Virus record (IMG/VR): IMGVR_UViG_3300010157_000005
Location: 1 to 40,512 of that record
Source of the DNA: a virus
Taxonomy: Duplodnaviria > Caudoviricetes
Strand: one strand, 5' to 3'
Length of the DNA: 40,512 bases
Shown here in pieces: positions 1-40,512 of this stretch. Position 1 is the first letter of the stretch. Every line of letters begins with the position of its first letter. A program made the translations under genes and the position numbers. The notes under the pieces were generated by a model. That model made no database searches, was not told where the DNA came from, and saw only the letters and a list, made by a program, of their open reading frames with translations.

Positions 1-123
1 TCAAGTGCCATGTTCAGCCACTCTTTGAAGTTAAGTCCGTTGATTTTGTCTGGTGTTTGCCAGAAGGCTCGTAGTCGGGAAATGTCGCTGGTGTATTTAT
101 CTCGGGCTGTTGCCATTGCACGA
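1..123. repeat. Terminal overlap identical to 40390-40512 (circular assembly; unit genome 40389 bp)
   Basis: Exact 123-bp match; the portal frame reads through the join. Confidence 0.97.
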
Positions 124-572
124 ACATGGTCACCACCCGACTCGGCAACAATCATTTCTGATGCTGATGTGCTAAATGTTATGTCCCACTCCATACCTGC
201 AATTCTGGCTTTAAGGACTTCTACACAACGGCGGATAATGTCAATTTGGTCTGCGGCTGACCGTAACATTGAGAACGGAATTAGTCGCTGGTTGGTTACA
301 TTAATGTTCCAAGCAACTGGGTATTCCCAACGGCGTGGGTCAGGTCTTCCGTCTTCATTAACTGGGTTAATTGCCGCAGGTGTTAGTGGTCGCCCAGGAC
401 CAAACGGAATTGCGGCTAACCAAGCCTGTCGTTCGAGTGGTGTCATACTGCCCATACCGTAGGTTTGTGGCAATAAGGCTGCTTGGTTTATCTCGGTTAC
501 ATTGGCTCCGACTGGGAATTGGGGTGCGGCTTTGTCTATGTTTCTGCGAAAAAGATTATCCCAGATAGCCAC
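1..572 (-). CDS. Portal protein, N-terminal part (GTG at 572; full protein ~597 aa across the join)
   Basis: GTG directly follows the TerL TAA; open frame (MAIWDNLFRR...WEYPVAWNINV...) in phase with ORF 39168..40505. Confidence 0.88.
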   Translation of the reverse strand, partial: MAIWDNLFRRNIDKAAPQFPVGANVTEINQAALLPQTYGMGSMTPLERQAWLAAIPFGPGRPLTPAAINPVNEDGRPDPRRWEYPVAWNINVTNQRLIPFSMLRSAADQIDIIRRCVEVLKARIAGMEWDITFSTSASEMIVAESGGDHVRAMATARDKYTSDISRLRAFWQTPDKINGLNFKEWLNMAL

Positions 573-1961
573 TTAGACCCCTAATGTTTCTTGGTTGGTA
601 CTCTCGATTAGTACATTACCGCAGTTACTACACACGCCAATTGTTTTCGGCATTGGTAGATTACAATTATCGCACCAAACAGCAAGGTTAGACAAGTAGC
701 CAAGCAAAGAAGATGTTGGCAATAACTCGGTCAAAGCCCATACGAGGGCATCTAGTCTGTCGGGTGAGTCGGAATCATCTGGTGTCCAAGTGGTCATTTG
801 ATTTTCTAATTGGGTAAATGTACCTACATGGTGGACACGGTTTTGTTCGTAGTATGCGGCTATTGGTTCCGCTCGTAGGCGTTTGCCTTTGGTTGCACGA
901 ACTGATTTAACTCTTACAGATGGGTCTATTTGCCCAATGATTGTGGGAATCATGTCCCCACCATTATTGACCTCGGCAACGATAGCGTCTGCCCCGTATT
1001 CGTAGTAAGCATTGACGGCTTTCTTTGCCCACTCCAATGGACTTGCTTTACAACTCACATCAGCGAGTACCCACGCTTCGCCTTGTCCGTTCTTGCCAGC
1101 GACAACAATTCCAGTTTCATCCGAGTCGGCGTTGTTTGTTACCGCAGGGTCAATCCCTACAACGATACGAATAAGACCGCTAGAAGGCTCTGTATGGCGG
1201 TTTATGTCTATGGTGGATTGTAACCACAACGCACCCTCTACATCGTCTAGGATTTCACCATAGAGTTCCTGACGACCTATCCGTGTACCGCCGTAGCGTA
1301 CTTGTAACTCGGCTAGTGCTGACCTTGCGAGGTTGTCCTGATTTTCAAAGGTGTTGCCCTTTGTGATTATGACACTTCCGTCTTCACGGCTAACCAAACT
1401 CTTAATTAGTGGTTTAGGCTTTGGCGTGGTTGTGACTACAACTTGCGGGTGGTTACCTAATCGCAAACCAAACATTAGTTGGTCATACGCTTCTGGGTAG
1501 CGGAAAGCCGCTAACTCATCTATCCAAGCACCGTGATGCTGTGGTCCACGCAAACGCTCGGGTTCATCACCAGAGAATAACTTAATTAGACTGCCGTTCT
1601 TGAGTTTAATCTCACCCATAGAGCGGTTGTAATTGTCAAACGCATCATACCTGCGTAAAACATTGAGTAGTCCTGATTCACCCTCAACACAAGTATCTCG
1701 GGCATCTCGGAAAGTCGGGGCAACAATTGCCCACCGAGTATTAGGCGTGTAAAGGGCGTTCCAAGCAACCCACTCTGCACCTGTCCGTGTTTTACCCCAC
1801 CCACGACCAGAGAGGATTAGCCAAACTTGCCAATCGCCGTCAGGTGGTAGTTGGTTCGGTCGTGCCTGTTGGTGTGTCCACAGTACTCTGCTCGCCGCCA
1901 CTCTTTGAGAGTAAATTGACGAGTTTTTGGACTTCTCGGTCAATGTCTGTACCGCCCTCAA
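573..1961 (-). CDS. terL: Terminase large subunit (start uncertain, possibly TTG 1943)
   Basis: Walker A GRGWGKT, Walker B AWIDE, TTTP coupling motif, nuclease GIDPA and DRLDALVWA. Confidence 0.97.
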   Translation of the reverse strand: MRAVQTLTEKSKNSSIYSQRVAASRVLWTHQQARPNQLPPDGDWQVWLILSGRGWGKTRTGAEWVAWNALYTPNTRWAIVAPTFRDARDTCVEGESGLLNVLRRYDAFDNYNRSMGEIKLKNGSLIKLFSGDEPERLRGPQHHGAWIDELAAFRYPEAYDQLMFGLRLGNHPQVVVTTTPKPKPLIKSLVSREDGSVIITKGNTFENQDNLARSALAELQVRYGGTRIGRQELYGEILDDVEGALWLQSTIDINRHTEPSSGLIRIVVGIDPAVTNNADSDETGIVVAGKNGQGEAWVLADVSCKASPLEWAKKAVNAYYEYGADAIVAEVNNGGDMIPTIIGQIDPSVRVKSVRATKGKRLRAEPIAAYYEQNRVHHVGTFTQLENQMTTWTPDDSDSPDRLDALVWALTELLPTSSLLGYLSNLAVWCDNCNLPMPKTIGVCSNCGNVLIESTNQETLGV

Positions 1962-2313
1962 ATGTGGTTACTTCCATTTGCTGTTTAACTGGTGCATCCA
2001 AACCAATTAACTTTGCTCTTCTGTCCATAATTCTTAACATCAATTGTATCGCTTGCAAATCACCTTGTAATGCTTGGCGGTAAATGCTGTTGGACATACG
2101 GTCAAGGCGTTCACGCTCTTGGTTACGGATTTCATCGGCAGGTTCCTGCAAGGTTCGGACTAATGCTCGTTTGTAAGCGTTGTAGGCGGCACCAGCACTT
2201 GCGTATCCGACTGTTTTGGCTATGTCTTCCCAACGGACTGATGCCAAGCGTAGTTCTAAGACTTGGCGTTCTTTTTCTATCGTTTCGTGGAGTGGTACTG
2301 CTCTTCTAGGCAT
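1840..2313 (-). CDS. terS: Terminase small subunit
   Basis: N-terminal HTH (WEDIAKTVGY), RRAKLIGLDAP motif, overlaps terL. Confidence 0.8.
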   Translation of the reverse strand: MPRRAVPLHETIEKERQVLELRLASVRWEDIAKTVGYASAGAAYNAYKRALVRTLQEPADEIRNQERERLDRMSNSIYRQALQGDLQAIQLMLRIMDRRAKLIGLDAPVKQQMEVTTFEGGTDIDREVQKLVNLLSKSGGEQSTVDTPTGTTEPTTT

Positions 2314-2318
2314 TTTTT

Positions 2319-4076
2319 TTAGTCCTTATGTTCTTCTGAAGTGTGAAAATGTGGTTGTTGTTTAAATGTGGACCAAATTCTAGATGGGGCTATTCGTGGT
2401 GCATTGTTTTTGGTGATTACTTTAAATGCGTCTTCTCCCCATTGTTTAACTAAGTTTTCGCATCTCGTACGCATTGTTTGTCCTACTCGTGCTTCCGCAC
2501 CCATTCCGCCTGTGTCGTTTGGCGTTGTGGGTAGGCTTGCGAGTGCTCTTGCAAATACTAAGGTGCAGTATCCTTTGTCAAGGTATTGCATTGTGACATC
2601 TATGTCGTCAATTATCATTGGGCGGAAGATAATTTCAGGGTCGTTTTTGAATAGCATCACGCTGGCTACCATCTTATTAAGTTTTATCGGTGTTGGTACA
2701 GTGTAAGCAAATGTGTCATACATTGGTGCTGCCGTTCCTATGTTGGAGTAAAGGTTTGTGACTTTCTCTACAATGCTTAGAACATGTGCTCCTGTGGTTT
2801 TAAGGTTTTTGGTGTCTATGCGTACTCGGAATGCTTTTACATCGTCGTCTAATTGCCAATGGTATGTGTGTCCGTTTTCTGTTGCGTGATTTTTGGCAAA
2901 GTTTCGTGCGTAATCTATCCCTTGGTCATTTTTGTCCATCATCAGAAGTTCGTGGTCTGGGTGGTATTTTTGATAGTTCTCATAATCTTGTGGTTCTACT
3001 AAAACATAGAAAGATACGCCAGACTCACGAAGTAGTTGTGGTGTTGTTGTTGAACCTGCCCTATTTTTTGATGGTATGTAAATTGGGTACATAACTTTAT
3101 GGTTTCCGTGTAAGTCTGTTTTTAATTGTTCGGCTAAATCTATTCCCGTTTGGAAGTCTGCCCCAATAACCGTTTGTGTTTTTTTTGATGATGTGGATTT
3201 TATTTTTTTCTTGGCAGGTTTAGCATTAACTGATTTAACTTTAGGAACATAATTAGCATCTACTGGGACTAACTGTTGCTTAAAGCCTGAGAAATCTACA
3301 ACATGGTGGATGCGGTTGAACCTAATGACGGTCTTTGTGCAGTCTGGGTGTAGGCGGACTAATTCTGCCGACTTTTTAATAAACCCACCGTCTGCATAAA
3401 AGTCAGTCATACCGCCCGACATTCTGCCTTTACGACTTGTGCCGATTTTCTGAATACCAACAAGTCTTGACTCGGCGGTACACCAATACCCAGTCTTTAA
3501 AATGTCTATGCTAACAATTGTGTCGTCATTTAATCCTCTACGCCACTTAATGCCGTACTCGTGTAAGTCGTTTCGGTACAAAGTTGCACAGTAAAGTCGT
3601 GTGTTTAGTCCGATTGGCTTGCCCAACATAAATGGGGACATTGCCAAACTTAATCCTGCGAGGTTTCGCCACTTTTGGATAAATTCTTCGTGCCAATGTA
3701 GTGCTTTAGCATTTCCAAGTCTGATACGGCGTGCATTGTGACGGATTAGGAAGTACCTAATGTTGTCATCCATAATCCAATGGTGACTAAAGCCTTCGGA
3801 TAGTGAGTGTGCCCAAGCGAAGTTATGTGCCGCACCTGTTGTTGGGTGTGGGTCTAATTCTGGTGTTTTCTCATACTCGTCAAAGTATTTTTGTTCCCAA
3901 GCAATTACTCGGCAGTTTGGGTTTGCTTCCGTGTATGCATCTACTTCGCTTTCCTGCACAACCAAGATTGGTTTAATGCCCAAGTCCAACAAAGCATTTG
4001 CAGTTAATTGGGTTTTAGGTCTGCCTTTTGTGGGGATGTAGACTGGGAAATCTAACGGTCCTGTTACCCCATCCAA
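2319..4076 (-). CDS. Tandem two-domain GT-A glycosyltransferase (TAGT/GREB1-like)
   Basis: Two homologous halves with Y-I-P-(T/S)-K-x-R, (H/R)NFA, W-x-(M/L)-DD, a second DD and GGM, joined by a Lys-rich linker. Confidence 0.75.
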   Translation of the reverse strand: MDGVTGPLDFPVYIPTKGRPKTQLTANALLDLGIKPILVVQESEVDAYTEANPNCRVIAWEQKYFDEYEKTPELDPHPTTGAAHNFAWAHSLSEGFSHHWIMDDNIRYFLIRHNARRIRLGNAKALHWHEEFIQKWRNLAGLSLAMSPFMLGKPIGLNTRLYCATLYRNDLHEYGIKWRRGLNDDTIVSIDILKTGYWCTAESRLVGIQKIGTSRKGRMSGGMTDFYADGGFIKKSAELVRLHPDCTKTVIRFNRIHHVVDFSGFKQQLVPVDANYVPKVKSVNAKPAKKKIKSTSSKKTQTVIGADFQTGIDLAEQLKTDLHGNHKVMYPIYIPSKNRAGSTTTPQLLRESGVSFYVLVEPQDYENYQKYHPDHELLMMDKNDQGIDYARNFAKNHATENGHTYHWQLDDDVKAFRVRIDTKNLKTTGAHVLSIVEKVTNLYSNIGTAAPMYDTFAYTVPTPIKLNKMVASVMLFKNDPEIIFRPMIIDDIDVTMQYLDKGYCTLVFARALASLPTTPNDTGGMGAEARVGQTMRTRCENLVKQWGEDAFKVITKNNAPRIAPSRIWSTFKQQPHFHTSEEHKD

Positions 4077-4753
4077 GTTGGCACTTCCTCACGCTGATAG
4101 GTCTTTGGGTAACGAATACGCTTCTGCTTTTCAACATTTGGGTAGTCAATTGCCTTGTAGAAATCGGCTCGGGCTTCTTCCGTCTGGAAGTACACACGCA
4201 CCATTGTTGTAAAGGTAAAGCCAACCATGTCGGTATCCGCACCTGTGTCGTCTAGAAACTCGTCAATTGCGGTGGACACATCAACTTGGAACACATCTTG
4301 GGCTTCTAATGCTCGTTCCAAGATTTTTACATCGGATTCAACATAACCAACAACATCAAGTACGTTTTTCTCGGCAAGTTCCTGCAAAATTGTGAGTAGG
4401 TTCTGCTCATCCCACCCACCTCGTTCGGTTGTGCGGTTTAAGGCAACAAGTGCGGCATTTGCTTCGGTGTCGTTTTTTGATGCCCAGCCTTTAATTACAG
4501 GTACGAGCCACTCGCCGTCTTTAGACACTTGGATGCCGTCTGGGACACTTGCACCTTCGTTGAATAGGTTTCCTAGGACTTTTGCTCTTCCGTGCCCACT
4601 AACCATGTAGCCTGTCCGAGTGTCCAACACGATTGGTTCAATGTACCCAAACTTGGATAGTGATTTGCTCATTAGTGCTTCATCGTGGTTCTTTGGATTA
4701 AGTGGGTTTGCACTTAATTTACTTAAAGGTACATACTCAATTTCGTGGCTCAT
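4064..4753 (-). CDS. ParB/Sulfiredoxin-like N-terminal domain protein
   Basis: NPLNPKNH...SLSKFGYIEPIV...SGHGR...ALNRT. Confidence 0.85.
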   Translation of the reverse strand: MSHEIEYVPLSKLSANPLNPKNHDEALMSKSLSKFGYIEPIVLDTRTGYMVSGHGRAKVLGNLFNEGASVPDGIQVSKDGEWLVPVIKGWASKNDTEANAALVALNRTTERGGWDEQNLLTILQELAEKNVLDVVGYVESDVKILERALEAQDVFQVDVSTAIDEFLDDTGADTDMVGFTFTTMVRVYFQTEEARADFYKAIDYPNVEKQKRIRYPKTYQREEVPTWMG

Positions 4754-5889
4754 TTATTCTCCGTTTTTTCTAGGTGCGGTTGTATGTCGTTACTCCACAT
4801 TGTAAGTGCTGATGCAATTGCCATGTGCATGTCTAGGTATTTGTATGTTCCGAGTCTTCCACCAAGCCACACATTGTCTAGGTTGTTTGCGGCTTCTCGG
4901 TAACGCTTTAGCATCTCTTTGTCTGCTTCTGTGTTTATCGGGTACGCACCAATTTCGCCTTTTTCAGCATCTCGGGAGTATTCTTTGTGGATTACTGTGC
5001 CGTTATAGTTGTCTGCCAAGTCTGGGCGATAGTGCCTGTATTCGTGAATACGAGTGTACGGAACATCTGCATCTCCGTAGTTCATTACTGGGCAACCTTG
5101 GTAATCTTCCACCGTTGGGTGTTCTTCCACTAAATCAACGGTACGCCAACCAAGTTCACCAAACTCGTAATTAAAGAATAAGTCAATTGGTCCTGTAAAC
5201 AGTAGTGGTGTTTTCTTATCCCAAACTGCCAAAACATCTTCTTCTAATTTAATTTCAATGTTTGGGTGGTCTGCCATCTTTTCTAACCAAGCCTGATAGC
5301 CGTCTTTTGGTAGCCCTTGGTATTTGTCTGTAAAGTATCCGTCATCCCAAGTAAACCGCACAGGCAAGCGTTTAATTGTTTCGGCTGGCAATTCTTGTGG
5401 GTCTTTGCCCCATTGTTTTTGTGTGTAGCCTTTAACAAGTAACTCGTAGGCGTATGGACCAATACTGCTTACTGCGACATTTGCTAAGTTTTTGACTGTT
5501 GTGTTGCCGTATTCAGACATAAACAAATCTACAAATTGTCGCATCTTGCTTGGTGTAAAGCGTTCACCATACAAAGCACTATAAGTTGCTAAACCAAACG
5601 GCAACGGAATTACTCTGCCGTCTTTAACTGTGGTTCTTACTCGGTGCTGGTAAGGCACAAACTCTGTAAACCGATTTACATAATCCCAAACAACTTCATT
5701 ATTGGTGTGGAAAATGTGAGAACCGTATGTGTGTACTTCAACACCAGTTTTTTCGTCTATGTGTGACGATACATTTCCGCCAATGTGGTTTCTTTTTTCT
5801 ACAATTAAAACTTGGTAGCCAGCGTTGGCTGCTCGTTCAGCAATTGTGAGACCAAATAAACCTGCACCGCCAATAATTAAGTCGGGCAT
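4750..5889 (-). CDS. glf: UDP-galactopyranose mutase
   Basis: GAGLFG FAD motif, HIGGN, HTYGSHIFHT, KGYTQKQWG, RLPVR, YQGLP, YTRIHEY, GRLGTYKYLDMH. Confidence 0.97.
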   Translation of the reverse strand: MPDLIIGGAGLFGLTIAERAANAGYQVLIVEKRNHIGGNVSSHIDEKTGVEVHTYGSHIFHTNNEVVWDYVNRFTEFVPYQHRVRTTVKDGRVIPLPFGLATYSALYGERFTPSKMRQFVDLFMSEYGNTTVKNLANVAVSSIGPYAYELLVKGYTQKQWGKDPQELPAETIKRLPVRFTWDDGYFTDKYQGLPKDGYQAWLEKMADHPNIEIKLEEDVLAVWDKKTPLLFTGPIDLFFNYEFGELGWRTVDLVEEHPTVEDYQGCPVMNYGDADVPYTRIHEYRHYRPDLADNYNGTVIHKEYSRDAEKGEIGAYPINTEADKEMLKRYREAANNLDNVWLGGRLGTYKYLDMHMAIASALTMWSNDIQPHLEKTENK

Positions 5890-5892
5890 AGG

Positions 5893-6132
5893 TCATCTGT
5901 GGGCGTTTAAGTAGGCAACTATGATTTGTGAGTTAATCTTGCCCCTAATGCCAATTGTTAATTCGTTTGCTTTTGCCCAAGCACGGATTTCTTTTGCATT
6001 TAATCCTTGAGCCTTTGCACTACGCAAATCACGATAGATGCGATTAGTTTTAGCATAGCCTTCTTCCAATTCCTCGGGTTCATAAGGCGTACCGCTTACC
6101 TGTTGTACAAATTGTTCTTCCACAATTACCAA
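5893..6132 (-). CDS. Lsr2-type DNA-binding domain protein
   Basis: EIRAWAKANELTIGIRGKINSQIIVAY matches the Lsr2 C-terminal domain. Confidence 0.8.
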   Translation of the reverse strand: MVIVEEQFVQQVSGTPYEPEELEEGYAKTNRIYRDLRSAKAQGLNAKEIRAWAKANELTIGIRGKINSQIIVAYLNAHR

Positions 6133-6338
6133 CTTTCTGTGTCATAAGTCTTAACTTTATGCACGGCTCTATTTAGACCATTAGATAACTCGTACAAATC
6201 ACCGTCTGACTTCACAAAGTCAATTTCGGCTGTTAGTTCTTCGGCAATCATTTCGGACACAAACTTAACAATGTCGTGTGCCTGTAAATGCGAAATGCCA
6301 AACTTTTCTTTAACTGCAACTACTCGGTTCATAGCCAC
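6126..6338 (-). CDS. Hypothetical protein
   Basis: ORF overlapping both neighbours in the operon. Confidence 0.7.
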   Translation of the reverse strand: MAMNRVVAVKEKFGISHLQAHDIVKFVSEMIAEELTAEIDFVKSDGDLYELSNGLNRAVHKVKTYDTESW

Positions 6339-6685
6339 TCGTCTTTCTTTTTCTTGTTTTCATTTGGAACAATGCCAACACCGTCTGCGGTGATAACATA
6401 CTCGGTTTTGTCTTCGCCAGTCTTTGTCTTGTAACTGTTTAGCGACAATTTACCTGTGACAACAACTTGTGTGCCCTTGGTTGCGGTTTCTACAAAGTCT
6501 TCTGCGTTTTTCCACATTGTGACTTTAAACCACATAGTTTCGCCTTGCTTGTATTCTCCGTCTTGTTTAATTGACGGTGTGCAACCAATACTAAAGGTTG
6601 CGAAACACTTACCCTCTTTTGTAAATCGTGCATCTGGGTCAAACCCAAGTCTGCCGATAATTGTGATTGTTGGTTCTCCTGCCAT
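6329..6685 (-). CDS. ssb: Single-stranded DNA-binding protein
   Basis: ITIIGRLGFDP...ETMWFKVTMW...KGTQVVVTGKL OB fold. Confidence 0.95.
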   Translation of the reverse strand: MAGEPTITIIGRLGFDPDARFTKEGKCFATFSIGCTPSIKQDGEYKQGETMWFKVTMWKNAEDFVETATKGTQVVVTGKLSLNSYKTKTGEDKTEYVITADGVGIVPNENKKKKDEWL

Positions 6686-7038
6686 TACGACCTCCCTGTT
6701 GGGTGATGAACTGTGCCATCATCTTTAAATAATACTATCACCTTACCCTGCCAAAGTATTGGTATTTCTGCACTATTTCCCCAAGAACTTACTATGTAAC
6801 CGTTCTTTTTAGCCCACTCGGGATTTAAGTGAATTGACTTAGTTCCAAGATTATGACAATCGTGATGAACCGCCATTAAATTGCTCAGTGAATTGTCGCC
6901 ACCTTGCGACCTAAGTTTGCGGTGATGTAATGCCCAATTATCCGTCATAGGCTTTCCACAGGCTTCGCAATAGCCTTTGCACCTCTCAATTAGTGCATCT
7001 CTTAGTTTTGCTATTTCCTTACCCACGAGTGTTCGCAC
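6685..7038 (-). CDS. HNH endonuclease
   Basis: CEACG...HHRKLRSQGG...SNL...HHDCH. Confidence 0.9.
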   Translation of the reverse strand: MRTLVGKEIAKLRDALIERCKGYCEACGKPMTDNWALHHRKLRSQGGDNSLSNLMAVHHDCHNLGTKSIHLNPEWAKKNGYIVSSWGNSAEIPILWQGKVIVLFKDDGTVHHPTGRS

Positions 7039-7511
7039 TCCCTATTCAAGCAGATGTATGTCTTGTTGGTTTTAATAATAGAGTATTCTTCGCATTTAAT
7101 ACACGGTTTGGTAGATAAATAACTCGGCATTGTCTGCCAATTGGTTCTTTGTAAAACGACTTTGTGCCAAGCAATTACTTCACCAATAACTTCAAAGCCA
7201 AGTTCTGGGTGTTCGTGTGTGTAGTTGCCTAACTCGTTGCCAATGAAATCTAAGTGGTCACCTACGAGTGGGTCAGCACCAAACAACGGATAGACGGATT
7301 TACGGTTTGGGAAATCTATGTCTAATGTGTAAGCCATTAACTCGGCTCTGTCGGCTGCCCAGTCTGCAAACACTTGTGCCAAACTAATTAAATGAAGGAC
7401 AATTGGGTACTTGCGAACCTTTGGAACTTTAAGCAGTAACTCGGCAAACTTCCATAAACGACCGTAATGTGCTGATAGTTCTGATGTGTAAAGTTTAGGT
7501 GTCGGTGCCAT
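7011..7511 (-). CDS. Hypothetical protein with C-terminal Zn ribbon (start ATG 7511)
   Basis: CIKC...CLNREC; overlaps neighbours. Confidence 0.7.
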   Translation of the reverse strand: MAPTPKLYTSELSAHYGRLWKFAELLLKVPKVRKYPIVLHLISLAQVFADWAADRAELMAYTLDIDFPNRKSVYPLFGADPLVGDHLDFIGNELGNYTHEHPELGFEVIGEVIAWHKVVLQRTNWQTMPSYLSTKPCIKCEEYSIIKTNKTYICLNRECEHSWVRK

Positions 7512-7842
7512 AACCAGCATCTCGCAGTAATTGAACCAAAACACTTAGCGGAATTATGCACGGATACTTGTCTATGTTTGCTTCGCCCCAACCGTTTGGT
7601 CGTAACACAGCAATTGGTAATGTGCCTTCTGATGCTCGTTCCATTGATTGCTTCATAGCACCAATTGGGTCAAAGTTTGCTCGGGCTTTTACTTCCCAGT
7701 CAATGCAAGGTGTGCCAGTTATGTCCGTACCTGAACGACCTGCACCTGTGCTTTCGGCATACGGAAATCCGTTCTTCTTTAGATACTGAGCAATTAAATC
7801 TTGTGTCTTGTATCCTCTGTGCTTGCGGTGTTGGCTAGGCAT
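7495..7842 (-). CDS. Holliday-junction-resolvase-like PD-(D/E)XK nuclease (start ATG 7842)
   Basis: RKHRG...GTDITG...WEVKAR. Confidence 0.75.
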   Translation of the reverse strand: MPSQHRKHRGYKTQDLIAQYLKKNGFPYAESTGAGRSGTDITGTPCIDWEVKARANFDPIGAMKQSMERASEGTLPIAVLRPNGWGEANIDKYPCIIPLSVLVQLLRDAGYGTDT

Positions 7843-8614
7843 CTGGTGTTGTTCTATTTCTAATTTGTTGCAACTCGCCAAAAGTCTTGCCATCCATAAT
7901 TTTGCGGAACGCTGGGATGTTGTTTGCTGGAACACCAATCCGAGTTGTGGGTAGTAACACCGCTAACAAATCGTTGTCCGATTGGTCCGTGTAACCTGCT
8001 TCTTCAATTTGTTCTTTCGTTGGGAACACTTCGGCGTGGCGTTGTGTGTCTTTATCTATGTATTTGTCTTCTTTACCGCCAAGACTATAAATCCACCTAA
8101 AGTTTTCTGGGGCTTTGCCCTCAACTAAGCGATTAAAACGAGTTACTTCTTTTGTGTAAGCGTAAAACAAAATGTCGGGGAACTCGGTAGCAAGTTGTAA
8201 CCAAGCATTTAAGTAGTCGTCACTAAAGAAATCACCAGCATCGTGTATGCGTACAGCAGAGCCACCCGAGTTAAGCCAGTTTAGTATCCAACCGTCTGCT
8301 TTTAATTGTTCTCTATGTTCTTCTAGGCGAGGATTACCCGATGGTCTGAACCTCTTGTGTGATAGTTCTGACCGCATAAGTTCTATCCACTCGGGCAACT
8401 TGTCCAGCACCATAAGTAAATTGCGTTGATGTGCTTGCTTTACATTTCTAAAGTTGTATGTGCCGTTCCGTGCGTAACAAACTGATGCACACAAACTTGC
8501 TTTTGGGCAAACATTTACGGTTCTGCCGTCTTCCAACTTTGTTACCCAAGCAGGGAGTGTCCAATTCCAAATGCGGTCTGCTCGTAATTCCGAGTTTTGT
8601 CTAAGTAATGTCAT
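7835..8614 (-). CDS. GP88-like Cys-motif protein (possible Fe-S/radical-SAM-like)
   Basis: CPKASLCASVCYA, VRIHDAGDFF, FYAYTK. Confidence 0.7.
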   Translation of the reverse strand: MTLLRQNSELRADRIWNWTLPAWVTKLEDGRTVNVCPKASLCASVCYARNGTYNFRNVKQAHQRNLLMVLDKLPEWIELMRSELSHKRFRPSGNPRLEEHREQLKADGWILNWLNSGGSAVRIHDAGDFFSDDYLNAWLQLATEFPDILFYAYTKEVTRFNRLVEGKAPENFRWIYSLGGKEDKYIDKDTQRHAEVFPTKEQIEEAGYTDQSDNDLLAVLLPTTRIGVPANNIPAFRKIMDGKTFGELQQIRNRTTPDA

Positions 8615-8840
8615 CTTCTTCTTCCGTTGGCTCGTCTTTGTTAATTACATGGTACAGAATACCTAGACGCTTCCAAGGTGTTAAGTCGGTGACACGGCTT
8701 TCTTCCAGCCATTGGTTACCCTCGCTGTCAGCCCACTCGGTAATTAAAATCCAAGATGTGCAAACGGAGTCTTTACGCCAAGACGCACCAATGTCATTTA
8801 TTAGTTTGTCTATTTGACTTGGTAAATCGTTGGCTGTCAT
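8601..8840 (-). CDS. Hypothetical protein
   Basis: ORF coupled to the downstream gene. Confidence 0.7.
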   Translation of the reverse strand: MTANDLPSQIDKLINDIGASWRKDSVCTSWILITEWADSEGNQWLEESRVTDLTPWKRLGILYHVINKDEPTEEEDDIT

Positions 8841-8955
8841 AACTAAATCCTAGTTAATAGTGCACCGTGTTAGCGACAGGCGGTGCCACCCTGCCTAAGA
8901 AACTGCCACAAAGGAGAGAGCAGGTGCTAAGTTTTCCCAACAAGAAAGGACTTTA

Positions 8956-9180
8956 CTATTGTACTTTGTCAGTAGGCGGTGTCAAATTTCTGACTGCTCT
9001 GGCTTGGTAAATCTTGTTGATAATTAAGTTTGTTTTGCACGGAAAACTACTTGCACATCCGTTACAAGATTTGTCGGCTTTATTAAATGTGTGAACACGC
9101 CTAATCTCTTGCAGGTAGTGGTTATAGTTCCACAGTAGTAACTCTAGGTAGGCAATTCGCTTTCGGTTTCTACGCCACAT
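8956..9180 (-). CDS. Small H-CxxC-PC Zn-binding protein
   Basis: RVH...CNGC...FPCKT. Confidence 0.6.
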   Translation of the reverse strand: MWRRNRKRIAYLELLLWNYNHYLQEIRRVHTFNKADKSCNGCASSFPCKTNLIINKIYQARAVRNLTPPTDKVQ

Positions 9181-9332
9181 TGTATCTCCTCAACAACAAC
9201 ATCAGTGTAGCCTTCTTCACGCCAATAAGTCGCTAAGTCTTTTGCTTTTGTGAGCGTGTCTATGTAGGTGCGATTAACTTCTACCGCACCAACCCAAACG
9301 CTGTACATTGTGGTTGTTGTTTGTTGTGTCAT
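9144..9332 (-). CDS. Hypothetical protein
   Basis: ATGA overlap with the upstream gene; YSVWVG...GYTDV. Confidence 0.65.
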   Translation of the reverse strand: MTQQTTTTMYSVWVGAVEVNRTYIDTLTKAKDLATYWREEGYTDVVVEEIQCGVETESELPT

Positions 9333-9580
9333 TTCTGCTCACCGTCTAACGCTTTGATAGTTGGGCATGGGTAAATGTGGTCACACCCTGCGCAGTCACC
9401 TGCGTCTAGGTATTCGTAATGCAACTCACGCACACGCTGGATTGAATTATTTGTTTTGCGGTCTTTATCTTCCGCCCAACCGTCTGTAAAGTCTTTAATT
9501 ACTTCTACAAAGATTGTGGTGATGGTCAATGTAATCATAACCAACAACCAACTTATGCAGTAATGAAATACTGTGTACAT
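9329..9580 (-). CDS. Membrane-anchored H-CxxC-PC Zn-binding protein (start ATG 9580)
   Basis: GGAGG RBS, N-terminal hydrophobic helix, RELH...CAGC...YPCPTIKAL. Confidence 0.7.
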   Translation of the reverse strand: MYTVFHYCISWLLVMITLTITTIFVEVIKDFTDGWAEDKDRKTNNSIQRVRELHYEYLDAGDCAGCDHIYPCPTIKALDGEQK

Positions 9581-9669
9581 TATTGTCCTCCTTGTTTTGC
9601 CGAGCATTGGCTACAATAAGTGCCGTCTTCGTCTTCCAACCACTCGTGTCGGATGCAGTAATTACTCAT
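9580..9669 (-). CDS. 29-aa CxxH/CxxC mini-protein (absent from ORF track)
   Basis: MSNYCIRHEWLEDEDGTYCSQCSAKQGGQ; ATGA and TAATG overlaps at its ends. Confidence 0.6.
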   Translation of the reverse strand: MSNYCIRHEWLEDEDGTYCSQCSAKQGGQ

Positions 9670-9875
9670 TTGTCTAAACCTCTTGTTGATTTCATAAACA
9701 TAAATGTTTGTGGGTAATCCAATGCCATTGAATTGTAGATTGGATTGTCCTCTTCGCTCAGGACTTTATGGCAATCAAATGGACAGTTATGTACTTCACT
9801 TACGCTTGACTGCCCAAGTTTGTAACTAATTAAAATGATTAGCGGAACACTAATCAGCAAGCAAATACTAAGCAT
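9666..9875 (-). CDS. Small membrane protein (start ATG 9875)
   Basis: GAGGAG RBS; N-terminal hydrophobic helix. Confidence 0.6.
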   Translation of the reverse strand: MLSICLLISVPLIILISYKLGQSSVSEVHNCPFDCHKVLSEEDNPIYNSMALDYPQTFMFMKSTRGLDK

Positions 9876-10296
9876 TTTGTAACTCCTCTGTTGCCCAGTA
9901 GTAGGGAATGTCGTTTGGCACAGCACCGAAGATTGGTGTGTAAATCTCGGGTGCTTTGCGAATTAAATTAGATTGGTGGCTAATGTGTATGCGTTCGTCA
10001 CCTAACCAAAGCGGATACTCTATCCGTGTACTGGGTAAGCGGTTAATAAAGCGTTCGGCAAGTGTGTCTTTGTAACCACGCTTAACCCACTCGTTGCACA
10101 TAATCAAGCCGTAAAACGCAAGTGCATCGGAATACCCACGCCACATTTTGGTTGCTGGGTGATTAACCCAACCTTTGGTCATACCGTCTAAGGCACGCAG
10201 AATTTGGTAGGTTTCTACACGCTGTTTGCCTAGTCGTTTGTAATCTAAAACTTCGGCACTTTTGCGGAAGTGAGAGTACGGTAGAAATGTTTGCAT
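9868..10296 (-). CDS. Pyrimidine-dimer DNA glycosylase (DenV / MSMEG_6728 family)
   Basis: MQTFLPY...LDYKRLGKQRVE...NHPATKMW...SHQSNL. Confidence 0.88.
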   Translation of the reverse strand: MQTFLPYSHFRKSAEVLDYKRLGKQRVETYQILRALDGMTKGWVNHPATKMWRGYSDALAFYGLIMCNEWVKRGYKDTLAERFINRLPSTRIEYPLWLGDERIHISHQSNLIRKAPEIYTPIFGAVPNDIPYYWATEELQNA

Positions 10297-10302
10297 TTGT
10301 TT

Positions 10303-10350
10303 TCTCCTTTGTTTGTTGGATTTTATCCTATGTTGTGTTGCTTGTATTGA
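10303..10350 (-). promoter_or_regulatory. Promoter (TAGGA-TAAAAT) and ACAAAGGAGA RBS of the glycosylase gene
   Basis: Same TAGG(A/T) plus -10 context as the other early promoters. Confidence 0.55.
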
Positions 10351-10478
10351 CTTTTAGCCAACAAGAATTGTTAGACAAAAAATCATTGTGTAGAACCAAG
10401 CGAGCATTCCTACTGCCCCAAGAAGCGATAGCACAAACTCACCGCGTGGTGTCCAATTCCAATTTTTCATTTTTACTC

Positions 10479-10904
10479 CTAGTAGTCCGTAAAGATAGTT
10501 TCTAGAATAAGTTGCTCGGGTGCACTAAATACATCACAGTAAGTAACTGCGTTCGTTAGCACTTGCTTGTAGGTTTCCCTATCGCTAATACTGTCTGGGT
10601 TAAGACCTAGATTTGTTGCCCAGTTCTCAAACCCAAGATTATCTATTAGTGTGTCCGTGTCGGCATAAAGCGAGTAAATGCAATCAGCAATAATTGGTGG
10701 TTGTTCCTTGCTCGCGTGTTGGTGGAAGTCAAAGCCGTAACATTGGTTATTGCGACTAAGTAGAACTCGGTAACTGCGAGTGTTTTTAATGCCCCAGTTA
10801 GGTTTAGCCCAACTTGGTGGATTTTCGTTTTCGCCCTCTGTAATTGTGTAGGCAATGTCTAACGACTTGAGTAGGTACTGAATTGCTAGAGTTTGATTTG
10901 TCAT
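10479..10904 (-). CDS. Hypothetical protein
   Basis: ACAAAGGAGA RBS. Confidence 0.8.
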   Translation of the reverse strand: MTNQTLAIQYLLKSLDIAYTITEGENENPPSWAKPNWGIKNTRSYRVLLSRNNQCYGFDFHQHASKEQPPIIADCIYSLYADTDTLIDNLGFENWATNLGLNPDSISDRETYKQVLTNAVTYCDVFSAPEQLILETIFTDY

Positions 10905-10924
10905 TTTCTTCTCCTTTGTTGGTA

Positions 10925-11137
10925 TTAACTAAGTCCAAAAACAAAACTAATTAAATCAGATTTGTTTGTGAACAACATTGGGTTGCCGTCAGGTTGTATG
11001 ACCTTGTTGCCGAAGACATCTAACTCCCACAGCATCCAAACCTTACGGCTTGGGTCGTACTGCATTATGTGGTTAGTGCCAATAAGTGTTTCCGAGTATG
11101 TGCGTGGTGCTTTTTCGTCACCGAAGTAAAGTCGCAT
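10925..11137 (-). CDS. Hypothetical protein
   Basis: AAGGAGA RBS. Confidence 0.75.
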   Translation of the reverse strand: MRLYFGDEKAPRTYSETLIGTNHIMQYDPSRKVWMLWELDVFGNKVIQPDGNPMLFTNKSDLISFVFGLS

Positions 11138-11148
11138 CTGATTTCTCC

Positions 11149-11589
11149 TTAGATGATTGTTGTAATGTCGCGTGATGTGCCATTGTTTTTTAGTTCGCTG
11201 GCATCTAACTGAATGAAAATGTTAAGCCCAGCAAGTGGACCGCCCCACCATTTGTCGTTTGGTACACCGATTAGTCCAGGACTGCAAGGGCAGTCGCAAC
11301 CTGCGTACTGTGACCAAGATAATTTGTAGTCTGATTCCAAGCCGAGCGATTGCAATACTCGTTGAGCGATTGCCTTGTATGTTTTGGTTGGGCGTGTTGT
11401 GCGGTTCTGCAAGTTTTCCAAAACAGTTTCGTTTGCAATACTGATGTAGATGCGTGGTCGCATTTTGTTTTTACCGTAACGACCAGTGTAAGCATCGTTG
11501 TTGCGAGCGATACCAATGCGTGCTTCGTGTGATTGTCCGTCTACAAAAATTGTCTGTGTTTGGACTTTTGAGGTTGTGATTTCTAACAT
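11149..11589 (-). CDS. Hypothetical early protein (WSQYAGCDCPCSPG)
   Basis: Strong RBS behind a promoter-hairpin cassette. Confidence 0.8.
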   Translation of the reverse strand: MLEITTSKVQTQTIFVDGQSHEARIGIARNNDAYTGRYGKNKMRPRIYISIANETVLENLQNRTTRPTKTYKAIAQRVLQSLGLESDYKLSWSQYAGCDCPCSPGLIGVPNDKWWGGPLAGLNIFIQLDASELKNNGTSRDITTII

Positions 11590-11595
11590 TTTATT

Positions 11596-11665
11596 TCTCC
11601 TTTGTTTGGTGGCTTCTTACGCCGTTGATAAAACTATAACCTATGCTCTGACAAGAGTGTGCCAA
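11596..11665 (-). promoter_or_regulatory. Early promoter + leader hairpin + RBS, copy A
   Basis: TAGGT-TATAGT (-10 at 11633-38), 8 nt, CGGC-GTAAGAA-GCCA (11610-24), ACAAAGGAGA. Confidence 0.8.
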
Positions 11666-11803
11666 TTCTGCAAATTATTTTATTTTTTTTTAAGACAGAT
11701 AGAGAACCGCAAAATCTGTGTGATGAAACATACCGCCTTTTTGTCTACGGTTGATAGCGTGTCATCTAGAACCCTGCATTATGGCTGTATCTAGGGCTAA
11801 CAT

Positions 11804-11828
11804 AAGAAAAGGGTGGTTTCCCACCCTC
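11804..11828 (-). terminator. Intrinsic terminator
   Basis: GAGGGUGG-GAAA-CCACCCUU-UUCUU after the stop at 11842. Confidence 0.75.
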
Positions 11829-11841
11829 AACTTATTTACGA

Positions 11842-12666
11842 TTACAAGATAACCGCCTTGGCTGGGCGTTTGCCGAAAGCAAATAATTTGTCGGAATCCG
11901 AGCGAGTTAAGGTTGCGGTTACGCGGATGCGGTCAGTTACTTCTGGGTAAACATTGCTTGGTTCTGTCATCCAAACTGTCCAGCCTTCGTCTGACTTAAT
12001 TGTGATTTTGTATGAACCACCAAAGTCTGATTCGTGCCATTTGCGACTAACGATTGTGCCTGTGATTTCTACCCGACCTTCGGGTGCAATTACACCTGCC
12101 GCTTCAAGAGCAATTTTCTCGGCTGCCCAAACTGCTTGCTTGGCTTTGCGTTCATCAGCCTTTGGCATTGCTTTAATAACTGCTTCTATTTGGCGGTCAC
12201 TTAAAATGCCAGTTTGTAGGAAGCGGTTATTTATGTCCGAGATAAAACTGTCATCTTCGTAGCGAACCATGTTGCCAAGTTCTGGGTAATCGGCAAGTAA
12301 CTTTTGGATGCGTTCCTGAAGTGTTGCACGCTCACGATTTAGACGACCTTGTTCGCGTAGTTCTTGGAACTCTGCTTTTGAGAGTGCATCAAAGCGATTG
12401 TCTAGGCAGTCCTCGCCGACAGCAATAAATTCTTTTACGCCGTGATGAACCATTAATGCAAAGAACTTAATGCGTGCTCCGCAGTGACCACATTGTGATG
12501 AGCCGTGAGCACCAAACTTGTAACCTTGGTCAATGAGTTTGTTAATTACTTGCTTAAACGCCATAAGCGAACCTGCCATCTCGTGAGCATAAATGCCCAT
12601 AAAACTGTATGCCTGTGGGTCAAAGTCTGGACTTGAAGGGCGGTGGATGTCGGTGCGTGTTGTCAT
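11842..12666 (-). CDS. Hypothetical early protein (CxxC...C Zn site, C-terminal OB-fold-like domain)
   Basis: CGHCG...VGEDC; GRVEITGTIVSRK...F(G)KRP. Confidence 0.8.
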   Translation of the reverse strand: MTTRTDIHRPSSPDFDPQAYSFMGIYAHEMAGSLMAFKQVINKLIDQGYKFGAHGSSQCGHCGARIKFFALMVHHGVKEFIAVGEDCLDNRFDALSKAEFQELREQGRLNRERATLQERIQKLLADYPELGNMVRYEDDSFISDINNRFLQTGILSDRQIEAVIKAMPKADERKAKQAVWAAEKIALEAAGVIAPEGRVEITGTIVSRKWHESDFGGSYKITIKSDEGWTVWMTEPSNVYPEVTDRIRVTATLTRSDSDKLFAFGKRPAKAVIL

Positions 12667-12673
12667 TTGATTT

Positions 12674-12760
12674 TCTCCTTTGTTTGCGGGTTCTTACCCC
12701 GATAGAAAAACTATAACCTAATTTAGTTGTTTTTGTACACTTTTCTACAAACTATTTTTC
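12674..12760 (-). promoter_or_regulatory. Early promoter + leader hairpin + RBS, copy B
   Basis: TGTACA-N18-TATAGT, 8 nt, CGGG-GTAAGAA-CCCG (12687-701), ACAAAGGAGA. Confidence 0.85.
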
Positions 12761-13102
12761 TAAGGCTAGTTTTTTGTTTAGTTGTAACAGAAATCTAATC
12801 AAAACTTTTTATGCCTAGCCTAGATTTGGTTACATTTTCAACAAAAGGTACGGAAGCACAACTGGCTTGTTACAGCCATAAGGGTACAAAAGTACAACAA
12901 CGCCATACACACTACAAACTTGTTAATCGGTTAGCAGGTTGCTCGTGTTACTAACCATTTGTAATGTTCGCATTTTGAAACCCATACAAAGCGTGAGTCG
13001 TAATGCTCGCTACTGGGAAGCACCCAGCAGAACCCTATCACCCTCTGACGGCTAACCTCGCGAGCAAAGCGTAGGCAATAGTTTTACAACTTGTTGTGGT
13101 TG

Positions 13103-13495
13103 TTATTTAGTTTTATGTTCTTCCGCGAGTTCGTTCATCAGTCTTGATGCTTCTTCTGCTGGGATTTTTTCCGCCATAATTCTACGAACCAGTGCGTGCC
13201 GTGCAGCAATTAACTCGGGTGAAACCTTATCAAACTTTTCTACTTCTGTTTTGACTTTTCTAACCTTTTTTACAAACGCTGGTTGTTCAGCAATTTGTGT
13301 TAAGCGATAGACGGCGTAACCTGCTGGGTTTGCACTGTTTTGGTAATTGGAACTACATACGGCTTTGGCTAAATCCTGTGCTTCCCACTTGTTCTTCCAA
13401 GCGACACGCAAAGCATTTAGGATTTTGTCATTAACCAAGTCTGGTCGTAACTCTGGTGGCAAGTTTTCCAAGTAGGTAACTACATAGGGATGCAC
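13103..13495 (-). CDS. Hypothetical helical protein (possibly replication-related)
   Basis: GGAGG RBS plus GTG; precedes the large non-coding gap; function is a guess. Confidence 0.7.
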   Translation of the reverse strand: MHPYVVTYLENLPPELRPDLVNDKILNALRVAWKNKWEAQDLAKAVCSSNYQNSANPAGYAVYRLTQIAEQPAFVKKVRKVKTEVEKFDKVSPELIAARHALVRRIMAEKIPAEEASRLMNELAEEHKTK

Positions 13496-13503
13496 TTGTC
13501 CTC

Positions 13504-13764
13504 CTAATCTTTGCTAAAAAACTCTTTTCTTTCTTGGGCAGTTAATCCGCCCCACATACCAAACTTTTCGTTATTTTTAAGTGCCCACTTTAGGCAGTCT
13601 TTTTGTTCAACACAAGCAAAGCAAAGTTCTCTAGCCTTGCGGATGTGTCGTGGATTTGGACTAACCGAGTCAGCAGAGAAGAACCACTCGGGGTCCACAT
13701 CTTTGTCAGCACAAAGTGGGTTGCTGAACTGTGGTGCACCTCTAAGCCAGAACGGAGTAGTCAT
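13504..13764 (-). CDS. whiB: WhiB-family transcription factor (start ATG 13764)
   Basis: C...DPEWFF...CFAC-x5-C...GMWGG, i.e. four Cys plus the GxWGG turn. Confidence 0.95.
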   Translation of the reverse strand: MTTPFWLRGAPQFSNPLCADKDVDPEWFFSADSVSPNPRHIRKARELCFACVEQKDCLKWALKNNEKFGMWGGLTAQERKEFFSKD

Positions 13765-13796
13765 ACACCACAGTTTGCCACAAATAACTTGATTGT

Positions 13797-14084
13797 TTAG
13801 TTTTGGCTCGCCCAAAGTGGCGGTGACCAAGTATCGCCACGGCGTTCCCTAAATGCAAGCCTAGCCTTATCGCCACCAACAGTAATTAAATACTGCCCAT
13901 CTGGGATAAAGCCGTCTCCATCTGCTTCTACGACATAGGTTGAGGGTTCCAACACGCTGTCGGTGAGTATGTTTTGCAAACGCTTGATTACATAATCCAA
14001 CTCAACTTGGACAGTCTTTGGGAGTGTGGAATTGTGATTACACTCATCCACAAACTCCTGTAACATTTTCTTCATTTCAGCCAT
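13797..14084 (-). CDS. Hypothetical protein
   Basis: TAATG-coupled; LAFR...TWSPP. Confidence 0.7.
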   Translation of the reverse strand: MAEMKKMLQEFVDECNHNSTLPKTVQVELDYVIKRLQNILTDSVLEPSTYVVEADGDGFIPDGQYLITVGGDKARLAFRERRGDTWSPPLWASQN

Positions 14085-14275
14085 TACTGTTTTCCTTTTT
14101 CTTGTTGCAGGATTCTATCCCACTTTGTTTCCACCATAACACCGTGTTGTGCTATGGCTTTTATTGTTTCGCAGGGATACAAAGTTATGCACCGCCTACA
14201 CTCAACAAACCGTTTGTATTTTATTGGGCTATGAATTTCCATAACACTCAAGATTGCTTGCTTGTACTTGCTCAC
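14084..14275 (-). CDS. Small H-CxxC-PC Zn-binding protein
   Basis: EIH...CRRC...YPCETIKAI. Confidence 0.7.
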   Translation of the reverse strand: MSKYKQAILSVMEIHSPIKYKRFVECRRCITLYPCETIKAIAQHGVMVETKWDRILQQEKGKQ

Positions 14276-15165
14276 TTAATTGTTAGTCTTTCGTAGCCGT
14301 TACCTTGCTTCTTTGGCACATACCCGAGAAGTTTTTGCACCGCTTCCTCATCAACACTTTGGCGACCAGCAAGTTGTGACCATTTGATACTAATACCTTG
14401 CGGTGTCACTCCTGTCGTTCCCTTTAGTGCTTCTTTTAAGAAGTCAAGTTCCTGTCCGACTTTCTTGGATTGCTCTTGTAGTGACTTGTACTGCACTAGA
14501 AGTTGTATAACTTCATCGTTGGTAATTTCTTGCTGTGTATTTTCTGGCAAGCCATCGCAGGTTCCGTAAAATTCGCAGAACCGTTTGCAAAATGACTGCT
14601 CTTTTTCTGGCTCTGGAATTGCGAAAGATGTTTTAACATTTTCAAGTCGTGCCAGATAAGCCAACGCTTTGTCTTCGTCATAAGCACAGGTAACCTCAAT
14701 AATGTCGTTTTCGTTTCCGTCACGAGGTATGCCAACCAAGCCAAGCGTAGTAATTTCGTAACCGCAGTTATTTGCTAACCAACCGTACACTTGCAACTGG
14801 GCAATTTGACCCTCGTTGCCAAAGAAACCAGAACCAGCCTTTGTGATTGTTTTCCAATCCCAGATAGTTTTGCCTTGCACATCTAATAGGTCCACATGAC
14901 CTGTCAGACCATTGTGCGTTAGTTCCACTTCGGTTAGGTAGTTTTCATCACCACTAAAAGCAACTTCAATAGCGGTGTGGATAGAGGTTCCCATAATTGC
15001 CGCCAACCGTGATGTTCCTGTGTTGGTTGGCTTAACAGCATTAAGTCTGTACCAAAGCCTACGCTGGCATCCACCAATTTCACTTGGACCAACATTAACT
15101 TGTGTGGTTCTTGCTCGCTTGCTGTCTTCGGTAATTAACTTTTCAACTAAAATTTCTTTAATCAT
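14272..15165 (-). CDS. Cas4/RecB-like PD-(D/E)XK exonuclease
   Basis: GPSEIGGCQRR, GTSIH, GHVD...DWKT, QLQVY, CKRFCEFYGTC. Confidence 0.9.
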   Translation of the reverse strand: MIKEILVEKLITEDSKRARTTQVNVGPSEIGGCQRRLWYRLNAVKPTNTGTSRLAAIMGTSIHTAIEVAFSGDENYLTEVELTHNGLTGHVDLLDVQGKTIWDWKTITKAGSGFFGNEGQIAQLQVYGWLANNCGYEITTLGLVGIPRDGNENDIIEVTCAYDEDKALAYLARLENVKTSFAIPEPEKEQSFCKRFCEFYGTCDGLPENTQQEITNDEVIQLLVQYKSLQEQSKKVGQELDFLKEALKGTTGVTPQGISIKWSQLAGRQSVDEEAVQKLLGYVPKKQGNGYERLTIK

Positions 15166-15403
15166 TTAACACCAACCGAAGTTTTGGGCTGTTAGCAATT
15201 TCGCTAACCTCGTTGTCTAGGACTTCCTCAACATAATCGTTCTTTTCAATTTGCTCTAGGAAGTAAGACCACTCTTCATCTGTCGCTTCCCTTTGAAGAA
15301 CTGTGTCTAACTCCTCCCGAGCAAACCAAACAACATAAATCTCTTCGTCTTGTTTGTAGTGCTTTTGTAGTGTTTCCACTATGTCCTTTACTTGCATTTT
15401 CAT
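15158..15403 (-). CDS. Hypothetical acidic protein (start ATG 15403)
   Basis: Operon-coupled ORF. Confidence 0.7.
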   Translation of the reverse strand: MKMQVKDIVETLQKHYKQDEEIYVVWFAREELDTVLQREATDEEWSYFLEQIEKNDYVEEVLDNEVSEIANSPKLRLVLND

Positions 15404-15416
15404 TTGTTTCTCTTTT

Positions 15417-15767
15417 CTATAATTCCAACGCACTTCGTACGCTGGTTCCGACACTACGAGCAATGTCCACTTGTGTTTTTAGCATAAATGCTTTGCCCCT
15501 AGATGCTTTTACTTTTGCTTCCGCTATCGCAAGATTGCGGACTTGTTCTTCGCAGATAAGCGTGGCTCTATCCTCGCAGTCCTGAACGGTTGTCTTTGTT
15601 GTTCTGCGTATCATTAGCCGAGCCTTTGCAATTGCAAGTTCATAATCAGTCCTAGCAGTTAGGTATTCCGTTTCCGCTTCGTCAAGTTGCGTTTGTGTGT
15701 CTTCAATTTGCTTGGACAACCAAACAAGTTTTTGCTCAACATCACTTGGCGTTATCGGTTGGTTCAT
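15417..15767 (-). CDS. Coiled-coil hypothetical protein (start ATG 15767)
   Basis: Heptad-rich; lies between SSAP and exonuclease. Confidence 0.7.
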   Translation of the reverse strand: MNQPITPSDVEQKLVWLSKQIEDTQTQLDEAETEYLTARTDYELAIAKARLMIRRTTKTTVQDCEDRATLICEEQVRNLAIAEAKVKASRGKAFMLKTQVDIARSVGTSVRSALEL

Positions 15768-15851
15768 TTTAATACCAAGTCCTGACAAGTTTTACAACCA
15801 TTAGATTTGTACATCCAACCGCCACAAAATTTGCACCGACAAATCTGTTCA

Positions 15852-16376
15852 TCAAGATTCAACATTGTTCTGCTTAATTAAATCCACAAATGTTTGTACA
15901 ACACTCATACCAATCAAACAAATTGGGTTATCGCAATCTATCGGATTAGTTTTGCACTCGTGTTGCTGAAAATAATTTAGAACCTCATCAGCAATCTGAT
16001 TACGCAATTGTTGCTCGGACTTCTTGCTTGTAGATGTGCGACCATGCGGTGATGTAGCACGACCGTGCACAAACCGAGGTAATACATAAACCGAACACTT
16101 ATTCCGCGTTTCCGTTAATCTGCTAATCTTTTCAGCCTTGTGCAGAACACTTAGAACGGAAGAGGACTGACCGTGATGCCAACCCATCTTGTCGCATAAC
16201 TCTTTCCAAGTAATTCCAAATGTGCCAACATGGTCTAACAGCCCCCAAACAATCATTTGTCGGTTAAAGGTTGTGCCGTTTTTGTCTTCGCTTAATGCTC
16301 GGGCTTGTGATGCAGTAGAACCAGACCAACCACTATTAGGTTCGCCACCGCCATAAGGTAAATACGGATTAGTCAT
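15852..16376 (-). CDS. Putative winged-helix DNA-binding protein
   Basis: GITWKEL...WHHGQSSSVLSVLHK...R...VYV. Confidence 0.65.
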   Translation of the reverse strand: MTNPYLPYGGGEPNSGWSGSTASQARALSEDKNGTTFNRQMIVWGLLDHVGTFGITWKELCDKMGWHHGQSSSVLSVLHKAEKISRLTETRNKCSVYVLPRFVHGRATSPHGRTSTSKKSEQQLRNQIADEVLNYFQQHECKTNPIDCDNPICLIGMSVVQTFVDLIKQNNVES

Positions 16377-16956
16377 TGTTTTTCTCCGTTGCTAACTTCT
16401 TGACTTTGGTAACAACCTCTTGGACTGTCGGATTTTCTAGGTACTCCTTGCGAAGCATAATTATTGAACGCAAAGACTTGCCGTCAATTTTTTCATCCAA
16501 CAAATCCGAGTGGGTACTCCACAAAGTTTTCAGAGCATCTAAGTTTTCCGCTTCAGCAACATCAGCAACTGCGGTACTTAAAGTTGTTTGGATTTCTTCT
16601 TCGGACATTTGTTTCTTGGCGGATGCGTTAGCAACCTTTTGCATTTCTTCCCTGCTTGGTCGCTTGCCACGAGTAGCGAAACCACCGTTAGCCAACGCAC
16701 GACCAATAGCGGAAGTTTCGCAGTTTTCTAGGGCGGATGTTTTGTTAACCATACCCTGATTTACTCGTTCTTCTGCATAACCAGTAGCGAACGGATGTGT
16801 ATCGTCAAGACTGCGGTAAATGCTTGCGAACACAATGAAACGAACATCACCCTCTACTAAGAGTTCAGTAGAGATGCGACCGTCTGGATACTTGACCCAG
16901 AATTTGTCAATACGAGTTTCTACGGTTTCGTAGTCCTCTAAATTGAAGTGTGCCAT
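16369..16956 (-). CDS. Rad52/Sak-like ssDNA-annealing protein
   Basis: YETVETRI...ATGYAEE...SALENCETSAIGRALA; near exonuclease gene. Confidence 0.7.
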   Translation of the reverse strand: MAHFNLEDYETVETRIDKFWVKYPDGRISTELLVEGDVRFIVFASIYRSLDDTHPFATGYAEERVNQGMVNKTSALENCETSAIGRALANGGFATRGKRPSREEMQKVANASAKKQMSEEEIQTTLSTAVADVAEAENLDALKTLWSTHSDLLDEKIDGKSLRSIIMLRKEYLENPTVQEVVTKVKKLATEKNND

Positions 16957-16959
16957 AAC

Positions 16960-17035
16960 TTGCCTTCCTGTTTAGTATCGGGAGCGGATTTTACTCCGCC
17001 CCCGATTGGTTGATTTTATCCTAGGGTTAGGACAT
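16960..17035 (-). promoter_or_regulatory. Promoter with long leader hairpin (variant copy F)
   Basis: TAGGA-TAAAAT (-10 at 17013-18), then 12-bp stem AUCGGGGGCGGA-GUAAAA-UCCGCUCCCGAU (16977-17006). Confidence 0.7.
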
Positions 17036-17041
17036 TTTTCG

Positions 17042-18046
17042 TTAAACTGCCAAAAGAGTTTTTAGTGCTTTGTTAGTGACAGCGTGATTTGCATTTTCAA
17101 TTGTGCGTTCTGCTCGGCGAGCATCCTTGTCCTTGCCCTTAACTGGTGACATCCAATCAAAGTATTCAACGACTGCGTTGTACGCCGCCCAACGAGTGTC
17201 AGCAATGTTTGCCTGTGTTTGTGCGTGCCACAAGCCCATAAGTTCAGATTTCAGATTTTCGTTCTGGGTTACTGCCTTATTTGTTGCTTCGGTCTTGGTG
17301 ACGGTGACAGGGAATTGGAAGTCAATGAACTGCTTGAACCCTGTCCGAGTCATTGGAGTGCTAATTAACTCATTTGAGATTTCCTCAAACTCATCCATGT
17401 ACTGCCAAGACAAAGCCAATGCCTGTCGTGCATCCTCTAAACGACCATCCATCGTTTGGTTGTGTCGCAACCGCCATTGGAACTTAGCATTACGACTGAT
17501 TGCACGGATTTGGTTTGTGCAAGCAAAGCGGATGCTTGTGATGCTGGCAATTAGTGGCTCTGTGCCATCGTGGGTATTGGTAACCAATAGGTAGTTCTTA
17601 ACCAAGTCCTGCCCACCGACTAGGATTTCGCGTGGCAGTTCCATAGCAACGAATACCTTGCGACCACCAGCAAGCGAACCTGCGGCAGAAAACTTAGCAT
17701 CGCCGTCATCAACAAGAGCGTTGCACAGAGAAAATGCTTCGCTGTTTTGTACCAAGTGGTAGCGGTTACCAACAACACCAAGTGCTTTTGGACCGAGTTC
17801 AGGATGATTGCGGACTACTGCAAACTTGTCAGGTACAACAATGTTGCTTACTCCGCTTTCGCTAATTACGGATGTTGTTAGTTCGTTCTTGCTGACAGTC
17901 CAGTTAAGACCGCCGAGTGTTAGTGCTTCCTCTGCTGTTACTGCCTGAGAAGCATCCATACCAATTGTGCCCCAAGATGGGACACGCCATTGAGCAGATT
18001 TCTGCCCAACCTTTTCTGCGTAATCTACGCTTTCGTTGTTACTCAT
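17042..18046 (-). CDS. DUF932-family protein (start ATG 18046)
   Basis: GLNWTV...LGVVGNRY..VQN...AGSLAGGRKVF...NTHDG...IRFACTN...TRWAAYNAVVEY. Confidence 0.88.
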   Translation of the reverse strand: MSNNESVDYAEKVGQKSAQWRVPSWGTIGMDASQAVTAEEALTLGGLNWTVSKNELTTSVISESGVSNIVVPDKFAVVRNHPELGPKALGVVGNRYHLVQNSEAFSLCNALVDDGDAKFSAAGSLAGGRKVFVAMELPREILVGGQDLVKNYLLVTNTHDGTEPLIASITSIRFACTNQIRAISRNAKFQWRLRHNQTMDGRLEDARQALALSWQYMDEFEEISNELISTPMTRTGFKQFIDFQFPVTVTKTEATNKAVTQNENLKSELMGLWHAQTQANIADTRWAAYNAVVEYFDWMSPVKGKDKDARRAERTIENANHAVTNKALKTLLAV

Positions 18047-18239
18047 TTGAGTTACCTTCCTTGTTTGGTTCTTCAACAACTGTGTGCTGAAAACTATTTG
18101 GGCAGTACCAAGCGGTGTAGGTACTGACTGTGTTGCGTGTGTAAGCCCAACCGCCACCCTTGCGAGCGACTGTGCCTGTAACCTCACGGTTGTTGTGCTT
18201 GATTGCTGACATTTCTACTTTGCAGATTTGGCAAACCAT
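18039..18239 (-). CDS. Hypothetical Zn-ribbon-like protein
   Basis: CQIC...CPNSFQH; coupled to both neighbours. Confidence 0.65.
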   Translation of the reverse strand: MVCQICKVEMSAIKHNNREVTGTVARKGGGWAYTRNTVSTYTAWYCPNSFQHTVVEEPNKEGNSNE

Positions 18240-18241
18240 AA

Positions 18242-18481
18242 TTATGCACCTACCTTGAACTCAAGTGATGTGTGATACCAAGCGGCAATTTCAAGAAGCA
18301 ACTCTTCCAATGCTTTGCCGTTGTCGTTGAAGGTGTACCAGCGAACAATAATGTTTGCTACGGTGTCGGTGTATTTGCCGCCCTTGAATTCGTTTGACCA
18401 ATTGGCTAGGTGACGAAGATAAGCAGGAACTGCAAGAATAAAATCGGTGTTGATTTCTTTTGCGGTGGTTGGTACTGACAT
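18242..18481 (-). CDS. Hypothetical early protein
   Basis: First gene behind cassette C; AGGAGA RBS. Confidence 0.75.
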   Translation of the reverse strand: MSVPTTAKEINTDFILAVPAYLRHLANWSNEFKGGKYTDTVANIIVRWYTFNDNGKALEELLLEIAAWYHTSLEFKVGA

Positions 18482-18486
18482 TTTAT

Positions 18487-18580
18487 TTCTCCTATGTTTT
18501 GTGGGTTCTTACCCCGTTGGTAAAACTATAACCTAATTTGGTTGTAAATGTAAACTATTTTAGAAACTTTTTTTTCTTGT
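18487..18580 (-). promoter_or_regulatory. Early promoter + leader hairpin + RBS, copy C
   Basis: A-tract, TTTACA-N18-TATAGT, 8 nt, CGGG-GTAAGAA-CCCA (18502-16). Confidence 0.85.
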
Positions 18581-18638
18581 TTAGTAGCAACGGTTGTAGA
18601 CACTTGCCAACTTAATCAGTAACAACTATGCTGAGATT

Positions 18639-18720
18639 ATCCAAGCAATTGGATGCCATAACTGAATAGAAAATCCTCCAGAGTTCTTTGTCCTTTCTTC
18701 CTCTGGAGGATTTTCGTTTT
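18639..18720 (+). ncRNA. Putative ~80-nt small RNA
   Basis: TTGCCA-N17-TATGCT promoter (18604-32), 5' hairpin AUCCAA-GCAA-UUGGAU, terminator; no ORF with an RBS. Confidence 0.55.
18665..18720. terminator. Bidirectional terminator
   Basis: Perfect 15-bp inverted repeat GAAAATCCTCCAGAG/CTCTGGAGGATTTTC (18669-83/18701-15) at the end of the late operon. Confidence 0.8.
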
Positions 18721-19927
18721 ACACAATTTGTAATTCGCACCAACCAGAATCATCTAACAAAAAAGTCACTTGACCTGTGCTTGAGTTAGAAGCAATTTCC
18801 TCAAACCACAACGACCCACCGTCTTGACTTGGTACTTGTATGTGCCACTTTTGTTTAGCAATTTCTACACACTTAAAATGATGGTAATGTCCTGTCAATA
18901 AAATGTCTGCGGAAGCAACTGGGCGATTACCAAGTGTTTGTTTACTCCACCAAGTACCAGCATCACCACCTCTAATTTGGTGACCATGTGCTAAGCCAAT
19001 TACACGCTTACCAACTTGAACACTTGCACTTAATTCAGTTGTAGGCAACAACCACTTTATGTGTCCGTACAAATCAGGATTAACACTTAAAGTTTCCGCA
19101 ACACTTTCCCACACAGCAACATCGTCGTTGTCGTTCGTGCTTGTAAAAGACTTTCCGTTACGCCTATTCTCTCCGTGATTACCTGCGACAGCGGCAACTG
19201 TAACTCTACTAAAATGTGGTGCCAACATCATTAACGCATTGCGAGCCAACCTGCGAACAATTTTATTTTGGTCACGCCTATCTAACTGCACATTAAAAGT
19301 TTGTTGTTCGTAATGTCCTTGGCAACCCTCACCCAAATCACCAAGCGAGCAGACTAATAATCCGCCAATTGCGTATCCGCACTCTCTTAAATAGTTTGCA
19401 CGGTCTAACACAGACTGAAATGACTTCTCAATTCTCTTAACTGTGCCGTCAAGTCCGTCACCGTCAGACTTACCAATCTGCCAATCGCCAAGCGGAACAA
19501 CAAGTGTGTATGTGCCTTTGTGCTTTTTCACTACTCGTTTGTCTTTAAAGACTGGCTTTGTAAGTGCTTCTATCTCGGTAGAACTTAAACCACTTTTAGT
19601 TTTGATTGTTGCTCGGTAAGCCCACATTTGGCGGATACCGCCACCTTTAACTTGTGCTTCCCAAGTAGAAAACTTAATTGGTTCTACAACCTCATACTTG
19701 GCTGGGTCAAAACCCCACGAACGAAGTTCACTATCCCAGTCGCCAATAGGTTTATCAGTTGGGCGTGTAGTAATCTGCCCATTGTCGCCATTAAATACAA
19801 CACCAGCAGTCCATTGTGCACCCTCTGATGCTCTTGTCTTACTGTTTGGCACGGATGTGCTTACGCTTTGTTCTGCTTGCTCAATAGTCTTAAGTAAATC
19901 ATTAACTCGTTTTGAGAAGTCAGTCAC
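18719..19927 (-). CDS. Calcineurin-like metallophosphoesterase/nuclease (start probably GTG 19927)
   Basis: GDWQIG, LGDLGE, GNHG, AHGH, GHYHH. Confidence 0.88.
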   Translation of the reverse strand: MTDFSKRVNDLLKTIEQAEQSVSTSVPNSKTRASEGAQWTAGVVFNGDNGQITTRPTDKPIGDWDSELRSWGFDPAKYEVVEPIKFSTWEAQVKGGGIRQMWAYRATIKTKSGLSSTEIEALTKPVFKDKRVVKKHKGTYTLVVPLGDWQIGKSDGDGLDGTVKRIEKSFQSVLDRANYLRECGYAIGGLLVCSLGDLGEGCQGHYEQQTFNVQLDRRDQNKIVRRLARNALMMLAPHFSRVTVAAVAGNHGENRRNGKSFTSTNDNDDVAVWESVAETLSVNPDLYGHIKWLLPTTELSASVQVGKRVIGLAHGHQIRGGDAGTWWSKQTLGNRPVASADILLTGHYHHFKCVEIAKQKWHIQVPSQDGGSLWFEEIASNSSTGQVTFLLDDSGWCELQIV

Positions 19928-20108
19928 AACTACAAGTCCTAACCCGATGGCGGTAAATAACTTGGTAGCCGATTTTGTATCCTGCGGATTGTAATTCTCT
20001 AGACACTGCAATTGCGGCAATTGGGGAGTCCAATAAAGACAAAAGTGCCTTGCTGTCTAGGTCATCCATCTCATTTAGGATGCGTTTCACACCGCAACTC
20101 GGTGACAT
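19920..20108 (-). CDS. Small Cys/His protein
   Basis: C...RHRVRTCSC; overlaps the phosphoesterase start. Confidence 0.7.
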   Translation of the reverse strand: MSPSCGVKRILNEMDDLDSKALLSLLDSPIAAIAVSRELQSAGYKIGYQVIYRHRVRTCSCD

Positions 20109-20117
20109 TATTTAGAC

Positions 20118-20354
20118 CTATTTGTCTGACTTTAATACCGCTTTGGCACCAACCTGCACAGGCTTTGGTGCTAACCGCAAACCAAGTAAAGCATTAGTTG
20201 GGTCAATAGAAACGAGAATAGGAGCAATCAAACCCGATAATGCAGCAAAACCTAAGTCTTTTGCACTGTGATAGCCAGCGGCATAAGCGGCTAACAAGGC
20301 CGACAAAGCGGCATAAACATAATGTTGAAGAACTAACTTAAGTTTAGGGTTCAT
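20118..20354 (-). CDS. Holin-like membrane protein
   Basis: Two hydrophobic helices; follows the endolysin. Confidence 0.65.
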   Translation of the reverse strand: MNPKLKLVLQHYVYAALSALLAAYAAGYHSAKDLGFAALSGLIAPILVSIDPTNALLGLRLAPKPVQVGAKAVLKSDK

Positions 20355-20364
20355 CCGTTACACC

Positions 20365-20778
20365 TTACTGTGGCATTTCTTTAAGTTGTAGGTTTGTGTT
20401 GTTGTAGTTAGAAGCCCAACCTAAATACTTTTTACCCCAATGTTGTGAGAACCAAATCACAGGCACCTCGCCTATGTAATCGGTTGTTGGCGCATCAGTA
20501 GAAATGACCACACCTTTTTTGTCGGATTGCAAAACAACATGACCGTATTGACCACCTGCAAAGAAATGCGGTGCACCAATAGGTGCTTTGGCTGGGTCTG
20601 TGTGACGGTCTTTTTCTGGTACATGGTTCCAAGCATCTATCGCTGATGCGTACATTACTGGCAAGCCCCAAGCATCTTGGCAGGTCTTATGGCAGTGACC
20701 TTGAAATCCTTTAGCGTGATTTAGCATTAACTGCTTTAAGTGATTAAACGCTTGCAAACCTGTGAATCTACTTGTCAT
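20365..20778 (-). CDS. Endolysin, CHAP/NlpC-P60-like (start ATG 20778)
   Basis: GHCHKTC (Cys), SAIDAW, YGHVV (His), STD, YLGW. Confidence 0.75.
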   Translation of the reverse strand: MTSRFTGLQAFNHLKQLMLNHAKGFQGHCHKTCQDAWGLPVMYASAIDAWNHVPEKDRHTDPAKAPIGAPHFFAGGQYGHVVLQSDKKGVVISTDAPTTDYIGEVPVIWFSQHWGKKYLGWASNYNNTNLQLKEMPQ

Positions 20779-20851
20779 TTTTTTCCTCCAGCCAAGCCAG
20801 CACGACACCGACTACACATAATGATAGCGTGAAAACAACCAAAAACAACAT
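20768..20851 (-). CDS. 27-aa single-TM peptide (absent from ORF track)
   Basis: MLFLVVFTLSLCVVGVVLAWLEEKNDK fills the gap in the lysis cassette. Confidence 0.5.
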   Translation of the reverse strand: MLFLVVFTLSLCVVGVVLAWLEEKNDK

Positions 20852-20854
20852 CTG

Positions 20855-21166
20855 CTACTTATTACTTTCTGCTAAATGCTGGCTAAAACGCCCGTCTAAC
20901 TCGGCAACCTTGTCACCAATTTCTATTTGTCGCTCATCCATCTTGTACAAACGGTCAGACATTTCATTAACTGCTTGGCGAAGTCCACCACCGTTTGGTC
21001 CAAATTGTTGCACAATAAATTCTAATTTCTGGCTGATTAAACTTAAATCAGTTTCTAATCTGGTTTGTTTTTTGTCCATTGTGCGATACACCCCATACCC
21101 ACTAGCAATAAAAGCAACTACAACTGAAATAACTTGTGCTTCGTTTGCGTAAAGTCCCCAATTCAT
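20855..21166 (-). CDS. TM plus coiled-coil lysis-region protein
   Basis: N-terminal TM, PNGGGLRQAV motif. Confidence 0.7.
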   Translation of the reverse strand: MNWGLYANEAQVISVVVAFIASGYGVYRTMDKKQTRLETDLSLISQKLEFIVQQFGPNGGGLRQAVNEMSDRLYKMDERQIEIGDKVAELDGRFSQHLAESNK

Positions 21167-21206
21167 TACAAGACAACCACCAAGTTAAACATAATCTAAT
21201 TGTACC

Positions 21207-24050
21207 TTATGCCGTAGGTAAGTGTGGTGACACATTTACATGGACTACCCAGTCACCAGTTTGTCCGTCAAAATTATGTTCAATTTGTTCTACCCAACCA
21301 TTAAAAGTAATTGCGGATTGACCGTAGGGTGTACGAGTAATTTGCACATAATCGCCAACTTCCAAGCCCAAGATTGGTCCCCAGATAGCAGGATTACGCA
21401 TTGGTGTAAATGTAATTGTTTCCAAACGACCTTGCGGTTGTTGGTATTTCGCCAGCAATGTGGAAGCAAGTGTAGAAACTTCCGACGGATAAGCGTTTTC
21501 GGTAGTTAATTGCAATGTGCGTGGATAGTACCTATTTATGCTTGTGTTGTCTTCAGCGTAGTAATTTGCACCAGCACAAGACACGGTTACTTGGTTGTAC
21601 ACAAAGGTTAAGTCATAGTTAATTTGTAATGACCCACCTTCGTACTGCACATCAGTAGCATTGTCCGCAAACTTAACTGGCGTCAGATTAGGTGTTGTCC
21701 ACTTTCTATGAAGTTGGTCCTTAAATGTTACAAAGCCAGAACCATCCACATACCAATAACCTTGCTCGGTGTCGGATGTAACCTGTACGACATCTTGAAG
21801 CGTACGACCACTTAACACCATTGACCCAGAATGATTTACGCCTAAATCTGTGGCAATAGGCGTGTAGTCAAAACCTGAATAATTTTGCATTACATCTGCA
21901 AAACGAGAGCCTGTTGTTGCCCCAAAGTAACCAGACCAAGCAACTTGAAAAAGATTCTTACTAATTGCAGAGCCTTGGTTAAGTGTGTTGTAAGCACCAT
22001 AGCGTAACCCAGCAAAAGAGCCATTAAAGCCACTAGCAATCGAGCCTAAAGTGATGCTAGTAACATTACTTGCAGACATCACTAAAGTGGTAAATGTGTA
22101 ATTAAATACTGATGTGCCTGTTGCAGCATCATAATCCGCAATACCAAAATACAATCTTGTGCCGTTGTAGTAGCACCTAAACAATCGCCAAGTTCCTGCT
22201 TGAACAATGTTGTTAGTGCCTGTCTGTGTTGCGGTACCAGCACCACTTCTTGTTGCGGAAAGATAGCCACTAGCGTTTAAACTAATTTGAGTACTTGTAC
22301 CGTCAGCGTGGTTGATAGACAAGAACTTGCCTGATGTTGTCCACTTCATAAGCACATCAAGCATAAAGTTAGAACCTACGGCACTTTGGACTCCAGACGG
22401 AATAGCGACAGCAATCTCAGCAGTATCAGACGAAGTTCCAGAAAAGTTAATGTTTGTTTGACCATTAAATCCAACCAAACTATTTTGTTCCGCTAAAGTA
22501 ATTTTCCCAGCATTGAATGTGTAACCAACACCAATAGTATTTGCGTAAGCATTACCTGACTGTGAATAAACTCGTGTTGCGGTTGCGGTACCAGCACCAT
22601 AGGTAGTACCCGAGCCAAGTCCAAACACTTTAAATGTAACACCATCAGTAAAAGTAACTGCGAGATTTTCGCAATTGTTTGCACCCATCCCAGTTACGGT
22701 TACAAGGTCGCCAACAACAAAAGAGTTAATACTTTGGTAAGTAATAGTTGTGCCACCTACGGATGAATAAGTGGCTTTGTAAACATCAGCAACCACATTG
22801 TTTGCTTCGCTAAATGGAAAGAACAAATAACTATTAGGGTCCTGCAAAACTAAAGCAGAGTAAGGATTAGTTAAAGTGTTTTGCGACATCAAAGCCACAG
22901 CATCAGTGCCAGCCATGTTCACTTCACCACGATTAGGTGCTTGGAAAGACTGCGGAAAACGCTCAACAAAGCCGTTAAATAAGTTGTAGATAGTTGAACC
23001 TATTGTTGTGTTTGTAGTCGCAGTAGAACCAAATTCAACTTGCACATCATCTACATAAGTAAAGTTGCCGCCAGTATTTTTAACAACGACAGTTATTTTC
23101 GGAGAAGTAGTGGTTACCGTAACGCTGTACCTAGTCCATGTTGTATTAGTTGTGTATGAAGTTAAAGTTGGCGATGCTGTTGCATCAATGTATCCACCTG
23201 CATAGATACCAACTGCCCCGCCAGTAGTTCCGCTACCTGTCCGCACCCACGCAGATAAGGTTACAGTTTGACCAGCAACACAAGGCACATCTAAAAATGC
23301 GGTAGAACTGCTATTTATACGCATTGAATAAGTACCTGTATGAGCGTAGGTATTTGATGCAGTGACATTAGTACCTGCTGGAATTGTGTACCAGTTACTA
23401 ATACGACCTAAGTCAAAATTAGAATCATTTGCACAGACACTAACTGCGTAGTCAGCCCAAGTTGCTGGCAAATCCAATGATGCGGAACCACTAGCACCAG
23501 TAACAGAACCAGTCGTTGTGTCATTAACACTAAATGTTGTAGAGGTTGCACCAGTAATAATCTTGCTAGTTAAGTTTAATGAACTCAAACCAGTTACAGA
23601 AACTTGCTGACCTAGTTGAAAAGTGTTATTAGCGGTGTAAGTTACCACACCCCCAGAACTAGAAGCCGCCGTAACAACGGCAGTCACATCACCAATGTAT
23701 CCCTGATTAGTGTCATTTAAGATGTTGCCAGTCTTTGGGTAAGCACAAGTTACACGGACTGGGCAAAATGGATACAAATTATTAGAAGAATTAAGCGGAT
23801 TAAGTGCACCATCTGTGTTGTCCACACGAAGGTCTAATGTTCCTGCTTCTGTTCTACCTAAGTCATAGGTGCGACCACGCTTAGTACTAAATGCGTATGT
23901 GCGGTTACCAATACTCGTAGATAAAGAACTAGGGGCTGTGCTTGTGGGCGTATTAGCGGTTGTCTTTAGAACAGACCGTGCGTACCAATCTGTATTGGGT
24001 TGCACATAAGGTGACAAAGTAACACCAACTAATGGCATGTCCTTTGTCAT
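21207..24050 (-). CDS. Large minor tail/tail-tip protein with inserted carbohydrate-binding-like domains
   Basis: Follows TMP; KRGR...AGT...DNTDG N-terminus, CBM-like GQTVTLSAWVR...WTRYSVT...YVDDVQVE, LEVGD...VEQIEH C-terminus. Confidence 0.85.
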   Translation of the reverse strand: MTKDMPLVGVTLSPYVQPNTDWYARSVLKTTANTPTSTAPSSLSTSIGNRTYAFSTKRGRTYDLGRTEAGTLDLRVDNTDGALNPLNSSNNLYPFCPVRVTCAYPKTGNILNDTNQGYIGDVTAVVTAASSSGGVVTYTANNTFQLGQQVSVTGLSSLNLTSKIITGATSTTFSVNDTTTGSVTGASGSASLDLPATWADYAVSVCANDSNFDLGRISNWYTIPAGTNVTASNTYAHTGTYSMRINSSSTAFLDVPCVAGQTVTLSAWVRTGSGTTGGAVGIYAGGYIDATASPTLTSYTTNTTWTRYSVTVTTTSPKITVVVKNTGGNFTYVDDVQVEFGSTATTNTTIGSTIYNLFNGFVERFPQSFQAPNRGEVNMAGTDAVALMSQNTLTNPYSALVLQDPNSYLFFPFSEANNVVADVYKATYSSVGGTTITYQSINSFVVGDLVTVTGMGANNCENLAVTFTDGVTFKVFGLGSGTTYGAGTATATRVYSQSGNAYANTIGVGYTFNAGKITLAEQNSLVGFNGQTNINFSGTSSDTAEIAVAIPSGVQSAVGSNFMLDVLMKWTTSGKFLSINHADGTSTQISLNASGYLSATRSGAGTATQTGTNNIVQAGTWRLFRCYYNGTRLYFGIADYDAATGTSVFNYTFTTLVMSASNVTSITLGSIASGFNGSFAGLRYGAYNTLNQGSAISKNLFQVAWSGYFGATTGSRFADVMQNYSGFDYTPIATDLGVNHSGSMVLSGRTLQDVVQVTSDTEQGYWYVDGSGFVTFKDQLHRKWTTPNLTPVKFADNATDVQYEGGSLQINYDLTFVYNQVTVSCAGANYYAEDNTSINRYYPRTLQLTTENAYPSEVSTLASTLLAKYQQPQGRLETITFTPMRNPAIWGPILGLEVGDYVQITRTPYGQSAITFNGWVEQIEHNFDGQTGDWVVHVNVSPHLPTA

Positions 24051-26113
24051 AATGTGGCACCTGTGAAAGTTAATCCGTTAGAAATGTTACGGCGACTATT
24101 CTGCGTAGATTGTTTCTGCACAGCACGGAAAACCTCACGCCCATCTATGCTTACAGGCACAACAACGCTTCCAGTATTCTGTGCTTGTAGCCCAGCCGTA
24201 TGTGCTTGCAACCAAGAACTCGCAGTTTGTTGTAGTCGCATTAACCGACTTTGTGCATCCGCTTGGTCTTGCAAAGCCTTAGCCGCTTCCTTGTTAATCT
24301 TATTTAACTCGGTTTGCATCTTGGCTTGCTCTTTAGTTGCGTTCGCTAACGCCTTAACAGCAGCCGCATGGTCTTTTGTGCCACGAGTTTTCTTCTCTTG
24401 TTCTTCCGCATAGGCAATAACCTTAGCGTTTTGCTTCATAAAGTTTTTAACAATTTTTAGTCTGTCATCAAAAGATGCTTGCTCGTTTTTCGCCATTGAT
24501 TGCTTGAACTTGCTATCTTCCAAAGCAATTGCGGCATTTATTTCTTTGGCAATAGCCAACGCCTGACTAATTGCTTTACCAGTCTTCTTCTTTTTATGAG
24601 CACCATTACCGCCAGTACCACCTGTGCTGTCACCTAATGCTGGTGCATCATCAACACCGAAGCCACCAAACTTAGATTTCAGATAGCCCATCACATCAAA
24701 GTTAGCCGCCTGAACAACTCCCTTGCCGATGGCTTCGCCGAATCGCTTACCCACAGCAGGTGCCGCATCAGCCCACTCATTAAGTTTTCCAACGGTACTA
24801 TTCTTGAAGTCATCAACAGCCGCCGCCGCATTATTTAAGTCATCCGAGATGTTAATGCCAAGAACTTTTAGCGGTGCCGCCATCATAGCCATAGCCTTTA
24901 GGAACTCACGAGCAGCCGCACCAAACACATTAACAAAAATCCCAATACCTTTAAGGATGTACTTAATAACTGTGCCGTACGCTTCACCAACAAAACCAAT
25001 TGCTTTAATTAGAAACTCGGCAAAAGTTTTACTGTGTCGGATAGCAAAGAAAAAGATTTCAATAAGTGCAGCAATAGCGGCAATCACAAGCCAAATAGGT
25101 GCTTCGGCTAAAGCAATTTCGCCAGACAAAATACCCATTACCGTGCTAAATGCGGTTGTTGCGATAGTTGCAATCTTGGTTACCATTTGCCAAGCCTTTG
25201 TTGCCAAAGCCATAAGTTTTGTTCTGAACTCATACAACTTCATCATGGCTTCGGAAATTTTCATTGCAAGGAACATTGCACCAAGAGCGGTAACAACAGC
25301 CAAAATGGTAATTACAAGCACACGATTGTTAGCAAGAAACGCAGTAACTGCACGAGCAATAGCGGTCAAAGCAGGAACAACCGCCCTGCCAATAGTTACC
25401 TGTAAACCTTCAAGTGATGCGTGCATTTCTTTTGTTTGCAGTGAGAACTTACGAGAAGCATCCAAGTCTTTTTGACTCATTGTTAGCCCAAGTTTGTCTG
25501 ACTCTTCCGCAAACTTTTTCATCCCCTCGGAACCCTGATTAAGAAGTGGGATAAGGGATGTTCCGCTACGACCAAATAGTTTTACCGCTTCGGCAGTCTT
25601 CTGTACGCCGTTAGGCATAGTCTTAAAATGGTCTCCAACCTCACTTAAAATCTGTGTGGTTGATTTAATTTTTCCCGAACTGTCGCGGAAATCTACGCCC
25701 ATACCTTGTATGTTTTTACTATTGTTAATAATGTTTTTGCTGAGAACTTTCATACCAACTGAGATTTGGTCTGTTGATACACCAAGTTCTTCGCCAGTAA
25801 ATCTTAAGCGTGACATTTCTTCTGCGGTGCCACCAAGCACACGCTTCATTTTTAAGGTTTCGCCACCGACCTCGCCAAACTTGCCAACAGTATCTTTAGC
25901 AAAATGTATGGCTTTCATACCAACCATTGTTAATGCCTGCGCCATCAACATACCGCCAGCCATTGTCTTGGCACCCATCTCCTTGGATGCGACAGCAGTA
26001 GCACCCATCTTCTCTTCAAGAAGAGTTAGACGCTCTTGGACGATGGTCATTGAAGCATTAATGCTACTAATGTCTGCTTTGAATTCCAGAAAAATTGGTG
26101 GTAGTTCAGACAC
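24047..26113 (-). CDS. Tape measure protein
   Basis: AVKLFGRSG...LIPLLNQG, Ala-rich hydrophobic helices, VSIDGREV end. Confidence 0.92.
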   Translation of the reverse strand: MSELPPIFLEFKADISSINASMTIVQERLTLLEEKMGATAVASKEMGAKTMAGGMLMAQALTMVGMKAIHFAKDTVGKFGEVGGETLKMKRVLGGTAEEMSRLRFTGEELGVSTDQISVGMKVLSKNIINNSKNIQGMGVDFRDSSGKIKSTTQILSEVGDHFKTMPNGVQKTAEAVKLFGRSGTSLIPLLNQGSEGMKKFAEESDKLGLTMSQKDLDASRKFSLQTKEMHASLEGLQVTIGRAVVPALTAIARAVTAFLANNRVLVITILAVVTALGAMFLAMKISEAMMKLYEFRTKLMALATKAWQMVTKIATIATTAFSTVMGILSGEIALAEAPIWLVIAAIAALIEIFFFAIRHSKTFAEFLIKAIGFVGEAYGTVIKYILKGIGIFVNVFGAAAREFLKAMAMMAAPLKVLGINISDDLNNAAAAVDDFKNSTVGKLNEWADAAPAVGKRFGEAIGKGVVQAANFDVMGYLKSKFGGFGVDDAPALGDSTGGTGGNGAHKKKKTGKAISQALAIAKEINAAIALEDSKFKQSMAKNEQASFDDRLKIVKNFMKQNAKVIAYAEEQEKKTRGTKDHAAAVKALANATKEQAKMQTELNKINKEAAKALQDQADAQSRLMRLQQTASSWLQAHTAGLQAQNTGSVVVPVSIDGREVFRAVQKQSTQNSRRNISNGLTFTGATL

Positions 26114-26149
26114 AGTTACTCCGCACTAGGCTTTAAACATCTATTGTAC

Positions 26150-26371
26150 TTACTGATAGGCTTCATTTTCTACTTCAGCCCATAAACCACTAAGCGTGAG
26201 CATCCAATCCAGCCATACAGCAGGTTGCTCATCTATCTGTTGTTTAGTCCAACCAAACTGCTTGGCGAGCATAAAGTCCCTAACGACAGCAGGTAACGGA
26301 AATCTATCATCCGTTTGACCGCCCTTTAAGACCCACCTTATTCGCTGGATTGTTCGGTAATTGCTTTTGGG
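26150..26371 (-). CDS. Tail assembly chaperone -1 frameshift extension (gpGT-like)
   Basis: Slippery C-CCA-AAA at 26365-71; -1 frame open 73 codons (...LAKQFGWTKQQIDEQPAVWLDW...). Confidence 0.8.
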   Translation of the reverse strand, partial: PKSNYRTIQRIRWVLKGGQTDDRFPLPAVVRDFMLAKQFGWTKQQIDEQPAVWLDWMLTLSGLWAEVENEAYQ

Positions 26372-26697
26372 TCCACATCTACTCCAAAGTCAGGAATTAA
26401 CTTTGTTAGATACGGTGATGTTGCTTTACGGATGTCGTCATAAGACTTTGACGGCAAATCCAAAAGTCCGTCAATTGTAACCGTGTCACCAAAAGACCAA
26501 GACCCAATAAGTGCAATTGCAACAAGGTCGTTGAACTCACTAAAGAATTGGACACTCTGCTCGGTTAGCCCATTGTCGGCTTCTTGAGCCAACGACTGAC
26601 CTTTAATTGAACTTTCAAATACTGGGCGGCGTAGTCTTTCGGGAACCAAATCAGGGTCACGAAGTTCTATCCAACCATTGTAAACATCTATACGCAT
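26338..26697 (-). CDS. Tail assembly chaperone (gpG-like)
   Basis: Between tail tube and TMP; ends ...VDPK at the slippery site. Confidence 0.85.
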   Translation of the reverse strand: MRIDVYNGWIELRDPDLVPERLRRPVFESSIKGQSLAQEADNGLTEQSVQFFSEFNDLVAIALIGSWSFGDTVTIDGLLDLPSKSYDDIRKATSPYLTKLIPDFGVDVDPKAITEQSSE

Positions 26698-26713
26698 TTG
26701 CCCTCCAATAAGT

Positions 26714-27700
26714 TTAAGCGTAAACAGTCGTACTCTTTGCGTTCTTCAATGTTACCTTAATAGGCGAGTAACCCAAAGTAGCACCTTGGTCTGTCAAATT
26801 AGCAATCGCTTCGTAAGTTACATCCAACTCAACAAAGTCTTTGCTACGGTCTATCTTAGCAACCTTAAATGCACACTTGCTTATGTGGAACTGAACGACT
26901 GTTTGGCTAGTACTGGTACCCTGTGTAAATGCAATGTCTAGGCTTGGTTGGGTGTTGTTTAAGTAGTAGCCAAGTTCTGTGTCATCTTCAAATACCAGTT
27001 TCATTGCACCATCAACCATAACCGCACCTTGGAAAAGTTGATACGGTGCTTGGTTTCCATCAACAGTAAAGATAGGAGTGATTGTTCGCTTGATTGCAAT
27101 GTTGCCTTCTGCAAGTCTTGCATTAACATTTCCAGCAATTGTAGTAACACCAGTCCAAACTGGCACATTGGTTACTGCACCATAGGACCTACTCGACGGC
27201 TCACTAACAACCGAAGACTGGAAACCCATTGCTTTAGCGGTGTATTCCAACAAACCGTCAGCACTAAACTTGAAATCAAGTGACTCAAACTGACAACCAG
27301 CAAACTGACGAGCATTGTTTGAGTTGTAGTCGGTAATTGTGTATGAAGAACCCTGACCGTTACCACTATTCTTTGTACTCATTGTGTGGGTGTACGGTGA
27401 TGCTGAACCAGTAATTGCGTAATCAGCAAGCAAACCAGCAATCGGGTAACCAATAGTGTCGGGGAAAACATCACCATTAAACTCAAACTCGGCGTGGATG
27501 TTGCCTTGAACCATGCCATAAGTTTCAGCCATAGACCCACGCCAGTTTTTGTCTTCCAAATACTTAATGTTGTCCAGCGAATTTAGACCTAAGACTGGAA
27601 TCCAATCCGATGGTGTTGTCTGTGGTGTCGGTGCAACACCAGCAGCGTGTGCAGTTTCTTTGGCGATAGCAAGATACGAACGATAGCGTGGTAATGCCAT
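26714..27700 (-). CDS. Major tail tube protein
   Basis: RSYLAIAKET...SYTITDY...GCQFESL; position. Confidence 0.88.
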   Translation of the reverse strand: MALPRYRSYLAIAKETAHAAGVAPTPQTTPSDWIPVLGLNSLDNIKYLEDKNWRGSMAETYGMVQGNIHAEFEFNGDVFPDTIGYPIAGLLADYAITGSASPYTHTMSTKNSGNGQGSSYTITDYNSNNARQFAGCQFESLDFKFSADGLLEYTAKAMGFQSSVVSEPSSRSYGAVTNVPVWTGVTTIAGNVNARLAEGNIAIKRTITPIFTVDGNQAPYQLFQGAVMVDGAMKLVFEDDTELGYYLNNTQPSLDIAFTQGTSTSQTVVQFHISKCAFKVAKIDRSKDFVELDVTYEAIANLTDQGATLGYSPIKVTLKNAKSTTVYA

Positions 27701-27703
27701 TGG

Positions 27704-27952
27704 TTAGTTCACTCCCTCATTAGGATTAGATGGTTCATTGGTGTCACTAGGACTGTCGCTAGACGATTTTGTGGTGTCTGGGGTAGTATCACTAACCGCT
27801 TTGGCAGACTTCTTTGGAGCGTCTGCTACTGGGATTATGCCAACAACATCAGTATCGTCAGGCAAATCAAGAACATCACCGTCGTTTGCGATAATGCCAA
27901 GAGTCGGAAACTCATACCTGCCGCCGCCACGCTGGACTTGGAACTTAGCCAT
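27704..27952 (-). CDS. Hypothetical protein
   Basis: Coupled ORF before tail tube. Confidence 0.7.
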   Translation of the reverse strand: MAKFQVQRGGGRYEFPTLGIIANDGDVLDLPDDTDVVGIIPVADAPKKSAKAVSDTTPDTTKSSSDSPSDTNEPSNPNEGVN

Positions 27953-28413
27953 TAAACCCTCAACGCTTTCATAAGAGCAGTTTTGTAAACATTACGGACA
28001 CGATTGCCTTCGCCCATAATTGTAGCAGTAGGAGCGACAAATGGATACTTTACACCTGAAGTCCATCTTGGGTTACCTAACTCCAATGACCGAGCATAAA
28101 CAACTCCAGGACCAACAACTGCTTGGTATTCACCAAAACCAATCTGCTTAGTAAAACTGCTTGGGACAATAGAGTTTTTTAAGGCACCTGTGACGGATGA
28201 TGGCTTACCCTCAACAACTGTGGGACTTGATGAGCGTGGTGTTCCGTATGCGTGACCGCCAACAATTTGTTCCATCATTACGGAACTAGCATCTAATTCA
28301 ATTGCGGTTGTTGCAAGCATTACCGCTTGGTCTATTGCTTCTTGTGTAAGTTTTAGTTTTGCAATGGTTTCGGATACGCCCACAACTTTAACTGAAATAA
28401 GTTCACCCGACAC
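27952..28413 (-). CDS. HK97 gp10-like neck/tail completion protein
   Basis: TGALKNSI...YARSLELG...YPFVAP. Confidence 0.8.
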   Translation of the reverse strand: MSGELISVKVVGVSETIAKLKLTQEAIDQAVMLATTAIELDASSVMMEQIVGGHAYGTPRSSSPTVVEGKPSSVTGALKNSIVPSSFTKQIGFGEYQAVVGPGVVYARSLELGNPRWTSGVKYPFVAPTATIMGEGNRVRNVYKTALMKALRV

Positions 28414-28435
28414 AGTATTAGTATCTCATTACCAA

Positions 28436-28472
28436 TACAAAAAAGAAAGCCCCAACTAATGCCGAGGCTTCC
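28436..28472 (-). terminator. Intrinsic terminator closing the leftward island unit
   Basis: GGAAGCCUCGGC-AUUA-GUUGGGGCUUUC-UUUUUU. Confidence 0.8.
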
Positions 28473-28535
28473 TTTGCGGCTTACTTCCCCAAGTGGCCAC
28501 TACCACTCTATGCGTACTTGAGCAGTACTGCCAAA

Positions 28536-28808
28536 CTATGCGTCTAAACACTCTTCACAGTCTGCATTACAATCTCCCAAACCTAAGCGTGCAGTTTTAA
28601 TAAGTGCTTTCCAACACTCGGTTAATGTTTTTTCGCGTATCCAAGTGTTATGCGAGCCAGACTCCACCCAATACTTGCCTACGGGTGCTTCATAATCTAC
28701 TGTGTAGATTAAATCAGGAAATCCTAAGTGTTCTACTACACAATCAGTTGCACCCAACTGCTCCATAAGTTCAATTGCTTTTTGCTTGTAGCCAGTTGCT
28801 GTTGTCAT
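28536..28808 (-). CDS. Hypothetical island protein (start ATG 28808)
   Basis: AAAGGAGG RBS; C-terminal CxxxCxxC. Confidence 0.75.
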   Translation of the reverse strand: MTTATGYKQKAIELMEQLGATDCVVEHLGFPDLIYTVDYEAPVGKYWVESGSHNTWIREKTLTECWKALIKTARLGLGDCNADCEECLDA

Positions 28809-28812
28809 TTTC

Positions 28813-28885
28813 ACCTCCTTTGGTCTACGGCTTCTTACGCCGACAAGTTGATTCTATCACAAAACCAATTAAATTGGAAATGAAT
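28813..28885 (-). promoter_or_regulatory. Early promoter + leader hairpin + RBS, copy D
   Basis: TAGAAT (28851-56), 8 nt, CGGC-GTAAGAA-GCCG (28828-42). Confidence 0.8.
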
Positions 28886-28956
28886 TAACTTTTAGACAAA
28901 ACTACAAAACTTTTTTTAACTTTTTTTCTGTTGCTATCTAACGGTTTCTAACGACT

Positions 28957-29050
28957 AGAAAAAAAATTTGTAGAATAATTGTACATTTACAACTTAAATA
29001 GGTAATAATGGAACCAACACGGGGTAAGAACCCGACAACCTAAAGGAGAA
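28957..29050 (+). promoter_or_regulatory. Early promoter + leader hairpin + RBS, copy E
   Basis: A-tract, TGTACA-N18-AATAAT, 10 nt, CGGG-GTAAGAA-CCCG (29020-34), AAAGGAGA. Confidence 0.85.
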
Positions 29051-29054
29051 CCAA

Positions 29055-29351
29055 ATGAACATCACAACCGCCAAACAAATCGTTGCACAGTTTGCCGATA
29101 AAGGCTGGGAAATTAAAGTTGAACAAGACACCACAGAACGCTACTGGGTCTTTATCTCCAACTGCCATCAAACCGCTTGGTACGAATCATTTGACACTTA
29201 CTTCGTGGCAGTAAATCTAGACACCTACACCATGCGTTGTAGTACACGCATCTCGGCACACCGCTTTGGCAAGGCGGTAGAAATCAAGCAACGAGCATTG
29301 GCAACTTACGCAAAGTACGCAGAAAACTACACAGCAAAGGTAGGTGCATAA
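29055..29351 (+). CDS. Hypothetical island protein
   Basis: Strong RBS behind cassette E. Confidence 0.8.
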   Translation: MNITTAKQIVAQFADKGWEIKVEQDTTERYWVFISNCHQTAWYESFDTYFVAVNLDTYTMRCSTRISAHRFGKAVEIKQRALATYAKYAENYTAKVGA

Positions 29352-29545
29352 TGATACTTAATAAAATACGGGCTGGGTACTATGACCACCAACAATTTTC
29401 CCTAATCAAGGAAGACTCGGGTTGGTGGACTGTTTACGAGTGGAACGCAGAGCATACCGAAAGCACCTACATTTGCTCATCTGACAAATTGGAATTCGCC
29501 AAATTACAATTGAAAATGTTTATTGAACTAAGGGCAGGTGCATAA
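29351..29545 (+). CDS. Hypothetical island protein
   Basis: TAATG coupling. Confidence 0.75.
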   Translation: MILNKIRAGYYDHQQFSLIKEDSGWWTVYEWNAEHTESTYICSSDKLEFAKLQLKMFIELRAGA

Positions 29546-29721
29546 TGACAAACTGGATTAAAACCGCAGACGGTTACACATGGCGTGGATACGAAATCAG
29601 AAAAGCCAAAGCGTGGAATCAAACCATCTGGCTAATCTCACGCAACGGCGAGGTGTTCAGCAAAAAGCATACTTTGAGGGAAGCAAAAGAGTTTATGGAA
29701 ATCTGGCTAGACGAGGACTAA
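29545..29721 (+). CDS. 58-aa hypothetical island protein (absent from ORF track)
   Basis: TAATG coupling; MTNWIKTADGYTWRGYEIRK...TLREAKEFMEIWLDED. Confidence 0.75.
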   Translation: MTNWIKTADGYTWRGYEIRKAKAWNQTIWLISRNGEVFSKKHTLREAKEFMEIWLDED

Positions 29722-29772
29722 AAAAATGGGAGGAACTAGGTGAGTGGAAGGCATTACCCACCTAGTTCCCAT
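29720..29772. terminator. Terminator between convergent units (U-tract on minus strand)
   Basis: 11-bp stem GGAACTAGGTG/CACCTAGTTCC; A7 at 29720-26. Confidence 0.7.
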
Positions 29773-29776
29773 CAGG

Positions 29777-30265
29777 TCACGCAGTGAAAATCTGTGTAAC
29801 CTGAAATCTAATTCCAGCCCAAATCTCTGTTGCCCCACGATTGGAAGTTGCTGGCGTTCCGTACATCACATTAAGACTTGGTTCCGCACCCTGCCAGACA
29901 AGTTGTCCTGTGTCATCACCAAAGCGGTGGTCACTTCTAAGTCTTCCTTTAATGTCGTCAATAAGTGTGTCAAAAGTGTCCATCACCGTTTCGCTGTTTT
30001 GTTCTAGCGAGTGCATAAAGACCTGAAGCACTAAGTCGTAGTCAATTCTTTTCTTGCCACCTGTTGCACCGCCGAGTGCAATACGAGTTTCAGTTTCGCC
30101 CTCAATAAAGATAAACGCTTGTGCTCGTGAGTTTTGACCAGCAACCGCACCCTCTTGAAAGTTAATTTGCTTGGGCATTGAAGTCCAAACTTTATTCAAG
30201 TTAGGGATGTTGGCGGTAGAAAGAAAATTGTAAAGTGTCTGCCGAACCTCTGCACGAGTTGCCAT
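29777..30265 (-). CDS. Tail terminator/completion protein
   Basis: Position and size after the adaptor. Confidence 0.65.
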   Translation of the reverse strand: MATRAEVRQTLYNFLSTANIPNLNKVWTSMPKQINFQEGAVAGQNSRAQAFIFIEGETETRIALGGATGGKKRIDYDLVLQVFMHSLEQNSETVMDTFDTLIDDIKGRLRSDHRFGDDTGQLVWQGAEPSLNVMYGTPATSNRGATEIWAGIRFQVTQIFTA

Positions 30266-31161
30266 TAACGCATCCTACGGAACGGTTGTAGAAGTTCTTT
30301 CGCCAAAGCCAAATCGTAATCCAACTGGGCACGATTTAGACCAACAGTACCCACCTGATTAGTTACCTGCATCGTTAGTGAGTAATCGCCACGAACTTTC
30401 AAGAAAGCGGTTGTCGCCAAAATTGCCGCTTCTTTAATCGCTGGTGGAAGTGCGGAGATAGAGATTCCCTTATTGTGTGCGTATAACAACCCAGATGTGA
30501 GCGGAACCGTCGTGGAATTAAATGTGTATGTGTCCGCAACTGTCACCAACTCGGTAGATGAACCGTCATAAATCTGCAAACTCATACCAGCCGTAATGCC
30601 AGAAGCATCTTTAACCGTCAATGTGGTGGCGTTGGCAGAAGCATTTGCGCCAATAACCGTGTTTGTGTACCCAGCAACATACTGATACTTACAAAAAACT
30701 AATTGACTTGGTGAAGATGGGATACCAAACTGAAGTGGACCAGCCGAACTAATTGACCCAGATGCCGCCGTGTAAGGAAGAACAATCTGAGTATCCTCTA
30801 TCCAGCCCTGAGAGCAGTCTAGATAGGTGTTCATTTGGTTTGGGTATGTTCCATAGGACAGAGATAAAAGTGCCACTACGGGGTTGTAGCGAGGATGTAG
30901 GACTATTGTCCCATCAGGTCGCATACGAGTCCGTTGTTGCTCGGTTTCCAAAGTGGCAGCCAAAACCTGATTGCAGTAGGTGTCAATCCAAGAAGATGCC
31001 CTAGCAATTGCATTATTTAATTCAGCATCTTGGACTGCTGGGTCACCAGAATTAACCACAAGATTGTTGTAGTCAATTGCGGTAGGTGCAGACTTAAACT
31101 CGGCAATCGTTAAATACGGTGTTGAGTTTAATTTAGTTGTACCGCCATAAAGATTAGACAT
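30265..31161 (-). CDS. Head-tail adaptor with inserted beta domain
   Basis: YLTIAEFK...ASSWIDTYC...YVAGY...LPPAIKEAA...ELLQPFRR. Confidence 0.8.
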   Translation of the reverse strand: MSNLYGGTTKLNSTPYLTIAEFKSAPTAIDYNNLVVNSGDPAVQDAELNNAIARASSWIDTYCNQVLAATLETEQQRTRMRPDGTIVLHPRYNPVVALLSLSYGTYPNQMNTYLDCSQGWIEDTQIVLPYTAASGSISSAGPLQFGIPSSPSQLVFCKYQYVAGYTNTVIGANASANATTLTVKDASGITAGMSLQIYDGSSTELVTVADTYTFNSTTVPLTSGLLYAHNKGISISALPPAIKEAAILATTAFLKVRGDYSLTMQVTNQVGTVGLNRAQLDYDLALAKELLQPFRRMR

Positions 31162-31166
31162 AAAAC

Positions 31167-31427
31167 CTACTTATTTACCGTTCCGCATTTAGAACACTTT
31201 GCAAAAAAACTACCAAATCCACAATTAGAACAATCGTAGCCTTTAACGACAGCCACACCACTAGCGGAAGCCTTAGCAAACCCACTCTGTTGTAACGCCT
31301 TTTCATCTGCCTTAGATTGCGGAACATAAAACCCATCTTTATCTCTTGGGATTTCCCGAGTGTGCCCAGTAATAGCACCACTAACCGACACACCGCTAAC
31401 TGCTCTGTCAGCAAAATACTTCGTCAT
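31167..31427 (-). CDS. Small protein with C-terminal Zn ribbon
   Basis: CSNCG...CSKCG; AGGAGG RBS. Confidence 0.75.
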   Translation of the reverse strand: MTKYFADRAVSGVSVSGAITGHTREIPRDKDGFYVPQSKADEKALQQSGFAKASASGVAVVKGYDCSNCGFGSFFAKCSKCGTVNK

Positions 31428-31440
31428 AAATTACCCTCCT

Positions 31441-31486
31441 AAAATAGAAAGCCCCAACCCCCAATTTCTAGAGGTCGGGGCTTCCC
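31441..31486 (-). terminator. Intrinsic terminator after the capsid gene
   Basis: GGAAGCCCCGACCUC...GGGGUUGGGGCUUUC-UAUUUU. Confidence 0.8.
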
Positions 31487-31501
31487 TAACTTAATTACTT
31501 A

Positions 31502-33163
31502 TTAAACGGCTTTAATGCCAGTCACAACACCGTTGAAGGTAGGTGCGTAACAAACAAATGTACCGTTCCAGTAAGTGCTATTTGAGTAGTTGAAGTCCAC
31601 TACTGGCCACTCAATACCCATGTAGTCCTGCACATTAACTACTGACCAAACTTCAGAAACCTGAGTGTCTGGGATAGGTAGTGTGTATGACAAAACGGCA
31701 GAGTTGCCCTGTGGCATCCAAGGATGTACCTGAACATTAACGAACTTGCCAGTTACCTCGTTGTGGATACCCTGAACAACATCACCAATTGCGACACCAT
31801 CAAGTTCGCTCTGCTGGATGTTTAGACGGTAAGCGCCAACATTGCTTGCTGAACCCTTGATTGCATCAGACAACTGCTTGCGGTCAAGACCGTTCATCAA
31901 GATTTCGTCTGGGTCAGCCTTAACATTGGAGTAAAGGGTTGCAAAAACGCTCTGGAACTCAACACCAGGGTTGGTGGTGCTTAGAGCAGAGTTGATGCGG
32001 TTATTTACACCGTTGGCAAGGATGATTGGCATAATGCCGTCGTAGCCAGTTGCGTAAGCAGAAGTATCTGAAGCGTACTTGTCTGCGGTGTTGGTTCCTG
32101 TGGTGATAAGAGCCGAAGCACCAAGTGTAAAGACATTGTAGCCAGTACGACCTTGGAAAATAAGGTTAGCAGCACCAGTGGTTTGGCTTGCAAAGATTTC
32201 GTAGCCAAGTGCACCAGCAACATCAGTACCAATCTTCACATCAAGCACATTACCTGCGGTTACAGATGCGGATGTAATGATGTTAGATGCTACCGAGCCA
32301 CCGAAGTCACCTGAGTCAGCAACAACAGATACATAGTAAACACCACTTGCTAGACCAACTTCACCAGTACCAGCAGCACGAGCGGTCAAGGTGATTGCGT
32401 TGGTGGTTGCATCTGGCTTAGCCAAAGCACCAACAAAGCCTGTGTCAGTACCACGAGATGTTAGAAGCATACGCTCTTCCATCAACATAGATGAGTACAA
32501 GGTTGTGGTCTGTGCCAACTGGCGAATGTCCTGATAACCCTGACCAGAGAACTGTGCAGAGAAAGGAACATTGTCAGATAGTGAGAACTGCTTGTAGTTA
32601 ACAACTTTGTCGTAACCGTTGTAAGTGATTTTCTTACCACGATTGTAAGTGGTTGTTGAACCAAAGGTGTCAGTGCTGGTGTCAGTAATACCAGGGAAAA
32701 TGTTGCCCTGACTTCCTGTGCCAGTACCAGTGTAACCGTCAATTACCTTAAAGCGGTGAGCAAGACCGACACCCTTTTTACGAACAATTTTGTTACGCAA
32801 AGGTGTTGGGCGAGGTGCAATAAGTTTTGCAGGTGCTTCCAAGTCAAACGCAACAAGACCAGTAGAAATTGGGTTTGTGGTGGTGATGTCTTTTACAATG
32901 TCTGAACGCATTGTGTCCAAAGCGGTAGTCAAAGATGACAACGCTTCTGGTGACATTGACTTAGTTACACTTGCATTGCTAACAAGTGATTCAAGTGTTG
33001 CGGCTGGAGATACCTGTGGTGTCATACCAGGCACAGTGGTTTCGCCACTGATACCTTTTGCGATTGACTCGGTAAGTGCACCTAAGTATTCTTCGTGCTT
33101 TTGTGCCGCAACTACTGGGCTATCGGTACCGTATAGGTCCGTTGCCTTTGGCGAATTTGCCAT
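31502..33163 (-). CDS. Major capsid protein (start ATG 33163)
   Basis: Follows the protease, ends at a terminator; FDLEAPAK...TPLRNKI...VHPWMPQG. Confidence 0.85.
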   Translation of the reverse strand: MANSPKATDLYGTDSPVVAAQKHEEYLGALTESIAKGISGETTVPGMTPQVSPAATLESLVSNASVTKSMSPEALSSLTTALDTMRSDIVKDITTTNPISTGLVAFDLEAPAKLIAPRPTPLRNKIVRKKGVGLAHRFKVIDGYTGTGTGSQGNIFPGITDTSTDTFGSTTTYNRGKKITYNGYDKVVNYKQFSLSDNVPFSAQFSGQGYQDIRQLAQTTTLYSSMLMEERMLLTSRGTDTGFVGALAKPDATTNAITLTARAAGTGEVGLASGVYYVSVVADSGDFGGSVASNIITSASVTAGNVLDVKIGTDVAGALGYEIFASQTTGAANLIFQGRTGYNVFTLGASALITTGTNTADKYASDTSAYATGYDGIMPIILANGVNNRINSALSTTNPGVEFQSVFATLYSNVKADPDEILMNGLDRKQLSDAIKGSASNVGAYRLNIQQSELDGVAIGDVVQGIHNEVTGKFVNVQVHPWMPQGNSAVLSYTLPIPDTQVSEVWSVVNVQDYMGIEWPVVDFNYSNSTYWNGTFVCYAPTFNGVVTGIKAV

Positions 33164-33184
33164 TGTAGTTTCCCCTTTCAAGGG

Positions 33185-34447
33185 TTAGTTGTTTTCGGAA
33201 CTTTCTAAATCTCTTGCCAACTGTAAGTAACCAGTAGCAAGTGACTTATCTAGGGTTGCCTTCGCTTTTGCTCGGTACTGTTTTGCCAGTAACGAACTAT
33301 TATTTTTTGCATCAACCGTCTTTGTGACAAGTCGTGATGGACCTGTCGGTGCGGCGAGTGCTTTAACCGTTGCTAGTTCCGACTCCAACTCCTTAATGCG
33401 TTGTGAGTCATCTGCCTTTGTTATTGCATCTTCGCTAACTGTGCTATTGGTTAGTATGCTTTTCACAACTTCCGTGATTAACTCGCGTAGTTGTAAATCT
33501 GTTAAATCGGCTTTGGTAGATTTTTCTTCTGCCACAAATCCGCCCTCTGCACATTTGCAGTCGTCTTCAGACTTTCCACAGTCTTTACACATCTTTTCAT
33601 CTGCGTCTGCCTTTTCTTCCACAGGTTCTTCCACAGGTTCTTTTTTAGGCTCTTCTTTATCTGGTGCGTCAGCCATCTCAAGGCTTTCTTCTTCTGGTGT
33701 GTCTTCCATTGACATAACTTCTCCCTCGGCGGCTTCACCCTCGTGAAACTCAAATAGTGCGTGGATAGCAGATAACAGTAGTGCAACCGAGCGTGATTCA
33801 TCAGAACCATCACCAAGTTCATTTGCTTCTACTGCCAATAACCCAGCCAAACCTTGCCGTGCTTGGTCAAAGAATGCTTGGTCAAACTTTTTTACATCAC
33901 CAGCAATTTCTTTTGCGGTGTTAATTAAGTCGGTTGCGGTAATTGTTTTTGTTTCATTTAATTCTTCCACCTGAACAACCTCATTACCAATTGATTTAGC
34001 CATAACCAATGTGCAAGACGGATTTGCAGGTCGGTCCACAAGACTTACTTCTACAATTTCGCCATCAACAATTCTGCCACCAAGTGCTTTATTGTCTTTT
34101 GCTACTCTGGCACCACGAATCCCAATGCTGAAACCTTTAAGAACGCCCGCTTTAACTTTGGTTACACTGCTTGGGTCTACCACATGGGCGGTAATAAAGT
34201 GTTGTGAGCCTTTGGCTTCGTATTCTGTTGCAACACCAGCAGCAATCTGTGAGTGTTGTTCGCGGATGTTTCCGTACTTAAACCAATCGGGCATTGCTTT
34301 GCTTAACCAAGCAGGGTCACAAACCTGTTGGTCGGAGTCTAATGTGTCATCCGTTGCCTTGCCGTACACAAGTAATGTGCCGTCTGCTTTGTCCTCAAAC
34401 TTAATAATCTCCGCAAAGGCGGTTGCATTATTTGTCTGTGCCATCAT
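33185..34447 (-). CDS. Prohead protease with acidic scaffold region
   Basis: NIREQH, LKGFSIG, EVSLVDRPANP. Confidence 0.92.
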   Translation of the reverse strand: MMAQTNNATAFAEIIKFEDKADGTLLVYGKATDDTLDSDQQVCDPAWLSKAMPDWFKYGNIREQHSQIAAGVATEYEAKGSQHFITAHVVDPSSVTKVKAGVLKGFSIGIRGARVAKDNKALGGRIVDGEIVEVSLVDRPANPSCTLVMAKSIGNEVVQVEELNETKTITATDLINTAKEIAGDVKKFDQAFFDQARQGLAGLLAVEANELGDGSDESRSVALLLSAIHALFEFHEGEAAEGEVMSMEDTPEEESLEMADAPDKEEPKKEPVEEPVEEKADADEKMCKDCGKSEDDCKCAEGGFVAEEKSTKADLTDLQLRELITEVVKSILTNSTVSEDAITKADDSQRIKELESELATVKALAAPTGPSRLVTKTVDAKNNSSLLAKQYRAKAKATLDKSLATGYLQLARDLESSENN

Positions 34448-34504
34448 TATCCTTAGTTTGAGTTCTTAAATTGTAGCGTACACTATGTTTGTTTGTCTAC
34501 GATG

Positions 34505-34621
34505 CTATTTAACTTTTAGACTTGTTTTGTCAATTGCTATGCTGGCATCTTTTAAGCAGTCGCCGTATGAATTATGGTCTTGAGTTTTGCAACCTGCTCG
34601 GCAATTAGGATTTTGTTTCAT
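34505..34621 (-). CDS. 38-aa Cys/His mini-protein (absent from ORF track)
   Basis: MKQNPNCRAGCKTQDHNSYGDCLKD...; TAATG coupling. Confidence 0.6.
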   Translation of the reverse strand: MKQNPNCRAGCKTQDHNSYGDCLKDASIAIDKTSLKVK

Positions 34622-35595
34622 TATGCGGCTTGCAACCAACAAGTTATAGCGGCGGTTGAGTTGTTACTTGGTGATGCTGGCGGATTTGGTAGCGCACCGC
34701 TTACAGATGTTTGCTGTTGATTTGACATGACCGTTCCAGAAGACGGTTGCGCAACCATTCTTTGTTGGCCGCCAATGGTTGATGTTGCGGCTGTGCCGTA
34801 GAATGAGCCAGTTGCACCTTGTAGAACTGCGCCTAACCAATACCAACCAGCAGGCAATGTTTGACCGCAAGTGGCCGATTGAACCGTGTTGATAACTGAT
34901 GTGCTTGCAATGTTCACAGCACCTGAATCAAAAACCAACGAGCCACATGAGCCACCGCCATCATTGTAAATGCCTAAGCGCACATTGCCTGTTGCAGTAA
35001 TTGTGGCTGATGTAAGTCCAATAGTTGAAAATGTAGTTGGTGCGCCAACATAGAAAGGCGTTAAATAAAGTGTGTTTTGAGCAAATGTAGCCGCGGCAGT
35101 AACGCTTATCTGAACGGCTGAGCGATAGTATGCACCCGAAACAAACGGCAAGTATTGTGAGCCAATACCTAAATTACTTCTTGCAACATCTAAATTAGAT
35201 GCATTTGTTCCGCCTTGTGCAATCGTTACAACATTCGCCGTGGATAGCAATGTGCCAGTTGTCGGCAAGGTAACTGAGGTGTTGCCAGCAGTAGCAAGGC
35301 TAACCGTGTTGGTGCTTGAGCCAATAGTTGTCGTGCCTGAAGTTGTTAAATTGCCGCCAACAGTTATTGTTTTTGTGCCGTTGTTCACGCCAGTACCGCC
35401 GTTAGTACCAGACAATAAGCCAACAAAATTAGATGTATCCGTTGCGTACTCTAATAAATTCCACGCAACACCGCCTGAACCAATCTTAAATTTGCCCGTG
35501 TTGGTTTCAAAACCAATCTCGCCATCGGATAAAACCTGCGTTGTCCAATCAGTGTCCAAACCTCTGCGGACTTGTATGTTAGTTATTCTACTCAT
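34621..35595 (-). CDS. Fibre/spike protein with Mtd-N/hyaluronidase-like N-terminus
   Basis: IQVRRG...LSDGEIGFETNTGKFKIG; GGT repeats; ARSNLGI. Confidence 0.75.
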   Translation of the reverse strand: MSRITNIQVRRGLDTDWTTQVLSDGEIGFETNTGKFKIGSGGVAWNLLEYATDTSNFVGLLSGTNGGTGVNNGTKTITVGGNLTTSGTTTIGSSTNTVSLATAGNTSVTLPTTGTLLSTANVVTIAQGGTNASNLDVARSNLGIGSQYLPFVSGAYYRSAVQISVTAAATFAQNTLYLTPFYVGAPTTFSTIGLTSATITATGNVRLGIYNDGGGSCGSLVFDSGAVNIASTSVINTVQSATCGQTLPAGWYWLGAVLQGATGSFYGTAATSTIGGQQRMVAQPSSGTVMSNQQQTSVSGALPNPPASPSNNSTAAITCWLQAA

Positions 35596-36206
35596 TAAGG
35601 ATTCACTACTCCATAAAGTTGATAGTTAGCAGTAATTGTTCCAGTTGTAACCGTAAAAATAATACCATCAGCCGACACAGGTGTGCCCGATGCTCCGTGC
35701 CATGCGTTAAAGGTTGCCGAAGCAAAACCGCCTTGCGTTGTAACGGCAGAATGATTAGTTGTGGTGTAAACAGTTGCACTTAGGGGATTATAAATCTTTA
35801 ACTCTAAGGGCATTTGTGGATAGGCACTTGCAGGATTACCGTAAGTCAATCTTTGACTTGTGGCAGTTGTGTTGGTTAGACCACTAACAACAGAGGATGT
35901 TTGTAGCATTTGCATGTCAGAATAAACGGCTGAGGATAAAGTTGAACCGCTTTTGCGATACTGAAAAGTTACAGCCGCGGCTGAACTTGATTGAGCGGTT
36001 ATTTGAAACTTTAAAACATAATCTCTGTATGTGCTAGTAAAAATGTTATCTAAAGTAAGAAACGCGCCTGATGTTGCTGTAACCGTACCACCGCTAATTG
36101 GCACAATTCCCGTTGTGGCAGGATTGCCTTGCGCACCTTGCGCACCCGTAGCACCAACAACAGCATTTGCCCATTGCGTACCATCCCAATACTTTAATTG
36201 ACTCAT
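35595..36206 (-). CDS. Fibre/receptor-binding-like protein
   Basis: LKYWDGTQW, short GXY repeat, beta-rich C-domain ending YQLYGV. Confidence 0.65.
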   Translation of the reverse strand: MSQLKYWDGTQWANAVVGATGAQGAQGNPATTGIVPISGGTVTATSGAFLTLDNIFTSTYRDYVLKFQITAQSSSAAAVTFQYRKSGSTLSSAVYSDMQMLQTSSVVSGLTNTTATSQRLTYGNPASAYPQMPLELKIYNPLSATVYTTTNHSAVTTQGGFASATFNAWHGASGTPVSADGIIFTVTTGTITANYQLYGVVNP

Positions 36207-36976
36207 GGTGTACCGCCGTCAATGGTAGTAATAGTTGCTCCTGCCGATGCTGTATCTAGCCAAACAACAGTTGTATCAGACGGTGCGGTTGCTGATGCAA
36301 CAATACCTGCAAGCCCTGTATTGCCACGAGGGATAGTGAAATCTAGTAAAGCCGCACTTGTTGAACCAGCATTAATGACCGTGGCGTTTGTTCCAGCCGC
36401 GCCCGTATAAGTATTGCGAACATCAATAGTTGCCGCCGCGCCCGTATCACCTTTAGATGCCGTTAAAGTCCAATGGCTTGAATCGCTAGATGGAATCGTT
36501 GAACCCGATACGGCCAAGATACAAACATAAGTTGAACCGTTGTAAGTTACTACATCGTAAGCCGCGTAACTTGTACCCGATACCCATGCGTTGCGGTAAG
36601 TAAATCCTTGACCTGTTGCACCTGTGTTGCCACGAGGGATTGTAAATTGAAATAAGGCATTATTGCTATCACCTTGATTTGTTACACTTGCGTTTGTTCC
36701 AGCCGCACCAGTAATAGTTGGATTGTAAATGTCTACGGTAGCCGCCGCTCCTGTGTTGCCACGAGGAATTACAAAATCTAGTGAAGCCGCGTATTGGTCG
36801 CCAACATTATTTACTGTTGCGTTTGTTCCAGCCGCACCAGTTGATGTTGAATGAACATTAATTGTTGCGGCTTTTCCAGTAGCACCTTGTGCACCGACAC
36901 TAGAAACCGTGACCGTGTAAACCTGTGGGGAAACTTCCACAATCACTGGTTGGCTGACAACTGTTATGTCGCTCAT
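36203..36976 (-). CDS. Collagen-like fibre with three internal repeats and a CBM5/12-like domain
   Basis: TGAAGTNA..V.N.G...F.IPRGNTG x3; AWVSGTSYAAYDVVTYNGSTY. Confidence 0.75.
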   Translation of the reverse strand: MSDITVVSQPVIVEVSPQVYTVTVSSVGAQGATGKAATINVHSTSTGAAGTNATVNNVGDQYAASLDFVIPRGNTGAAATVDIYNPTITGAAGTNASVTNQGDSNNALFQFTIPRGNTGATGQGFTYRNAWVSGTSYAAYDVVTYNGSTYVCILAVSGSTIPSSDSSHWTLTASKGDTGAAATIDVRNTYTGAAGTNATVINAGSTSAALLDFTIPRGNTGLAGIVASATAPSDTTVVWLDTASAGATITTIDGGTP

Positions 36977-37305
36977 TGTGTCACCTGTGGGGTAACAATC
37001 ATTTTGCCTTGAATCATACGACTTACTTCGCCAGCACCAGAGGTAATCTCAAAGTCATAAACCCATTGACCGAGTGGGAAAGTGTTTGTTTGTGCGTTGG
37101 TAAAAGTCCAAGAAAAAGTGCCGTTACCGAGTGTAATACCGCCACCTGTGTTGCTTGTTAATGTAACAAAGGCGGTTGGCGCACCGTATTCTGTGCGTGC
37201 CTGTAACTTCGCGGTGTAGGTTCTTAAATCATAGCCAGCAATGGTGAACGCAAAAGTTTGGTCAGTACCTTGCGGAATTGTAATAGGCAGTACCGCAGGT
37301 TGCAC
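36973..37305 (-). CDS. Virion structural/adaptor beta-sandwich protein
   Basis: IPQGTD...YTAKLQAR...WVYDFEI...QGKMIVTPQVT. Confidence 0.65.
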   Translation of the reverse strand: MQPAVLPITIPQGTDQTFAFTIAGYDLRTYTAKLQARTEYGAPTAFVTLTSNTGGGITLGNGTFSWTFTNAQTNTFPLGQWVYDFEITSGAGEVSRMIQGKMIVTPQVTQ

Positions 37306-37587
37306 TTAAACTCCTGAATAAAGAACGGAAACCGCACCCGCAGAAGTTTGTGCCGCCGAGATTGCATAAACCGTGTCACCTTGGGTTAGCCAAAGTTGGT
37401 ATGTGGCACCAGTAGCGAGGATGTGACCCTGTGTTGCACCTGATGTTGTAATACTGCTATCACCAATGTAGATAGAAGCACTGTGGTTATTCTGAATAGA
37501 TACAGCAATAGCACCACCAGCCTGTTGTACTGTAAACAGTATTGTTGGGGTTGTGTTTACTTGCTTATTTAAGTGCACAAGAGCCAT
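37306..37587 (-). CDS. Small beta-rich structural protein (decoration-like)
   Basis: IQNN...IYIG...GDTVYAIS. Confidence 0.6.
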   Translation of the reverse strand: MALVHLNKQVNTTPTILFTVQQAGGAIAVSIQNNHSASIYIGDSSITTSGATQGHILATGATYQLWLTQGDTVYAISAAQTSAGAVSVLYSGV

Positions 37588-37629
37588 AGTAATCCTTTGA
37601 AAATGCTTACAGGTAATTGTAGGTGCTGG

Positions 37630-37740
37630 TTAAGGCTTTTGTCTATTTTCTTTTGCTGGTTTCTTGTCTTTTGGGATTATGGTTAAGCCAGCCATTGAGG
37701 TGTAAACAAATTTGTCTTCTTGTTTTTCTTTTTTAGGCAT
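37630..37740 (-). CDS. 36-aa basic peptide (absent from ORF track)
   Basis: AAGGAG RBS plus ATG; MPKKEKQEDKFVYTSMAGLTIIPKDKKPAKENRQKP. Confidence 0.55.
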   Translation of the reverse strand: MPKKEKQEDKFVYTSMAGLTIIPKDKKPAKENRQKP

Positions 37741-37749
37741 TTGTGCTCC

Positions 37750-39171
37750 TTAGTTAATTAACCGTAGTTTAATAGTGTTTGTATCTTTATTTATTTCAAT
37801 AAACTCAAACCTACTACCTTTGTCCAGTAGTAACTCGTGTTCACTAGACAAATCGGTGCCTGGGTTGAGCGAGTTAACGACAATACCCTTAGAGCCTGCT
37901 GGTATCTCAATTTGGAAACGCCCATACAGCCCCATGTCGTAGAAATGTTGCATCTGTAAATCTTCGTTATTGCTAAGCATTGTTGTAGAACTAAATCCAC
38001 TGTCTTGAAGTGTATCTCCAACTGAAGCGTCTTCCATAATTTGTTTGATGACGGAAGTCTTAATAAAGCGTTCAGCCATAATTGGCTTTGCTATTGCTGG
38101 TGCTTTAGCAATAATTTCACTTAATTGTGCCGCTTGATTTTCGTATGTGAAATCGAACGGGAAATCACCTCGCAAATAGTCGTTTAGACCTTGATAACCA
38201 GCACCTTGGTACTCCTCAACCGCTTGTCTATCAGACAAATCGAAAAGGTTGTTGGGTGTAGAGCGAGTGTAGTCGGCTGTAAATTGTTGAACCTGCTCTT
38301 TGTCCATACTCTCAAAGTTGGTTTCCGCAAATGGGTCACTAACATTACCGTCGTGGATAATGTTGTCCTCCAAGTCAGCACCAACATTTTGCACATCTTC
38401 AGTTGGTTGTTCTTCCGCAGGTTGGTCATCCGCAGTCTGTGTTCCGTCATCCACAACAGGAGCCAACGAACAACGGCAATTTGGGTGGGTGTCATCAACA
38501 GGTACAGGTGCATCGTCAATAGGAAATACCTCATCCTCATACTGCATACAGTCGTCACAGGGGTCAGCAACAAGCCACTTAACATACTCAATGTTGTTGT
38601 CTTTGTACTTGTCTAGTGATGCTTGGACCATTGCACGGTTTGACTCGGTACGACTAATGGTTAATGCTCGGGCTGGGTTATCCACAACCTTGTCAATAAG
38701 TTTTGCGGTTTCACCTGCTGGTAAGCCCTGTTGTAGCCCATTGTGTAGTGCATTACCAATTTGACTTATTTCGGTTTCTTCCAAGCCTTTAATTGTGACC
38801 TTGGCATTGTTTAATAGTTTTTGTAGTCCATCATTTGGTTCTAAAAGAGCCGCCGCACTTTGGATACCAGGCTTCCACTTGCTCCAGTCCAAACCTAGTG
38901 ATGAACCGAGTTGTTGGTTGGCTTGATTTTCCCCAAACGCATAACCCGAGCCATAAACCTCTGTAAGTATTTCGCGGAGTTGTTGGTCATTAAAGTCAAT
39001 GTTTAGTCGCACCCAGTCTTTTGCTGATTGTGGTGATGTGGACTTAATTAAGTTGTGTTCGTTCCAGCGTTTGGCTAGTCGTTCAACATTAATGCTGTTC
39101 TTGATTGCACTGTTAATCAGTAGTGCGTTACGAGCAAACAGTTGGTCCCTAGCAGACTCAAGTGCATTTAC
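37750..39171 (-). CDS. MuF minor head domain fused to a VIP2-like ADP-ribosyltransferase; frame open to the portal slippery site (first start codon only at 39012)
   Basis: RALTISRTE, CDDC...HPNCRC (MuF); YQGAGYQGLNDYLR, R...FSSTT...EHE (R-S-E ART). Confidence 0.9.
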   Translation of the reverse strand, partial: VNALESARDQLFARNALLINSAIKNSINVERLAKRWNEHNLIKSTSPQSAKDWVRLNIDFNDQQLREILTEVYGSGYAFGENQANQQLGSSLGLDWSKWKPGIQSAAALLEPNDGLQKLLNNAKVTIKGLEETEISQIGNALHNGLQQGLPAGETAKLIDKVVDNPARALTISRTESNRAMVQASLDKYKDNNIEYVKWLVADPCDDCMQYEDEVFPIDDAPVPVDDTHPNCRCSLAPVVDDGTQTADDQPAEEQPTEDVQNVGADLEDNIIHDGNVSDPFAETNFESMDKEQVQQFTADYTRSTPNNLFDLSDRQAVEEYQGAGYQGLNDYLRGDFPFDFTYENQAAQLSEIIAKAPAIAKPIMAERFIKTSVIKQIMEDASVGDTLQDSGFSSTTMLSNNEDLQMQHFYDMGLYGRFQIEIPAGSKGIVVNSLNPGTDLSSEHELLLDKGSRFEFIEINKDTNTIKLRLIN

Positions 39172-40512
39172 TTTTTTTTTAGTAAATCTTCCGCAATACT
39201 TTTAGTAAGTTGGTAGTCAGTTTTGGCGGCTTGATTTAGTGCTGATGCGTAGAAACCTTTAATACTTTTGAACTCAAAGTCACGGTCTGTGTTACCTTTT
39301 TTAGCCCACTTTAGGAACGCTTTAACTTCGTTAATTTGTTCTACTTCGTTTTGCGGTACTTCAGCATCTTCCTCACCACTGATTTGTGGTCCTGTTGATG
39401 TTGGTTCTTCCGTTGGTTTATCCACAGGCACTAAGCCTTCTGAGGTAAAGGTGTAGATTGCGGTACCTGCAATAAGCATTGGTGTATCAGCAATTGGGCT
39501 GTCAATTAGCGGTAGATTTAATTCGCTACGAGCCTCGTTAATGCTTCGCTGTCCTGACCTAACTTCCTTGTCCCGACGGTTTGCCATTGCTTCCGAGTCG
39601 GTTTCACGCCCACCATTAAATGAGAACACAAGTTCTGGTGGCATTTTTAGGAACCTGCGACTGATTTCGCTAATCATTTCAGCAAGCCAAAGTGTTAGTG
39701 GTTCAATACCAATTACATCACCAGACCGTGCTTCGCCTACTTGTTGCCCTGCACCGCCTAATGCACCACCGTCTGCGTATCCGATTTCGCTTGGTAGTAC
39801 TCCAAAGTGTCCACAAATTGCTTTAATTAGATACTCGTCTAGTGAAGCACTAAACTTTTCGGAGTGGTTACTTAAGTCAATTGGGTCTAAGCCAGCAGGT
39901 AGAACTCTTGCCCTCTTGCGTTGGTTTGTTTGTCCAGCCAAGTCGTCATTTAAAATGTTTTCGTATGCTCGTAGTAACTCTGGAGTGTTACCAAAGTTTT
40001 CATCCGTCTTGAACATCAGGTCAGGCATAACACCGTCAGTGAACTCGGAGCGTAACCATTGTTGTCTGCGTAAATAAACATCAGACACGGGTAAGGCTCG
40101 TTCCACAGGTGGGAAGCCGTATGGTGTCCAAGTGCGTTGGTTACGAACTTTGTAGATTAGTTCATCAGCCGAGTAGGCACTATCCGACTCAACATTTGCT
40201 GCAAGAAACTCACCACGCGGAAATCCGTACAAAATCTGTTGGAAAGCAGGGAACGGTGCTTGTGGTCGCATACCTCTATCATCCAACAACGGTTTAATTG
40301 TGGAACCGTCAAGGATTTCAAGACTGTGTAGGTCACCCTTTAAGTCTGGGTGTGGGTAAATTGCTAAAGCATCTATGACAAGGACTTCTTCAAGTGCCAT
40401 GTTCAGCCACTCTTTGAAGTTAAGTCCGTTGATTTTGTCTGGTGTTTGCCAGAAGGCTCGTAGTCGGGAAATGTCGCTGGTGTATTTATCTCGGGCTGTT
40501 GCCATTGCACGA
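39168..40512 (-). CDS. Portal protein, C-terminal part
   Basis: YGFPPVE, ICGHFGVLPSEIG, SINEARSELNLP; follows terL on the circle. Confidence 0.92.
   Translation of the reverse strand, partial: RAMATARDKYTSDISRLRAFWQTPDKINGLNFKEWLNMALEEVLVIDALAIYPHPDLKGDLHSLEILDGSTIKPLLDDRGMRPQAPFPAFQQILYGFPRGEFLAANVESDSAYSADELIYKVRNQRTWTPYGFPPVERALPVSDVYLRRQQWLRSEFTDGVMPDLMFKTDENFGNTPELLRAYENILNDDLAGQTNQRKRARVLPAGLDPIDLSNHSEKFSASLDEYLIKAICGHFGVLPSEIGYADGGALGGAGQQVGEARSGDVIGIEPLTLWLAEMISEISRRFLKMPPELVFSFNGGRETDSEAMANRRDKEVRSGQRSINEARSELNLPLIDSPIADTPMLIAGTAIYTFTSEGLVPVDKPTEEPTSTGPQISGEEDAEVPQNEVEQINEVKAFLKWAKKGNTDRDFEFKSIKGFYASALNQAAKTDYQLTKSIAEDLLKKK
39171..39180 (-). other. Slippery site A9G (A-AAA-AAG) directly before the portal stop
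   Basis: CTA AAA AAA AAG TAA; -1 frame continues GTA AAT GCA into MuF-ART. Confidence 0.7.
40390..40512. repeat. Terminal overlap identical to 1-123
   Basis: Exact match. Confidence 0.97.

Follow-up and report, generated by a model that had tools for sequence, protein, structure and literature searches.

A conserved slippery site before the stop codon of a phage portal gene, and a probable portal–MuF–ADP-ribosyltransferase fusion

How can a phage translate a MuF gene that has no start codon of its own? The question is raised by the window analysed here, a stretch of 40,512 nucleotides that is a complete 40.4-kb phage genome, with a likely actinobacterial host. Its 597-aa portal gene lies on the minus strand, spans the 123-bp terminal repeat and is contiguous in the relative L081. 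MuF is encoded directly downstream of the portal (Table 1).

A recheck of the sequence bore out most of the junction anatomy described in an earlier, sequence-only reading. The portal ends in CTA AAA AAA AAG TAA, with an A9 run at positions 39172–39180 in which two heptamers, A-AAA-AAA and A-AAA-AAG, overlap. Between 39201 and 37750 the −1 frame stays open, and for 53 codons past the portal stop it contains no ATG, GTG or TTG. Its first start codon is the GTG at 39012, preceded by 23 nt without an SD-like purine run. The ATG past the portal stop sits in the portal frame, not in the MuF frame, and closes after 16 codons. The computed trans-frame product is 1,070 aa by either heptamer. One description had to be replaced: the 53 codons, named a linker in that reading, are an ordinary MuF N-terminus, whose alignment with normally initiated relatives starts at their initiator Met.

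The coding strand contains 25 X-XXA-AAA sites. Only at two of them does a long ORF end nearby while the −1 frame is open: the portal junction and a tail-chaperone site. This setting indicates that the portal junction is more than a chance occurrence. The second site, of the same heptamer type and at the position of lambda G/GT, serves as an internal control; the ORF that holds it had no Pfam match.

Table 1. Features of the portal–MuF locus and the internal control site in the window
Feature	Position	Strand	Basis
Portal, 3′ part, including stop TAA (39168–39170)	39168..40512	−	PF04860, E 1.5e-13; phrog_2662
Portal, 5′ part, GTG start at 572	1..572	−	rest of gene across terminal repeat
Weak SD-like GGAAG	39188..39192	−	not supported as stimulator
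Conserved slippery heptamer A-AAA-AAA (X-XXA-AAA), 10 nt before stop	39174..39180	−	aligned in 16/16 clade junctions
Second heptamer A-AAA-AAG, lineage-specific	39171..39177	−	absent from the other 15 junctions
Possible bulged hairpin, about −7 kcal/mol, 5 nt after A-AAA-AAG	39137..39165	−	folding; z −0.62
Start-less −1 frame: MuF N-terminus, MuF core, acidic linker, ART	37750..39171	−	Pfam, alignment
MuF core	38763–38464	−	PF04233, E 1.7e-12, above Pfam cut-off
IHDG motif in acidic linker	38361–38347	−	sequence
R-S-E mono-ADP-ribosyltransferase (ART) domain	37786..38241	−	PF03496, E 1.9e-12, above Pfam cut-off
36-aa ORF with AGGAG ribosome-binding site, directly after ART	37630..37740	−	sequence
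Internal control C-CCA-AAA-G, ORF between tail tube and tape measure	26365..26371	−	opens 71-codon −1 frame

A comparison with relatives, proposed in the sequence-only reading, came out in favour of recoding. An in-frame X-XXA-AAA heptamer, with MuF in the −1 frame, is found in all 16 distinct junctions of the nearest clade; the portal stop is kept, and no start codon occurs between −45 and +30 in 15 of the 16. The exception, L153, has the signal plus a GTG start (GTGA). Among the other junctions, by contrast, 106 of 109 have an ordinary MuF start and only one has any heptamer (Fisher p 1.4e-15 for clade versus other junctions, uncorrected for kinship). The clade heptamers vary (12 A-AAA-AAA, 2 G-GGA-AAA and 2 C-CCA-AAA), and these variants alter the encoded peptide (LKK, LGK or LPK); L[KGP]K portal ends also occur in 42 of 119 other top portal clusters. 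The portals of the shift type form one branch with a support of 99 (FastTree). Two members, L084 and L085, share a common junction and carry different cargo. A metagenome scan yielded no new clade member, and a genome scan found one locus, with a normal start, in an Actinomycetota MAG. One DNA pattern scan returned 15 loci, portal-related only in an identical contig; another gave no matches.

The comparison also corrected the identity of the site. A slippery site is present as predicted, but the heptamer shared with the relatives is A-AAA-AAA, one codon upstream of the proposed A-AAA-AAG, which among the 16 clade junctions is found only in the window lineage. According to sections of PMC5009743, A-AAA-AAA is a poorer shift site in E. 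coli than A-AAA-AAG, and shifting on the latter depends on a single tRNA-Lys.

A covarying 3′ hairpin is present in 15 of the 16 distinct clade junctions. Counted over loci, it begins 5–7 nt downstream in 16 of 17, at −7.5 kcal/mol or below, while a hairpin of −7 kcal/mol or below is found in 8 of 109 control junctions. In the alignment 83% of cells pair and six of the seven pairs show two-sided changes; this level of pairing was reached by 0 of 500 shuffles and compares with 24–37% in slid controls, although these statistics are inflated by the hairpin having been read off the same related sequences used for scoring. In the clade only the window lacks the tight hairpin (−1.4 kcal/mol; 70-nt fold z −0.62). 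The upstream GGAAG does lie where it had been placed (10 nt before A-AAA-AAG, 7 nt before A-AAA-AAA), but its proposed stimulatory role is not supported by its duplex energy of −3.5 kcal/mol, as the controls average −2.5 ± 1.8 (s.d.). In the clade, an upstream SD-like duplex reaches about −9.5 in 7 of 17 loci and is weak in the remaining ones.

Further evidence comes from relatives in which portal and MuF share a frame. In-frame portal–MuF–ART proteins of 1,093–1,188 aa exist, the closest at 45–49% portal identity, and thus the architecture of the predicted product occurs in nature. Yet the sister-clade 'in-frame fusions' carry C-CCA-AAA and a hairpin in 7 of 7 pattern-matched loci (5 distinct), and so do the cultured Arthrobacter phages Sonali and Mufasa8, whose portals are distant homologues (27% identity). 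In all of these the wiring is reversed: the −1 frame stops, so that a slip would yield a short portal. The −1 stop lies at the same place in Sonali and Mufasa8, as TAG in one and TGA in the other; the predicted short portals would have about 748 and 749 aa, compared with 995 and 1,000 aa for the full-length proteins. In these two phages AAA accounts for 3/35 and 4/36 of the Lys codons, and CCA for 5/74 and 5/82 of the Pro codons, respectively. Sonali gp3 and Mufasa8 gp3 are annotated, like the genes of Microbacterium cluster EB, as single-ORF portal–MuF fusions with the same domain order; given the hidden slippery site, the hairpin and the −1 stop, they are probably not constitutive fusions. 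No X-XXA-AAA site was found in the cluster EB genes (3/3) or in Brevundimonas phage Strzyga. L242 has C-CCA-AAA without a hairpin, and L243 has no such site at its junction. THSA-485A has A-AAA-AAA-G, also without a hairpin, among 10 heptamers listed in an AT-rich gene. Casey, Neferthena and Schubert were dropped as candidate fusions, as their GenBank records give portal and MuF as separate CDSs.

Taken together, conservation in the clade and reversed wiring outside it make programmed −1 frameshifting likely. We therefore favour, with good confidence, a reading of the sequences in which ribosomes slip by −1 on X-XXA-AAA before the portal stop and make, besides the 597-aa portal, a 1,070-aa portal–MuF–ART protein. 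This reading is based on the anatomy of the junction, its conservation, the compensatory changes and the ART fold. The fusion had been predicted as a minority product; that status is in doubt, because in relatives wired the other way the fusion would be the default product. The conserved feature is likely to be the existence of two portal forms, not a minority fusion.

Two other explanations centre on the A9 run itself. In the window phage the same fusion might be made mainly by RNA polymerase, through an added A. The window alone has an A/T run of at least 9 (runs of 4 or 7 in the 16 other clade loci) and alone has lost the tight hairpin, and for this reason slippage by the polymerase may contribute; parts of PMC5009743 describe efficient slippage on runs of 9 A/T in bacteria, with T. 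thermophilus dnaX as a gene that uses it. As the main route it is nevertheless unlikely. Where the heptamer is G-GGA-AAA or C-CCA-AAA the run is only A4, and those relatives need ribosomal shifting; in the window both heptamers remain valid, and a weaker hairpin may form at the right distance from A-AAA-AAG. The sequence-only reading had also considered a plain fusion, with A10 as the true sequence (a homopolymer miscall) or as one of two alternating DNA states (phase variation). An A9 run is error-prone, contigs from three sequencing runs have a gap at 39074–39293, and plain-looking fusions do exist in the family. However, A9 is also read in a second assembly that differs by 4 substitutions over about 5.3 kb, and the G-GGA-AAA and C-CCA-AAA variants lack a long homopolymer, which makes a miscall unlikely. 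Moreover, the 15 other junctions have the same −1 offset with runs of A7 or A4, and a search of the clade's top portal clusters turned up no in-frame fusion. We regard this explanation as extremely improbable.

Two further possibilities would remove the fusion altogether. A separate MuF could arise by re-initiation, at a non-standard codon over the stop (GTA-A in place of GTG-A or ATG-A) or at the GTG at 39012. Most outside relatives do start MuF at the same spot through an ATGA, GTGA or TAATG overlap, as L153 does with GTGA. The overlapping codon, though, is not conserved in the clade (GTA, ATA, CTA, TTA and GTG), and GTA was abandoned as a non-standard MuF start once the clade junctions had been compared. 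MuF homology in L150 extends to 28 nt before the portal stop, the first canonical MuF starts in the clade lie anywhere between +47 and +236 nt, and initiation at 39012 would lose a conserved N-terminal stretch. Re-initiation would also leave the heptamer, the hairpin and the reversed wiring unexplained, and we consider it very improbable. Alternatively, MuF–ART could be a decaying gene that has lost its start, with the A-run incidental. SPP1 gp7 is dispensable for assembly, according to part of PMC6316719, and the residues around the ART Arg are atypical; but all 17 clade loci have an intact −1 ORF (248–594 aa), and Cys motifs are conserved in the clade MuF proteins although the portals are only about 60–67% identical. 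Decay is thus hardly credible.

The cargo of the predicted fusion agrees with the sequence-only proposal of an R-S-E ART on MuF. Alignment to PDB sequences places the catalytic Arg near 38070, the S-T-S/T motif (STT) at 37995–37981 and E-x-E near 37840. The AlphaFold model (pLDDT 82) has the ART fold, and Foldseek matched it with TM 0.70–0.75 to VIP2/C3-class ARTs and to the effector–immunity pairs 8za7 and 6dre. None of the 9 aligned relatives has the same residues flanking the catalytic Arg, so ART activity is not assured. The IHDG motif of the acidic linker was missing in all 25 long proteins checked. The 36-aa ORF after the ART, which had no Pfam match, is a candidate immunity or partner protein, and a small ORF (33–69 aa, −4 to +11 nt) follows the cargo in 8 of 8 cargo-bearing clade loci. 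C-terminal cargo in the clade comprises ART in the window and L153, Zeta_toxin in L082, HExxH tails in 4 loci and one unnamed tail; 9 loci carry none.

These features resemble the MuF polymorphic toxins described by Jamet et al. 2017 (PMC5576092), and the MuF-VIP2 of Microbacterium EH/EJ phages (PMC7302621) and MuF-ART (PMC9503650) treated in parts of those articles: MuF lies right after the portal, the effector varies (ART, zeta-like kinase, HExxH or none) and a small ORF stands behind it. Unlike them, the clade MuF lacks its own start and has a predicted covalent link to the portal. PMC5576092 contains no mention of 'frameshift'; it ties toxin-bearing MuFs to temperate phages, whereas neither an integrase nor a repressor was matched among the window ORFs scanned with Pfam, which is not proof of a lytic life.

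Known recoding systems offer several parallels, taken here from portions of PMC5009743. In lambda G/GT, a morphogenesis gene with an X-XXY-YYZ site close to its 3′ end gives a short and a C-terminally extended product in a fixed ratio, and the window phage has the same heptamer type at its own tail-chaperone position. The portal junction differs from G/GT in the gene concerned, the portal, in that both of its products are predicted to be part of the virion, in the swappable effector on the MuF extension and in the 3′ hairpin conserved in the clade. Recoding puts an extra domain on some subunits of an oligomer in T3/T7, A2, A118/A500, PSA and SPP1 gp17.1* (also in parts of PMC6316719); in those cases major capsid or tail proteins gain Ig/FN3-like surface domains, whereas the cargo at the portal would be an internal head protein and an enzyme. 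From dnaX, long (tau) and short (gamma) subunits of one oligomeric ring are made by ribosomal shifting in E. coli, by transcriptional slippage in T. thermophilus and with the wiring reversed in some bacteria, and both wirings likewise occur across the portal relatives. Unlike the portal, dnaX is a host replisome gene, and its SD stimulator, not supported in the window, is established. Our literature search found no description of a portal frameshift: 'portal' is not mentioned in the 300,000 characters searched of PMC5009743, and the PRFect paper never mentions it, has MuF/VIP2 only as a false-positive category and has a supplementary file without a match.

From these data we infer the shift itself, its rate, and the packaging, release and target of the effector. 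Ribosomes would slip back one base on A-AAA-AAA or A-AAA-AAG just before the portal stop, and MuF, without its own start, would be made only as part of a portal fusion. By analogy with SPP1 gp6/gp7, mixed portal rings might then tether a set number of MuF–effector chains inside the head. Ejection of a chain covalently fused to the portal would need cleavage, so the predicted delivery of the ART calls for proteolytic release, possibly by the head maturation protease acting in the acidic linker. The freed effector would be ejected and could modify a host protein on arginine. In the window lineage the hairpin has decayed and the run has lengthened to A9, and RNA-polymerase slippage may add to the same product.

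A broader reading, about which we are evenly divided, would make the junction an old recoding switch for a mixed portal ring. Within one portal family the signal would exist in both wirings, and a third branch would have replaced it by plain translational coupling; the slip rate would set how many MuF–toxin chains, later cut free and ejected, a virion carries, and the Sonali and Mufasa8 fusions would be recoded genes with a hidden short portal. If true, programmed frameshifting reaches the portal, the unique vertex of the capsid, and would explain in concrete terms how a phage sets the number of MuF and toxin copies in the head, where SPP1 gp7 is held at 1–2 copies through non-covalent portal binding (part of PMC5576092). 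Gene prediction would also be affected, with MuF cut short by gene callers in one clade and a short portal overlooked in another. Because two Arthrobacter phages with the reversed wiring are already in culture, the idea can be tested without growing the window phage.

The sequence-only reading had described a portal of 597 aa ending CTA AAA AAA AAG TAA, an A9 run at 39172-39180, a -1 frame without a canonical start over 53 codons and an ORF of 16 codons opened by the ATG after the portal stop. All of these are present, and the MuF and ADP-ribosyltransferase (ART) domains in the -1 frame both exceed the Pfam cut-offs. The A9 run recurs in a second assembly, L001, which differs by 4 substitutions over about 5.3 kb; contigs from three sequencing runs leave this stretch uncovered. 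The 53 codons are indeed open and start-less, but they are not a linker: relatives' MuF aligns to the window frame from VNALE onward, so the stretch is the normal MuF N-terminus. The predicted fusion has 1070 aa and would be identical by ribosomal or polymerase slippage.

In the first 80 related loci (portals about 52% identical, L001 excepted), MuF is mostly started by ATGA, GTGA or TAATG overlapping the portal stop; the initial reading from these relatives was that the window's MuF starts at GTA or has lost its start. The nearest clade was reached by searches with the portal C-terminal helical domain. The portal end and stop are included in 200 of 223 loci, giving 126 distinct junctions (MuF match in 125), and the clade was taken as the 16 junctions with the top scores in a profile comparison, four of these same 16 having supplied the profile. 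The portal frame of every clade junction contains X-XXA-AAA (12 with A-AAA-AAA, 2 with G-GGA-AAA, 2 with C-CCA-AAA); the site is 10 nt ahead of the stop in 14 junctions and farther upstream in 2, and MuF is always in the -1 frame. ATG, GTG and TTG are absent from -45 to +30 in 15 of the 16, the exception being L153, which has a slippery site together with a GTG start. Among the other 109 junctions, 106 have a nearby start and one has any heptamer. The codon overlapping the stop varies within the clade (GTA, ATA, CTA, TTA, GTG), so a special start codon there was ruled out. The recoding signal at the portal end is real and conserved.

Portals ending L[KGP]K make up 43 of the best 120 portal clusters, the window's own included. 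Shift-type portals formed one branch (support 99) in a FastTree phylogeny of 51 rows, which took in the 13 of 16 clade loci of sufficient length and omitted alternate normal-start rows, and again (support 99) in a further-thinned tree of 27 rows. Three portals branching beside them (P0043, P0048, P0051) have C-termini ..VV(H/V/A)PF; judged from the proteins alone, their genes may hide another slippery site. The GenBank records of Microbacterium EA3/EA5/EA8 phages (L244, L245, L246) give portal and MuF as separate CDSs, contrary to the text of PMC7302621.

In 16 of 17 loci the heptamer is followed, 5-7 nt on, by a G+C-rich hairpin of 5-7 bp (-7.5 to -12.1 kcal/mol); -7 kcal/mol is reached by 8 of 109 control junctions. 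In its alignment 83% of cells pair, with two-sided changes at 6 of 7 pairs, a pairing level matched by 0 of 500 shuffles (slid controls, 24-37%); the hairpin was derived from these same related sequences, and the covariation figures are not probabilities. The one locus without the clade hairpin is the window (-1.4), whose own features are the A9 run, a second heptamer, A-AAA-AAG, and a bulged weaker hairpin (about -7) five bases behind that heptamer. The Shine-Dalgarno-like element is indistinguishable from controls in the window.

The A9 run and the reduced clade hairpin would suit polymerase slippage as the principal route in the window's lineage. However, the clade keeps the heptamer's three identical bases while their identity changes, altering the peptide from LKK to LGK or LPK, and such retention is something that tandem tRNA slippage needs and polymerase slippage does not. 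We regard polymerase slippage as an improbable main route in this lineage and ribosomal -1 frameshifting at the portal end as probable; in the window, either or both may operate. The genome offers an internal control: the coding strand has 25 X-XXA-AAA sites, and just two of them, at the portal and at the tail-chaperone position, fall close to the 3' end of a long ORF whose -1 frame is open. The lambda G/GT frameshift usually sits between tail tube and tape measure, and the ORF found there likely carries it.

Coordinates of sequence features in the window
Feature	Position	Strand	Remark
C-CCA-AAA-G	26371-26365	-	In ORF 26697-26150 between tail tube and tape measure; 71-codon -1 extension
[IVA]IHDG motif after acidic linker	38361-38347		Candidate cleavage or recombination site; also in L085, L150, L155, L158, L159
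WhiB and Lsr2 DNA-binding domain genes	13504-13830 and 5893-6132	-	Host clue
Pyrimidine-dimer glycosylase gene	9868-10296

A search for longer homologues gave 150 proteins, the closest including portal-MuF-ART chains of about 1100-1150 aa with 45-49% portal identity; 23 of the top 28 share the junction peptide K-x-G..x-P-K-[AV]. All seven DNA loci of this fusion group (5 distinct) have C-CCA-AAA-G and a hairpin (-8.4 to -12.6), and their wiring is reversed: the zero frame encodes the fusion and the -1 frame ends after 34-41 residues. Two loci were added by a further scan, L242 with the heptamer and early -1 stop without the hairpin, and L243 with no such slippery site at the junction. The cultured Arthrobacter phages Sonali, whose gp3 is annotated 'portal and MuF-like fusion protein', and Mufasa8 are 61% identical. 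Both gp3 genes, in portal-NUDIX-MuF order, have C-CCA-AAA-G directly before MuF and a hairpin of -11 kcal/mol with unchanged stem and altered loop, and their -1 frame is closed nine residues further, by TAG in one phage and TGA in the other (site, hairpin and stop at L224:4354-4390 and L235:4347-4383); AAA and CCA codons are rare in both. This predicts a short portal of 748/749 aa that is missing from the annotation. The X-XXA-AAA site was not found in three EB Microbacterium genes or Strzyga; in THSA-485A, A-AAA-AAA-G stands among the 10 heptamers listed for an AT-rich gene and has no hairpin, and this phage was counted neither way. One portal family thus appears to be wired in three ways, as separate coupled genes, as fusion by slip and as short portal by slip. 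The proposal that the fusion is a minority product would apply to the window's wiring only if the slip rate is below half. Two portal forms seem to be what selection keeps.

The cargo downstream of MuF differs within the clade: an ART in the window and L153, a zeta-like kinase in L082, HExxH tails in L085, L155, L158 and L159, and a tail of no named family in L150; nine loci have none. All eight cargo loci have an ORF of 33-69 aa at -4 to +11 nt from the stop, as expected for MuF toxin-immunity pairs (PMC5576092). The window ART has R, S-T-T and E-x-E motifs and a predicted fold (pLDDT 82) matching VIP2/C3-class ARTs and two effector-immunity pairs at TM 0.70-0.75; the residues beside the Arg are atypical, so its catalytic activity is only putative. 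The C-terminus of the portal points into the head. Sections of PMC9503650 and PMC5512222 propose MuF-ARTs as packaged and then injected, and, from part of PMC6316719, few copies of SPP1 gp7 enter the procapsid via portal binding and help infection. A covalent portal-MuF-effector fusion would have to be cut before ejection; such cleavage is plausible, as 6 of 8 cargo loci have an acidic linker with the IHDG motif and the genome includes a gene for a head protease. L084 and L085 have an identical junction and near-identical MuF, with a 270-aa HExxH cargo in just one, which suggests a recent cassette exchange. Two normal-start relatives, L003 (6361-7426) and L161 (3034-4904), have two tandem ART domains downstream of MuF.

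The window is an entire phage genome, circular and 40,389 bp long, with a terminal repeat of 123 bp; its - strand holds terminase, portal, MuF, protease, capsid, tail tube and tape measure. The WhiB and Lsr2 genes point to an actinobacterial host, and no integrase match was found among the window ORFs scanned. Upstream of terminase, a cassette at 2319-5889 (-) contains a gene whose protein matches TET-associated glycosyltransferase (PF20691) in two stretches, a 229-aa ORF that matches nothing in Pfam and a gene for a UDP-galactopyranose mutase, possibly for DNA or virion glycosylation with galactofuranose. The cargo cassette is followed by a conserved gene of 93 aa, which is preceded by a sigma-70-like promoter match (10/12; 37645-37616, -) and ends at a terminator-like hairpin (37341-37325, -); counts of such matches are not above shuffles.

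Extension by recoding is already known for tail chaperones and for capsid and tail proteins, and both MuF toxins and single-ORF portal-MuF fusions (PMC7302621) have been described. A full-text literature search, with subscription papers mostly outside it, found no portal frameshift, nor did word searches of PMC5576092, PMC5512222, PMC10885494 and the first 300,000 of 449,034 characters of PMC5009743; passages of PMC7911831, PMC2628397 and PMC9584339 held nothing relevant.
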